Below, piece after piece: positions 1-64,000 of a stretch of DNA of 64,000 bases. Position 1 is the stretch's first letter; every line of letters starts with the position of its first letter. The notes below the pieces were generated by a model, which made no database searches, was not told the origin of the DNA, and was given only the letters and a program-made list of their open reading frames with translations. Origin of the DNA: an uncultured Planctomycetaceae bacterium (lineage in GTDB: Bacteria > Planctomycetota > Planctomycetia > Isosphaerales > Isosphaeraceae); contig CAWIAD010000002.1 of assembly GCA_963833985.1 (NCBI GenBank), positions 3,776,001 through 3,840,000 of the forward strand, in the 5' to 3' direction. The position numbers and the translations under genes were made by a program.

Positions 1-66
1 GGGCTGAGCGCAGCAGGTTCCGCTCCGAGAGTCGCCCGGGACGAGTTATCGCAGCCGCAACGACGC

Positions 67-1033
67 TCATGGCCCCGTGAGCACGGGCGCGGCGGGCGGG
101 TCCGCGACGAACTTCCGAGGCGGAGGGATCTGGATCCGGGTTGCGCCGGTCTGCACCACCTGGGCGTCCGCGCTGCTGCCCGGGCCCTTTACCGCCTCGG
201 GACGGGAGGGACCAGGCATGCCGGCCGCGGCGACCTGCTGGGCCTCGACGCGATCAAGCTGGGCCAGCGCCGGCGCGCCAGGGTCAGGCTGGGGCGTAGC
301 GCCAGGGCCTGCAAGTATTGCTCGCGCACAGGCCGATCTGTCCGGTGGCTGCCAGCAGGAACCCGAGGTTGGCGTGGCCGATGGCGTCGCCGCTGTACTG
401 GCTGAGCAGTTCGAGGGCCTCCTTGTTCCGGCCGGTCGCGGCAAGGGTGAGGCCCATGTTGGTCTTCAGCTTCACGTCATCGGGTGCAATCCGCGCACCC
501 GTCTTGAGCGTCCGTTCGGCCTCGGCCCAGCGCCCCTGGAGGTAATAGCTGTAGCCGGCATCATTCCAGACCCGGGCATCGCGCGGGCTGAGCCGGAGCG
601 CTTTCTTGTAATGCATCTCCGCCTGGGCGAAACGGCCCAGGCGGTCCAGCGCGTTGCCGATCCTGCGATGTACCAGCGCCTCGTCCGCATGGCGGCTGCG
701 GCCGATGCCGTGGTGTTCGCAAGCGGCCAGCGCCTGCTGGTATTCCATGAGGGCCGCCTCGGGATTTCCCTGTGTCTCGAAGACGCGTCCCAGATCGATG
801 TGGACGTGGATGCGCTGGTCCGGGGTGACATCCCTGCGAAATCCGTTGGGATCGTAGGCATTCGTCAGATCGACCGCGACGGTCCCCGGCGCGGCATTCG
901 CGGGGGTGGCGGGCGGCTGGCTGCTTGCGTCTGCCTGCTTCCGCGGGGGATCGGCCCAGGCGGTCGAGCAAGCCAGCGCGGTCGCAAGCAGGGCCAGAGC
1001 GAAACACCAGGCAGGGTTCGCATGGCGGGGCAT
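67..1033 (-). CDS. TPR-repeat protein, TadD-like pilus assembly factor (frameshifted near 270-330)
   Basis: Signal peptide (MPRHANPAWCFALALL) followed by TPR helices (AEMHYKKALRLSP, WNDAGYSYYLQGRWAEAE). Two single-base shifts restore QIGL-REQYLQALALRPSLTLAR-ALAQLDR and lead into ORF 67..444. Lies downstream of the secretin gene. Confidence 0.7.
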
Positions 1034-1088
1034 GGAGATCGGCCGTGGGCAACCCGGCGCGGCACCGCGGCATCGTGGTACTTTCATG

Positions 1089-1742
1089 TCATTGTGCTCC
1101 CGCACCGCGGCCATAGGCGTAAGCCGCGTTCTGAGGTGTTGGCGGGTAGGTGATCCCGGCTTGCGAGCTGCGCACCAGCACGGTGTTGAAATTGTTACTT
1201 GCCTCCGTACCCATGGCGCCAGGATAACGGGACGGGCCAATGAGCACGCGCTCGGGAACGATCGGCTGGCCGGCCTTCTGCATGGTCAGCAGGATGGCCT
1301 GCCGGCGCGACTCGGCCAGCCCGGGCTCGTCCGGAGTCCATTCCACGACCACCGGGCCGAGCCAGCTGGCCAGCCGCGAGTACATGAGATTGAAGCGGTA
1401 AGCGCCCGTGGGAGAGAACTGGTTCGTGCCGGGCAGAAAATCATCCCGATACAAGGTGAAGCGGTGCGGGTCTGCCTTGGCGACTTGCATAGTCATCTGT
1501 TCCCTTACAAAATATGTGATCGGGGGCATGTTGAAGGTTTCGGGATAGCCGATCCACTTGTCCTGCAACGTGGCGGCGGAGTGATGCAGCCAGCGGTGCA
1601 AGATGCCCTTCCGCTCCTGGGCCTGCGGGCCCGGCACAGCGTCCGGCGGCTGCGCCCTGGCGACCGCCGCGCCGGCGGCCAGGCCGATGGCGATCGCCAT
1701 ACAGGACCAGCGGGCAAACCGTACCTTCGTCGTTTCCATCAC
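1089..1742 (-). CDS. Exported protein, possibly OmpA-like/CpaD-like pilus accessory
   Basis: Signal peptide ending AVARA-Q. The segment DFLPGTNQFS...VVVE...LAESRRQAILLTMQKAG resembles the OmpA-like pattern. Lies between the secretin and TPR genes. Confidence 0.6.
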   Translation of the reverse strand: MMETTKVRFARWSCMAIAIGLAAGAAVARAQPPDAVPGPQAQERKGILHRWLHHSAATLQDKWIGYPETFNMPPITYFVREQMTMQVAKADPHRFTLYRDDFLPGTNQFSPTGAYRFNLMYSRLASWLGPVVVEWTPDEPGLAESRRQAILLTMQKAGQPIVPERVLIGPSRYPGAMGTEASNNFNTVLVRSSQAGITYPPTPQNAAYAYGRGAGAQ

Positions 1743-1852
1743 AGTCTCCCTCGAGCGGGCCTTGCCCGTGTTCGCGCCGGGTCAATGGATCGGATCATCC
1801 CCTGGACGTGGGGCCGGCGTTTCCGAGCCGCACGATTCTGAAAGACCGGACG

Positions 1853-4027
1853 TCAATCCGCGTAACCATGAGGTCCCATGACCCATTGCTGTTCGCTCTG
1901 GAAATGCTTCATCAGCCGTAGCGGGTCCTGGTCCGCGACGGTCGCACGGAATTCCCGGCCCAGCTTTCCTTCCATGCGGCCGAGAAAATAAAACTCCGCA
2001 TCATTCGGCTGAAACACGCGGTCGCCGGGAGCTTCCAGCACTTCTTGCCTGTCCAGGGGCGCGACCAGCTCTGGCGTCACCAGAATCATCGTCTCGGTTT
2101 CGACCGTGGTGAGCTGAACGTTGCTGAACCAGTTACCGACCAGTGGCAGGTCGCCGAGCCCGGGGATGCGCTGGGACACTCCAGTGGACCGAAGCTGGAT
2201 CAAACCGGCGATCGCCAGTGTCTGTCCCTCCCTCAGCTCCACCACGGTCCGCGCGCTCCGCTCGAGGATTGCCGGAACGGGTCCGTTGTTCACGACGGTC
2301 CCCTGCGAAAAGTCGAGCGAGCTGACCACGGGCTCGACATCAAGCCGGATCACGTCGTTGGCAAGGATCTGTGGAATGAAGTTGAGGATGGTACCGAAGC
2401 GCTGGAACTGGATGGTGACCACTGCCGTGCCGCCGGGGACGGAAGAGCTCTGGGGCACCGGGAATGGGAAGAGCCCGCCGACCAGGAACCGCGCCGGCTG
2501 CGAATCGAGGGCCACGAGGTTTGGCTCGGCCAGGATCTTGGCCAGGCTGTTGACGCGCAGGGCGTTGATGAAGAGCGAGAAGTGGCCGGAATCAAAGACG
2601 CCGAAGAGCTGACCTCCACTCGAGGCACTGCCGTCAGCACTGAAGGTGGAGGTGACCGGCGACAGGAGGCCGATCGGGCTCGACGTATTCACAGCGTGGC
2701 TTGCGGCCGCCGTTCCCGAGACGCCACCGATCCCACCAGCGGCCGATCCGATGATCGACTTCCCCTTCGTATCCAGCCAGCTCACGCCCACCTGCCGCAA
2801 CGCCTGCCGGTTCAGCTCGGCGATCTTCACGTGCAGCAGCACCTGCCGCGGGCCAGGGATGATCACCCGGTTGATGACGGTCAGCCCCATGCCGCCACCC
2901 ATTCCCCCGCCCATGCCGCCACCCATTCCCCCGCCCATGCCGCCGGCTCCGCCTCCCATGCCGCCACCCATGCCGCCGGCTCCGCCTCCCATGCCGCCAC
3001 CCATGCTGCTGGTCCCACCTCCCATGCCGCCCATGCCTCCGCTCATCGCACGGAAGCCGATGCTCGTCCGGATCGATCCGATGATCACCTGGAGGATGTC
3101 GGACATCATCTTGGAATCCGGCACCTGGCCATCGAGGATGACCTGTCCACCGATCTGGCGTACCTTGACCTGTGCGCCCGGGAATGCCTGGTTGACCCGG
3201 GTCTCCAGTTCCTTCGTATCGAGGGTCACGCGGACAAGGAATGAGACCGGCCGGTTGCTCTCATCCCAGATGATCAGGCTGGTCGTGCCGAAACCCTTGC
3301 CGGTGATATTCAAGAGTTTGGCCTCCGGCTGATCCGAGAGGATCTCGACGTCGGCCACGGCCGGGTTGGCCACAACAAGCCGCGTCAGGCTGTGGCGGAG
3401 CTGGACAACCTTGGATTCCCCGGACACCAGTGCAATCTCCGCCTCCGGCTCCTTCACGGTTTCGATCATATTGACGACATCCCGGGCAACGTCGCTGTTT
3501 AGCCGGCGAGGGATGGCTCCTGGAGGACGTCCGGGGACCAGCCCGGTCGTGTCCCGCCGGAGCTGGATCAACCTGGGCCGAGCGGCTCCCTCGCGGGAGG
3601 GTGCAAACGGTCCTGGCAGCGGGTCGATCGGAATCACCCTGGGAATTGCAGAAGCTGGAGGAGGAGGAACCGCTCCGCCCTGGCCTGGCATCGGCGCAGG
3701 CATGCCGACCCTGGCCTCAATATCCTGTCCCGGCCCTGGCGCAGGCTGCTCGATGGCACCCGCGGAGGGGCCGATCAGCGTACTGGTTGATGAATTTGAC
3801 GGCGTCCCGCCCGCTCCGCCACGTTGCAAAGGAGGTGGGGGCGGTGGCGGGATGGTGATGATCTTGGTTTCCGAGCTCTGGGCAACTGACCGGGGAGCCA
3901 CCGTGAGCAGAACCACTGACACGCTCAGGAAAAGCAATGATGGCCGGAACCATAACTGTCGACTGGTTCGGCCTTTGCGGGTCCAGAATTCCGTCATCTG
4001 TGACTTGCCCCTGGCCAGCTTCGGCAC
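1853..4027 (-). CDS. cpaC: CpaC/RcpA-family secretin (Tad/Flp pilus)
   Basis: Pilus N-terminal domain (LVVANPAVADV..GKGFGTTSLIIWD), BON-like domain, and secretin motifs (QVLLHVKIAELNR, KILAEPNLVAL, TVVELREGQTLAIAGL, IPGLGDLP, LVTPELV). The start may be the later Met at 3997. Confidence 0.85.
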   Translation of the reverse strand: MPKLARGKSQMTEFWTRKGRTSRQLWFRPSLLFLSVSVVLLTVAPRSVAQSSETKIITIPPPPPPPLQRGGAGGTPSNSSTSTLIGPSAGAIEQPAPGPGQDIEARVGMPAPMPGQGGAVPPPPASAIPRVIPIDPLPGPFAPSREGAARPRLIQLRRDTTGLVPGRPPGAIPRRLNSDVARDVVNMIETVKEPEAEIALVSGESKVVQLRHSLTRLVVANPAVADVEILSDQPEAKLLNITGKGFGTTSLIIWDESNRPVSFLVRVTLDTKELETRVNQAFPGAQVKVRQIGGQVILDGQVPDSKMMSDILQVIIGSIRTSIGFRAMSGGMGGMGGGTSSMGGGMGGGAGGMGGGMGGGAGGMGGGMGGGMGGGMGGGMGLTVINRVIIPGPRQVLLHVKIAELNRQALRQVGVSWLDTKGKSIIGSAAGGIGGVSGTAAASHAVNTSSPIGLLSPVTSTFSADGSASSGGQLFGVFDSGHFSLFINALRVNSLAKILAEPNLVALDSQPARFLVGGLFPFPVPQSSSVPGGTAVVTIQFQRFGTILNFIPQILANDVIRLDVEPVVSSLDFSQGTVVNNGPVPAILERSARTVVELREGQTLAIAGLIQLRSTGVSQRIPGLGDLPLVGNWFSNVQLTTVETETMILVTPELVAPLDRQEVLEAPGDRVFQPNDAEFYFLGRMEGKLGREFRATVADQDPLRLMKHFQSEQQWVMGPHGYAD
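2885..3045 (-). repeat. Gly-Met tandem repeat inside the secretin gene
   Basis: Repeated (GGM/GGGM/GGGAGGM)n coding units, including a duplicated 24-nt unit and a duplicated 33-nt unit. Confidence 0.85.
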
Positions 4028-4154
4028 AGTAAACCTCTGAATTACGGGGGGTTACGTTAGCGAACCCGTTCCAGCGAGACCACGGCCGACAACGTTGGGG
4101 TCAGGGTGAGGATCGTCTTGATTAGACCGATCGCACGGGTTCTGACGCATAATT

Positions 4155-4172
4155 CGGCATTTCGGATGCCAC
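4155..4172. promoter_or_regulatory. Palindromic GG-N10-GC (sigma54-like) motif readable on both strands
   Basis: Plus strand CGGCATTTCGGATGCC and minus strand TGGCATCCGAAATGCC, in the spacer between two divergent genes. Confidence 0.3.
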
Positions 4173-4299
4173 GCCTTGATCGGATCGCGGAAGATCTTGG
4201 CTTCAATGACCTTGTCGGCAAGGAAGTCGAGACTGGAGAATGAGGCCCTTCCGGCGGCAGGGGATTCCATGACAAGCAGCCGGTGAACCAGGGATCGCG

Positions 4300-5181
4300 A
4301 TGAGCATGAGCCGGCAGGCGTTCGAGATCGAGACCATGGATCGCGACCTGGGCGGTGGATTACTGCCGGGAACGCTGACCGTGATCGCCGGAGCGACCGG
4401 AATCGGCAAGACCCAGCTCGGCCTGCGCTGGGCCGCAGCCGGCGCCCGCGCGGAGGGCGTGCCGGGCCTGATTTGCGACCTGACCAGCCGGGGCGATTCG
4501 CAGAACCATCTCAATTACGCGCGCAGCCAGTTGCACTGGGAACTCGCCACGTATCCGCTCTCGGCGGCACCCGTCTTCGAGGATGCCTGGGACCCCGGCA
4601 AGCCGCTCGGTTCCTATTTTCATCCCATCGAAAGGGCGGGCCGCCGGGTGAGCCGGTCCGACCTCGAGCCCGAGGCCTGGCACGAGTGGAAATCCGAGAT
4701 GGCGCGGGTCCTTCGTTGTGCCGTTGGCTTCTTCTACCAGCACTTTGCTCGTGGCGCCCGGCGTGTCGTCTTCGACGGTCTGGAGCCGGCCGAGCGCTTC
4801 AGCGAGTCGATCCAGTTCGAGTTTTTCGAGTACATCTACCACCACGTGTTGCGCAAGGACAGCGACTGGGCCGCGCGGGAGTGGCTCCGCGAAAAGTACC
4901 GGGCTCATGCCCACGAGGTCGCCCAGCACGCCTACGACCACCGCCAGATTGGCTGCGTGTACCTCTACACCACGCCGGAGGTCATGCTCGACGACCTGCT
5001 CTCCCGGCCCATTGGACAGGGTGACATCTTCTCCAACGCCAACACGATCATCCTCATGGGCCGCACCCGCCACGACGGGCGGATGGGGCGGGCGCTGGCG
5101 GTGACCAAGCATCGTGGCAGCAGCCATGGCGAGGAGATACTCCCTTACCGGATCACGGAAACGGGCCTGGTTTTCGACTGA
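4300..5181 (+). CDS. Single-domain KaiC/RAD55-like RecA-superfamily ATPase
   Basis: DRDLGGGLLPG lead-in, Walker A GATGIGKT, Walker B RVVFDG, and C-terminal RALAVTKHRGS...PYRITETG. Confidence 0.85.
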   Translation: MSMSRQAFEIETMDRDLGGGLLPGTLTVIAGATGIGKTQLGLRWAAAGARAEGVPGLICDLTSRGDSQNHLNYARSQLHWELATYPLSAAPVFEDAWDPGKPLGSYFHPIERAGRRVSRSDLEPEAWHEWKSEMARVLRCAVGFFYQHFARGARRVVFDGLEPAERFSESIQFEFFEYIYHHVLRKDSDWAAREWLREKYRAHAHEVAQHAYDHRQIGCVYLYTTPEVMLDDLLSRPIGQGDIFSNANTIILMGRTRHDGRMGRALAVTKHRGSSHGEEILPYRITETGLVFD

Positions 5182-5265
5182 TCTGCTGCGGGGCGTTCAC
5201 TCCCGCATCAGCGGTCGGCGCCAGGGTGGCACCGGACTTCACCCAGCTCTGGAGCGAACCTCAGC

Positions 5266-6210
5266 ATGAGCGATCCGAAACCCAGGCCCGAAGATCGGAA
5301 TGCGTCGGAAATCGGCGCGGCCGAGTGGCTGTTTCAGGAGCCGGCCCCGCCCCGGAGCAACGAGCGCGGCGAGGCGGTGATCACTCCCCGGTCCGGAGCA
5401 ATCGAGGAGTTCGAGGTGCTCGGCGTCTCCGAGCCGGACACCGCCCCGGAAGGCTCGCCGGTCGCCCCCGAGCGTCCCGCGGGGCCTCGGCTGGCTGCCG
5501 GCCGTTCGCCGACACCGCCGACTTTGGGGCCTGAGGCCGCCGGGGAGTCAGGCGCAGGAAGCGCCAGCCGCTCTCGAATGGTCGCTCCCGAAACGCCCGC
5601 GGTCGAGCAGGTCTGGTCACGCGCCAGCGAGTGGGGACAGACGCTGGCCGTGCTGGCCGCCTGGCTCGTGGCCGTGCTGTTTCTGGCCTATTTAACCCTG
5701 GGAGCGGAGTGGTACGCGTTCACGGCGCTGCTGCTGGCTTTCGGCGGCCTGGGTGCCGTGTTGCTCAGCTATCCCATCCTGATCACGCTCGAGCGTCCCG
5801 TGCGGATCACGCCCGAGCAGGCCGCGCGTGATTTTTTCAGCGCGCTCTCGCACCACCTGCCGCATCATCGCCGGATGTGGTTGCTGCTCAGTACCAGGGG
5901 GCGCGTCTCACCGCAATTCGCATCGTTCGAGGGCTTCCGGAACTACTGGAAAGGGCGGCTCCAGCAACTGCGCGAGGGTCACGCCGGCCAGTACGTGCCG
6001 CTGTCGTTCCAGGTCGGGGAGTTCCAGGCGGAGAAGAGCGCAGGGAAGACCGAGATCGATGCCCGGTTCCGTTTGCGGGTGTTCGTTCGAGGACGCCGCG
6101 ACCAGGGCCCGATCTGGAGCCTCGTGCTCCGGCGCAGCTTCGTTCGCGGCCCGGATGGCATGTGGTACATGAACGACGGAACGCTCTCGGATCGCACGCC
6201 GGAAGCCTGA
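5266..6210 (+). CDS. Hypothetical membrane protein (disordered N-terminus, two TM helices, C-terminal globular domain)
   Basis: Two hydrophobic segments (TLAVLAAWLVAVLFLAYL; FTALLLAFGGLGAVLL). Co-oriented with the ATPase. Confidence 0.7.
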   Translation: MSDPKPRPEDRNASEIGAAEWLFQEPAPPRSNERGEAVITPRSGAIEEFEVLGVSEPDTAPEGSPVAPERPAGPRLAAGRSPTPPTLGPEAAGESGAGSASRSRMVAPETPAVEQVWSRASEWGQTLAVLAAWLVAVLFLAYLTLGAEWYAFTALLLAFGGLGAVLLSYPILITLERPVRITPEQAARDFFSALSHHLPHHRRMWLLLSTRGRVSPQFASFEGFRNYWKGRLQQLREGHAGQYVPLSFQVGEFQAEKSAGKTEIDARFRLRVFVRGRRDQGPIWSLVLRRSFVRGPDGMWYMNDGTLSDRTPEA

Positions 6211-6246
6211 TTGACAGGTCGCTCACCGCCCACCCGGAACAGCGGA

Positions 6247-7923
6247 TCAGCCGGAATCTCCTGCCTTCCACCACCGCCAGCGGAACGCCACGTAACTGAT
6301 TGCCACGAAGACCAGGCTGAGCGGCGGATAGATGGCAAGGAAGATCGCCCAGACCGGCAGCGCGATCTGGGGCGTCAGTTGAATCAGGATTGGCGGCGGG
6401 ACGTTGAGCGACTGGCTGCTCCAGTTCTCGATCCGGCTGGTGTGCATGGGGACGCTGAGCGCGGCGGAAAACGGACTGGTGATTGTGATCGCGGCCAGCC
6501 GCTCGGGAGTGAACGACCTCTCCTGGCTGATTCCCTGAAGATACCAGCTCAGCCCCATGGGCAGTACGAAGAGCACCAGAAGCATCAGGTAAGTGAGGAT
6601 CATGGCCGTGGAGGTTCGCCGCACGAGCGACGAGCACATGAGCCCCACCGATGACGTGGCCAGGCACGTCGTGGCGATGATGAGCATGAACACGATCAGG
6701 GTCCAGAACCGGAATCGCAGTTCCTGGAGCAGGACGTATGCCAGCAAGAGCTGCTCGGTGAGCAGGAACGTGAGCACCGTGGAGACGCGCAGCGCGGCGA
6801 TCAGCTTCGCCAGGATGATGCGCCCCGGCGTGAGCAGGGTGGTCAGCAGCAAGGCCAGCGTCTGCCGCTCGCGCTCCTGAGTGACGCTGCCCGAAGCAAA
6901 GACCGGTCCCACAAGCAGGTTGAACGTGAGAACGTAGGACACGTAATAAGCTGTTTTATCGGACCGCAGGAAGAGCAGCCCGGCCATGAGGGGAATCGAC
7001 AGGAGCATGCTCACCTGAATCACCACCCGGAGCATGAGCGTTCCCTGGCTGAAGATCTCGCTGCGCAGCTCCTTGTCGAGGACAGGGTTGGTTCCGTCCG
7101 GCATGAGATCGACCCGCTTGGCCGGTGCGAACAGCTTGTCCGGGAAGAGATCGCGGTCGATCACCACGCCGATGGCGTACTTCATCTCTTCTTCCTCGTC
7201 GACGACGTCTTTCCCCTCGCTGCCCACGTCCGGGGGATGCAGCAGCCGGCGGTTGATGAGAATTTCGAGCACGGTCCAGAGTGCCAGGCACCAGGGGGGT
7301 AGGATGGCGATCGAAACGAAGTCGCGCACCACCACGTCGTCGGTACGCGTCAGCGCCACGCAGCAGACCGCCAGGGGAAGCGTCACCAGGTAGCTCACGA
7401 CCAGCGATGAGCTCGTCCGCCGGAAATAGCTGGAGCAAGCGACGCTCAGCAGTCCGAAAGTCCCGGCCGCCAGGATCAATACCAGGTAGCTGCGGGTGAT
7501 CTCCGAGAGCAGGAGACCGCCCAGCAGGTAGCAGAGGATCATCAGCGGCAAGCTGGAGAGGATGAGGATCACGAGGTACGAGAGCGAGCTCAGGAGCTTG
7601 CCGATGAGAATGGTCCCCGGGCGCAGCGGGCTGGCCAGCAGCATCTCGTAGGTCTTGCGTTCCTTCTCACCGGTGATGCTGCCGGCGGCAAACGTGGGCG
7701 CCATCAGCGAGACCAGGAAAAACTGGCCCAGGAAGAAGATGTCGAACAGGCGGCGGGCCACGCCGGGGCTCACCTGGCGAGTCCCATCCTCTCCTGCCGG
7801 CCAGTAGAAATAGACCAGAGCGCCCAGCGCGGCCACGTAAACGAGCTGTAGCACGAATGCGCGGGGCGATCGCAGGGTGACCAGCAGTTCGCGCGTCAGT
7901 ACTGGATTATCGCGGAAGAACAT
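6247..7923 (-). CDS. ABC-2-type transporter permease, internally duplicated
   Basis: Two copies of the module NPVL..EL...(A/S)GS(I/V)T.E(K/R)ER.T..LL..(P/L)L.PG.I..(G/A)KL. Start placed at MFFRDNP. Confidence 0.85.
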   Translation of the reverse strand: MFFRDNPVLTRELLVTLRSPRAFVLQLVYVAALGALVYFYWPAGEDGTRQVSPGVARRLFDIFFLGQFFLVSLMAPTFAAGSITGEKERKTYEMLLASPLRPGTILIGKLLSSLSYLVILILSSLPLMILCYLLGGLLLSEITRSYLVLILAAGTFGLLSVACSSYFRRTSSSLVVSYLVTLPLAVCCVALTRTDDVVVRDFVSIAILPPWCLALWTVLEILINRRLLHPPDVGSEGKDVVDEEEEMKYAIGVVIDRDLFPDKLFAPAKRVDLMPDGTNPVLDKELRSEIFSQGTLMLRVVIQVSMLLSIPLMAGLLFLRSDKTAYYVSYVLTFNLLVGPVFASGSVTQERERQTLALLLTTLLTPGRIILAKLIAALRVSTVLTFLLTEQLLLAYVLLQELRFRFWTLIVFMLIIATTCLATSSVGLMCSSLVRRTSTAMILTYLMLLVLFVLPMGLSWYLQGISQERSFTPERLAAITITSPFSAALSVPMHTSRIENWSSQSLNVPPPILIQLTPQIALPVWAIFLAIYPPLSLVFVAISYVAFRWRWWKAGDSG

Positions 7924-7980
7924 GGCGTTTGGCCTGTGCTGGATGACGTTGCTCTGGGTCCCGCGCGAACGCACCGCGCA

Positions 7981-8910
7981 TCAGCTCACAATTCCCTTGG
8001 TGATCATCATGAAGACCTCCTCCAGGCTGAGCGGCTCCTCGGCGAACGACTGGACAGAGATTCCCGAATGGATGAGCCGTCCCAGCAGGCGAGCCATGTC
8101 ATCGTCATGTCCCTCGAACTCAGCGCTCACGGTGTGATCGTAGGTCTCGACCAGGCGAATCGAGGGGTCGTCTCGCAGTAGAGCGGCAGCGCGGTCGGTG
8201 CTTTCGTCGAGCAGCCGGACCTTGAGCACCCGGTGCGAGCGGATCTGCTGCTGGATCTCCTGGATGCTTCCCGCCGCCAGCAGCCTGCCGCGCTCGATGA
8301 TGCCGATCGAGGTGCAGAAATCGGCCAGCTCGGAAAGAATGTGGCTGGAGATGAGGATGGTCTTCCCCATCTTGCGGAGCTCACCCAGCAACGCCTTCAT
8401 CTCCAGCCGCGCCCTCGGGTCGAGGCCGGAGGCCGGCTCGTCGAGGATGAGCACGGGTGGGTCGTGGACCAGCGTCTTGGCCAGGCAGAGCCGTTGCTTC
8501 ATTCCTTTGGAGAGACCGTTGACGTAATCGTCCCGCTTGTGCGTCAGATCGAGCAGCTCGAGCACCTCGTTGATGATCTTCTTGCGCGAGGTGCGAGGGA
8601 TCTCGTAGGCCACGGCGAAGAAGTCCAGGAACTCCCAGACCTTCATGCCGTCGTAGACCCCGAAGTCGTCGGGCATGAAGCCGATCACACGCCTCACGGC
8701 CATCGGGTCGGCCGTCACCGAGTGGCCCGCCACGCGGCCCTCGCCCGAGGTCGGACGCAAGAGCGTGGCCAGGAAGCGGATCGTCGTGCTCTTGCCCGCG
8801 CCGTTGGGGCCGATGAACCCGAAGATCTCTCCCTTCCCGATGGAGAAGCTGAGGTCATCGACGGCCACGAACTCGCCGTACCGCTTGGTGAAGTTGAGCA
8901 CCTCGATCAT
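7981..8910 (-). CDS. ABC transporter ATP-binding protein
   Basis: GPNGAGKST, LSKGMKQR, LILDEPASGLDP and ISSH motifs. Confidence 0.95.
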   Translation of the reverse strand: MIEVLNFTKRYGEFVAVDDLSFSIGKGEIFGFIGPNGAGKSTTIRFLATLLRPTSGEGRVAGHSVTADPMAVRRVIGFMPDDFGVYDGMKVWEFLDFFAVAYEIPRTSRKKIINEVLELLDLTHKRDDYVNGLSKGMKQRLCLAKTLVHDPPVLILDEPASGLDPRARLEMKALLGELRKMGKTILISSHILSELADFCTSIGIIERGRLLAAGSIQEIQQQIRSHRVLKVRLLDESTDRAAALLRDDPSIRLVETYDHTVSAEFEGHDDDMARLLGRLIHSGISVQSFAEEPLSLEEVFMMITKGIVS

Positions 8911-8971
8911 CGATCAGCCTTCTTCCCTTGCAGCCATGTTTTCGCGGTTTTGCGACATGCCCATGCGTACT

Positions 8972-11503
8972 TCAGTGTGCCGCCAGGCTGTTGAAGCGCG
9001 GACCATCCGGCGAAGGAGGGTTGCCGTAGCGGAGGTGAACCAGCACCGCCGTCATGCCCCGATGCCGGTCCAGAACCGGTTCAAAAGTCTCGCCGGCCAT
9101 GGGTCTGGGAATCCAGGCGACGAGCCGCAGCTCGCCGGCGTTCTCGGGACGAGACTCCCAGTCCAGCCGCAGCGCTTCCAGAAGCGTCTTCGGGTCCGGG
9201 CCCTCGAACCCCTCGATCTGGTCCGGAACGGAGGTCGAAGCGGTCTGGCCCAGGTCCACCGAGCCGCCGGCCGCGATGGTTCCCAGGAAGGTCTCTCCAC
9301 GCTTCGCGGCGCCCGGAAAATCAACGAGGACCGCGTCCTTGAGTTCGAACTCGGTCTGGTTGACGATCCGGCGGCCCTCTTTCCCCTCTTCCATGAAGAT
9401 GGGACCGGCCATCCCCAGCATCTGCTCGGACCGGAACATGGCCAGGCTGCGCGGCTGAACGGAGAAGTCCTCCAGCGTGGGCACCGGATAGGACTGCCAG
9501 ACAGCCGTGGTCACATCCTCCCCCCCGATCGACCGCTCGGTGTTCAAGGGCAGAGCCAGTGCGCTGGGCTCGTTGGGAAACGAGATGGAATAACGGGCGC
9601 GGCCCGTGGTGTAGAGAGTGGCGAACCGGCTCAGATGCCCGCGGGCGTAGCCGCCTTGCACCTCGAGCAGGTCAATCTCGTCGCAGGCCGAGTCATAACC
9701 CATATCGTAAGCCGCCACGCGCTCCACTCCGATGGCAAACCCCAGCGCCAGCAGGGGCACCGCAATCCAGGCCCACTCCCTGCGGTTCAGGAGCAAGCGG
9801 CACACCAGGTAGTTCAGCGGCACGACTGCAAGGAGATAGGCCAGGATCACCTGAAGGACGAACCGGGAGCTCGGCACGGAGATGCCCGACGCCTTCTCCA
9901 GCAGATCGCGGCAGAGCCGGGGAATGGTGGTGGAATCGCGCCATTCGGCCACCCCGGTACGATTCTGCACGGCCTCCTCGGCCGGTGAGCTCGGTGACTG
10001 GTTCTCCGGCGTCGCCGAGGGAGGTGGCGGCGGAGTGTAGCGGCTGCTCGCCGCCGAGTTTTGCGCCTGGCGGGCGGCCAGGCTTGCCTTCAGTCGGAGG
10101 GCTTCGGCCTCGGCCCCGGCGTCGCGGCTGGTGATGCGATACCAGCTCAGGTCCGGGCCCTCCAGCGGCGGCCCGCCGCCGGGTGGAGAGATTCCCAGGC
10201 GGTTGTAGGCCAGCGCAGCCGCGCTCTCTTCAGGCCGGCGCAGCACGACGCGGCGGATGAGCGTATCGAGACCGGGCCAGGCCACCAGGGAAGGGTCGGT
10301 GGGATTGATCGTCAGCATGGTGATGCGGCCGCGTCCCACCCGGGCTTCCACCGCCAGCAGGTGCGGGCTGCCTTCGCCCAGCGAGATCGTCGCGGCCCCG
10401 GGCCGAGGCCGCAGCCCGGCCACGAACAGAGGCCGGTTCTTCGGCGGCCGGATCGGTACGGGCCGGCGGTACGGCCCGGAGGCAAACGAGGACAGGTCGA
10501 CCTCGCGCTGCGGCCTGGGGTTCATGGGATCTTGCTCGGGCGGCATGCTCTGCTGGGACGACGGCGGATACGCCTCGGCCAGGGGCCTGAGCTCGGCCTC
10601 GCCCAGCAGGGCGCTTTCCCCCGTGGGCTCCGCGGGCAGGTAGCCGCCCAGAAAGCTCTCGCGGAAGATCGAGAATGTGGGCCCCGCGCCTCCGACCAGC
10701 ACAAGCTGGCCGCCCCAGTGCAGCCAGTCGAGCAGCGCCTGCTGATGAGATACCGATAGCGAATCCGGTGGCAAGCCGTCCCAGATGACGTGGCTGATCG
10801 ATGCCCAGGTGAGCGGATGCGCGGAAAGGAAGCCCTTTTCGGCGTTCTCCGGCAGGACCATCCGGTAGTAACGCTGGAGCTCCAGCGACAGTGGGTCCTC
10901 ACGCTCGGCCGAAGCCGGAACGCTCGACGGCAGCCGGCTCCAGGTGGCGTACTGGTTCGCGGAGTCCTTGCTGAGCACGACGACCAGCATCTGGTGCGGG
11001 GGCAAGAGCCGCAGGGGCACCTGCCAGAGCTCGTCATAACGGATGGCCCCAGGTTGCAGGAGCTCCAGGTTGATCTCCTTCTCCTTGGGAAACCGCGGCA
11101 GCATGGCCTGCATGCTCAGCCGCGCGCGCTGCTCCTTCACCAGCCGGGCCTCGCGTGCGTACACGACCTCCTGGGGCATTCCCGGAAGCGGCACCGGAAA
11201 AAACTGGAGACTTCCCTCGTAGTCCTCTTCATTGGCCCGCAGGTCGATGAAGACCGTAGTCCACTGGCCGGGCTTGACATAGGGCAGCACGTCAAAAGGT
11301 GCCACCTGCGAGCGGAAGAACTCGAAGGGAGGCCGCGTCTTCTCCTTCTCGAGCTTCTTCTTGAGCGCATCGGGATCGCTGAGGATCTGAAGCCGCTCCT
11401 CATCGGAGGACGAGAGCTGCGCCCGCGCCGGGCAGACCCCTGCCGCGAGCAGCATGCCGGTCACGAGCAAGAACAGCGGCCACCGCGATGCGTGTGTCTT
11501 CAC
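8972..11503 (-). CDS. Large exported/membrane protein associated with the ABC system
   Basis: 843-aa ORF with a signal peptide, a GATase-like segment (QQALLDWLHWGGQLVLVGG) and two TM helices (VILAYLLAVVPLNY; WAWIAVPLLALGFA). Confidence 0.75.
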   Translation of the reverse strand: MKTHASRWPLFLLVTGMLLAAGVCPARAQLSSSDEERLQILSDPDALKKKLEKEKTRPPFEFFRSQVAPFDVLPYVKPGQWTTVFIDLRANEEDYEGSLQFFPVPLPGMPQEVVYAREARLVKEQRARLSMQAMLPRFPKEKEINLELLQPGAIRYDELWQVPLRLLPPHQMLVVVLSKDSANQYATWSRLPSSVPASAEREDPLSLELQRYYRMVLPENAEKGFLSAHPLTWASISHVIWDGLPPDSLSVSHQQALLDWLHWGGQLVLVGGAGPTFSIFRESFLGGYLPAEPTGESALLGEAELRPLAEAYPPSSQQSMPPEQDPMNPRPQREVDLSSFASGPYRRPVPIRPPKNRPLFVAGLRPRPGAATISLGEGSPHLLAVEARVGRGRITMLTINPTDPSLVAWPGLDTLIRRVVLRRPEESAAALAYNRLGISPPGGGPPLEGPDLSWYRITSRDAGAEAEALRLKASLAARQAQNSAASSRYTPPPPPSATPENQSPSSPAEEAVQNRTGVAEWRDSTTIPRLCRDLLEKASGISVPSSRFVLQVILAYLLAVVPLNYLVCRLLLNRREWAWIAVPLLALGFAIGVERVAAYDMGYDSACDEIDLLEVQGGYARGHLSRFATLYTTGRARYSISFPNEPSALALPLNTERSIGGEDVTTAVWQSYPVPTLEDFSVQPRSLAMFRSEQMLGMAGPIFMEEGKEGRRIVNQTEFELKDAVLVDFPGAAKRGETFLGTIAAGGSVDLGQTASTSVPDQIEGFEGPDPKTLLEALRLDWESRPENAGELRLVAWIPRPMAGETFEPVLDRHRGMTAVLVHLRYGNPPSPDGPRFNSLAAH

Positions 11504-11902
11504 GAGCAGGGCACCTGTGATGGTGAGTCATTCAAGAGAGGACCGAACAAGACTTTGACGCATCCCTGCATCGAACAGCGAGTCTAGCATCCGCCGAACC
11601 CGCCGGAAAGATCGTCAGCTCGCGGCAGACTTGCTCTGGACATCTCTCATCGAAGCGATCGACGACAAGTGTAATATGCAAGGGCCGAGCAGGGAAGGGG
11701 GAGGAGATCTGATCCACGGAATCGCGATTGCTCCGCCGGCAGTGGACCCTGGAGCGCCTGGCCGTGCCTCTCGCTGCGCTCAGGCTCTGGCAAGCAGCCT
11801 CCCAGATTCACGCGAGGGGAGGGAACGAGTAAGATCGAGGATTGATTGGCTGGCCCCGCAAGGGCCTGTTCCGTGCTCATGATCTGGTTGCAGGACCTCC
11901 CC

Positions 11903-12790
11903 GTGCCCGCATCGCTGCTCGATGGAAAAACGCTCGCCCAGCAGATCCGCCACGAGCTCGCGTTCGAGGTCGCCCGGTTTCGGGCGGAAACGGGGGTCAT
12001 TCCCGGGCTGAGCGTGGTGCTGGTGGGCGATGACCCGGCCAGTCAGGTCTACGTGCGCAACAAGCAGAACGCGACCCGCGCCGCGGGAATGAACGGCAGC
12101 CTGGTGCGGCTTCCCGCCCATGCAAGCCAGTCTGAGCTGGTCGAGCTGATCGACCGCTTGAATGAGAACGCCGCGACGCACGGAATTCTCGTCCAGCTTC
12201 CGCTGCCGCGGGGGATTGAGGAACGGGTGGTCATCGAGCGCCTTGATCCGCTCAAGGATGTGGACGGGTTCCATCCCATCAACACAGGACTGCTGGCTCA
12301 GGGGACGCCCCGGTTTGTGCCGTGCACGCCGCTGGGAATCCGCGAGCTGCTCATCCACGCGCAGATCGAGACGCGGGGCGCCCACGCCGTCGTGCTCGGG
12401 CGATCGCAGATCGTGGGCAAGCCGATGGCGCTGTTGCTGCTTCAGAAAGGAGTCGGCGGCGACGCCACGGTCACGGTCTGCCACACGGCCACGGTGAACG
12501 CGCCGGCGATTGCGCGGCAGGCGGATGTCCTGATCGTTGCCATGGGCCGTGCGGAGTGTGTCACGGCCGACTGGATCAAGCCGGGCGCTGTGGTCATTGA
12601 TGTGGGCATTCACAAGCTTGAGGACGGCACGCTCCGCGGCGACGTTGATTTTCAGAGCGTGGCGGCGGTCGCTTCCAGGATCACTCCTGTTCCCGGCGGA
12701 GTCGGGCCGCTCACGGTGGCCATGCTACTGCGCAACACGCTGCATGCCGCCCGCCTGGCGGTGTCTGATTCAGCAGGCCATCGGGCCTAG
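11903..12790 (+). CDS. folD: Bifunctional methylenetetrahydrofolate dehydrogenase/cyclohydrolase
   Basis: LLDGK, DPASQVYVRNK, GILVQLPLP, KDVDGFHP, PCTP, GRSQIVGKP and TPVPGGVGP motifs. GTG start inferred. Confidence 0.95.
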   Translation: MPASLLDGKTLAQQIRHELAFEVARFRAETGVIPGLSVVLVGDDPASQVYVRNKQNATRAAGMNGSLVRLPAHASQSELVELIDRLNENAATHGILVQLPLPRGIEERVVIERLDPLKDVDGFHPINTGLLAQGTPRFVPCTPLGIRELLIHAQIETRGAHAVVLGRSQIVGKPMALLLLQKGVGGDATVTVCHTATVNAPAIARQADVLIVAMGRAECVTADWIKPGAVVIDVGIHKLEDGTLRGDVDFQSVAAVASRITPVPGGVGPLTVAMLLRNTLHAARLAVSDSAGHRA

Positions 12791-12803
12791 GAGCGAGACA
12801 ACG

Positions 12804-13643
12804 ATGATTCGACTGGGCATCTGCAACGAGCTGTTCGAGGGCTGGGAGTTCAGCCAGGTGTGCCGGACGGTCAAGGCGATCGGCTACGACGGCCTGGAGA
12901 TCGCACCGTTCACCATGGCGCCCCGGATCACCGACCTGGCGGCCGACCGCCAACGCGCGCTGCGCGCAATGATCGAGGACGCCGGGCTGGCGACGATTGG
13001 CCTGCACTGGCTGCTGGCGAAGACGGAAGGACTCTATCTCACAGCCCCTGATCCGCAGGTTCGGCGGCGAACCGGCGATTACCTGGTCGCGCTTGCGGAA
13101 GCGACCAGAGATCTCGGGGGCACCCTCATGGTCCTTGGCTCTCCCAAGCAGCGCGACCTGCTGCCGGGAGTGAGCCACGACCTCGCGGCTGGCTACGCCC
13201 TGGAGATCTTCGAACGCGTCATGCCCGCCATCGGCGCGCTGGAGGTGGATCTCTGTCTCGAGCCCCTGGCGCCTTCCGAGACCAATTTCCTGAACACCTG
13301 CGACCAGGCCAATGCGCTCATCAGCGCGGTGAACCACCCTCATTTCAAGCTCCACCTGGACGTGAAGGCCCAGAGCGGCGAGACGGGGACCTCGGTTCCC
13401 GAGCTGATCCGCCGCCATGCGCGAAACGCAGGCCATTTTCACGCTCAGGATGTGAACCTGCGCGGGCCCGGCATGGGTAGCGTCGACTTCAGGCCAATCG
13501 TGCAGGCGCTCGTGGATTCGGGCTACGACCGCTGGGTGTCGGTCGAGGTTTTTGATTATTCCCCAGGCGCCGAGGAGACGGCAAGGCAAAGCATTGCGTG
13601 TCTTCAGGATGCGCTGCGGCAGTCCGGTGCACGCGGTGCTTGA
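12804..13643 (+). CDS. Sugar phosphate isomerase/epimerase (xylose-isomerase-like TIM barrel)
   Basis: GYDGLEIAP, LEPL..ETNFLNT, LHLDVK, HFHAQD..GPGMG and SVEVF motifs. Confidence 0.85.
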   Translation: MIRLGICNELFEGWEFSQVCRTVKAIGYDGLEIAPFTMAPRITDLAADRQRALRAMIEDAGLATIGLHWLLAKTEGLYLTAPDPQVRRRTGDYLVALAEATRDLGGTLMVLGSPKQRDLLPGVSHDLAAGYALEIFERVMPAIGALEVDLCLEPLAPSETNFLNTCDQANALISAVNHPHFKLHLDVKAQSGETGTSVPELIRRHARNAGHFHAQDVNLRGPGMGSVDFRPIVQALVDSGYDRWVSVEVFDYSPGAEETARQSIACLQDALRQSGARGA

Positions 13644-13646
13644 CGT

Positions 13647-16600
13647 TCAGGGCACGGCGGTGAGCTGCTTCCGCAGGTCCTCGAAGACCAGGAGCTCCAG
13701 AGGATCCATCAAGCGAGGCGAGACGCCGAGCTGTTCCGCTTGCCGGAACATGGCCCGGGCGGAATTCGTGTCGCCGTTCTTCAGGTAGGCCCACGCCATG
13801 TGGAAAGCCGTGCTGCCATTCTGAGGATCGTGCTGCCTGAGCGGCTGAAGCTGCTGGAGGGCCCGGCCGGACTGCCCGGCGCGAATCAGCACGACGGCGC
13901 GCGTGTCGGCCAGCGACAGGTCCGAGCCATTGACCTCGATGGCCTTGTTGATCAGCGCGAGCGCCTCGCCCGCTCTGGCCCGGTCGTGCATCGCCAGCAG
14001 CCATGCCAGGTTGTTGAGTGCTTCGGAATCCTCGGGGTGGTTCTGGAGGACCTGGCGACAAGCGCCTCGGCCTCCTGGAACCGCCCTTGACGGATTCGCA
14101 GGCCGCTCAGCTTGACTTGCAGGTCCATGCGTGCGGGCAGACGCCGGGCTGCCTCGGCAACCCAGTCCTCCACCTGATGCCTTTGACCGGCCGTGATCGA
14201 CGGAGCGTCATAGAGTTCCAGCGCTGCATACGCGACCTGATCCGGCCGGCCGGTTGACCAGGACTTCTCCAGCAGAGGCATGGCCTCCGCCACACGGTCT
14301 TGTTTTGCAAGCAGGCTGGCCAGGGCCAGCACGGCGTCGGACTGTCCCGTCTCGCGACCCATGAGCGTCTTGTAAGACTGTTCCGCCTGGCGCGTGAAGC
14401 CGTAGCGATTCAGAAGATCGGCAATCCGAGGCAGCTCACCGGGCGTCTCCCGGCCACGTGCCTGGAGCAGGGTCAGCAGCTCGGAGTCCTGCTTGCGGGC
14501 CTTGAGCAGGGCCGCCTGCGCCTCCAGAGCGTTCAGCCCCTCCGGCTCGACACGCCGCAGCTCGCCGAGCAGGCTCTCGGCGCGGCCATACTCCTTGCGG
14601 CTGGCCAGAAAGTGGATGTAATGCGCCAGTTGTTGCGGATCGGCGTGCTCTTTCCCCTTCGGGGATGTGAGCACATTCATCTGGGCGCGGTAGCCGTCTT
14701 CCCGGCCGGCCTGGAGGTCGAGTTGTGCCAGCAGGAAGCGGCCGGCGCGGTCCAGCTCGTTTCTGCTCGCCAGGGAATCGAGTATTTCCAGCGCCTCGCC
14801 TCTGCCTGACTGTCGGCTGGCCAGAATGGTCGCCTTCAGCCGTCGGTCCTCTGCGCTCCCGGGCAGCGCGCCGATGTTCTCGTCAATCAGGCGCAGCGCC
14901 TGTTCAACGCCGGCCGGCCCTCTTGCCTGAAGCAGCAGGGCGGCTTTTGTTCTGCGGGCCCACGCCAGCTCGGCACGCGAGCTCTGTGGAGCGTCGCTCA
15001 ACAATCTGTCCAGAAAGCTGCCTGCCAGGTCGGTGCGTCCGCGACCGTGGTAGAAAATGATCGCGGGCGCAAGGCGGCCGGATCTTGCGGATCAGCCTTG
15101 AGCGACGACTCGATCTGCGTCTCGGCGAGGGCGTCATCGCCGAGCATCATCGCGCAGACCGCGGCTGTGGCTGCCGCGGGACCGGAAAGCTCGTGTGTGA
15201 TGGCTTTCCGCAGTGCGGCGCGGGCCTTGTCCGTCTGGTGCGTGTCGACCAGGAACTGGATGCAGGAAAACCAGGCCTCGGGAACACCAGTCCCGAGCTC
15301 GGTCGCGTGCCGGAAGTATCCCTCTGCTTGCTCGTCCTTGCCGGCCGCCCGCGCGAAGTGGCCAAGTGTCAGGGGATCACCGAAGTCCGTGGAGTTGCCG
15401 GGAATCACTCCGAGCAAAAGCGTAAGCCCTTGAGATGCGTTTCCCTGGCGCGCCGTGGTGATTGCGGTCGCGATGGTGGAAAGGTCCGTCTGTGCGATCC
15501 CGCGCTCCTGGAGCAACCGGGCCAGTTCCTCGATGTCCGCGAAGCGTTCATGTCTGAAAAGAAACTGGAGCAGGTGCCGCAGCGTCTGCGGCTGCTGGTC
15601 GCCCTGTCTGACCGCCGAGAGGTAAGCTCCCGCCGCCGCTTCGGGCTGGTTATTCAGCTCGGCAAGCTGGGCATTCAGCAGCGACACGCCCCACCATCCT
15701 GGCCGTCGCCGGGCGATCTCAGAGACCAGCGCACGCGCGTCTGCTCGAGTGGTGCGGTTGCCACGGCGAGCCTGGTCGAGGAACTTCAGCGCCTGTTCGT
15801 ACCGCCAGTTCGTTCCATCCTCGCCTTCGATCTCCCGGATCTGCTGTATCAGCTCATTCCCCTCGGTCTCGTCGCGGGCGGCCAGGGCCAGGTCGAAGCG
15901 GCCCATGAGCACCTTCAGGTTTCCCGGCTCCAATTTCGAGAGTTCTCGCAGGTGCACGTGCGCGAGTTCGGGCTCGTTCAACCGCGTTTCGGCGGTGGCA
16001 AGCTGGTCCAGGAAGCGCGGCAGCTCGGCGGCGGGAATCTGCTTTCGAGACCCGGCCACACGCGCCACGCCGGCAGCGGCATTGGCACCGCCCTGCCGGG
16101 CCCAGAACGCAAGCCGGGCGTACTGAATCTCCGGATGCGGCCCCAGTTCGGTCTCGGCCTGGTCGAGGATCGTCAAAGGCTCGGAGCGATCCGTACCCCG
16201 ACCGGCAAGTCTGGCCAGCGCCAGGCGGCACGGAAGATTCCGTGGATTCCTTGCCAGTGTCGATCTCAGCAGCAGTCGAGCCTCGTCGAACTGCTCCCGG
16301 GCGGAGAGCATGTCGGCTTGAAGCAGATCAAGCGCCTCGGTGGCGCCGGGTATCGCCTTGCGGGCTTCTTCGATCCGCCGTTCCACCGTGCGCCAGTCGC
16401 GCTCGTTCGCGGGCTGGCGACGCGTTTTCTCGATCGACAGACGTGCGATCTCGAGCCGCAGCTCGGGCAGGCTCTGGGCCAGCGGGTGTAAGAGGGTCAG
16501 GGCCTCGTCGAGCCGGTTGGCAACCGCCAGGGCGCGGGCAAGCTCCAGCTGAGCTGCCTGGGAGGGCGCCGAGCCTTCGCTCGCACTGTGCAGGACGGCA

Positions 16601-17864
16601 ACCCGCTGCTCGTCGAGATTCAGACGCCCGTAGCATTCCGCCAGCAACAGCCTGAGCTGGGCGGAGACACGGGCGTCTGAAGCCAGTCCCGCCTGGGCCG
16701 ACTGTATCTTGGCGATCGCCTTTTCCCAATGTCCCTGCTGAGCTTCGATGCGGGCGTCCAGATACCGGACGTAGTTTTCGCGATAACCGTGCGCCGCCAG
16801 GAAATCCAGGAGCGGCCGGGCGCCGTCGGAACCCTCGATCCTGGACCGCAGGATGAGCGTCTCGGCCAGCAGGAACGCCAGCTCGGGCGACGGGCTCTGC
16901 TGGAACACCGGCCGCAGTACCAGTTCTGCGCGATCCGGATGCTGCTCCTGAAGCTCCAGCCGTGCCAGCGCCAGGGCGAGGTTCTGGTCCTGGGGATGGG
17001 CCTTCCGCCCGCTTTCGAGCAATGCGCGGTGCCTGCCACGTCTTTCTTCTCACCGGCGACCAGTGCGGCGATGTACAGAACCTGGGCGTCCTGGGGCGCC
17101 AGCTTCAGGGCCAGCCCGAGATCAGCGTCCCGGGGGGGAGGCCGGAATTCCGCGGCATAGCGATAACGATAAAGATGAGCAAGCCCCGATTGCGGGTTCC
17201 TTGCCACCATCCGGTCGATCTCATCGTCAGCTTGCCTGGCGCCTCTGTGCAGCTCATTGCGGAAGAGGCGTGCGCGTTGCACGTAGCCGTTCAGACGGGC
17301 CGGGTCCGCAGCGATCGACTCGCCGAAGGAACTGGCCGCGGAGGCAAAATCTGCTTCGAGCACCAGGCAGCTGCCCTCGAGCTCCTTGAGCTCGGCGAAC
17401 TCAGCCTGGGCGTCGGCCGAGCCGGGGTCTCGTTGCCGCTTTGCGGAACTGGCTTCGAGCAACACCGCCAGATGTCGCCTTGCGTCTGCGGCGCGCTTTG
17501 GACGCAGCTCAAGAGCCAGCGCGACGCAGCGCCGCTCCAGTTCGAGATCTCCTGGATTGTGCTGGAGCGCTTCCTCGTAGACGAGGTAAACCGGATCGAG
17601 AGGCCAGCTTCCAGCGGATTCGTCGGCGAACGCCCGGGCATACCAGCGCCAGGCGTCCCGATCCGCGGGCCTCAGGTTCAGGTAGCGGCGGAGTGCATCA
17701 CAGGCCCTGGAGATCTCACCCTGATTCTCCGCGCTCTGCGCATAGTTCAGCAGTCCGCTTGCATTGCGGCGGACCTGCCACTGATGAATCCCGTATCCGG
17801 CTGCCGTCAGCGCGAGTGACACCGCGGTCAACCGGGCCAGAAAGACAAGGTTCAGTTTTCTCAT
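13647..17864 (-). CDS. Giant TPR-repeat protein of about 1400 aa, split by frameshifts near 17030, 15040 and 14060
   Basis: N-terminal anchor (MRKLNLVFLARL..GYGIHQWQVRRNA). TPR helices continue through ORFs 16620..18008, 14998..17022, 13952..15004 and 13647..13991 (LADTRAVVLI, FHMAWAY). Confidence 0.7.
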
Positions 17865-18375
17865 CAGCCGCCAAGTCGCAGAGATGTGCCTGGGTGACGC
17901 GCCCGCTTCTTGCTCCGAATCGAGACCATATACGCTATCACGACCTGCGTCATGAGTGATAGAGTGCGGCAGAGCAATTGCTGCCGGGTTCGTCCTGCAC
18001 GGAAGCATCCCGGGCTTTCACGTTGGTCAGGACTCACGACGGAATCAACTCGGAATCTCAAGTGCTTGCATGCGATGATTGAAAAAAGCGACATAGCGAC
18101 CATGCGCGTCCGGCTGTTTGCTGTGATATATTGGTCAATTCTTGAAGGGGCGCCGTCGCTCGATGCTCGCAGAAAAACCTTGCACGACGGGCCTCATGTA
18201 TCACGGCTGGCATGGTCCGAGAAGCAAATCCTGGCCGCCCGGCTGGTGGGTTGCAGGCCGCTGAAAGCTGGTTTCACGATAGGATCTGAGAATCACCTGT
18301 TTGATCGTGTTCCGTTCGCTCACCTGACGCGACACGGCGGCTTCGGGTCGAGCGAGTCATCATATCGGCATCCGT

Positions 18376-21300
18376 ATGTCTGAGTTTTCGAGGAATCCGA
18401 TGAACACGCAGAACGATCTCCTCTTCGGTCTGGTCGCATTTCAGACGGGCGCAGTAGACGGGGACCGGCTGGCGGAGACCTGCGCGGACTGGTCGGCAGA
18501 ACCGGCCGTAGGTTTGGCGGATCGGTTGGTCGGATGCGGCTGCCTCACGATCGAGCAAAAGGAACAGATCGAGAACATCGTGCTCGAGGAGCTCAGGAAT
18601 CACGGCGGAGACCCACAGGCGACTCTGGCGGCCACGGTGGACGGACGCTTCCTCGATGCGATCCGCGACGTGCCGGCCACACTGGGCGGTGAGCTGGCCC
18701 AGCTGGGAGAGACTCTGGCACCGGTTGCGAGCTATGAACGACTGAATGCGCTCGACAATGCCGGGGACGCGACCACCGAGAAATACACGCGCACGCACCT
18801 CCATGCCAAGGGGGGCATGGGTCAGGTATGGGTCGCACGGGATGGATCGCTGGGCCGGCAGATCGCACTGAAGGAGCTGCGGCCGGATCAGTCCGACAAT
18901 TCGATCGTCTGCTCCCGGTTCCTGTACGAGGCCAAGATCACCGCTCAGCTCGAGCATCCCGGCATTGTCCCGGTCTACGAGCTTGGCGGGGGACCGGTTC
19001 CCTACTACACGATGCGGTTCGTCAAGGGGCGCACGCTGGGCGAGGCCACACGCGCTTACCACAAGGATCGCCAGGCCGGCAAGGCCGACGCCTTGGGGCT
19101 CGTCAAACTGCTCGGTGCGTTCCTGGGAGTTTGCCATGCGATCTCTTACGCCCACTCCCGCGGGGTCATCCACCGCGACCTGAAGGGACAGAACGTCGTC
19201 CTCGGCGATTTCGGCGAGGTGATCGTGCTCGACTGGGGAATCGCCAAGCAGATCGGACCGGCGGTTTATTCGCCAGCGTCCTCCGCGGCTGTGGGAGACC
19301 CTGGCGATGATCTTCCCTCGCCAGCGCAACGGCGAATGCAAGGCCGGCACAATGGGGGAGTCGCTCGGCGTCCAGGAGACCTTGCCGGCAACCTCAACCG
19401 GTAGCTCCAGCGTCTCCGACTCGCGCCCAGGCTCGACTCGGGCGCCGGCCCTGAAGGCACGATGCACGGCCAGTTGCTGGGAACTCCCGGTTTCATGGCG
19501 CCCGAGCAGGCCAGCGGCCAGCTCGACCAGATCGACGAGCGCACCGACGTTTACGGCCTCGGAGCGGTTCTCTATGAGGTTCTGACCGGAGAGCCTCCCT
19601 TCACCGGCAAGAAAACGACCGAGATCCTCCATCGGGTCAAGAACGAGCCTCCCACACCCCCGCGTGATCGCGACCCCAGCATCGACCCTGCGCTTCAGGC
19701 GATCTGCCTGAAGGCTCTCTCCAAGGCCCCAGCACAACGATATGCCTCCGCGGCCGACCTGGCACAGGAGGTTCAGCGCTACCTGGCCGATGAGCCCGTG
19801 CAGGCCTGCCCGGACCCCTGGACCCGGCGCGCCCTGCGCCGGCGGCGCCGCCATCGGACTCTGGTGACGACGGCCGCCGGGCTGCTCGTGACCACGACCA
19901 TCGCGCTGGCGACCGGCACGGTCCTGGTCACCCGCGAGCGCAACGAGGCCGAATTCCAGGGCAAACAGGCGCGGCAGGCCGTCGATGACATGTACACGAA
20001 GGTCGCCGAGAACTGGCTGGAAGACCGGCTGGACCCGTTACAGAAGGAGTTCCTGGAGAAAACCCTGGCCCACTACCAGAACATCACCGGGCAGGCCGCC
20101 GGTGATGTGGCCGTACGCCTGGAGCACGGCCGCGCCTTCCAGAGAATGGGCGACATCCATCGCAAGCTGGGCCGGCTTGACGAGGCCGGTGAAGCGTTCC
20201 GCCATGGTCTGGCGATCCTCGAGCCCCTCCAGGCCCAGCGGCCCGACGATGGTGAAGCGCGCCGGGCCCTGGCAATTTGCCAGACGCACCTGGGAGATCT
20301 GCTGGTGCGTAAAGGCACCAACGACCAGGCCGAGCCGCTCTATCGCGCGGCGAGGCAGCTTCTGGAGGCCCAGGCCGGGGCGGACAAGGCAACACCCGAG
20401 GATCGCTGGCTGCTGGCCCGCACGCTCAAGAGCCAGGCCGATCTGCTGCGGCGTCAGGGCAATTTCACTGGGGCCCGTCCCCTCTACCAGCAGGCCGTCG
20501 ACACGCTGGAAAAGGCCGTGGCAAGCGTCCCCGCACCGGCGCCGAGTGATGTGCGCAACGATCTTGCTCTCACGCAAGACGCGCTGGGGCAGTTGCTCAT
20601 GGAGCTGGGGGACATGGGCACCGCCGAGGCCATGTTCCGCCGCGCCCTCAAGCTGCTGGAGCCGCTCGTTGCCGAATTTCCCACCATTCCCAGGTTCCGA
20701 GAGACGCTGGCCAAGGCCAGCAACAGCCTGGGGATGATCGAGCAAGGCGACGGACGGTGGAGCGAATCCGAGGCTCACTACCGGCTCGAGCTCGCTGAGG
20801 CGGAGCGGCTCACGCAGGACTTTCCCGACCGCCCCGAGTTCCGGCGCGAGCTGGCACGCACGTGCACGAACCTCGGAGGCCTGCTCGCGGAGCAGAGCCG
20901 CGGAGCCGAGGCGGAGCCGATCCTGCGGCGGGGCATCACCCTCAACGCCGAACTTGCAGTCAGCCAGCCGGGCGACGTGCAGTTGCGGCTGGACCTGGCG
21001 AAATGCCGCAATAACCTGGGATACTTGCACCTGGAGAACGGGCGCAGCGAGGAAGCGATCAAGGAGATGGAGCAGGCGCGGGATCTGAGCGCCGCTCTCG
21101 TCAAGCAGTTCCCGGACGCGCCGCGGTACGACTACAACCTGGCCGGCGACCTCAGAAATCTCGCCCGGGCGTACGAGGCCGCGGGTCAAAAGAGCGCGGA
21201 AGCGACCTTCCGGCAATCGCTGAAAATCAGCGAGCAGCTCGCCGGCAAGTACCCTGCAAACGTCGATTACCAGCTCGAGCTGGGACGCTGCCTGAACAAC

Positions 21301-22224
21301 CTCGGCGCACATCTCGCAGGTGAAAACCGGGTGGATCAGGCCGAAGCGTGCTACACCAGGGGGCTGGTCGCTCTCGGGCTCAACGACCGGGCCGCGCGCT
21401 CGCCGGTCTCGTTGCGTGAGGAGGCCACGGTACTGAGTAACCTGGGTGAGCTGCGGCGGTCCGCGGGACGCCCCGGTGCCGAGGAATCACTGCGGCGGTC
21501 CATCGCCATCTCGCAGGAACTCACCGCTCGCAAACCGGCGGCACGCGCTGATCGCCAGACGCTGGCCATTGCGCAGAACAACCTGGCGGAGGTGCTTCAG
21601 GCCGCGGGCCGCAAGGAGGAAGCACGATCCTTCTTCGCGGCCTCGATCGCCAGTCTCGAGCAACTCGCTGCTGAGAACCCCAAAGCGGTCGATACGCAGA
21701 ACTACCTGGGCTACATTTGCGAGCAGCAAGCCGGCCTGCTGAGCCAGCTCGGCCAGCCGGAACGGGCGCGGAAGTCCATCGAGTCGGCCGTTGCCCATCA
21801 GCGCCAGGCCGTGAAGCTCACTGATGGAAAAGTAGGCGCCTTCCGGCGCATGCTTGCGGGGCATCTGACGGTCCTGGCGAAGGTCTGCCTCAAGCAAGGC
21901 GCCTATGACGACGCGATCCGGGCAGCCGTCGAGATTCCCAAAGCGGCCCCGTCTTCCGAGCAAGGCCCGCTCGAAGCGGCCCGGGTTCTCGCGCGCTGCC
22001 TGGTGACCGCCCGTGAAGATCACAGGCTCGACGGAGCGCGGCGCGACGAGATCAGCCGCAGGTGCACGGGGCGCATTGCGATCTTGCTTCGCGAGGCGGT
22101 CGACGCCAACCCCAGGCTGGGCGACCGCCTGAAGGCCGACCCCGACCTGGCCCCCATCCTCGCCCGCCCCGAGTTTCAAGGCCTGCTGGGTAGCCTGGTG
22201 AACCTTGCACCCGACCGATTGTGA
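18376..22224 (+). CDS. Hanks-type Ser/Thr kinase with TM helix and long TPR C-terminus (frameshifted about 19320-19440)
   Basis: AKGGMGQV, IALKE, HPGIV, HRDLKGQN and DWG in the first ORF. GTPGFMAPEQ, DVYGLG and TPR arrays in 19462..22224. Confidence 0.85.
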
Positions 22225-22421
22225 TGACGTCGGCCTTCCGTGGACGAGAACGCAGCGGACTTGACGGTCTGCGCTCCCGGACGCAAGGTCCGCAAGAAAG
22301 AGGACAGGACGGACTGCACTCCCTAAGCGTGAGAAGGGCAGTTGTCTCGGCCGCACCGAGCAGGCAAGCCGACGATCGCATGGAACGCCTCGTCCTGCAA
22401 GGCAGGAAACGTGGCGCATGG

Positions 22422-22459
22422 AAAAGCCGGTGGTCATGGTGACAGACCCACCGGCTTTT
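22422..22459. terminator. Bidirectional intrinsic terminator
   Basis: AAAAGCCGGTGG-N14-CCACCGGCTTTT between convergent genes. Confidence 0.75.
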
Positions 22460-22492
22460 GGCAATTTACCCGCCAGGCAGCGACACCGCACT

Positions 22493-23143
22493 TCAGGCGG
22501 AGCGTCTCCAGCGTCGGAGCGAGGTGATACCGAGTGCACAGCATCCGACCAGCCCGACAATCACGAGGGACGAAGGCTCAGGCGTCACCAGGAAGCTCAC
22601 TGTGCCGCCGCCATTCTGTACTCCGCTGCTGTTGTAGCTAGCATACGTGTTCTGAATGAATTCGCCACCAGGCAACGCCGGCAGCTCGGTCGTGTCGAAA
22701 ATCTTAAAAGTACCAAGATTGACATCGCCGCTACTCGCCGTGATCGGCGTGCCTGTATAGAGGAACCCTACGTCGATCGCCGGGTAAGTAGCCGTTCCAA
22801 ACTGGGACCCGTTGACGATCAAAGGAGCGTTCGCCGTTGGATTCGCAAATCCGGGCCTCCAAGGAGAAGACAAGAACATCCCGAGAGTAACGAGCGGTTC
22901 AGCAGTGAGCGCGCCCGAGGTAACGCCGACAAGTTGCTGAACGATGAAGTAATCGTTCGTGTTTAAAGTGCTTCCATACTGAAGAGTCGCACTGAACTGG
23001 TAATACGGATTGGGATCACCCACCCCCGTATAGGAGCCCCCCGAAATCTTGATTCCTGCCTTGGCGTCCGAGCTCGGTGCCAGGACAGTTCCGAGACAAG
23101 CGAGACCTACCAGAATCCAGCGGATCGGTGCTCGGTAGCTCAT
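22493..23143 (-). CDS. PEP-CTERM sorting-domain surface protein
   Basis: Signal peptide (..SSDAKA-G), Ser/Thr/Gly-rich body, and C-terminal VTPEPSSLVIVGLVGCCALGITSLRRWRR. Confidence 0.9.
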   Translation of the reverse strand: MSYRAPIRWILVGLACLGTVLAPSSDAKAGIKISGGSYTGVGDPNPYYQFSATLQYGSTLNTNDYFIVQQLVGVTSGALTAEPLVTLGMFLSSPWRPGFANPTANAPLIVNGSQFGTATYPAIDVGFLYTGTPITASSGDVNLGTFKIFDTTELPALPGGEFIQNTYASYNSSGVQNGGGTVSFLVTPEPSSLVIVGLVGCCALGITSLRRWRRSA

Positions 23144-23516
23144 CTGTAAAGCCGTTTCGCAGGAGAGTGAACTTAGCACAAGAACTCATGCATCAAAACA
23201 ATCCGGATCGTAGCCAACCTGTCGCCGGAATTCAAGACTTTTTCCCCAATTCCAGAACGCCGAGCAAGACCGGCCGAGTTCATGTTGCACCCTGGCATCA
23301 TTCCTCAACGTGGCGCGCTGAACGGCCAGATCCGCGATGGGCGCGTCAACTGAATTCGTGTTTGCGCGACTCGACTTCGGCACCTGATGAAATTTCGTAC
23401 AGGATGGATTGCAGGCGGGAAGCCGAAACTGCTATTGTACTCTCTGCCAGACCTGATTTGATTTGTCGGATAATCTCGGGATTGCTGGATTTAGGGACAG
23501 GGACGAGAGCCAAGCG

Positions 23517-26072
23517 ATGGCCAAGAGGAACCGCCGGGGCGGTCAGGATCAGCCGGGGAGGTCTCGGCGCGACGGATTCATCGAGGACCTGCCTCTGGCG
23601 GAAGCGGCTCGCACGCGGTACCTCAATTACGCGCTCAGCGTGATCACGTCACGGGCGCTGCCAGACGTCCGCGACGGCCTTAAACCGGTGCAGCGGCGCA
23701 TCTTGTACGCAATGTGGTCGGATTTGCACCTCTCGGCGGAGAGCCGCTACACGAAGTCGGCCGCCGTCGTCGGCGAGGTCATGAAGACCTACCATCCCCA
23801 CGGTGACCAGTCCATCTACGACGCGCTCGTACGCATGGCGCAGCCGTTCAGCCTGCGCCAGCCGCTGGTGGAAGGTTACGGTAATTTCGGCTCCATCGAC
23901 GGCGATCCGCCGGCCGCCATGCGGTACACGGAGTGCCGGCTCACCGCCATCGCCGGAACCCTCCTGAGCGAGCTGCGCGACCAGACGGTCAATTTCCGGC
24001 CCAACTACGCTTCCACGGCCGAGGAGCCCGAGGTCCTGCCGGCCCAGTTTCCCAACCTTCTCGTCAACGGCGCATCGGGTATCGCCGTTGGCATGGCCAC
24101 CAATATTCCTCCGCATAATCTCAGGGAGGTGTGCGCGGCGCTCGTTGCCCTGCTCGATAACCGCGAGCTGCCGCTCGAACGGCTGCTCAAGTTCATCCAC
24201 GGGCCCGACTTCCCCACCGGGGGAGTGATTCTCAATACGGCCGAGGAGATCCGCCAGATCTATGCCACGGGGCAGGGGTCCATCAAGCTCCGCGGCACCT
24301 ATGTTCCGCATCCCGACCGCCACAATGCCGTGCTCATCACGTCGATTCCCTACGGCATCGAGAAGGATGCCCTGGTCGAACGCATTGGCGAATTGATCGG
24401 CAAGGGGCAGGTCCCGCAGCTCGTCAACGTCAAGGACCTGAGCACCGATGACATCCGCATCGTACTCGAGCTGAGGCCCGGTTCCAGCCCCGACGCCGCG
24501 CTGGCCTACCTCTTCAAGAATACGGCGCTTCAGGTCAACTACGGCGTGAATCTCACGTGCCTGCTGCCCGCCGAGGGTGCCGAGGTTGCGGTTCCAAGCC
24601 GGCTCGATCTGACGTCCATCCTCCAGCACTTCCTCGATTTCCGCATGGAAGTGGTGGTCCGACGCCTGCAATTCGAGCTCAAGAATCTGCTCGACCGGAT
24701 CCACATCCTCGAAGGCTTCGCGATCGTCTTCAAGAACCTTGATGAGGCCATCCAGATCATCCGCAACAGCGACGGCAAGGCCGACGCCGCACCCAAGCTG
24801 ATGGCCAGGTTCTCCCTGAGCGACATCCAGGCCGACGCCATCCTCGAGACCAAGCTCTACCGCCTGGGCAAGCTGGAAATCAAGGACATCCTGAACGAGC
24901 TCAAGGACAAGCGGAAGCGGGCCGCGGAGATCAAGGAGCTGCTGAACGACGAGCCGGCACGGTGGATGGTCATCAAGACGGAGTTGAAGCAGATCAGCAA
25001 GACCTTCGGCGAGCCGCGGCGCACGCTCGTCGAGGCGCCCACGGCGCCCGTCGAGTTCCGCGAGGAAGATTACATCGTCGATGAGGACGCGTGGGTAATC
25101 ATCACGCGCGACGGCTGGACGAAGCGCCAGCGCTCCTTCGCGGACGTCGCCAGCATTCGCGTCCGCGACAATGATGCGGTGGGCTGGATCTATCGCGCAC
25201 GGGCACGGCAAACCGTCACCTTTTTCACGGATCGCGGCATCGCCTATACCCTGCGCGTCAATGACATCCCACTGACCACCGGCCACGGCGAGCCGATCCA
25301 GAAGCAATTCGCCTTCGAGGACCAGGAGCACATCGTCGGCGTGATCTGCCACGACCCGCGCTGCCTGCCCGACCCGAGCAAGCACGCCCAGACACCTCCC
25401 CGGCTGGTGCAACGGCTCTTCGACGTGGATGCCGACGGCGAGGCGGCCGAGGGCGCTGCCGGCGGCGCGAACGGCCAGGCCAACGGACATGCCGACGGCA
25501 ACGGCAACGGCTCTGCCCCGGCTCTACCGCCTCCTCCCTACGCCATCGCGCTGACGGCCGGCGGCAAGGTCTTGCGGTTCTCGCTGGCGCCTCTGGCCGC
25601 GGTCTCCACGCGCAAGGGGCGGATCATCGCGCGGCTCGATCCGACCTTCAAGGACGATGTCGTCGTCGGGGTCGAAGCCACCGACGGGTCCGAGAACGTT
25701 TGCCTGGCCACCAGGTCCGCACGCGTACTCATCTTCCCCGTCACCGAAGCCAACGTGGTCGCCGGCGCAGCCCGTGGAGTTGTGGGCATCAAGCTGGAGC
25801 CCAAGGACCGCGTGATCGGGTTCGTGCTCGCCAACCGAAAGCGTGAAGGGCTGACCGTCCGGACCAACCGCGGCGCGACCCAGATCGTCCGGGCCACGAA
25901 GTACCCGGTCACGGGTCGTGGCGGCCGCGGTTACGCCATCCTCCAGCGCGGTTCGCTGGATGCCGTCGTCCCCGCCGAGCCCGAGCCGATTCCGTCGCAG
26001 GAGCAGGTGGGCGACCCCGAGGCCAGGCCCCGACCCGACGAACCGAATGCGCCCTTGCCGGGGTTCGAGTAA
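23517..26072 (+). CDS. parC: Type IIA topoisomerase subunit A (ParC/topo IV-like)
   Basis: [35 protein letters not shown], catalytic [21 protein letters not shown] and GPDFPTG motifs. Short C-terminal domain without a GyrA-box in the first blade. The parC versus gyrA choice is an inference. Confidence 0.8.
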
Positions 26073-26155
26073 GGCGTAACCGGACCTTGCCAGCAGACCC
26101 GACGAACTTCCACTACTCGGCGGTGCTCGAGAGTTAAGGACGAAAGCGAAGGACC

Positions 26156-28084
26156 ATGGCGAACGGATCTTCGACTTATAACGCGAAATCGATCACGGTG
26201 CTGGAGGGCCTGGAGGCCGTCCGCCGCCGGCCGGGCATGTATATCGGCGGAGTGGACAAGGCGGGGCTGCACCACCTGCTCTGGGAGATCGTCGACAACG
26301 CCGTGGACGAGGTGATGAACGGGCACGCCAGCCGCATCGTCGTCACCCTCCAGACCGACGGCAAGACCATCTCGGTGGCGGACAACGGCCGCGGCATCCC
26401 CGTCGACATCCACCCGAAGACGGGCAAAAGCGCGCTGGAGGTCATCTTCACGACCCTGCACGCCGGCGGCAAGTTCGACAACGACGCCTACAAGGTGGCC
26501 GGAGGCTTGCACGGCGTGGGGGCCAGCGTGGTCAACGCCCTCTCCAGGAGCCTCATTGCCGAGGTTCGCCGCGACGGCACAACGTATATGCAGAAGTACC
26601 GCAGGGGCAAGCCGCAGGGCGACATCGAGCAGGGTGAGCCGTCGCGCGGGTCCGGAACGACGGTGACCTTCACGCCCGATCCGGAGATCTTCCAGGCACT
26701 CGACTACGACCCCGCGCTCATCGCCGAGCGGCTCGACGTGAAGACCTACCTGAACAAGGGCCTGGTGATCCAGTTTGTGGATCAGAAGAACAAGACGAGC
26801 GTTGAGTTCCGCCACGACGGCGGCGTGGCCGACTTCCTCGACGCCATCCACACCCAGCGGCAGGACCAGAAAGTGGCGCCCTTGCCGTTTGTCCTGGAGC
26901 GCGAGGACGACGAGGACGGCGTGCGCTGCCACCTGGCGCTGGCCTGGACCGAGGCGACCGACGAGGACATCCGCTCGTTCGTGAACACGATCCCCACGCG
27001 CGATGGAGGGACCCACGAACTGGGCATGCTCTCGGCCGTGGGCACGGCCGTGCTCCGGTTCATGGAAACGCACGACCTGCTGAAGAAGGGCGTCGAGATC
27101 AAGCGGGAAGACATCCGGGAGGGGCTCACGGCCGTGCTGGCCATCTGCGTGCGTGAGCCGCAGTTCCAGGGCCAGACCAAGGGACGGCTGAACAACCCCG
27201 AGGTCCGCGCCCAGGTGGAGTCGATGGTCCGCCCCGCGCTCGAGAACTTCCTGCTCAAGAACAAGAGTGTGGGCGACGCCATCGCCAACCGGGTGCTCCA
27301 GGCGGCCCGCGCGCGTGAGGCCAGCCGCGCCGCCGCCTCCCAGGTGCGCCGCAAGACGGCCGTCGGCGGCCGGCTCAACCTGCCCGGCAAGCTTGCCGAC
27401 TGCGACAGCACCGATCCGGACTACTCGGAGATCTTCATCGTCGAGGGCGACAGCGCGGGCGGCTCGGCCAAGCAGGGCCGCGACCGCGACATCCAGGCCA
27501 TCCTCCCCCTCCGCGGCAAGGTGCTCAACGCCGAGCAAGCGGGCAAGGCCAAGGTCCTGGACAACAAGGAGCTCACCGACCTGATCAGCGCGCTGGGCTG
27601 CGGCCTGGACGATCAGTTCGACCTCTCCCGCCTGCGCTACGGCAAGATCATTCTGCTGACCGACGCCGACAGCGACGGACACCACATCGCGACCCTGCTG
27701 CTCACCTTCTTCTACCGGCACGTCCCCGGACTCTTCGCGGACGGCCGAATCTACCTGGCCTGTCCGCCCCTGTACCGGATTGGCTGGGGCAAGGAGATTT
27801 ACTGGGCCTCCGACGACGCCCACCGCGACCGCATCCTCGCCAAGCTGCCGAAGAACGCCAAACCGAACATCACCCGCTTCAAGGGACTCGGCGAGATGCC
27901 CGCGAAGCTTCTCTTCGAGACCACGCTCAACCCGGAAACGCGCCGCCTGCTGCGCGTGGTGATCAACGAGGACGACCGGCCTTACACCGAGCGCACCGTC
28001 AGCGACCTGATGGGCAAGGAGCCCGAAGCGCGGTTCAAGTTCATCATGGAAGAAGCCTACACGGCCAAGGATATCGACATTTGA
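26156..28084 (+). CDS. parE: Type IIA topoisomerase subunit B (ParE/GyrB)
   Basis: [51 protein letters not shown] and RFKGLGEM motifs. 642 aa. Confidence 0.8.
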
Positions 28085-28129
28085 GGTGCGCGTGCCGACT
28101 GGCCAGTCGCGGCAGAACGGGACTCATCG

Positions 28130-30058
28130 ATGACGACGAGAAGCCGGCCGCGATTCTGGGAGTGGATCGTCAGCCTGCTGATTCTCCTGGGCCTGGGGGT
28201 CCTCGCCCTGGGCATCTACCATCGTGCCGGGCGGCCCGACCCGCTCGCGGCTGCCCGCCTGGCCTACGAGCGCGGGGACTGGCCGCGCGCGGCGAGCCTG
28301 GCGCGTGAGCGTCTCCAGTCCGGCAAGGAGGATCCGGCGGCGCTGCGGCTGCTGGCCCGCTCGTCAATCCGCATGGGCCGTGATGCGGCCGGGGCAACCC
28401 TTTATCGTGAACGCCTGCCGGACGCCGCAAACGATTCAGAAGACGCCTTTCTGATCGGCCTCTCCGCCGGCCGCATGGGCGACGAGGCCCGGCGCTGGCC
28501 GTCTGGTCGAAGGCGGCAGAAGCCGGCGACCATCCGGAAACCCTCATGGCGCTGGCCAACCTGCTCTCGCGCATGCAGCGCTTCGATGAGTCCGCCAGGC
28601 TCGCCGAGCGTCTGGCGCGCGTTCCCGGCTGGGAGGCCGCGGGCTTCATGCTGCTGGGCACCAACCGCTTCTCGGTCGAGGACCACGCCGGCGCAAGCGA
28701 GGCGCTCCAGCGCGGTCTCGAGCTCGATCCGGAAGCTGCCAGGGCGCCTCTGGAACCGGCCGAGTATCGCAAGCTGCTGGCGCGCTGCCTGCTCCACCTG
28801 GGCCGGGCGGACAAGGCCGATCACTGGCTTGAACCTCTTCTTGTCGCTCCGGCGGGCAAGCCTGTCGATCTTGAAGCCGCCTGGCTCGCGAGCCGCTCGG
28901 CGCTCCAGCAAAAACAGCCCGATCGGTTCCGGACCGAGCTGGGCCGGTCCGGAGTCTATCGCACCGAGAACCCGCTCCAGCCCGAGCCGGCCCTCTACAC
29001 GGGATCGGACCGATGCGCGCGCTGCCATGCCGACGTCGCGCGGACACACGCGACCACGCGGCACGCACGCACGTTTCACCGCGGCCAGGCACTGCTCGCG
29101 TTGCCGCGGCCGGAAAAGCCGTTGCCCGATCCCGACGATCCCGCCGTGCGGCACGCCTTCGCCCTGGAACGGAACCGGCTCGTCATCAAGAGCCTTATCG
29201 AACCCAAGCTCTACGAGCTGGTGCTCGCGTACGCGTTCGGCACCACGGACCGGTACTTGACCATGATCGGCCGCGATGGCGATGGTGGTGGCGGCGATGG
29301 CGCCGGCACCTGGCGCGTCACGCCTGTCGTACTTCCACGGTCAGGGGCAATCGGGCTGGGGCAGGACCTCGGGAGACGTGGGCACCTCGGGTGTGGACAG
29401 CCTGCGCGGACAGACGATCTCCGTTCGCGACGGCGTGGTCCGGTGCCTTCAATGCCATGTCACCAATCCGCGGCAGTTTCGCAATCCCGACGCGATCGGT
29501 CCCGGTCCCGAAGCGGCCGACGCGGGCATTGGCTGCGAGCGCTGCCATGGGCCTGGCGGGAACCACGTGCTCGCGGTGGAGAATGACCTGGCCGACCGAG
29601 CGCTCATCAACATCGGTCCAGGCGCGGGCGAGGCCGCCACCGTGCAATGCCGCGACTGCCACGTGGTTGGCGACGCGTCCGAGATCCGCAACCGCCGCGA
29701 AGAGCCAATCTGGGTCCGCTCGCCGGGCATCACCCTCACCTTCAGCCGGTGCTACACGGAATCTTCAGGAGCGTTGAGCTGCCTGACCTGCCACGACCCG
29801 CATCGCGACGCCGAGCGATCCGCCGCGTTCTACGAGCGGAAATGCCTGGCGTGCCACGGGGCTTCCGGGACCGCAGCCGGGCCAGGCGCGGCAGCCACCA
29901 CCCGCACGGTGGTCTGCAAGGTGAACCCCGCGCGTGACTGCCTGAACTGCCACATGCCCAGGGTCCCCATGCCCGTGCTCCACACCGGGCTCACCGACCA
30001 CTTCATCCGCGTGCACCAGGAAGGCACGAGCGGGCCGGCAGCTCCCACCCCGCACTGA
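28130..30058 (+). CDS. TPR plus multiheme c-type cytochrome (7 CxxCH), frameshifted near 28490 and 29320
   Basis: N-terminal TM helix and TPRs, then [43 protein letters not shown] and a TDH motif. Confidence 0.8.
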
Positions 30059-30979
30059 GAGGGAGTTCGGAAACTTGGGTGGGCTGGACAGATTTTCTGA
30101 ATTGAGCAGAATCTTCTCAGGGGAAGGGTAGTCATCGAACAAGGGCGGAGCCCGATCATGGACGAGCGCACGGCGCGGAAGGCGTATGAGAGCGATCTTA
30201 CTGACGAAGAGTGGAGGATTGTCGAACCGCTCCTTCCTGCAGGGAAGTTCGGCGGCCGGCCGCGCACTACAAACATCCGCGAGGTGCTCAATGCGGTCTT
30301 CTACTTGTTGCGAACGGGATGCGCCTGGCGACTCTTGCCCCACGACTTTCCACCGGCGGGCACAGTCTACGATTACTTTCGAGCGTGGTCCCGTGACGGA
30401 ACTCTCCAACGAGTTCACGACATTCTTCGTCGACGGGTTCGTGTTGCAGCGGGCCGAAACGAGGAGCCCAGCGCGGCGTGCATTGACAGCCAATCGGCAA
30501 AGACAAACGAGCAAGGGGGGATCGATGGATACGATGCCGGGAAGAAGATCATGGGTGCAAGCGTCACATCCTGGTGGACACCATGGGGCTGATTCTGGCT
30601 GTGGTCGTTCATTCGGCAGGTATCCAGGATCGGGACGGGGCGAAGGCAGTTTTCGATGCGATCAGGAACGACCTGCCACGGCTGCAGTTGGTCTGGGCCG
30701 ACGGCGGCTACGCAGGCAAATTGGTGGAGTGGGTCAAGAGCGAGTGTGGTTGGGTCCTGGAGATCGTGAAACGAACGGACGACGTCAAGGGTTTTAAGCT
30801 CCTGCCCCACCGCTGGGTCGTGGAGCGAACCTTCGCCTGGTTGGGACGGTTTCGCCGAATGAGCAAGGATTATGAGTTCCATCCAGAAACGTCAGCGTCA
30901 ATGATTCATCTTGCTATGATCAACATTATGGTGCGTCGGCTTGCTGCTGCCTAAACCGCGCAACTTTCCAAACTCCCTC
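30059..30979 (+). mobile_element. IS5-family insertion sequence (IS1031-like), 921 bp
   Basis: Inverted repeats GAGGGAGTTCGGAAACTTG and GAGGGAGTTTGGAAAGTTG (17/19 identical). Flanking TGA duplication at 30056-58 and 30980-82. Confidence 0.92.
30158..30954 (+). CDS. IS5-family DDE transposase (1-nt frameshift at about 30556)
   Basis: [51 protein letters not shown] and [11 protein letters not shown] motifs. Confidence 0.92.
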
Positions 30980-31102
30980 TGAGATCGGCGCCGGACGCCG
31001 GGCTCTCTCCGAGTCGAAGCGCCGTGGAACTTCCAGAGGTTCTGGCTGGCCGCGGCCGCTGGGCTCAGGCGTTCGCGAGCCAGTGTCTGCGACATTCTGC
31101 CT

Positions 31103-32357
31103 TCAAAACCTGCTCATTCGATAGGGGCGAGGGTCGATGAAGGGATCTTCGCCTGCGAGCATCTGCGAGACGAGCTTGCCGGTGGCCGGCGCCATCGACA
31201 GGCCAAGCATGTTATGACCGGCGGCGACGTAGACATTGTCCATGGCCGGAGAGCGATCGATGATCGGCAGGCTGTCCCAGGTCATCGGCCGCCAGCCGTA
31301 CCACTGCTCCTCGATGGGCTCGCATTCGGGCTCGCGCAGGTAGGGCGCAGCGCCCTCGTGGAGAAGCTGGAGCCGCGCGGGATTGATGGATGTATCATAG
31401 CCGGAGAACTCCATCGTCGAGCCAATCCGGTAGCCGGTCTGGAACGGGGTGACGACGACGCGGGTCTCTGGAAAGATGATGGGCAGGCTCGGGCAGATGG
31501 ACGGCCTGGGCATGGTGAGGCTGTAGCCCTTGCCCGGCTGGATGGGAACCTTGCCGCCAAGCTCGAGGTTGAGCGTGGGCGTCCAGGCACCGGTGGCGAC
31601 GACGAAGGCGTCGGCCGCCAGTCCCTCTTCTTCCGTGAGTGCGGCGAGCGCCTTGCCGTTCTGACGGCGGAATCCTGCGCAGTCCGTTGTTCTCGCGGAT
31701 CTCGGCGCCGCCGGCCGCCAGCAGTGCGCGCCATGAGCGCATCAGCGTTTCGGGGCGCAGATGGGCGTCGTCTTCGTAATACCAGCCGCCGGCCAGGCCC
31801 GGCTTGAGCGCGGGCTCAAGCTCCGTGACGGCGTCGCCGTCGAACCGGCGGGCCGGGCAGTGGAAGGAGCCGGCAAGCAGGCGATCGGTGGCTGCATAGG
31901 CATCCATCTCCTGGGGCGAGCGGTAAGCAAAGAGCAGGCCCTTCTTCTGCCACTCGCAGCTCAGTGATTCGCGGTCGATCAGCTCGCCGTACAGCTCCAG
32001 CGAGGATTCCAGGAGTGCCTGGATGCCCTTGCCGGCTTCCATCATGTCGCGGCGGTTGCAGCGCAGGGCGAAATGGACGAGCCACGACCAGAGCGCCGGG
32101 TCCATACGGAACTTGATCGCCAGCGGCGAATTCTTCTGGAAGAGGGTGGCCAGGCCCTTGGCCACCATGCCCGGTTCGGCCATGGGCAGGACGTGGCTGG
32201 GGCACACGAGCCCGCAGTTGCCGTGTGACGACCCCCCGCCGAAGGTGCCCTTCTCGACGACGGTGACCTTCCAGCCCGATTTCAGCAGGTAGTAGGCGCA
32301 TGCGGTGCCGATGACTCCACCGCCGATCACGACCACGTGCCTGGAAGAATTGCTCAT
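31103..32357 (-). CDS. FAD-dependent D-amino acid (D-hydroxyproline) dehydrogenase, DadA family (frameshift at about 31680)
   Basis: [35 protein letters not shown] and [14 protein letters not shown] motifs. Adjacent to the epimerase. Confidence 0.85.
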
Positions 32358-33307
32358 GAGCGAATTCCTAGCGCAAAGGGATCGTGCGGATCGATGATCA
32401 GGGTGGCCTCGGCCGTGATGTAGGCCGAGCCCTTGATCCGCGGCAAAACCTTGCCCTCGGCGATCCGCACCGATCCGTCGAAGACGCTGCCGATGAGACT
32501 TTCCTGCCGCCAGACTTGTCCCGGCGCCAGCTTCCCGTCGGCCGCCAGACATGCGAGCTTGGCGCTGGTGCCGGTGCCGCAGGGAGAGCGGTCGAACGCC
32601 TTGCCGGGGCAGAGTACGAAGTTCTTGCTGTGGGCCCCGGGGACGGTGGGCGGGCCGAAGAGCTCGATGTGGTCGATCTCGCCGCCGTCGTCGCCGGTGG
32701 TCCCCTGTGCGTTCAGTGCCTGGCGGATGCGCCAGGTGATGTCGGTGAGCCGGTCGGAGTGTGCCAGGTCGATCGTCTCACCATGCTCCTGCACCAGGAA
32801 GAACCAGTTGCCGCCCCAGGCCACGTCGCCCAGGTAGGTGCGCAGGCCGGGCACATTGACCGGCACGTCCTTGGCGGTGCGGTAGCTCGGCACGTTGTCG
32901 ATGCTCACATGGTTCGGCTCGTCGATCGCGAAGGCCACCACGCCCACGGGCGTCTCCAGCTTGTGCGTTCCGGGGCCGATCCGGCCCAGGTGCGCCAGCG
33001 TCACAGCCACGCCGATGGTGCCGTGGCCGCACATTCCCAGGTAGCCGACGTTGTTGAAGAAGATGACCCCCGCGGCGCACGAGGGGTCGACGGGCGGGCA
33101 GAGCAGGGCACCCACCAGCACGTCCGAGCCGCGCGGTTCGTTCACCACCGCCGAGCGGAATGAGTCGTGCCGCGCGCGGAAGACGGCCAGCCGCTCGGCC
33201 ATGGTTCCCTGGCCCAGAACAGGGCCGCCCGCGACCACCACCCGCGTCGGCTCGCCGCCGGTGTGCGAATCAATCACCTGCACGCGGTTCTTTTCCAGCG
33301 CCGCCAT
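32354..33307 (-). CDS. 4-hydroxyproline 2-epimerase (proline racemase family)
   Basis: [11 protein letters not shown], plus both catalytic cysteine motifs MCGHG and [11 protein letters not shown]. Confidence 0.9.
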
Positions 33308-33331
33308 GGTCTCTCCTTCTGGGTGTCCGCC

Positions 33332-34237
33332 TCAGCCGCTTTGCGGCCGATGCGCGATGCCGTGGCGAATGATCGCCAGGATCTGCTCGCGCTCCTGCCC
33401 CACCAGCGGCAGCCGCGGGGCGCGCACACGCTCCGAGCCGTAACCGCACTCCTGCACTGCCAGCTTGATGTACTGCACCAGCTTCACGTGCGTGTCCAGG
33501 TGCAAGAGCGGCGTGTACCAGCGATAAACCTTCAGTGCCTCATCCCAGCGCCCGCTGGTGGCCAGGTCCCAGAGCAGCCGGTTCTCGGCGGGGAACGCAT
33601 TGACCAGCCCGGAGACCCAGCCGCTTGCCCCCAGCAGCAGGCTTTCCAGCACCAGGTCGTCCACGCCGCAGAACAGCGCGTAGCGCTCGCCGCTAACGTT
33701 CTTCAGGTCGGTGATCCGCCGCACGTTCTCGGATGATTCCTTGATGGCCACGAACTTCGCCTCGTCGGCCAGCTCGGCGAACATCTCGGGCGTGATGTCG
33801 ACGTTGTACGAGATTGGATTGTTGTAGACCATGATCGGCAGGTCGCTGGCGCCGGCCACGGTGCGGAAGTGCGTCATGGTCTCGCGCGGGTCGGACTTGT
33901 AGACCATCGCCGGCAGCACCATGAGCCCCACCACGCCGATGCTCGCGGCGTCACGCGCGAACCGGCAAGCCAGCGCCGTGCTGCACTCGGCCACGCCGCT
34001 CAGCACCGGCACGCGGCCCGCCACATGATCGACCGTGGCCTTGAGCAGCTCGAGCTTCTCGGCATACTCCAGCGAGCAATTCTCGCCCACCGTGCCGAGC
34101 ATGATCATGCCGTGGACGCCGGCGGCGATCATGGCGTCGAGATGCCTGAGCGTTCCCGGTATGTCCATCGCCTGGTCGGGATGAAACTGCGTGGTGGCCG
34201 CGGGGAACACGCCTCTCCAATGCACGGGCGCTGCCAT
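33332..34237 (-). CDS. DapA-family enzyme, probably 1-pyrroline-4-hydroxy-2-carboxylate deaminase
   Basis: GVFPA, GTVGE, YNNP and AIKESS motifs. The specific function is inferred from the hydroxyproline context. Confidence 0.8.
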   Translation of the reverse strand: MAAPVHWRGVFPAATTQFHPDQAMDIPGTLRHLDAMIAAGVHGMIMLGTVGENCSLEYAEKLELLKATVDHVAGRVPVLSGVAECSTALACRFARDAASIGVVGLMVLPAMVYKSDPRETMTHFRTVAGASDLPIMVYNNPISYNVDITPEMFAELADEAKFVAIKESSENVRRITDLKNVSGERYALFCGVDDLVLESLLLGASGWVSGLVNAFPAENRLLWDLATSGRWDEALKVYRWYTPLLHLDTHVKLVQYIKLAVQECGYGSERVRAPRLPLVGQEREQILAIIRHGIAHRPQSG

Positions 34238-34439
34238 GAGCCTGGCTCCTCAGGTCGATGTTCGAGATTGCCGACGCGGTCGAGGCGTCCTGGAGGTTTT
34301 GCGGATACGATCGATTCTACCACCGGGGCCCACCCGCCTCCACGACCCCGAGACACCACGGACAGGTTTCCCCTCGCGCGGGGCGCACGCACCGCGGTTG
34401 CGTCACGGGGCAAAACCAGGCAGCGACCGGCGTGACCGG

Positions 34440-35909
34440 TCAGATATACCCGAGCCCACTGAGACGCTCGCGGATGATTGCTTCCGCGTCTTGCTCGTCC
34501 TGGTCCGTGGTCGGTAGCTGGTGCTGCTGTGCCGGTACCAGAGGTCGGCCCTGCATCGACTCGGGAACCTCGTGGCCCGCCAGTTGCAAAAGCGTCGGCG
34601 CGATGTCCAGCAGGCTTGCCCCGGTGATCTCACCGCTCACCGCCAGACCTGGAGCCGCCAGCAAGAACGCACCACAGAACGTGGGGTTGCAGTCGTCCGG
34701 CTCGTCGTCCCGCGGCACCTCGTGGAGCCCGGCATGGCCGAGGCTGCCGGACGCGCGCCAGGCCAGGCCGCCGAACTGGACGATCAGGTCCGGCGCCAGG
34801 CCGCGCACATTTCGGTAGATCTCCTCGGGCCTGAACACTTGCGTGCCCAGCGGCTTGCCGTCCGGTCCGACCGTCGCTTGCAGCCGCGCCTGGAGCTCGT
34901 CGCGAAACGCCTCGTAGCCGGCCGGGACGATGACTCCCTGGGATTCGCGTCCGCGCACGTTCAGGAAGACCTGCGCATGGTGTCCACCGATGCACCAGGC
35001 CCGCGTCTGTTTCCAGTTTACATCCAGCTCGTCCAGGTCCGTGACCGTCTCGGGAGCACGGTTCAGCACAAGCAGTCCTTCCCGCACCAGCCACTCGTTG
35101 ATGTGGAAACGGCCCAGCATCGATTGAGAACCATGGCAGGAAACGGCGGCCAGGATGGTCTGGTCATCCAGCCGCTCCATGATCTGGCCGAGTTCGGCGT
35201 CGAGATGCGCGTAGTAGTCGGGTATGGCGGTGCGGAACGGACTGCCGGGATCATGCAGCAGGTGCCCGGGGTCGTGATCTTTGCCGAACGCTCGATGCAT
35301 CTGGTAGAGCCCGCGATCCACGAAGTGGAAATAGTCCCAGGCCTCGGTCTCCAGCAACTGTCGCGCGGCGCGAAAACGGTCGCGGCTGACGGTCGCGATG
35401 CCCTCCTGGAGCTGCCGCCGGTCCCCGAGCTGAAAACCCTTGACGAGCACGGACGGGAGCTGGACGAGACGGCGGATTTCGTCTGCAAGTGTTTCCGGGT
35501 AAGAGAAGGCCTCGAGCTTGGGATTGAGCCAGAAGTCGATGCCGACCTGCGATTTTTCGCCCGTGTCGGTGGGAAGGGAGCCCTGCGGAAGATTCAGCAC
35601 GATCGGCCGCTTGCCGAGACGGCAGAACTGACCCCAGATGGCCGGTTCCGAGTAGAGCCGCGCATCGACGACATCAGGGCACAGCTCGTACGAGCGGTCC
35701 ACTCGGTTGCGTGGTCCGTACACCCCCAGCGATCCCGGATCCTGGCTCGTCGCCAGGCACATCCAGGCGGGAAAGGGTGTGGAGGGAACCACGCTCTCGA
35801 TGCGGCCGTACACGCCGGCCGACATCAAGCAACGAATGCTGGTCAAGCTTTCGGATCCGAAGAGCAGATCGGGGTTCGCCCCGTCGATGCCAACAACCAG
35901 GATCTTCAT
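34440..35909 (-). CDS. Alkaline phosphatase superfamily protein (type I phosphodiesterase/nucleotide pyrophosphatase-like)
   Basis: KILVVGIDGA, PAWMC..T..DPG.LGVYG, FLNVRGRE, APDL, LDIAPTLL and RERLSGLGYI motifs. Confidence 0.85.
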   Translation of the reverse strand: MKILVVGIDGANPDLLFGSESLTSIRCLMSAGVYGRIESVVPSTPFPAWMCLATSQDPGSLGVYGPRNRVDRSYELCPDVVDARLYSEPAIWGQFCRLGKRPIVLNLPQGSLPTDTGEKSQVGIDFWLNPKLEAFSYPETLADEIRRLVQLPSVLVKGFQLGDRRQLQEGIATVSRDRFRAARQLLETEAWDYFHFVDRGLYQMHRAFGKDHDPGHLLHDPGSPFRTAIPDYYAHLDAELGQIMERLDDQTILAAVSCHGSQSMLGRFHINEWLVREGLLVLNRAPETVTDLDELDVNWKQTRAWCIGGHHAQVFLNVRGRESQGVIVPAGYEAFRDELQARLQATVGPDGKPLGTQVFRPEEIYRNVRGLAPDLIVQFGGLAWRASGSLGHAGLHEVPRDDEPDDCNPTFCGAFLLAAPGLAVSGEITGASLLDIAPTLLQLAGHEVPESMQGRPLVPAQQHQLPTTDQDEQDAEAIIRERLSGLGYI

Positions 35910-36092
35910 GTCGTGAGAACCTGCGAGTCCACTCAGGGCCCGGGCGCGGGCCGGAAACGCCTGCCGGCAAGGACGCAAACGAAACGCGCGACCCCCGCGA
36001 CCGGCAAGCCATCGCGGATCCCGGCCGCCCGCGAGCCGAGCCACCAGGTAGAATAAGCCATGAGCGAACGGGTTGAGAAGCCGAGAGTTGCT

Positions 36093-36179
36093 TCACGCCA
36101 GGTCAACCAGCACCGCGCCGGCAAGGATGACCCCCAGTGCCATGCCCTTGCGCCAGCCGATGGGCTCCTTCAGCAAGAG
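36093..36179 (-). pseudogene. C-terminal remnant of an EamA/DMT transporter
   Basis: Reads LLLKEPIGWRKGMALGVILAGAVLVDLA*, the typical last helix of a DMT protein. The in-frame upstream sequence is non-hydrophobic and unrelated. Confidence 0.55.
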
Positions 36180-36364
36180 AGGGCTCCCGCGCACCGGAAC
36201 GGACGTTCTTGGGAAGGACCGACGCCGGCCCGGAACACCCGTTGGCGGGCGACGGAGGTTTGACTATGATTCCTGCCACTTGAGTTCCCCTGCGCTCCAG
36301 GGATGGTCCTTCAGTCGGGGGAACCTGCCGCCGGAAGTGGTCGCTCGCGGCCAGGTCTCTGCCC

Positions 36365-39300
36365 ATGCGACGCGTGGTTCGGATCGTGATGCTCCTCGGT
36401 GTCGTTGGGGTAGCCGCAGGCATCCTGCCTCGCCGTCCGACCCCGTTCAAGCTGGCGCCGGGCTGGAAGATCGAGCTGGTTGCCGAGGCGCCGGCCATCC
36501 GCTTTCCGACGGCCATTGCCGTTGCGCCCGACGGGACGATCTACCTGGGGCAGGATCCCATGGACATGCCCGGGCCGCCAACGGTCCCGGCCGACTCCGT
36601 CGTTGCGATCAAGAACGGGCGGGTGCGGGTCTTTGCCGAGAACCTCTGGGCCGCCATGGGACTCGAGTGGGTTGAGGGCACGCTCTACGTCGTTCATGCC
36701 CCTTACCTCTCGGCGTTCCGCGACACCGACGGCGACGGCAGGGCCGATCAGCGGGTGGACCTCGTCACTGGGCTGGGGCCACCCATCCCCGGGTTCAATG
36801 GGTTGAACAACCACATTGCCTCGGGAATTCGCCTCGGGATCGACGGGTATCTCTACATCTCGATCGGAGACAAGGGCATTCCCCGAGGCGTGGGCAGGGA
36901 CGGCACGACGATCCGGCTCCACGGCGGAGGCGTCATCCGCGTGCGGCCCGACGGCAGCGGTCTGGAGGTCGTGTCGACGGGCGAGAGGAACCCCCTGTCG
37001 GTCGCCCTCAGCGATACGGACGAGATTTTCACCTACGGCAACGACGACGGCAGCAACTGGCCCAACAGCCTGACCCACCACATCGTGGGCGGGCATTACG
37101 GCTACCCCGACGAGTTCCTGGAGCATCCGGAGCGGGCACTGCCCATCATGGGAGGCCGCGTCGGCGGCGCGGGGGCCCAGGGACTGTGCTACAACGAGGA
37201 CGGCCTGGCCGAGCGCTTTCACGGCAACCTCTTCTTCTGCGACTGGGGCCGGCGCACGCTCATACGTTATGAACTGGAAAAGTGCGGAGGCACCTTCAAG
37301 GTGAAGGACCAGGAATTCGTCGTCCGCAAGGGGACGATCAACGAGTTCCGGCCGTTTTCCATAGCCGTCGGTGATGGAGGCAACTCCCTCTTCCTGGTCG
37401 ACTGGGCCTTCAGCGGGTTTCTCGTCGCCGGTCCGCAAACGGGGCGGCTGTATCGACTGACCTACACAGGCCCGGACAGCGTGCGTGCGGCGCCCCGGCC
37501 GACGGGCCCATCGGTTGCCGATCGGCTCGTGGCGCTGGATCATCCGGCACTGTCGGTCCGTCTCGCGGCTCAGCGAGCGCTGGCAGCTCAAAGCCAGGAG
37601 ACCGAGGGGCCCCTGCTGGCCAGTCTACGCGGCAGAGGTGCGCGACGTTCGCGGCTGCACGCGCTCTGGGCACTTGATGCGATTGGCACCATGGCCGCCC
37701 GGCAGGCGATCCGGGAGGCCCTGACCGATGCCGACGCCGAGATCCGCAGCCAGGCGGCCCGATCGGCCGGAATCCGCCGCGATCGGCAGCCGTCTGCGGC
37801 CCTGACCGGTCTGCTGCGGGACGCCTCTCCGATTTGCCGCCGGGCAGCGGCCATCGCGCTGGGCAGGATTGGCGATCGCGGAGTGATCTGGCCGCTCCTG
37901 GCCGCGCTTGGTGATCCGGACCCGTTCGTGGACTGGTCGATTCGCCGGGCGATTCGTGCGCTCGGAACGCCCGAGGCCGGCACGCTGGCAGACGCCCTCG
38001 TCGATCTGCGCCGCCGGGAATCGGCTCTCAGACTCTGCGACGAATGGTGGTCGGTCGTTGTAGCCAGGGCGCTCGTCATGGCGCGCGAGCGTTCGTGCGA
38101 AGCCGCCTGGCGGAGCCGGCTCGTCGCGACGCTCGCGAGCCTGTACCGCTGCTACCCGGAATGGACCGGTTACTGGTTCGGCCCCACGCCTCTGGCCGGC
38201 GAACGTCCGCGCAAAACCAGTGAATGGGAACCGGAAGGCATGACGGAAGTGTTCGAGGGTCTTGTCGCGGCCCTCGACGATCCCGCGCCTGCGGTCCGGC
38301 GCAGCGCGATCGGCGGCCTGGCGGACGTTGGCCCGCGCGCGTTGCCCCGGCTGCGAGCCGCCCTGAGGCGGGAACGCGATCCGGCGAACCTCGCCCTGCT
38401 GGTCCAGGCGATGGGACGGCTTGGCGATCGCGAGTCCGTCCCCGTGCTGAGAGGCCTGCTCAAGGATCCGCGCGGCGACGAACAGGTGCGAGCTGCCGCG
38501 CTCGATGTGATCCAGGCCGCCGGCGGGCCGAACGCCCGGGTGGTGCTGCGGGAAGTCGCCCGTGACGCGGCCGCACCCCTGCCCCTGGTGGCACGAAGCA
38601 TCTCCGCTCTCGGCCGCGAGGGATTTCTCTCCCCAGGTGAACTCGAGACGTATCTCGATCACGCTGACCCGACGATCCGTATCGCCGCGCTCACAGGGCT
38701 GGGTAGTCCCTCCACGCCGTCGATTTGCCGCGCCATCATCGGCCGGCTGGATGACCCCTGCGCCGAGGTGCGCCTGGTCGCCATCAGGAGAGCCGGCTCG
38801 CTCAAGATCCGCGCGGCCATTCCCAGGCTGCTGGAACTCTCCGGCGATGCTGCGTTTCGGGCCGAGGCGATCAGCGCCCTGGCCGCGGTTCCCGATCCGG
38901 CGGGCATGGACGTGTACCTGAAGGCCCTCGATGACCGGGCGCCCGACGTGCGACGCGCCGGCGATGCCGCATTGAACGCCATCCGTGATCTCGTCGCGGA
39001 GACCCTCAGGTCGCGAGTTCAGGGGGGCCAACTGTCGGAACAGGCCGCCCTGGCGGTGGAACGCGTCCTGGTGCAATTTCAGCCGGTCACCGAATGGAGG
39101 GTGATCGGCCCCTTCCCCAGCAACATGGGCCGGCCCTTTGCCAATCCGGATGCAATCGATTTCACCGGAAGCCACGTCGGCGCCCTGGGCCGCGTGATCG
39201 CCTGGACTGAAAGGCAAGGTGAGACGGCAACCGGGCGAGTCGTGATCGACGACCTGAAATCTCATGCAGGCGGTCGAGCGGATTCGGGATTCGACCAGCG

Positions 39301-40066
39301 CGTGTCGGCCGACCTGGCGGCCGTGGGCGTCGCCAACCTCGGCTCTGATGAGGATCGCTCGGCCTTGTTGCTGGCCGGTTCCAGCGGCACGATCACCATC
39401 ACCGTGAACGGATCGGTCGTCCTGCACACCGACAGCAACGCCGGCCGGGTGTACGCTCCCAGCTCGGATACCGCCCGGATCACGCTCAGAAAGGGATCGA
39501 ACCGGATCATGGTGCAGTCCCGGCAGGGCATCGGCGCCTGGTCATTCAGCGTCCAGGTCTCGGACAGGAGCGACCCCGGAGTTGTGATGCGAAGCGCCCC
39601 GAAGACCAGGGAATCGCTGCGCACTTATGCCCGCTCTCATGCGGGCGTCGCCATCCGCGGCGAAGCCCTCTTCTTTGACCCGAACGGGATTGGCTGCGTG
39701 AAGTGCCACACCGCTGGACGCCGCGGCTCGGCGCGCATCGGCCCGGACCTCTCCGGCTTGTCGCTCAAGTACGACCGAGAGGAGATCGTCCGCTCAGTCC
39801 TCGAGCCTTCCAGTCGCATCGCCAGCGGCTACCAGCCAGTGCTCATCGCCCGGACGGACGGCACCGTCTTGACCGGCCTGGTTCGCGGCGAGACCGCCAC
39901 CGACATCGAGCTGGTCGGCCCGGATCTGAAGCCCGTCCGCGTCTCCCTGGCCGACATCGACGAGCGGCGGACCGCGGATACCTCGCTCATGCCCGCCGGG
40001 CTCGTCGATGCCCTGTCGCCCGATGAATTTGCCGACCTGATCGCTTTTCTGGAATCGCTCAGATAG
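36365..40066 (+). CDS. PVC-type membrane-bound dehydrogenase/heme-binding protein (beta-propeller, HEAT repeats, cytochrome c)
   Basis: WKIELVAEAP, DTDGDGRAD, GIDGYLYISIGD, HEAT repeats, CVKCH..IGPDLS..SVLEPS..SLMPAG..DLIAFL. Confidence 0.9.
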   Translation: MRRVVRIVMLLGVVGVAAGILPRRPTPFKLAPGWKIELVAEAPAIRFPTAIAVAPDGTIYLGQDPMDMPGPPTVPADSVVAIKNGRVRVFAENLWAAMGLEWVEGTLYVVHAPYLSAFRDTDGDGRADQRVDLVTGLGPPIPGFNGLNNHIASGIRLGIDGYLYISIGDKGIPRGVGRDGTTIRLHGGGVIRVRPDGSGLEVVSTGERNPLSVALSDTDEIFTYGNDDGSNWPNSLTHHIVGGHYGYPDEFLEHPERALPIMGGRVGGAGAQGLCYNEDGLAERFHGNLFFCDWGRRTLIRYELEKCGGTFKVKDQEFVVRKGTINEFRPFSIAVGDGGNSLFLVDWAFSGFLVAGPQTGRLYRLTYTGPDSVRAAPRPTGPSVADRLVALDHPALSVRLAAQRALAAQSQETEGPLLASLRGRGARRSRLHALWALDAIGTMAARQAIREALTDADAEIRSQAARSAGIRRDRQPSAALTGLLRDASPICRRAAAIALGRIGDRGVIWPLLAALGDPDPFVDWSIRRAIRALGTPEAGTLADALVDLRRRESALRLCDEWWSVVVARALVMARERSCEAAWRSRLVATLASLYRCYPEWTGYWFGPTPLAGERPRKTSEWEPEGMTEVFEGLVAALDDPAPAVRRSAIGGLADVGPRALPRLRAALRRERDPANLALLVQAMGRLGDRESVPVLRGLLKDPRGDEQVRAAALDVIQAAGGPNARVVLREVARDAAAPLPLVARSISALGREGFLSPGELETYLDHADPTIRIAALTGLGSPSTPSICRAIIGRLDDPCAEVRLVAIRRAGSLKIRAAIPRLLELSGDAAFRAEAISALAAVPDPAGMDVYLKALDDRAPDVRRAGDAALNAIRDLVAETLRSRVQGGQLSEQAALAVERVLVQFQPVTEWRVIGPFPSNMGRPFANPDAIDFTGSHVGALGRVIAWTERQGETATGRVVIDDLKSHAGGRADSGFDQRVSADLAAVGVANLGSDEDRSALLLAGSSGTITITVNGSVVLHTDSNAGRVYAPSSDTARITLRKGSNRIMVQSRQGIGAWSFSVQVSDRSDPGVVMRSAPKTRESLRTYARSHAGVAIRGEALFFDPNGIGCVKCHTAGRRGSARIGPDLSGLSLKYDREEIVRSVLEPSSRIASGYQPVLIARTDGTVLTGLVRGETATDIELVGPDLKPVRVSLADIDERRTADTSLMPAGLVDALSPDEFADLIAFLESLR

Positions 40067-40520
40067 CGAACTGGTCGGTCTGGCGACCCGGCCATGGGCC
40101 GGTGCAACTCCGTCATGACGCCTGGGTTTTTTTGTGTGCGTCCGCTGAACCCCGTTCCGATCGGCGGCTCGGCTCAGCCGCCGCCACGGGGACGGTGCGC
40201 TGACATCGGGGTAGGATCGCAAACGGACAAAAACCAACGCTCGGTGCTGACCGTCGGTTCAGTAGTGTGCCCTCGGCATCGACTGAGGGACGAACGGACT
40301 TCTCAAGCGATGGGCGGGGTCAGCTAGAATCAACGACTGGTCCTCGGTGTGCATTCCTCCCTCGTGCACCGGGGGACTCGCCCTGCCGACGGGCCGGGAC
40401 TCTCGGCGACCCAGCCCGATCGCCAGGACTTGTCTCCTCTTGGGAAAAAGTTGGAGCAATCATCCTCCCCGGGCCCATTATCACCAGATGCCGAGACAAA
40501 CCGTCCGGGAGGAATGACGG

Positions 40521-42374
40521 ATGAAGGATGGTCAGCGGGCCTTTCTCCGATACATCGAGGCGCTCTTCGATGGGGGGGCGGTCGCAGAGCAGACCGATCG
40601 CCAGCTGCTCCAGGTGTTCACCGGCGGCGACCGGATGGCCGCCGAGCTGGCCTTCACGGTCCTGGTGAAGCGGCATGGCCCGATGGTCTACCGGGCCTGC
40701 CAGGCGATCCTCTCCGATCCGCACGCGGCCGAGGATGCATTCCAGGCGACCTTCCTTGTCTTGGCCCGCAAGGCGGGGGGGCTGTGGGTCCGCGGCTCGC
40801 TGGGGCCATGGCTCCTGTCCGTCGCACATCACGTCGCCCGCTGCGCCCGCGGAGGCGCGTCCCGACAGCGCGCCCACGAGCGGAGGGCCGCCGCGCTGGC
40901 GATGCCGACCGTCCGTGACGAGGCGTGGGATGATCGCGATGCCATCCTCCATGAGGAATTGCGCCGTCTGCCGGAGAGGTACCGCGCCGTGGCCATCCTC
41001 TGCGACTTGGAGGGATTGACGCAGAAGCAGGCGGCAGACCGGCTCGGCTGGCCTGACGGGACGGTCCGCAGCCGTCTGGCGCGGGCGCGGGACCGCTTGC
41101 GCGAACGCTTGACCCGGCGGGGTATGGCCCCCGCTGTCATCCCAGCGGCGCCGAGACCGTCGATCGATCAGCCGTCGGCGGCGCTGGTGCAGAGCATCGT
41201 GCAGGCCGCCCTCCGGCCCGTCTCGGGTCAGGTGCTCGGCTCAATGGAGGCGGCCGAAGTGGTTCCGGATCCTGTCGCGACCTTGGCAGAGAAAGGGATG
41301 AGGACCATGTGGCTCGCCCGATGGAAGACGCTCGCAGGCGCCCTGGTGATCCTCGGCGTCAGTACCGCCCTGGTACGGGCCTTCGCCCAGAAGCCGAAGG
41401 ACCCCGCCAGGCCGGGGGTGGCCGAGGCACAAGCCGCGGGCGCCGCGCTGCCGGCGGTCGAGGAGGGCCGGGTCACCGACACCCGTCCCGCCACCCCGCG
41501 CGTCCTTCCCGTCGCCGAGGGCGGCGTCCGGGCCGTGGCCTTCGACCCGGAGGGCCGCATCGCCGCCGGTTACGCCTTCAGCTTCCCAGCCGGCGGCCGC
41601 CCCGACCATGGCGGCGTCGTGGTCTTCGACGCGCGCGGCGAGCGGCTCCGCCACGCGCCACTGAAGCTCAAGGAGGACGAGGGCCCCGTCGTGAGCGTGG
41701 CCTTCGGCCCGGAGGGCCACATCGCCGTCGGTTACGACGACCGTATCGGTGGTGGCGGCGTGATGATCTTCGACCGAGACGGCGTTGGCGACGAGGTGAT
41801 CTTCGACCGCGCCGGCGAACGGTTCCGGCCGGGGACGCTGGACGTCAAGGAGGGCGTCGTCAAGAGCATGGCCTTCGGCCCGGAGGGCCGCATCGCCGCC
41901 AGTTATGCCAGCGGCGCTGGCTGCGGCGTGGTGCTCTTCGACGCGCGCGGCGAGCGGCTCCGCCCGGCGCCGCTGAAGGTCGATGAGGGCGAGGTCTGGG
42001 GCGTGGCCTTCGGCCTGGAGGGCCGCATCGCCGTCACTTACTCCCACGGCTTCGAGCGCGGCGGTGTGGTGCTCTTCGACGTGCGCGGCGAGCGGCTCCG
42101 CAACGCGCCGCTGAAGGTCGAGCAGGGCGAGGGCATGATCAGGGGCGTGGCGTTCGGCCCGGAGGGCCGCATAGCCGTCGGTTACGTCGGCCGCCGCCCC
42201 GACCCCAGCGGCGTCGTGCTCTTCGACGCGCGCGGCGAGCGGGTCCGCCCGGCGCCGCTGAAGGTCGATGAGGGCGAGGTCTGGGGCGTGGCCTTCGGCC
42301 TGGAGGGCCGCATCGCCGCGGGATACGAGGACACCCGCGGCAGCGGCGGTGTGGTGCTGTTCGACGCACCATGA
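40521..42374 (+). CDS. ECF sigma factor with TM helix and C-terminal six-repeat WD40-like propeller
   Basis: Region 2 ([21 protein letters not shown]), region 4 ([22 protein letters not shown]), a TM helix ([15 protein letters not shown]), and six VAF(G/D)(P/L)EG(R/H)IA..Y..GGVV.FD repeats. Confidence 0.9.
41931..42318 (+). repeat. 103-bp direct repeat (41931-42033 and 42216-42318), one mismatch
   Basis: Direct comparison of the two copies. Offset is 285 bp, equal to two propeller blades. Confidence 0.9.
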
Positions 42375-42380
42375 GACCTT

Positions 42381-42758
42381 TTATCCGCACCATGCGGATC
42401 TGCTGGCAGATCGCGCACACCAGAACCGACGCTCACCACGCTCGAACAGCCCGACGACGCGCACGAGGGTCCGGGGATCGAAGCCGGCTGAGACGCGCAC
42501 CGATCGTCCGTTGGCGAGGACGAACTCGATGCCGACCGGGGACGGCTCGGTCGTCTCGGCGAGAACATGCACGGGGAGGAAGGCGGACTGAGGCTGGTCT
42601 CGTCGCCCCAGTTCTCTGCACCACCGGTAGAACGTCATCGGGTTGAGGCTCTCAGCCCCGCAGAACGCCCGGACGGATAGACCACTTCGCTTCCAACGGG
42701 CGATGGCCTGCCGCCAGTACGGCACGCGGCTCGGTCGCCCGCGTACGGTCTTGGCCAT
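42381..42758 (-). CDS. tnpA: IS66 accessory protein TnpA (HTH)
   Basis: WRQAIARWKRSGLSVRAFC...FYRW, FLPVHV and IEFVLANGRSVRV..GFD motifs. No tnpB or tnpC follows. Confidence 0.85.
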   Translation of the reverse strand: MAKTVRGRPSRVPYWRQAIARWKRSGLSVRAFCGAESLNPMTFYRWCRELGRRDQPQSAFLPVHVLAETTEPSPVGIEFVLANGRSVRVSAGFDPRTLVRVVGLFERGERRFWCARSASRSAWCG

Positions 42759-42840
42759 GGTACACCCCCTCTCGGCCGTGCCGTGATCGTGGCATGGGCC
42801 GCAAGAAGGGGGTCACCGAACGCACACGTTTTTTTTGAGG

Positions 42841-44151
42841 TTACGGCAGCGAAGGCTCGGGCCTGGCTTGCTCGGGCTGCGGCGATTTCTTGACCAGCTC
42901 GAGTGCCTTGTCGATCAGGATCTCGCCGGTCATCTCGCCCAGGGATGTACGGGAGATGTAGTCGTAGCGGGGGAAGCTCTGAAAGTCGACCTTCGTCAGG
43001 ATGTAGCCGAATGCGTCGTTGGTCAGGCCGAACAGAAAGTTCGGTTCACCGCGCATCTTCCGCTTGAGATAAAAGCCGATGTTGGGCAGGGCCTCACCGG
43101 GAATGGTGAGGATCTGAGCGCTGCCCACGTTCACCAGGTTGATCCGGGTCGTGATCGAGCGGTCGTGGTTGTACGGATACTTGAGTGGCGAGCCCGTCAC
43201 CACGGCCCACATGGCGTCCGACTGGACCGGAAACCGCACCGAGAGGGAGTCGCAGAAGAGGTCAGGGGCCGGCTGGACCGGGGCATCGCGCACGATCCGG
43301 AGGGCCTCGCCGGCCATCAACTTGCCGATCCTCAGGCACTCCTCCCAGGTACGGGCGTCATGCCAGTAGCCGCGCTGGCTGTCCCGGGGTTGGTCGAGCA
43401 TGCGGTTGTCGGCCGTGACCATTCCGCCCTGGGCGCTGTTCATGAACAGGCCCATCCCTCCTTCGCGAGCCTTGATCTCGTCATACAGCGGACCAACCAG
43501 GTCGGGGCTGCAAATGCCGATATCGTTGCCCAGCACTTCGGGATGGACCGCGTAGTTGACCAGTGTGGCAATGGCCTTGCCATCGCGGCCGAGGGCCTGG
43601 ATCACGTTCATCCGCCGGTCGTAGAGATCGGGTGCGTAGTAGTTGTATGCGATCTTCCCCTGCGCCTCGCCGCTGGCGATCCTCAGCGCCGCGGGCTGGA
43701 GGCGGTCGGCAGCCTCGTTGATCGCGGCTGCCGTCAGGTCGCAGACGCGTTGGATGTAATCCAGATCGCCCGTATGTCCGCCCTTGCCATCGGGGAAAGC
43801 GTAGCATTCCGGAGCGCTATGGGTGTGCGTCGAGCCGATCAGGATGTTCGCGGCCGGAATGCGATCCACCTTTTGCCGAACTCGATCGCACAGTACCGAT
43901 GGGAAACCGAGCAGGTCCAGCGAGACGATGGCCACGGAGACGCCCGAGTGGCGCAGCACGAGCGCCCGGGCCGTGAGCTCGCCCCGTGTTTCCGTTGCGG
44001 GCCTGGGCACTCCCATACCTCCCGAAATGGGCAAGAGCGGCCGAGGCGTGATCGACCGCGAGGCTGCACCAACTTCCAGTTCACCGCGAGCGATGGAGGT
44101 GTGAACGCAGGCACAGAGGAATAGGCAAGCCACGGGAAGTCTTAGTAACAT
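42841..44151 (-). CDS. Neutral/alkaline ceramidase-like amidohydrolase, exported
   Basis: LEVGAA..ITP, LTARALVL, STHTHSAP, NYAVHP and TIPGE motifs. Signal peptide. Confidence 0.75.
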   Translation of the reverse strand: MLLRLPVACLFLCACVHTSIARGELEVGAASRSITPRPLLPISGGMGVPRPATETRGELTARALVLRHSGVSVAIVSLDLLGFPSVLCDRVRQKVDRIPAANILIGSTHTHSAPECYAFPDGKGGHTGDLDYIQRVCDLTAAAINEAADRLQPAALRIASGEAQGKIAYNYYAPDLYDRRMNVIQALGRDGKAIATLVNYAVHPEVLGNDIGICSPDLVGPLYDEIKAREGGMGLFMNSAQGGMVTADNRMLDQPRDSQRGYWHDARTWEECLRIGKLMAGEALRIVRDAPVQPAPDLFCDSLSVRFPVQSDAMWAVVTGSPLKYPYNHDRSITTRINLVNVGSAQILTIPGEALPNIGFYLKRKMRGEPNFLFGLTNDAFGYILTKVDFQSFPRYDYISRTSLGEMTGEILIDKALELVKKSPQPEQARPEPSLP

Positions 44152-44237
44152 CGGTAGAGGCTCCGAGATGTAGAAAGCCGGATTGGCCGACCATCTTACG
44201 AGCTCGAACGTCGGCTGCCACGGGGAGAAACGAAAAA

Positions 44238-46610
44238 ATGGCCAGTCCCGGGGGAAGTCGGCACCCTGAGCCGGCTGGCCAAGAATCCGCGGAGACGAAG
44301 AGCGTCGCACAGCGGCTCTGCGTGCTGGGGCGGGTGCAGGGCGTGGGCTTCCGCCCGTTCGTGGTGCGGCTGGCGGCGGGTCTGAGGCTGGGCGGCTGGG
44401 TCAAGAATACGCCCGACGGAGTGGTGATTCATATCGAGGGGCCCGAGGTCCCACTTGCCGACTTTCGACGGCGGCTGACCGGCGAGCTGCCGCCTGCCGC
44501 CGAGGTCCTGTCGGTCACGGTCGAGGACACACTTCCCGAAGGCCATCGCGGCTTCGCCATCCGCCGGAGCGACGAGATTGGCTCCGCCGGCAAGCCCGGC
44601 GCCGGAGCCTTACTCCGAGTGCTCATCACGCCCGACCTGGCGGCCTGCCCGGCCTGCCTGGCGGAGTTCCACTCCGCAGAGGATCGCCGGCATGGCTTTG
44701 CCCTTTCCGGCTGCACCGATTGCGGGCCGAGGTTCAGCATCCAGGTTTCCGCCCCGTTCGACCGCGAGCGGACGACGATGATCGATTTCCTCCTTTGCCC
44801 GGACTGCCAGAAGGAATATGAGGACCCCGCCGACCGACGATTTCACGCACAGAATACCTCCTGCCCGCGGTGCGGCCCACGCATCTGGCTGGAGCCCGGC
44901 GGCGCTCCACACTCCTTGCCGCAGCCGGCTCCTGAACCAGCCGACACGTCGGATTTCCCGGTGCTGGAGCAAGCCGCGCGGCAATTGCGTGAGGGAAAGA
45001 TCCTGGCCGTCAAGGGAATTGGCGGCTTTCACCTGCTCTGCGACGCGACGTCGGAACAGGCCGTCACCCTGCTCCGCGAGCGTAAGCGGCGCGATCGTAA
45101 GCCCCTGGCGGTGCTGTTTGGAAATCTCGAGGAGATCGGTGCACACGCCGAGGTCGACGAGGCCGCGCGCGCCGCGCTGCTGAGCGCGGAGGCGCCCATT
45201 GTGCTGCTCAGCGCCGGGCCGATTCGACCCTGGCGTCCGGCGTGGCACCCGGGCTGGCCAGCGTCGGCGTCTTCATTGCCTACACGCCACTGCACCGGGC
45301 CCTGGTGCAGATGGTCGGCCGGCCGCTGGTGGCGACGAGCGGAAACCCGAGCGACGAACCGATGCCGACCGAGAACGCCGCGGCGCGTGCCGAGCTCGGA
45401 CATATCGCGGATGCGTTCGTCCTCCACAACCGCCGGATTCTCCGCCATGCCGATGACTGCCTGGTGCGGATCATCGCCGGGCGGCCGGTGCCGATCCGGG
45501 TCGGCCGTGGGCTGGCCCCGGTGCGCATCGAGCTACCGTTCGAGCCCCCCGCACTGCTTGCCACCGGGGGCCACTTGAAGGCAGCGATTGCCTTCACGCG
45601 CGGCCGCGAGCTTTTTCTGGGACAGCATATCGGTGATCTCGATACGCCCGGCGCGGAATCGCTATGTCGAGAACGTCGCCGACCTGACCGCGCTCTTCGG
45701 AGTGGCCCCCGCGTTCATCGTGCACGACGCCCACCCCGACTATTTCACGACCCGATATGCCAGCGAGCAGCCACTGCCTGCCGTGACCATCCAGCATCAC
45801 CACGCCCATATCATGGCCTGCCTGGCCGAGTACGGTGCGCACGGCCCGGCGCTGGGGATTGCATGGGACGGCACGGGCTACGGAAGCGACGGATCGATCT
45901 GGGGCGGAGAATTCCTGAAAGTGGACGGAGCCCGGTTCCAGCGGGTGGGATCAATCTGGCCGTTCTCGCTGGTGGGCGGGGACCGGGCCGCCCGCGAGCC
46001 GAGGCGGTGTGCCGCCGGCGTCTGTTTCGCCGCCGGCGAACCGTTCCCCGAGAACCAGGGGTTTTCCACCGCCGAGCAGGCGCTGCTGACCTCCGCTCTG
46101 CGTTCGCCGCGGGCCAGTTCGGTGACAACCAGCGCAGGCCGGCTCTTCGACGCCTGGGCTTCGCTGCTCGGCATCGCCCAGCGCTCGGCCTACGAGGCAG
46201 AGGCCGCCATGCGATTTGAGGACCTGGCCGACCCGTCGGAGCAGGGAGCCTTTGACAACATCGCTGTCCAGCATGCCGGTTCCGATGCCGGCTTGCCCTA
46301 TCGCCTGGACTGGCGACCCTGGGTGTCTGAAACCCGGCAGAGACTGGCTGCGGGGCACACGGCGTCGAGTATTGCCGCCTATTTCCACAACTCCCTGGCG
46401 ATCGGGTGTCTCGAGATCGCGCGTCGCGTGGGGCTGGAGACTGTCGCGCTGGGGGGTGGCTGCTTTCAGAACCGGCTGCTGAGCGAGCGGGTGGCCGGCA
46501 TGCTGCAAGCCGACGGATTTCGTGTACTCGCGCCGCACCGGGTGCCCCCGGGTGATGGCGGTCTGGCCGTTGGCCAGGTCTGGGCAGCGGCGCTGCAACT
46601 CATGCAATGA
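44238..46610 (+). CDS. hypF: Carbamoyltransferase HypF (frameshifts near 45210 and 45655)
   Basis: Acylphosphatase domain GRVQGVGFRPFV, Zn fingers CPAC/CTDC/CPDC/CPRC, RRFHAQ, KGIGGFHL, ATSGN, QHIGDL, HDAHPDY, QHHHAH, DGTGYG, TTSAGRLFD and PPGDGGLAVGQ. Confidence 0.92.
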
Positions 46611-46642
46611 TCAGTGATGAATTCCATGGAGCGAATCTGTTC

Positions 46643-47701
46643 ATGTCCGATACAGAAGTCCGGTCACGTGGCCTCGCCCGGTCGATCACTCCGCAATCCG
46701 GCAAGCGAATCTTGCTCTCTCACGGGGGTGGCGGCAAGATGTCGCGCCGGTTGATCCAGGAGGTGTTTCACAAGCACTTCCGCAGCAAGGAGCTGGCTCG
46801 CGAGCACGACGGCGCGTACCTGGACTTGCAGACACAAAAGCTTGCGTTCACGACCGACGGGTTCGTGGTGAGCCCGCCGTTCTTTCCCGGCGGCAACATC
46901 GGCTCGCTGGCCGTGCACGGCACCGTGAACGACCTGGCCGCCTGCGGTGCCAGGCCGCGATGGATGTCGGCCGCGTTCATCCTGGAGGAAGGGTTCCCGC
47001 TGGCCGACCTGGAACGGATCGTCGAGGCGATGAGCAAAGCGGCCGAGGAAGCGGACATCGAACTGGTCACCGGCGACACGAAGGTGGTGGAGCATGGCAA
47101 GGGAGACGGCATCTACATCACGGCCAGCGGAGTCGGGCTGATGATGACGGACCCGCCCCCGGACCCGCGCGCCGTCAAGCCGGGAGATGCCGTCATCGTG
47201 AGCGGGCCGATCGGCCTGCACGGCATGACCATCATGGCCCTGCGCGAAGGCCTTGACCACGAACCCGACCTCATGAGCGACTCGGCCGCTCTGGGAGACC
47301 TGGTGGCCACCGTGTATCGTGCCGGTATACGTCCGCGCTGCCTGCGGGACGCGACCCGGGGCGGAGTGGGTGCCACCCTCAGCGAGATCGCGGAGGCGGC
47401 CGGCGCAGGCATTCTGCTGGAAGAAGCGGCGATCCCCGTTCCGGAATCGGTCCGTAAAGTCTGCGAAATCCTTGGCCTCGACCCTCTGCTGGTCGCCAAC
47501 GAAGGAAAGATGCTCTTCCTGGTTGCTCCGGAAGATGAGCAGGCCACACTCAAGTCGCTGCGGGCGCACCCGCTCGGTCGCGAGGCCGCCACGATCGGCC
47601 GGGTCCAGGCGGAAGCCGCGGGCTCCGTTCTGGTACGGACGCCAGACCGCACTTTCGTGCTCGATGTGCCCATCGGCGAGGAAATGCCGAGAATCTGCTG
47701 A
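46643..47701 (+). CDS. hypE: Carbamoyl dehydratase HypE
   Basis: LSHGGGG, FTTDGFVV.P.FFPGGNIG, GTVNDLA, GDTKVV, RDATRGG, ANEGK and the terminal PRIC. Confidence 0.95.
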   Translation: MSDTEVRSRGLARSITPQSGKRILLSHGGGGKMSRRLIQEVFHKHFRSKELAREHDGAYLDLQTQKLAFTTDGFVVSPPFFPGGNIGSLAVHGTVNDLAACGARPRWMSAAFILEEGFPLADLERIVEAMSKAAEEADIELVTGDTKVVEHGKGDGIYITASGVGLMMTDPPPDPRAVKPGDAVIVSGPIGLHGMTIMALREGLDHEPDLMSDSAALGDLVATVYRAGIRPRCLRDATRGGVGATLSEIAEAAGAGILLEEAAIPVPESVRKVCEILGLDPLLVANEGKMLFLVAPEDEQATLKSLRAHPLGREAATIGRVQAEAAGSVLVRTPDRTFVLDVPIGEEMPRIC

Positions 47702-47866
47702 AAGCGTGCGTGCAGGCGCCCCAGCTCACACCTGCTTCAGTATCTCTGTTCGTTCGGGCGATACTTCCGCGGAGGCCGAGGGTTCAATCTTCTGAGCAGT
47801 TCCTTGCTGGATCCAGCGCAGCGCATTGACTGGAGCAGCCAGCCCCCGGTGCGAGGGAGAATAACG

Positions 47867-48964
47867 ATGCGCATGGAGATGCATGTAGCCATCTTGGTCG
47901 TCATACTGACCACTACGGCGCTGGCGGGACCAGGCAAAGGGGGCGGGCACGCTGGCAGAGGGGGTGGAGGCGGTCATGCCGGCGGCGGAGGCCATGCCGG
48001 CGGCGGGGGCCATGCCGGCAGTGCAAGCCATGCGGGAAGGGGTGGAGGTGGCGGGCACACAGGCAGCTCGCATGCCGCCGTGACGCCCCGGGTTCATGCA
48101 CCCAGCCCGCCGCGCGCTCATGTGTCAGGGTCGACTGGAACACAACGGGCTTCGGCCCTTGCCAGTCCGCGAGCCGCCACACCCTTCGCGACCCGGGGCG
48201 CGAGCGGGTCGTCGCTTCACCCATCACAGATCACTATACCGAACCAGGGAGGCGGCACCAGCCAGAAACCAGGTTCTGCGCTGGCGAGCCGTCCCGCGAC
48301 GGTTGCGACCACACCGGCCGCGAACGCTTCGGCCGCGAACGCTTCGACTTCCGCAGCGCCGGCGGCCAGCGCCGGCACGCCGTCTGCCATCAGCGCGGCC
48401 GGCACATCTCCTCTGATGCTTTACGGTTCGCTCATGCCGTTTGCGAACCAGTCCGGGCTGGCAATCCATCACGGCTACCATAACTACAGGAACTCCTACG
48501 GCTCCAGGTCCGCCTACCGCGGCTACGGCTACCGCGGTTCTGCCAGGGTGTCGAACCGGATGAGCCGCCTGTCCAGGCTGGTGCGCGATCTGAACACGCT
48601 GACGGTCGGCTACGCCGCGCCGCCGAACGATCGGAACATCCTGCGCAACGACCTCATGGCGGTGACCCAGCGCGGCATGCGGCCCCCCTCCAGCGCGGTC
48701 AGCCAGCTCTCTCAGCATCTCATCAACTACCTGCCGCAGCGCCGAACGCCGCTCCTGAACACCGAGCGGCTGGCTCTCGACATGGAAACGATCATGAACG
48801 GCGGCCGGCTCAATCCGGCCCAGGTGAACCGGGCCGTCAATTCCGCCTACTCCACGCTGCGTGCCTCGGGGCTGCATCAACAGGGATTGCAAGCCGTGAC
48901 CTCGGCCATGCGGAGCGTCGGTTTCTCGGGCCTGGCGGCGAACCAGGCAGGCTTCGTGCGATGA
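47867..48964 (+). CDS. Exported Gly/Ala/Ser-rich hypothetical protein
   Basis: Signal peptide, GGGGHA repeats, a Tyr/Arg-rich patch and a helical C-terminal domain. RBS GGAG upstream. Confidence 0.7.
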   Translation: MRMEMHVAILVVILTTTALAGPGKGGGHAGRGGGGGHAGGGGHAGGGGHAGSASHAGRGGGGGHTGSSHAAVTPRVHAPSPPRAHVSGSTGTQRASALASPRAATPFATRGASGSSLHPSQITIPNQGGGTSQKPGSALASRPATVATTPAANASAANASTSAAPAASAGTPSAISAAGTSPLMLYGSLMPFANQSGLAIHHGYHNYRNSYGSRSAYRGYGYRGSARVSNRMSRLSRLVRDLNTLTVGYAAPPNDRNILRNDLMAVTQRGMRPPSSAVSQLSQHLINYLPQRRTPLLNTERLALDMETIMNGGRLNPAQVNRAVNSAYSTLRASGLHQQGLQAVTSAMRSVGFSGLAANQAGFVR

Positions 48965-48974
48965 AACACAATGA

Positions 48975-50344
48975 TCAGTTCCGGCTCAGAAGTGCCGCTG
49001 TCTCCCCCGCCAGCCAGCCGCTGCTCCAGGCGCCTGGAAGTTGTAACCGCCGATCAGACCATCGAGATCCAAAATCTCTCCGGCGAAGTGCAATCCAGGC
49101 ACGATCCGGCTCTCCAGCGTGCGCGGGTCCACCTCGTCGAGCACCACGCCTCCACTCGTCACCTCGGCTTTTTCGAAGCCGAGCGTGCCCCGGATCGGCA
49201 GCACGACGCCCTTCAAGGTGGAGATCAGGCGCATGCGCTCGATACGGGACAGATCCGGACCGATGCGGCCCCGAGGCACGTCGGCGACCTCCATCAAGCA
49301 TTCCGCCAGGCGATGCGGCAGCATCGAGGAAAGGACGGATACGACGGCCGGGCGGCCCTGGCGACACGCGGCCTGAAGCTGACCGTCGACCTGCTCACGT
49401 GAATTGCCGGGCAGGAGGTCGAGCCGGAGCTCGAGCGTCTCCGGCTGCTCGTGGCGTGCCACCGCACGGCTGACATCCAGGATTGCCGGACCGCTCAGGC
49501 CGAAATGGGCAAAGAGAATCGCCTCCCTGCGCTGTTGCAGAGCCTGGGCCTCGCGGCTCGGACCGTCTTTCGCCTGCACCGTGGCCACCACGTCCTGGAG
49601 ACTCAGGCCCCGCAGCGAGGAGACCCACTCAGGGACGACCCGGATCGGCACCAGTGCAGGACGGGTCGTTGCGATCGTGTGGCCAAACGAGCCGGCGAGC
49701 GCATAGCCGTCGCCCGTCGTTCCACAACCAGGGTAGGAACTGCCGCCCACCGCCAGGATCACCCGGCGTGCGGTGACGGTTCCGTCGTCCAGGCGGATCG
49801 CGAATGCGGGAGCCGAAGCAGGATCCTCGGTTCGCATATGCTCGATGGCCAGGACGGGGCTCCGGCCGCGAAACCTGGCTCCGCTCCGATCGAGCCTGCG
49901 GAGGAGGGCCTCCAGGACGTCCACAGCACGGTCGGAGGCCGGGAAAACCTTGCCGTTGGCTTCGATCTTGGAGGTCACCCCCTCGGCCTGGAACATCCGG
50001 ACCGTCTGGTCAACGTCCAGGCGCCGCAGCGCTGGGCCCAGGAACGGGCCGCCCGTTCCGAAGGCCGCCTGGATTGCCGGGATGCCCCGGCACCATTCCG
50101 GGTTGAACGCCGGGTCGACCGGCCCCGATACGGCGTCCAGCCGGCGCAGGCCGCGGGCATTGGTGATGTTGCACCGGGTTCCCCCCGAAATCAGGATCTT
50201 CACGCCCGCACGGCGGTTCTTCTCGAGCAGGAGCACCCGCGCGCCCAGCTCCGCCGCCCGGATCGCCGCAAAGAGCCCGGCTGCGCCCGCCCCCAGCACG
50301 GCGACGTCGTACTCCAGAAGATCGCTGATCCCCGCATCTGCCAT
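48975..50344 (-). CDS. HI0933/BaiN-family flavoprotein oxidoreductase (frameshift near the 3' end)
   Basis: GAGAAGL, KILISGGTRCNITN, GGSSYPGCGTTGDGY, HFGLSGP, AEVTSGGV, GEILD.DG.IGGYNFQ. The WSSGWLAG ending lies in another frame. Confidence 0.9.
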
Positions 50345-50463
50345 TGTCCATCCTCCCCGTCCAGCGATGATACCGCGGGGACGGATGGCGCGTCAGTTCT
50401 CGCGGGCTCCGCCGGGTGCACTGCCCGGCCAATCGAGGCAATGCACAAGGCATGCGCTACAGG

Positions 50464-51789
50464 TCACATGACGGTGAAGTAATTGCCCACGGCGAAATCA
50501 AAGTACTCGGGCTTGAGCACCAGAGGGAGGTCATTATAAATGCAGAAATTCCGCACCTGGAGCAAGAGGTCGCGTGGCTGGCAGCACCGGAACGGGCGTT
50601 TGCTCCGCTTGTAATGGCGTTCCAGCAAGTAATCGACGGCCTCCTGGTCAACCTCGTCGAAGCCGAGCTTGGGCGCGAACATCTCGATCATCTGGCGGAA
50701 TTCCGCTTCGGATGGATCCGCCGCGTGGATCTTGTAAGGGATGCGCCGCAGGAACGCCTCGTCGACCAGTTGCTTGGGCTCGAGATTCGTGGAGAAGATG
50801 ATGAGCTGGTCGAACGGCACCCGGACCTTCTTGCCGTTGGCGAGGTTGAGGAAATCGTAGCGCTTTTCCAGGGGGACGATCCAGCGGTTGAGCAATTCCA
50901 CGGGCTGCATCCGCTGGCGGCCGAAGTCGTCAATCAGGAAGCTGCCCAGGTTGCTTTTCAGTTGCAAGGGGGCCTCGCTCACCTTGGTCACCGGATCGTA
51001 GCGGATTTCCAGGTCGTCCATCCGCAGCTCGCCGCCGGCGACAATCGTGGGCCGCTTGATATGCACCCAGCGGCGGTCGTGCTCGTTGCAGTCGAGCAGG
51101 CCGCTGGAGCCGGAATCCTCGATCGGCTCATGATTGGCCATGTCGAAGAGCTTGATGAGCTGGCCCTCGATGCAGAGCACCCGGGGAATCCAGACACTGG
51201 TGCCGAAACAGCGGGTGATCCGCTCGGCGATGCTGGTCTTTCCGTTGCCCGGAAAGCCGTACAGGAACAGTCCGCGGCCGGAGTTGATCGCCGGGCCGAG
51301 CATGTCGAAGGTACGCTCGGAAATGAGCAGGTCCGCGAAGGCCCTGCGCAGGTCCTCTTCTTTCGGATGCTCGGTGGCGATCGTCTGGGCGGCGATCGAG
51401 TCCAGGTAGTCCTCGAACGGGACCGGTGCGGTGCCGACGTAGGTGCACTCCTCGAGGTAGGTTTTCGCCCGGGCCCTGCCGTGGTCGGTCAGGGAGTAGA
51501 CGAAGTCGCTGGCTGTCCCGGCGCTCGTGTAGTTGACGATCTGCTGGTTCTTGAGCTGGCGCAGAAACTCCGGGAAGGGGCCGAATGGCAGCCCCAGCTC
51601 GGAGGAGATGCGCCGGCCCGACGCCGTGCCCAGGTTCATGAGGAATTTCAGGACCAGGCTCTCGACCATGGCGTGGCTCAGGCCCGCTTCCTCGAAGGTG
51701 TTGACAACCCGGGGATAGAACGACGGGCGGTCATCCCTTTCTCCAAGATCCAGCAGCGGAGGTAGTACCGACGGGGCAGACAAGCTCAC
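50464..51789 (-). CDS. AAA-family ATPase
   Basis: Walker A GFPGNGKT, Walker B FLIDDFGRQ, FSTN and DEAFLRRI motifs. GTG start inferred. Confidence 0.85.
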   Translation of the reverse strand: MSLSAPSVLPPLLDLGERDDRPSFYPRVVNTFEEAGLSHAMVESLVLKFLMNLGTASGRRISSELGLPFGPFPEFLRQLKNQQIVNYTSAGTASDFVYSLTDHGRARAKTYLEECTYVGTAPVPFEDYLDSIAAQTIATEHPKEEDLRRAFADLLISERTFDMLGPAINSGRGLFLYGFPGNGKTSIAERITRCFGTSVWIPRVLCIEGQLIKLFDMANHEPIEDSGSSGLLDCNEHDRRWVHIKRPTIVAGGELRMDDLEIRYDPVTKVSEAPLQLKSNLGSFLIDDFGRQRMQPVELLNRWIVPLEKRYDFLNLANGKKVRVPFDQLIIFSTNLEPKQLVDEAFLRRIPYKIHAADPSEAEFRQMIEMFAPKLGFDEVDQEAVDYLLERHYKRSKRPFRCCQPRDLLLQVRNFCIYNDLPLVLKPEYFDFAVGNYFTVM

Positions 51790-51890
51790 GGCGCAGCACT
51801 CCCAGGGATCCCGACGTCCTCCGTAGCACCGCGACCGGTGCACCCGCGGAAAGACGACGCGCTCAACCCTATGCCGCCGGAATCGTCGGG

Positions 51891-52409
51891 TCAAACCGCG
51901 CCGCGGCTCGGTGTTTCGCCAGGCCCCCGCGCCAGGTGATCGGCGAGATCCGCCCCGTCAGCGGCTGCCGGAAACGAGATCTCAACGTGGCGGCTGCACG
52001 GACCGGAAGGTTCGATCGTCAGGGACCAGGTGTCAGCCGGAAGCAGTGGCTGCACCCGGTCTGCCCACTCGATGAGGCAGACACCGCCGGCGTTCCAGTA
52101 ATCGCACACGCCCAGGTCGTCGAACTCCTGCGCGGACCGCAGCCGGTAGACATCGAAATGATACACCGGCATCCGCCCCTGATATTCATGGATCAAAACG
52201 AAGGTCGGACTGGCGATGGCGGCCGGATCGACTCCTAGCGATTCGGCAAGGGCCCGCACCAGCCGGGTCTTGCCTGCACCCAGCGGACCGGCCAGTCCAA
52301 TCACGCAACCCGGCTTGCACATGCGGGCCAGCGCAGCTCCCAGTTCCTCCGTTTCCTGCTCGGAGTGCAGATCGACGGACAGGACGCGACCGGTGCGGCT
52401 GACCTTCAT
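51891..52409 (-). CDS. tsaE: tRNA threonylcarbamoyladenosine biosynthesis ATPase TsaE
   Basis: GPLGAGKT, SPTFVL, YHFDVYRL and LIEWA motifs. Its ATG overlaps the thiL stop. Confidence 0.92.
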   Translation of the reverse strand: MKVSRTGRVLSVDLHSEQETEELGAALARMCKPGCVIGLAGPLGAGKTRLVRALAESLGVDPAAIASPTFVLIHEYQGRMPVYHFDVYRLRSAQEFDDLGVCDYWNAGGVCLIEWADRVQPLLPADTWSLTIEPSGPCSRHVEISFPAAADGADLADHLARGPGETPSRGAV

Positions 52410-53378
52410 GAGCCTGGTCCCGCGGCATCCCGGAAATGGTTGAACCCGCGCGGCTCCAGCGGGGAAATGCTCCCACCCGCCTGGCGCAGCCGCAGCCCCG
52501 GCTCGGCGGTGATCTCGCCCACGCGGTAGAGCCGGACCTCCGTGGGAGGCGCCGCCAGCAAGGAATCTGCGGCGGCCGGGACCAGGGTGAGGCAAAGCTC
52601 GAAGTCCTCGCCGTCGTGCAGCGCGTGCTCGAAGCGCCGGGATCCCGTCCTCCCGGGCAGCCTGCACCGCGTCGGCATGGATCGGGATGGCAGCCGCGTC
52701 CAGCACCGCTCCCAACCCGCCGCTCTCCGCGAGAATATGGCCCAGGTCGGAGGAGAGGCCATCGGAGATGTCGATCATCGCACCCAGCGGCGCCGCTTGC
52801 AGCAAGGCCAGGGCTTCACGGATACGCGGCTCGGGCCGAAGATGACGGCCCCGGCAGAGACTGCCACCAAGAGGCCCGGTGACCAGGATGACATCGCCGG
52901 GCCGGGCTCCTGACCGGCGTACGGGCCCGGCTGGTGCCGCCTCGCCCAGGACCGCCACGTTGATCACCAGGGGTCCGTCCCACGCATTGGTATCACCGCC
53001 GATGAGGCCGACGTCGAACCGCTCCGCCATCCGCTTCAATCCGGCCAGGAGGCCCTGGCCCACCGGCACCGCGGCGCCGCGCGGCAGGGCCACCGACACC
53101 AGGGCCGCGAGGGGCACGCCGGCCATGGCCGCAATGTCGGAGAGGTTCACGCCCATGGCCTTGTAGCCCACCGCTTCAGCCCCGTCGACGTTCAGCCGGA
53201 AGTGCCGGCCGTCCATGAGCATGTCGGTGGTGGCCAGAAGCTGGCATCCGGGCGGCAGGTCGAGCACTGCGCAGTCGTCGCCGATGCCGACCGCGGTTCT
53301 CCGGCCTTGCCGTCCGGCTTGCTGGCGGCGGATCCAGTCGATCAGTGCAAATTCGCCCTGTGGAGTCGCAGGTCCCAT
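52406..53378 (-). CDS. thiL: Thiamine-monophosphate kinase (frameshift at about 52640)
   Basis: GEFALI, GIGDDCA, VNLSDIAAM, GGDT and IDISDGL. ALHDGEDFELC continues in ORF 52406..52762. Confidence 0.92.
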
Positions 53379-53402
53379 GTTCGCACCGGAGCCAGAGATG
53401 AA

Positions 53403-54545
53403 TCAAAGTGCGGGACGTCCGGCGAGATACGCTCGCACAACCTGGACCGTGGCATTCTCCAGGAGCTCGGCAGCCCGTGCGATGGCCTCATCCAGGGAGA
53501 TCGGGCCGGGGCAAATGCTGAAGAAGGCGTCCACACCCTGGGCCAGGACCGCGTCGGCCCCCGGTCCGAGCGTCCCGGCAATGGCCAGCGTCGGGCATCC
53601 CAGGCTGCGCGCCAGCCGCGCGACGCCGACGGCCGTCTTGCCGAAAGCGCTCTGTGCATCGAGCGACCCCTCACCGGTGAGGCAGAGGTAGGAACTGCGA
53701 AGCCGCGCGCGGAGCTGCACGGCCTCGATCACGAGATCCACCCCTGGCTGAAGCTTGCCACCCGCGAAGGAGACAAGGCCTGCGCCCAGGCCTCCGGCGG
53801 CTCCCGCTCCCGGGAGGTCGCGAACCGAGACGCCCAGGTCGCGCCACACAATCCGGGCGAAGTGCTCGAGGTTGCGATCGAGCCGTTCGACGATCTCGGG
53901 CGTCGCTCCCTTCTGCGGTCCGTAGACGGCCGACGCCCCGTGTGCTCCGCACAGCGGGTTGGTCACGTCACAGGCGACGTAGATCGAAACCGAGCTCAGC
54001 AGGCGTGCGTCCGCGGGGGGCTCGATCCGATCCAGGCTGCCAAGCCCGCCTCCGCCCGGCTCAATCTCGCGGCCGTGAACGTCCAGGAGCCGGAAGCCGA
54101 GAGCCTGGCCCAGGCCCGCTCCGCCGTCGTTGGTGGCGCTGCCGCCGATCCCCACGATCACCCGCCGGGCGCCGGTCTCGAGCGCTTCGCGGAGGAGCTC
54201 GCCGGTTCCACGAGTCGTGGCACGCAGCGGATCGCGTGCGGTCACCGGAACCAGCCCGAGCCCGGAAGCGGAGGCCATTTCCAGGGCGGCGGTCCGGCCG
54301 TCGCCCAGCAGGCCGAAGGTGGCGCCGACAGGCTCCCCCAGCGGCCCGGTGACGGTGACCGCGCGAAAGCATCCACCCGTCGCCGCAACCAGCGCGGCGA
54401 CCGTCCCCTCGCCGCCGTCGGCCATGGGCACCCGGTCAAGCCGGGCGCGCGGGTCCACCCGGGCCACGCCGCGCGCCATCGCCTCGACCGCCTCCAGCGC
54501 CGTCAGGCTCCCCTTGAACTTATCCGGAGCAATCACGACCCGCAT
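53403..54545 (-). CDS. glxK: Glycerate kinase (GlxK/GarK family)
   Basis: IAPDKFKGSL, PMADGGEGT, GIGGSATNDGG, YGPQKGA and TGEGSLD.QS..GK motifs. Confidence 0.93.
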   Translation of the reverse strand: MRVVIAPDKFKGSLTALEAVEAMARGVARVDPRARLDRVPMADGGEGTVAALVAATGGCFRAVTVTGPLGEPVGATFGLLGDGRTAALEMASASGLGLVPVTARDPLRATTRGTGELLREALETGARRVIVGIGGSATNDGGAGLGQALGFRLLDVHGREIEPGGGGLGSLDRIEPPADARLLSSVSIYVACDVTNPLCGAHGASAVYGPQKGATPEIVERLDRNLEHFARIVWRDLGVSVRDLPGAGAAGGLGAGLVSFAGGKLQPGVDLVIEAVQLRARLRSSYLCLTGEGSLDAQSAFGKTAVGVARLARSLGCPTLAIAGTLGPGADAVLAQGVDAFFSICPGPISLDEAIARAAELLENATVQVVRAYLAGRPAL

Positions 54546-54850
54546 CGAGACCGGCCTCAAGAACTTCTGAGCGCGCACTCCACGCCGGAAAACACGCCGG
54601 CGTCTCATGTTAACATACAGGTGGCGGGGCAGCGGTTCCAACCCGCAGACGGGGACCGGCCCACGGTGGGTGGACTGGTACCGGCCCGTACACCCGGACC
54701 TGCGGCACCCGGGCGGAGGATTTCTGGAGCTGGTGGTGTTGCGTCACGGTTGCGACGTTCTAGGTTCTAGGATGAATGGGTCCGGAGCGCGGGAGAGTCG
54801 TGTGTCCACGGGATGAACGGCGGCTTCGGGATCCAGTGAATGTGGGAGTC

Positions 54851-56371
54851 ATGACGATGGATGCGCCGGTCCGCATGGTCTGTGGCGGTTGCTTGCGGAG
54901 CGTGGAGGTCTCAGTCGGGGCAGCCGGTGAATTCTCCAACGTGTGCCCCCACTGCGGCCGCGATATTGAGAGCAGGCAGGGCAGCACACTGACGGCATCG
55001 GCCGTTGCGGACGCGATGGAGGGACTGCTCGAAGCGGAGCCGAGCGCCGCGGACGGACCGGCCGGCTGGACGCAGACCTGGTGCCGGGGGTCGCTCGGTT
55101 CTCTGGGGCGGTTCCAGTTGCGAGAACGGCTGGGCGACGGCGGGTTCGGACAGGTGTACCTGGCGTTCGACCCCAGGCTCGATCGCGACGTGGCGCTCAA
55201 GGTGCTCAAGCAAGCCAACCCGAATGAGCGGGTCATGGAGCGGTTTTTCCGCGAGGCCAGGGCGGCGGCGCGGCTGGACCACCCCAACATCGTGGCCGTG
55301 CATGACGCCGGGTTCGATGCCGGACGCTGCTGGGTCGCGTTCCATTTCGTCAGCGGCCGGCCCCTGGGCTGGTATCGCGAACAGCACCGCCTTGACCCGC
55401 CGACGGCCGCCCGCATCCTGCGCGACCTGGCCGACGCGGTCGACCATGCCCACCACCAGGGAGTCCTCCACCGCGACATCAAGCCGGCCAACGTCCTGAT
55501 CGATGACCTGGGCCGTCCGCGGCTGATCGATTTCGGACTGGCCCGGCGCTCCGACCTGGATTCCAGCCTGACGCACGATGGGGCGGTCGTGGGCACCCCG
55601 GCCTACATGAGCCCTGAGCAGGCCCTGGGCTTCAGCCGGCAGGTCGACGAGCGGAGTGACGTCTTCAGTCTGGGCGTGATCTTCTTCGAGGTTCTGAGCG
55701 GCCAGCGGCCCTATCCATGTCCCACGGCGAGCGGCATGGCGGAGGGATCCGGCGAACCGGTTCCCGTTCCCGGCAAATGTCCGCCGCCCCCTTCGGTCCG
55801 GGTCCTTCAGCCGGCGGTTCCCGGCGCGCTCGACCGCATCTGCATGCGCGCCATCGCCCGGGACCCCAAGGACCGTTACGCTTCGGCCCGAGCGCTCGCC
55901 GACGACCTGGACCGGTGGCTGCTCCGGCACAGGCTGGGCCGGGTGCGGCTCTCCATCCCGGTGACCACGATGATCCTCGGGCTGGCGGCCGCCCTGCTCC
56001 TGGTCATCGGCGTCCGCACCGCTCTGGGGCCGCGGTACGAGGCTCCCCGATCGGCAGAGCAAGCCGTTCAGACCGCCGTGGAGAACGTGGCTCCGGCCCC
56101 GGCACTGGAACCGGCTCCGGCACTGGAACCGGCCCGGGCGGCACCGCGCACGCGTTCCAGCCAGGCCAATCCCCAGGCCACCCAGCTCATCGGCAACCCC
56201 AGCAAGGGCCGCTATCACCTTTCCACGTGCGCCGATATCCAGTTCATGAACCCCTCCAACAAGGTGCTGCTGCGCGATGCCGAGGAGGCACGCCGGGAGG
56301 GGCTCCAGCCTTGTGCCCATTGCCGGCCTCCCGTCTCGACCGAAGAATCGGGCGCTCCAGGAGACCCCTGA
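54851..56371 (+). CDS. Ser/Thr kinase with N-terminal Zn ribbon, TM helix and C-terminal Ada-like metal-binding domain
   Basis: CGGC..CPHC; GDGGFG, VALK, HRDIKPAN, DFG, GTPAYMSPE; TM helix MILGLAAALLLVIGV; GNPSKGRYHLSTC...EEARREGLQPCAHC. Confidence 0.88.
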   Translation: MTMDAPVRMVCGGCLRSVEVSVGAAGEFSNVCPHCGRDIESRQGSTLTASAVADAMEGLLEAEPSAADGPAGWTQTWCRGSLGSLGRFQLRERLGDGGFGQVYLAFDPRLDRDVALKVLKQANPNERVMERFFREARAAARLDHPNIVAVHDAGFDAGRCWVAFHFVSGRPLGWYREQHRLDPPTAARILRDLADAVDHAHHQGVLHRDIKPANVLIDDLGRPRLIDFGLARRSDLDSSLTHDGAVVGTPAYMSPEQALGFSRQVDERSDVFSLGVIFFEVLSGQRPYPCPTASGMAEGSGEPVPVPGKCPPPPSVRVLQPAVPGALDRICMRAIARDPKDRYASARALADDLDRWLLRHRLGRVRLSIPVTTMILGLAAALLLVIGVRTALGPRYEAPRSAEQAVQTAVENVAPAPALEPAPALEPARAAPRTRSSQANPQATQLIGNPSKGRYHLSTCADIQFMNPSNKVLLRDAEEARREGLQPCAHCRPPVSTEESGAPGDP

Positions 56372-56457
56372 GCCGAAGCTTGTCGGGGAAAACGGATCGG
56401 CCGTACAATGAGCCCGTGCCTCGAGCCAGTCACTCCACTCGACGACGGGAGCCAGCA

Positions 56458-57405
56458 ATGTCCCAGGAGCCTTCCCTGACCGCACCCCCAATCGATCCGT
56501 CGCGCCGCACCCTCGGGCCGACGCCGCGGCCGGCGGAGCCAAGGCAAGGGCAGGGGCAAGGGCACGGACCGCGCCCGGGTCCTGCCGCGGAGGTACCCGC
56601 GAGCCTGGTCCCCGAGACCGGCTGGCATTTCCTGCACCTGTTCTACCGGGTCGACCGGCAGCGGCTGCGCGACTTCTCCGAGGAAGAAACGCAGGCCGGC
56701 CGCAAGGAGCTCATCGAGGCTCTCGGGACACGAATTCCCGGAGCGCTGGAGCAGCTTCAGTGCTTCGCGATTCCCGGGCACAAGGCCGATTTCGGGGTGA
56801 TGATGGCGGGGCCGGACCTCAGGCTCCTGCACGGCGTGCAGACGGCCTTGCAGGCCTCGACACTTGGCCCTGCGCTTGTGCCGGTGTACTCGTTCTACTC
56901 GATCACCGAGGTCTCCGAATACGTTCCCGACGCCGAGGAGTATGGGCGGATCCTGCGCGAGCGCGAGCAGATGGACCCGGAGAGCAGCCTGTACAGGGCC
57001 AAGGTCGACGCCTACGCCGAGCGCCTCGTGCCCATGAATCGGCAGCGGCTTTATCCCGATTTTCCCGACTGGCCCTGCCTCTGCTTCTACCCCATGAGCA
57101 AGATGCGCCAGCACGACCAGAACTGGTACTTGCTGCCGTTCGAGTCACGGTCGGAGCTGATGTCCCAGCACGGCCGGAGCGGCATGAAGTTCGCCGGCCG
57201 CGTCACGCAGGTGATCACCGCGTCCACCGGTCTGGACAACTGGGAGTGGGGCGTGACGCTCTGGGCGCGCAATCCGCAGTTCCTCAAGGACATCGTTTAC
57301 ACGATGCGATTCGACGAGAGCTCGGCGCGGTATGCCCTCTTCGGCGAGTTCTACTTCGGCTACATCCTGCCGCCTGCCGAGCTCTTCGAGGCGATCCGGC
57401 TGTGA
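56458..57405 (+). CDS. hemQ: Coproheme decarboxylase (HemQ/ChdC, chlorite dismutase family)
   Basis: GWHFLHLFY, GHKADFG, SITEVSEY, CFYPMSK.R, NWYLLP..R..LM..HG, STGLDNWEWGVTL and MRFDESSARY motifs. Confidence 0.88.
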   Translation: MSQEPSLTAPPIDPSRRTLGPTPRPAEPRQGQGQGHGPRPGPAAEVPASLVPETGWHFLHLFYRVDRQRLRDFSEEETQAGRKELIEALGTRIPGALEQLQCFAIPGHKADFGVMMAGPDLRLLHGVQTALQASTLGPALVPVYSFYSITEVSEYVPDAEEYGRILREREQMDPESSLYRAKVDAYAERLVPMNRQRLYPDFPDWPCLCFYPMSKMRQHDQNWYLLPFESRSELMSQHGRSGMKFAGRVTQVITASTGLDNWEWGVTLWARNPQFLKDIVYTMRFDESSARYALFGEFYFGYILPPAELFEAIRL

Positions 57406-58009
57406 ACCTCCAGGAAACGGGGCGACGCGAGCCGGCCGAGCTGGTGCTGGCGAGCACCTCGGCCTATCGCCGGGAACTGCTGGCGCGGCTGGGCCTTCCG
57501 TTTCGTTGCGCTGCACCTCGGTTCGACGAGGACTCGATGGCCAGGGCCGGCAGGTCGCCCCGCGCCTCGCCGAGGCACTGGCGGAAGCCAAGGCGGCCAG
57601 CATCGAGGTTCTGGAGCCGGGGGCCGTCGTCGTGGGTTGCGACCAGCTCGCCGCCCTGGATGGCCGGATCCTCGGCAAGCCCGGAACCCTTGAAAAGGCC
57701 GCAGCCCAGCTCGAGGCCCTCGCCGGCCGCACCCATGAGCTGATCACGGCACTGGTCGTGCTGCATGCGGGGCAGGTGCTCCGCCACACCGACGTCACGA
57801 GGCTGCACATGCGGCCGCTGACACGCCTGGAGATCGAACGCTACCTGGCGCACGACCGCCCGATCGACTGCGCGGGAAGCTACAAGCTGGAGCAGAGAGG
57901 GATCGTCCTCTTCGAGAACATCGAAAGCGCGGATCACTCGGCGATTACCGGCCTTCCCCTCATTCGACTGACGAGCATGCTGCGCGGCCTTGGCTTTCCC
58001 GTACCATGA
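57402..58009 (+). CDS. maf: Maf-family nucleotide pyrophosphatase, YceF-type (frameshift at about 57565)
   Basis: LVLASTSAYRRELL, GCDQ, ILGKPG, DCAGSYKLE and ITGLPL motifs. Confidence 0.88.
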
Positions 58010-58455
58010 ACGAACGAGAGCCTCTGGATGCCGGCGCCGCCGCCCGGTTCACGGCTCGTCGTCTTCTCCGGGGGTGCGGCGCGCAGGCCGAGCACGCGCT
58101 CGATGGCGCGCACCAGCTTCTCCATGGCGAATGGTTTGCGGATGTAGTCGCGAACGCCGAGCATCTCGGCATACGCGCGATGCCGGCTTCCCTCATTGCC
58201 GGTGATCATGATCGTGGGAATGAGACCGCCCGGGCGGCTCTTGAGCTTTTCGAGGACCAGGAATCCGCTCTTCTTGGGCATCATCATGTCGAGGATGAGC
58301 AGATCGGGATTCTCCCGTTCGGCCACCATCAAGCCGGAATTGCCGTCGCGCGCCACAAGGATTCGGTAGCCTTTGTTCTCGAGCACGGTGCGCATGGATT
58401 CGACAATCTCGTGATCGTCATCGACCAGGAGGATAGTCTTTGAGTGAGGAGGCAT
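57934..58455 (-). CDS. Single-domain response regulator (REC)
   Basis: ILLVDDD, DLLILDMMMPKKSG, MITG and KPF motifs. The true stop may be near 58050 if the G-run there contains an indel. Confidence 0.88.
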   Translation of the reverse strand: MPPHSKTILLVDDDHEIVESMRTVLENKGYRILVARDGNSGLMVAERENPDLLILDMMMPKKSGFLVLEKLKSRPGGLIPTIMITGNEGSRHRAYAEMLGVRDYIRKPFAMEKLVRAIERVLGLRAAPPEKTTSREPGGGAGIQRLSFVHGTGKPRPRSMLVSRMRGRPVIAE

Positions 58456-59113
58456 GGCGTGGTTCCCTGAGGCCGCGGTTCGCAATGGAAATGCTTGCGG
58501 ACAACCAAAACTTCATCGTATGTTCTTGGCCCGCGGCGAGCAAGGGGGCCTCGTTCCAGGCTCAGGATCGATCGGGAGCGACCATCTCAGCCAGCGCGAG
58601 AGTGCCAGCGGGCTGTCGCGCCGCGGATGAGGTTCACGAACTCGCGGCGATGATGAGGCATTCTGGACCGGCGCGACGGCTTCCCCCGGCCCCCAACCAC
58701 GCGGGAACCTGGAGAGCCTCGCACCCAACTTGTCTGCCGCCGGGCGCCTGCCCGGACGAGCCTGGCAGTCACGAAGATTCGTTTCGCGCAGGCGCGTCAC
58801 CCGGATGATCGTGCCGCCGGACCCGCCATGCACCTGGGAAGACGCCGATCACGGAGCTGCTGGCCGGGAGGTGCCGCGGCCAGTTCCCACTCAGCGGGGA
58901 GGTCGTCTCAATCTGGAAATTCGACGAGGCGTGGCAGCCCCGGCGCGGGCGATTGCGTGCGCGGAACAAGCTTGCCCTCTTCCACGCCCCGGGGCCACGC
59001 TGCATAATACGTATTGATGAATTGTGCTGGCAGTGCGAGCAGGGTCGTGAGCGGGCGAAGCAACTTGGTGCCGGCGAGTTTTCCGGGGCCGGAAGAGAAA
59101 GGAATGGGGTGCG

Positions 59114-60226
59114 ATGAGAGCTTGGATCCATTGGTCGGCAAGCCTCGGCCTCGCCGTGTCTTGCGTGGTGTTCACGGGTTGCGGAGGGAGTGACGTTCCC
59201 GATCCGGGGTCGGACAGCCAGGCTGCCAGCGATGCGGTGCCTGAATCGGGTGGCGCACCGGCTCCCGCACCGGCGGTGGCAGCACCCGCGCCGGCTGTGG
59301 CCCAGAGGCCGGCCCCGGCCGCTCCAGCGGCCAAGGAAGCGGCGGCGGATGAGCCAACTTCGTCCGAGGCCGCGCCGGCGGCGAAGGCGGAAGGCGGTTC
59401 CGCGACCGCCGAGATGCTGGCGATGGCGACCGGCGGGCCGCAGCCTGCTGGGGGTGGAGCGCAAGCACCGGCGGCCGGAGGAAGTACCCCCCCGGCGTCG
59501 CCCCCTGGCGCGGCCGCGCCTCCCGCTCAGGCACCTCAACCCGGCGGCGGAACAGGTTCCACCCCTCCCGGTGCGGCCGGGCAGGGGGGAATGGCCGGTT
59601 ATGCTGAATCCATGCGATCACAGAGTAGCGGAGGGGGCGGCATGAACAGCTATGCCGACGCCATGCGCTCCCGGGGCGCCGGCTCAGGATCTGGCTACCC
59701 GACGGCTCCTGGCGGGGCAGGCGTGCGCTCCGGCGGCGCGCCCACCGCGGCCGGGGCCGGGGCCATGGGCGGGGCAGGCGGGGCAGGCGGGGCAGGTGAT
59801 GTGAGCAAACCAGGCGATACGCGTACGCCCCGGGGCGCCGTCCAAGCCTTTCTGAACGCTCTGAAAGCCAAGGACCGGGATCGCCTGGCCGAAGCCACGG
59901 CCTTACGGTCGCAGACCGAGGCAAGCAGCGAGAAGTCCAAGGAACTCTTCGCCAAGATCGTCGACTCCAGTATCTCGGATGCCGAGCTCGACGAACTGGC
60001 CAAGCGGTTCGACGGCTACAAGATTGGCGGCGAAAACGCGGTCCATAGTACCGGCCGCCTCGGGATTTATGTTGACAAACGCAGCGAAGAGGGAAGCACC
60101 CTCCGCGTCACGCTGATGGTGCGCAAGGAGAAAAAGGGCTGGGGAGTCGTGGATATCGGCCACTCTTACGAATTCAAGCCCATGGGAATGGCGCGGCGGA
60201 AACCGGCGGCCAAGCCTGGCAATTGA
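59114..60226 (+). CDS. Putative lipoprotein with long low-complexity linker and C-terminal globular domain
   Basis: Lipobox-like VFTG-C, Ala/Pro/Gly-rich middle, and TPRGAVQAFLNAL...WGVVD domain. Confidence 0.75.
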   Translation: MRAWIHWSASLGLAVSCVVFTGCGGSDVPDPGSDSQAASDAVPESGGAPAPAPAVAAPAPAVAQRPAPAAPAAKEAAADEPTSSEAAPAAKAEGGSATAEMLAMATGGPQPAGGGAQAPAAGGSTPPASPPGAAAPPAQAPQPGGGTGSTPPGAAGQGGMAGYAESMRSQSSGGGGMNSYADAMRSRGAGSGSGYPTAPGGAGVRSGGAPTAAGAGAMGGAGGAGGAGDVSKPGDTRTPRGAVQAFLNALKAKDRDRLAEATALRSQTEASSEKSKELFAKIVDSSISDAELDELAKRFDGYKIGGENAVHSTGRLGIYVDKRSEEGSTLRVTLMVRKEKKGWGVVDIGHSYEFKPMGMARRKPAAKPGN

Positions 60227-60283
60227 CCGATCCCAGGTGCCGGATCTCAAGCCGGCACGGCATTTTGAAAGAACGTCCTCTGT

Positions 60284-60331
60284 AAAAACTCCAAGCCGCC
60301 CCGAAAAAAATGGGCGGCGCGGAGTTTTTTT
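60284..60331 (+). terminator. Long-stem intrinsic terminator
   Basis: AAAAACTCC-AA-GCCGCCC-loop-GGGCGGC-GC-GGAGTTTTTTT. Confidence 0.65.
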
Positions 60332-60505
60332 CTCAAGTTTTCGCCTTGAACGGCCGGCCCAGGAGTCGACTTCGGCCGGTTTGCGGGTTTGGTACGGGGG
60401 ATGCTACTTGTAGATGCCGTTCGCCGGCGCAGCGACCTCGCCTGATCGCGACGCCGTCACCATCGTTCTTCCCACGCAGGAACCAAGGAAGGAGCCTGTC
60501 TGGCC

Positions 60506-60820
60506 ATGTTCTCATCCCGGATCGATCTCTGCGCGGTGCTCGAGGTACTCGTGGTCTTCTTCCAGGTGTGCGGCATCATGGGCCTCTGCCTGAGCCGGCT
60601 CATGCCGCGGTCGGCCTGGTCGTATCGCGGCAAGATCGGCTTCATCGTCGCGCTTTTCGGGCTCGGCATCGCCGGCGCGCTCTGCGGCCGGCACGACTCG
60701 GAGTTTGCCCTCTTCGCCGGTGGAACCATGACGGTTCTCCTCATCGGCATGACCATGGGACGCAGCGTGATCGACGCAACCGAACCGCCCCCCGCCTGCA
60801 TGCAAGGGAAGGCCGCATAG
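60506..60820 (+). CDS. Small three-TM membrane protein
   Basis: Three hydrophobic helices. AGGAG upstream and a terminator downstream. Confidence 0.7.
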   Translation: MFSSRIDLCAVLEVLVVFFQVCGIMGLCLSRLMPRSAWSYRGKIGFIVALFGLGIAGALCGRHDSEFALFAGGTMTVLLIGMTMGRSVIDATEPPPACMQGKAA

Positions 60821-60875
60821 ATTGTCTGCGACTGACTTGCCGACGTAAGTGCCCGTGACACATGAGGCTGAATCC

Positions 60876-60905
60876 ATCGGGGTGAAAACACCCCGATTTT
60901 TTTTT
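60876..60905 (+). terminator. Intrinsic terminator
   Basis: ATCGGGGTG-AAAA-CACCCCGAT followed by a T-run. Confidence 0.8.
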
Positions 60906-61203
60906 GCCCGCGATTTGACGGCCCCCAAAACGCGCGCCATAGTTTCGCGACGTCATTGACGCAGCGGACTGCCGCGCCAGCGCTCCTGCCACCTTGCCGC
61001 ACATCTCGGAGCAGTTGGTCCCTGCGCGACACGTCTCGCAATGGTCGCGAGTTCCGGCCGGATTCTTTCCGCGGTTCCCGCCCGGCATTGTGAGACATTC
61101 ATCGACCGTCACGACGGACCATACTCCGACCCGAACGACGCGTCCCGCTCGCCGTTCGTCCTGAGGTCGAGTCGGATTTCTGCGGGAGAAGGAATACCCA
61201 AAG

Positions 61204-61965
61204 ATGGTTGGACTGAAACGGATTTCAACCGTGGTCGGTCTTCTGGCCGTGACGGCCTCGGCGGCACTGGCCCAGGAGACCGTCGTCAATCCGAACCAGA
61301 CAACGGCCAACTCGGTGGCCAGCGCGCTGCTGGAGAGCCGAACCCTGTCCGGTTCGCGGATCGAGATCGAGGCGCAAGGCGGGCTGGTCACGCTCAACGG
61401 CCAGCTTTCCTCTCCCACACTCAAGGCCGAGGCGGTTGCGCGTGCTCGCAACGTTGCCGGAGTCCAGGGTGTGGTCGACCGTCTCCAGGTGGCCGATCGG
61501 ACCGTTCGCCCTGCCCAGTACCAGCCCCAGCTGGCCCTCGGCCATGGCCACAACCGCTACACCGACGGTGGCATGATCACGGAAGGCACGCCGGTGGGCT
61601 CCACCGGAACGATGGGTGCTCCGGTGAGCGGAGGCTCCGCGGGCGGGTTCGTGAGCGACGGAGGCCCACTCCCCGAAGGTCCGGCCGGCGGCGGTGCTGG
61701 CGGCGCAGGAGCCATGCAAGGCAATCCCAACTATGCCTGGCCGAGCTATGCTCCTTACCCCAACTTCTCCGCGGTGGGCTACCCGACTGCTTACCCCTGG
61801 CAAGCCTGGCCCAACATCGGACCGTTCTACCCCTACCCCGAAGTGCCGCAGGACTGGCGTGCCGTGACCCTGCGGTGGGATGACGGCATCTGGTGGCTCG
61901 ACTTCAAGAAGAACTACACCCGGCCGTTCTTCGTTCCGTATCCCTTTGGTATCTTCGCCTACTGA
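61204..61965 (+). CDS. Exported BON-domain protein with Pro/aromatic-rich C-terminus
   Basis: Signal peptide; IEIEAQGGLVTLNG..ARNVAGVQGVVDRLQV; YAWPSYAPYPN...RWDDGIWWLDF. Confidence 0.85.
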   Translation: MVGLKRISTVVGLLAVTASAALAQETVVNPNQTTANSVASALLESRTLSGSRIEIEAQGGLVTLNGQLSSPTLKAEAVARARNVAGVQGVVDRLQVADRTVRPAQYQPQLALGHGHNRYTDGGMITEGTPVGSTGTMGAPVSGGSAGGFVSDGGPLPEGPAGGGAGGAGAMQGNPNYAWPSYAPYPNFSAVGYPTAYPWQAWPNIGPFYPYPEVPQDWRAVTLRWDDGIWWLDFKKNYTRPFFVPYPFGIFAY

Positions 61966-62205
61966 GCTGAGCCAACGTGCTGAGGCCATCCGAGCCAGGG
62001 CGGCCTTCCTCCACCTGACGACGCAGCATGCAGCCGGTCCGGGGATTCCCGGCCGGCTGCCTGTTTTCCCGCCCGGCCCCGTCGCCGGAGTGCCCGTCTG
62101 CCTGCCTTGCGTGCAGAGACTCCGGGACCCAACGGCAGCAAGTGAGGTACAATCGCTTCTGAATCGCGTGCTTCCGCCATGCCCCACCTGGAGAGAGCCA
62201 CAGGA

Positions 62206-63674
62206 ATGATAAGCATGTGGAATCACGCGCGGTGGTACGTGCGTGAAGTGCTGGCCGCGGTGCTGTTCTTGCTGGCCGCGGGAATCGGCCTGTCGCTCTA
62301 CTACTCGCAGCGTCCGTCGTTCCGGAAAGAGCTGCTCATCACCGGCGGAAGCGCCGGCGGCTCGCGCGCTCAGATTGCCTTGTGCCTGGCCAGAGTGGCC
62401 AGGGTTGACGGGCTCAGGCTCAGGGTTGTAGATTGCGAGGGCTCCAAGCAGGCGCTCGAGTGGCTCGACCGTGGCCAGCTGGACCTGGCGCTGGTGCAAG
62501 GTGGTCTTGACCCGGAAGCCTATCCACATGTTCGCCAGGTGGCGGCACTTCATGTCGAGCCGCTCCATCTGCTCGTGAAGCCGGCACGGTATCAATCCAC
62601 GCGCGAACATCTGGCGAGTCTGCGAGGAGCCATGGTCAATCTCAGCACCCCGGAGAGCGGCACTCATGATCTGGCTCTCGAGGTGCTCAGGTTCGCCGGG
62701 CTCCGGCCGCGCATGCCTGATGGCACGGGGGACTTCGCCGTCTCCAGCTTGAGCTATCAAGAGATCCGCGAGCAAGCCGACCCGGGCAAGCTCCCGGATG
62801 CGGTCTTCACGGTGTCGGACCTGCCTTCTCCGGTGGCCCATCTTCTGGTCTCCAGACACCACTTCCAGCTTGTGCCTTTGCCTTTTGGTGAAGCCTTCGC
62901 CCTGGGTAATTTCGGAGATCGGCAGCGGGAGCGCATGGGCGATGACGTCGCCGACATCACGCGGTTCACGATCTACCCGACCGTGATTCCACCGTTCACC
63001 TACGGGATCGATGCTCCCTGTCCGGCGGAGCCGCTGGCCACTTTCGGACCGCGGCTCCTGCTCGTCGCGCAGCAGTCAGTTCCCCCCCACGCTGTGCGGC
63101 TGGTGCTGGAAACGCTTCTCTCCAGCAGGTTCGCGCCGTATTACCACCCGATCCTGGATCCCAGCCTGCTGGACGCCCCGCCCGAGTATCCCTGGCATGC
63201 CGGGACAGACGAGTATCGTCAGTACCACAAGCCCGTGCTTGCCGGTGAGGTGGTCGACTTGATGGAAAAGGCCACCAGCCTCACCGGAGCCGTTCTGGCG
63301 CTCTTTTCTTCCTGTGGCAGTGGCTCCGCCAGTACGTGCGCCGCAAGCGGGAGCTGGGCTTCGAGTCGTACATGCTGAAGGTGGCCGAGATCGAGCAGAA
63401 AGCACTCGCGCTCGAAGTGCAGTCGATGCTCAACCTGAAGGAGCTGCTCGAGCTCCAGCTCGAGCTCGGCCGGATCAAGAACGAGGCAATTTCCCGGTTC
63501 GCCTCCGGCAAGCTGGAAGGCGAGGCATTGATCTCGGGTTTTGTCACGCATGTGAATGACGCCCGAAGCCATCTTACCCGGTTGATCCTGCACGAGCGTG
63601 ACAACCTGGAGACGCGGGCCCAATCGCAGCAGCGACCCGCGCAGGAGCTGTGGACGGAAACGCTGCGCCAGTGA
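62206..63674 (+). CDS. TAXI-family solute-binding protein with C-terminal TM and coiled region (frameshift at about 63300)
   Basis: GS..AL..L..GQLDLALVQGG, LHVEPLHLL, SGT and PWHAG motifs. Continues as LFFLWQWLRQ.. into 63336..63674. Confidence 0.8.
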
Positions 63675-63843
63675 GCTGCCCGGGACCATGGCCCTCTCGG
63701 CAAAGCTCCGGGACCGTCGAGCGCCGCTCGCTTTTCAACCGGAGTGCTTGCTGAAGCCTGAGCCAGCGATCAAACTGGATGCGGATCGCCGGTTCGATGC
63801 ATGCCAGAGCACGGAAGAACTGGCGGCCAGAGGAGCCAGGGGC

Positions 63844-64000
63844 GTGAGCCAGACAAGGATCGCCGGCATTTCCGGCCTGCGCGGTGTGGTTGGTCAGGGA
63901 CTTGACCCCGTGGTCACCGTCGAGTTCGCCGCGGCCTACGCCAGCCAGTGCCAGCCCGGCGCGGTGGTGCTGTCGCACGACGGCCGGATCTCCTCGCGGG
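63844..64000 (+). CDS. Phosphohexomutase (GlmM/PMM family), 5' part only
   Basis: Translates as VSQTRIAGISGLRGVVGQGLDP..EFAAAY..VVLSHDGRISS. Truncated by the window edge. Confidence 0.8.
   Translation, partial: MSQTRIAGISGLRGVVGQGLDPVVTVEFAAAYASQCQPGAVVLSHDGRISSR

Follow-up and report, generated by a model that had tools for sequence, protein, structure and literature searches.

The IS66 family of insertion sequences is described as including elements 2731 and 2829 bp long that have 8-bp repeats (PMC3281130), and passenger genes lying between the ends of IS derivatives are known both from the transporter IS (tIS) and from composite transposons driven by an IS (PMC9330008). In the accounts given of mobile insertion cassettes, or MICs (PMC4337579), and of Tn3-derived TIME elements (PMC4133298), a passenger is enclosed by repeats and a transposase is absent. 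The ECF57 sigma factors, of which about 5.3 per genome are reported for planctomycetes, a group rich in ECF sigma factors (PMC7826278), combine a sigma2/sigma4 core having a Cys in each domain with about two C-terminal membrane helices, and a WD40-like propeller in the C-terminal extension is a trait of a subset of members (PMC7826278, PMC8999054); members of this group are proposed to act by being set free from the membrane (PMC7826278), as far as these descriptions extend. Among the titles and abstracts found, most subscription journals being out of reach, none dealt with planctomycete IS66 or Tn3 elements that carry an ECF gene. Here, we describe an IS66 derivative that carries an ECF57-like sigma factor gene between its ends and compare it with these systems.

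The window, a 64-kb stretch of DNA, is part of a two-contig, 10.16-Mb genome. It holds a unit of 2694 bp (40134-42827), present in single copy in this genome, with terminal repeats identical in 17/20 positions and an exact 8-bp duplication on both sides, situated between two convergent host genes which are both ordinary chromosomal genes. The sequence-only reading of the window had described the unit in these terms, and this description is borne out; its statement that the unit contains only an IS66 tnpA plus a sigma gene holds for the presence of tnpA and of the ECF gene on the opposite strand, but two Tn3-family ends are present as well and tnpA is clipped. The reality of the observed unit, comprising inverted repeats, duplication, IS66 tnpA and the opposite-strand ECF sigma gene, is confirmed. 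The features are as follows:

36365-40066, plus strand: left host gene, encoding 1233 aa with DUF7133, HEAT repeats and a cytochrome c motif, outside the element
40126-40133, no strand: left copy of the 8-bp target duplication, 8/8 identical to the right copy
40134-40207, minus strand: IS66 right end, 74 bp in all including the terminal repeat; 83% identical over 78 bp to L084 and 83% over 77 bp to L088
40208-40244, plus strand: Tn3-family terminal inverted repeat, a 37-bp motif with GGGG tip, whole, one G short of relatives
40245-40277, plus strand: subterminal box of the cargo-side ("A") Tn3 end, forming an 11-6-11 palindrome with the inner part of the repeat
40377-40520, plus strand: leader conserved with related ECF genes, with a conserved two-block motif at about 40444-40482
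40521-42374, plus strand: ECF57-like sigma factor gene, 617 aa, Pfam sigma70 r2 and r4_2 over cut-off
42381-42758, minus strand: IS66 tnpA, 125-aa ORF, assigned by NF047593 and comparison with L084
42392-42437, minus strand: truncated second Tn3 "A" end, subterminal box only, fused to IS66 tnpA, its terminal repeat lost
42436-42827, minus strand: IS66 left arm (terminal repeat, leader, tnpA), 85% identical over 392 bp to L084
42828-42835, no strand: right copy of the 8-bp target duplication; the right host gene has its stop codon 5 bp away
42841-44310, minus strand: right host gene, encoding 489 aa that match the neutral-ceramidase N-terminal domain weakly, outside the element

The length of the T-run within the duplication may be uncertain, compare the hypF-like gene nearby, which is split over two frames in what may be an assembly indel error. 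An empty site, suggested earlier as a means of verification, was not recovered: in none of the 19 loci carrying an orthologue of the right host gene were the left host gene or an ECF57 orthologue found within the 1.5-kb flanks. One of these loci (L008) has a distant sigma factor gene nearby, with 26% identity. Neither a second copy of the unit among 120 family genomes, with two candidates scored per genome, nor any match in the plasmid collection was obtained.

The element is proven by the homology of its ends to complete IS66 elements and not by the combination of repeat and duplication. With a filter of at least 16/20 inverted-repeat identity plus a direct repeat of at least 5 bp within 7 kb, 7 of 150 random loci were passed as compared with 4 of 44 ECF loci, which is within chance, and the repeat-plus-duplication signature was accordingly rejected as proof of an element. 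Two of the four ECF loci passing this filter lie near no mapped IS66 or Tn3 mark. The IS66 origin of ends, duplication and tnpA, proposed earlier, is substantiated by the two arms listed above; between them there is no comparable match to L084, the closest complete element. TnpA scores 65.9 bits against the model of IS66 accessory TnpA (NF047593, cut-off 28) and consists of 108 IS66 codons, 82% identical to TnpA of L084, followed by a foreign tail of 17 residues that is read-through into the Tn3 remnant, the last four codons being lost. For tnpB and tnpC no match was found in the unit, and the rest of the genome contains no tnpB and no cognate tnpC. The sole intact IS66-family transposase of this genome belongs to a single-ORF element, presumably of the kind labelled "ISBst12-like", and was rejected as a cognate helper because its ends differ. 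In addition, a decayed left-end relic of the same IS66 clade is kept at C1:562338-562628.

The IS66 end pattern was detected in 32 of 121 family genomes, with the reversed-pattern control found in one. Autonomous elements with the same ends, which the sequence-only reading suggested looking for, do occur in relatives: nine three-gene elements of 2693-2711 bp possess both ends (L023, L024, L025 twice, L026, L084, L088, L089 and L090), some with a frameshifted tnpC, and for L024, a complete one, TnpB (PF05717) and TnpC (PF03050) were confirmed by Pfam. The duplication is 8/8 in two of these nine elements and 7/8 in one, and six are without a match in register. Shortened forms are found in relatives too, namely a 741-bp deletion derivative, whose duplication is 7/8, and a miniature of 301 bp. 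The unit resembles the three-gene type (tnpA-tnpB-tnpC) in its terminal repeats, 8-bp duplication and tnpA, and differs from it in having neither tnpB nor the DDE transposase gene tnpC, a tnpA that lacks its last four codons, and 2.2 kb of foreign interior DNA; it is an IS66 derivative without functional IS66 status. The 8-bp duplication dates only the use of the IS66 ends and says nothing of the content between them at that time.

The IS66 homology ends exactly at the GGGG tip of the Tn3-family repeat, 74 bp inside the right end. In relatives the same motif terminates complete elements that encode both a PF01526 transposase and a tyrosine recombinase (L037, L124), and the genome of the window has it at two further sites, next to remnants of Tn3 transposases; it was present in 42 of 121 genomes (control 0), and exact 5-bp duplications accompany 3 of its 10 inverted pairs. 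Transposase-less carriers of cargo belonging to the same repeat clade are represented by L129 (5-bp duplication) and, in the same genome as the unit, by C2:2229490-2235182. The subterminal box is a feature of the cargo-side end in complete Tn3 relatives, and in all fetched loci its other copies stand directly inside a Tn3 repeat, one weak match excepted. The segment 42392-42437 gave local scores of 22-48 against eight Tn3 "A" ends, seven of which were above all 500 shuffles and one reached by 3 of 500. Its interpretation as a decayed start of tnpB was rejected, scores against five tnpB starts (14-16) being at chance level. The inner Tn3 ends, whole on the left and truncated on the right, flank the sigma gene and are themselves enclosed by the IS66 ends. 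The inner cassette does not amount to a whole Tn3 element: a repeat of about 38 bp with GGGG tip, linked to Tn3 transposases, is present at the left end, and the second repeat is lost, together with the tip at which a 5-bp duplication would show. Two cargo-side ends facing each other were encountered in no other fetched locus. The missing base of the Tn3 repeat was rejected as a means of dating the layers, since this 1-bp gap lies in a G run and may be an assembly error. The 11-6-11 arrangement of the palindrome is one which we take to be the layout of a recombinase site, and it may be speculated that the palindrome is a site for a tyrosine recombinase and the tnpA fusion its product. The fusion junction falls at the spacer of the palindrome; a matching partner site is not evident in tnpA.

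The cargo encodes a protein whose sigma2 (residues 48-106) and sigma4 (142-195) domains are recognized over cut-off by PF04542, PF08281 and TIGR02937, followed by a hydrophobic helix at 271-289 (hydropathy 1.96) and six beta-propeller repeats (about 327-617) which match Pfam WD40 with 20.9 bits, under its cut-off. The AlphaFold model is confident only in the repeats (pLDDT 75-90 over 451-617, with WD40/NHL propellers retrieved by Foldseek at E about 1e-13) and unreliable for residues 1-137 and 205-323. Cys60 and Cys161, one in each of sigma2 and sigma4, are invariant in four of four aligned sequences, named ECF57 members not being among these. The protein fits ECF57 as known from its domains and the published description rather than from group HMMs: it shares the sigma2/sigma4 core with a Cys in each, the C-terminal membrane helix and the WD40-like propeller repeats, and it differs from what is reported in having one clear helix instead of about two, in being a mosaic, and in being bounded by transposon ends (PMC7826278, PMC8999054). 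A second segment near residue 238 reaches a hydropathy of 1.7-2.0 in three homologues and at most 1.03 in the protein from the window. Judged from these profiles, the propeller would face outward if there is one helix and would be cytoplasmic if there are two. By analogy with the mechanism thought to operate in ECF57, the sigma factor is predicted to be held at the membrane and then freed, probably by proteolysis, once the propeller binds its signal. The mosaic nature of the gene is apparent at the DNA level, where nucleotides 1-916 (the first 305 codons) are 82% identical to ECF genes of G069 and G080, whose C-terminus differs, and nucleotides 1089-1847 share 71% identity with the DNA for the repeats of CHAT-nSTAND1-WD40 proteins; the propeller repeats resemble those of nSTAND1 proteins. 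In L086 the repeats of a CHAT-nSTAND1-WD40 protein likewise come after a hydrophobic segment. The sigma gene is not unique to this genome, since full-length sigma-propeller homologues occur in other samples (P0001, P0006, P0014, P0070 and others), with 77-88% identity for the three that were aligned; no surrounding DNA was found for them in metagenome, genome and viral collections. The conserved two-block motif of the leader is a candidate promoter, and neither a sigma-70 consensus promoter nor a terminator was found at the locus.

Sister elements with other cargo, a search for which was suggested from the window alone, were found among 58 further loci cut around IS66 ends (40 + 18). Six outer-end pairs enclose foreign DNA, and two of these contain ECF genes:

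L147, 6429 bp, duplication 7/8: keeps tnpA, tnpB and the start of tnpC
L164, 5223 bp, duplication 8/8: the 3' end of tnpC is kept with cargo behind it, tnpB is lost
L173, 6169 bp, duplication 8/8: a whole IS66 with cargo and an additional right end
L155, 6821 bp, duplication 8/8: nested IS pair inside tnpC
L190, 9425 bp, duplication 7/8: nested insertion into the same IS66 clade
G074:C9:5-9717: same build as L173, the rest of the duplication hidden by the contig start

The cargo of L147, a TIGR02999 ECF gene and a Ser/Thr kinase gene, extends inward from a 95-bp right end, the layout being the same as in the window. In G074:C9 a frameshifted ECF57-like gene and a thioredoxin-like gene lie behind a whole IS66. 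The duplication of L173 is borne by the outer ends (8/8) and not by the inner ones (3/8), and the visible bases of G074:C9 match at the outer end (4/4) and not at the inner one (0/4), which is the outcome expected of composite transposition. Two ECF-bearing units out of six correspond to a P of 0.006-0.06, depending on the assumed rate, against a base rate of 2-4% which derives from 59 detected ECF loci in the genome of the window, that is from another genome than those of the sisters and with ECFs undercounted, and the excess is thus no more than a hint. A second ECF gene in the genome of the window, encoding a sigma factor fused to an RND adaptor domain, is located inside a defective Tn3 (C1:2135698-2140378) with 20/20 repeats and a 5-bp duplication.

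The architecture of these elements is of known kinds: passenger-carrying IS, MIC and composite. The unit is like tIS and composites in being derived from an IS and in holding a passenger gene between the ends, L173 and G074:C9 being composites that use a distal right end, and it departs from what is described for them (PMC9330008) in that no transposase is left, the passenger is a signalling sigma factor, and this passenger arrived with the ends of a second family. With the MICs (PMC4337579) and TIMEs (PMC4133298), as characterized in these sources, it has in common a passenger between Tn3-type repeats without a transposase, and the same Tn3 repeat clade makes such cassettes in relatives, L129 among them; the differences are the loss of one Tn3 repeat, the cargo-side type of both ends and the nesting in IS66 ends. 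Regarded as a MIC, the unit contains a passenger between IS-related repeats without a transposase of its own, and neither a cognate transposase nor copies at several sites were found. What is new is the ECF cargo, the IS66/Tn3 nesting, and the recurrence.

As to the origin of the unit, we favour, with confidence evenly divided between its being right and wrong, an order of events in which an IS66 element, its tnpB-tnpC region now replaced by an ECF57-like sigma gene between two Tn3-family ends, arrived loaded and self-mobile and was then stranded by a deletion. The observed starting point is the outer pair of IS66 ends with their 8-bp duplication and the inner Tn3 ends around the sigma gene. 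A Tn3-ended cassette comprising the sigma gene and its leader would have entered a complete IS66 at 74 bp from the right end, behind the stop codon of tnpC, leaving the transposase genes and both ends intact. This point falls within a stretch of 197-200 bp that follows the tnpC stop codon, makes up about 6% of the element and is the sole place sparing IS66 mobility, owing to which the loaded element would stay mobile; the nested Tn3 ends in turn explain the capture of the sigma gene. The loaded element, of about 5 kb or more, would then have moved to the intergenic site by means of its own TnpABC, making the duplication, and a single deletion, with one endpoint in the spacer of the second Tn3 end, the other in the last tnpA codons and a microhomology of a few bases, would have removed tnpC, tnpB and the outer Tn3 repeat. 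In principle, a cognate IS66 arriving later could move the unit, its ends being intact. The arrival of a loaded element is favoured by the ordinary chromosomal flanks, where two independent insertions within 2.7 kb would be unlikely, and by the sisters, which exhibit both loaded elements and partly decayed ones; a preprint reporting recent exchange of IS66 between the plasmids and the chromosomes of planctomycetes (bioRxiv 10.1101/2024.01.22.576637) lends it indirect support. Against it stands that the order of events is derived from one copy, and a loaded, undeleted form appeared in none of the 120 family genomes, again with two candidates scored per genome. The failure to find an empty site in the 19 loci and to find two facing cargo-side Tn3 ends in any other fetched locus also counts against it. 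The cargo of L155 entered by nested insertion inside tnpC, which is the in-place route. The length of the unit equals that of complete elements, and the arrival of a loaded element leaves this coincidence unexplained.

Assembly of the unit in place, possible but on balance doubtful, would require the same three events and no more: a plain IS66 would have landed first and made the duplication, a Tn3-ended sigma cassette would have entered thereafter, and a deletion would have taken tnpB-tnpC, so that the sigma gene would have been carried by Tn3 ends and never by IS66 ends. The single copy of the unit agrees with such an order, nested insertion into the same IS66 clade is exemplified by L155 and L190, and the genome has defective Tn3 elements, one of them of the same repeat type; the cassette, however, must have struck, within 10.2 Mb of genome, a lone IS of 2.7 kb, and this in the 6% behind tnpC. 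Furthermore, blastn matches to the repeat region are confined to the window locus, and a search of little weight, as the query missed itself, revealed no homologue of the sigma repeat domain elsewhere in the genome.

The sequence-only reading had proposed that the unit transposed as one piece by a transposase supplied in trans, meaning that the final 2.7-kb deleted form was built elsewhere and hopped as a non-autonomous cassette with the help of TnpBC. Both ends and the duplication are intact, the relic at C1:562338-562628 represents a former other copy of the clade in the lineage, relatives have the deletion derivative and the miniature, and three full-length sigma-propeller homologues reside on contigs of 2628-2978 bp, sizes that give a hint; but given the single copy, the lack of a cognate tnpB or tnpC in the genome, the differing ends of the sole intact IS66-family transposase and the failure to find a second copy in the family genomes searched, we consider the proposal rather improbable. 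That the junctions join DNA not contiguous in the cell is scarcely credible, although the fused TnpA forms a single-member cluster in the protein collection and the unit is within a few bases of complete elements (2693-2711 bp) in length, as one junction is exactly on a transposon tip, the duplication is exact, and the IS66 arms and Tn3 ends have no near-identical repeats in the genome on which an assembly could collapse.

Having given preference to the arrival of a loaded element later stranded by deletion, we may ask what it implies for ECF repertoires. The suggestion, made from the window alone, that such cassettes help to explain the ECF expansions of planctomycetes is retained in part: transposon-bounded ECF modules do exist, four being recorded here (the window unit and the Tn3-borne ECF, both from this genome, and from other genera two units bounded by IS66 ends), but the link to expansion is weak, with verified transposon ends at 2 of the 44 ECF57-like loci of this genome. 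It is conceivable, though we think it unlikely, that IS66 and Tn3 elements of the family routinely move whole ECF modules and join them with STAND-type sensor repeats, that this traffic and sensor swapping are a main source of the large and diverse ECF57 repertoires, and that most older cases have lost their ends. Transposon-bounded sigma genes in relatives suggest one route of regulator gain, and the modules described here make it a concrete and countable one, by which a self-contained regulator may be gained and its sensor swapped.

The chimeric unit of the window (40134-42827), an IS66 remnant with an ECF57-like sigma gene between two Tn3-family ends, measures 2694 bp, complete elements of the same clade spanning 2693-2711 bp. 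A two-block motif at 40444-40482 is kept 5' of seven related ECF genes, that of the window among them, and is a candidate for their promoter. Among the neighbouring genes, positions 44238-46610 hold a hypF-like gene that is broken across two frames, possibly by an assembly indel, and next to it comes a hypE-like gene (both names assigned from translation).

Tn3 and IS66 elements located in the window's own genome (G000) and in a family genome (G086) are as follows:

G000, contig C1, 2135698-2140378: defective Tn3 element (L143), terminal repeats 20/20, 5-bp duplication
G000, contig C2, 2229490-2235182: Tn3 element (L042), repeat of the clade of the window unit's inner ends, 5-bp duplication
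G000, contig C2, 2576.7-2578.2 kb: intact IS66-family element (L001), single ORF (478 aa), its own ends, 8-bp duplication
G086, contig C2, 3927441-3933869: IS66-bounded unit (L147), operon of ECF and Ser/Thr kinase-WD40 genes where tnpC would lie

L143 encloses a 620-aa ECF sigma factor with an RND adaptor domain fused to sigma, accompanied by a truncated Tn3 transposase and a serine-resolvase-like gene that, judged by eye, is apparently frameshifted. L042 contains a transposase remnant, a tyrosine recombinase and a cargo gene for a 1364-aa TIR-nSTAND1-TPR protein with a possible role in defence. L147 is inserted immediately after a cluster of type I restriction-like genes. Miniature and deletion derivatives (L149, L148, L098, L128 and L131) occur in both clades, their sizes being 301 and 741 bp for IS66 and 295-681 bp for Tn3.

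ECF genes sharing the N-terminal part of the window sigma are also met in another setting: at four loci of G080, G069 and G020 (L077, L078, L079 and L030) they are flanked by copies of a repeat of ~28 bp, which recurs in arrays between short genes, an arrangement resembling a cassette array. G080 carries two near-identical copies, and a search of G000 allowing up to five mismatches returned no copy of the repeat. At L197 (G032, contig C36), an ECF57-like gene begins just outside an IS66 left end, a layout suggesting that IS66 insertions close to ECF leaders provide an opportunity for capture.
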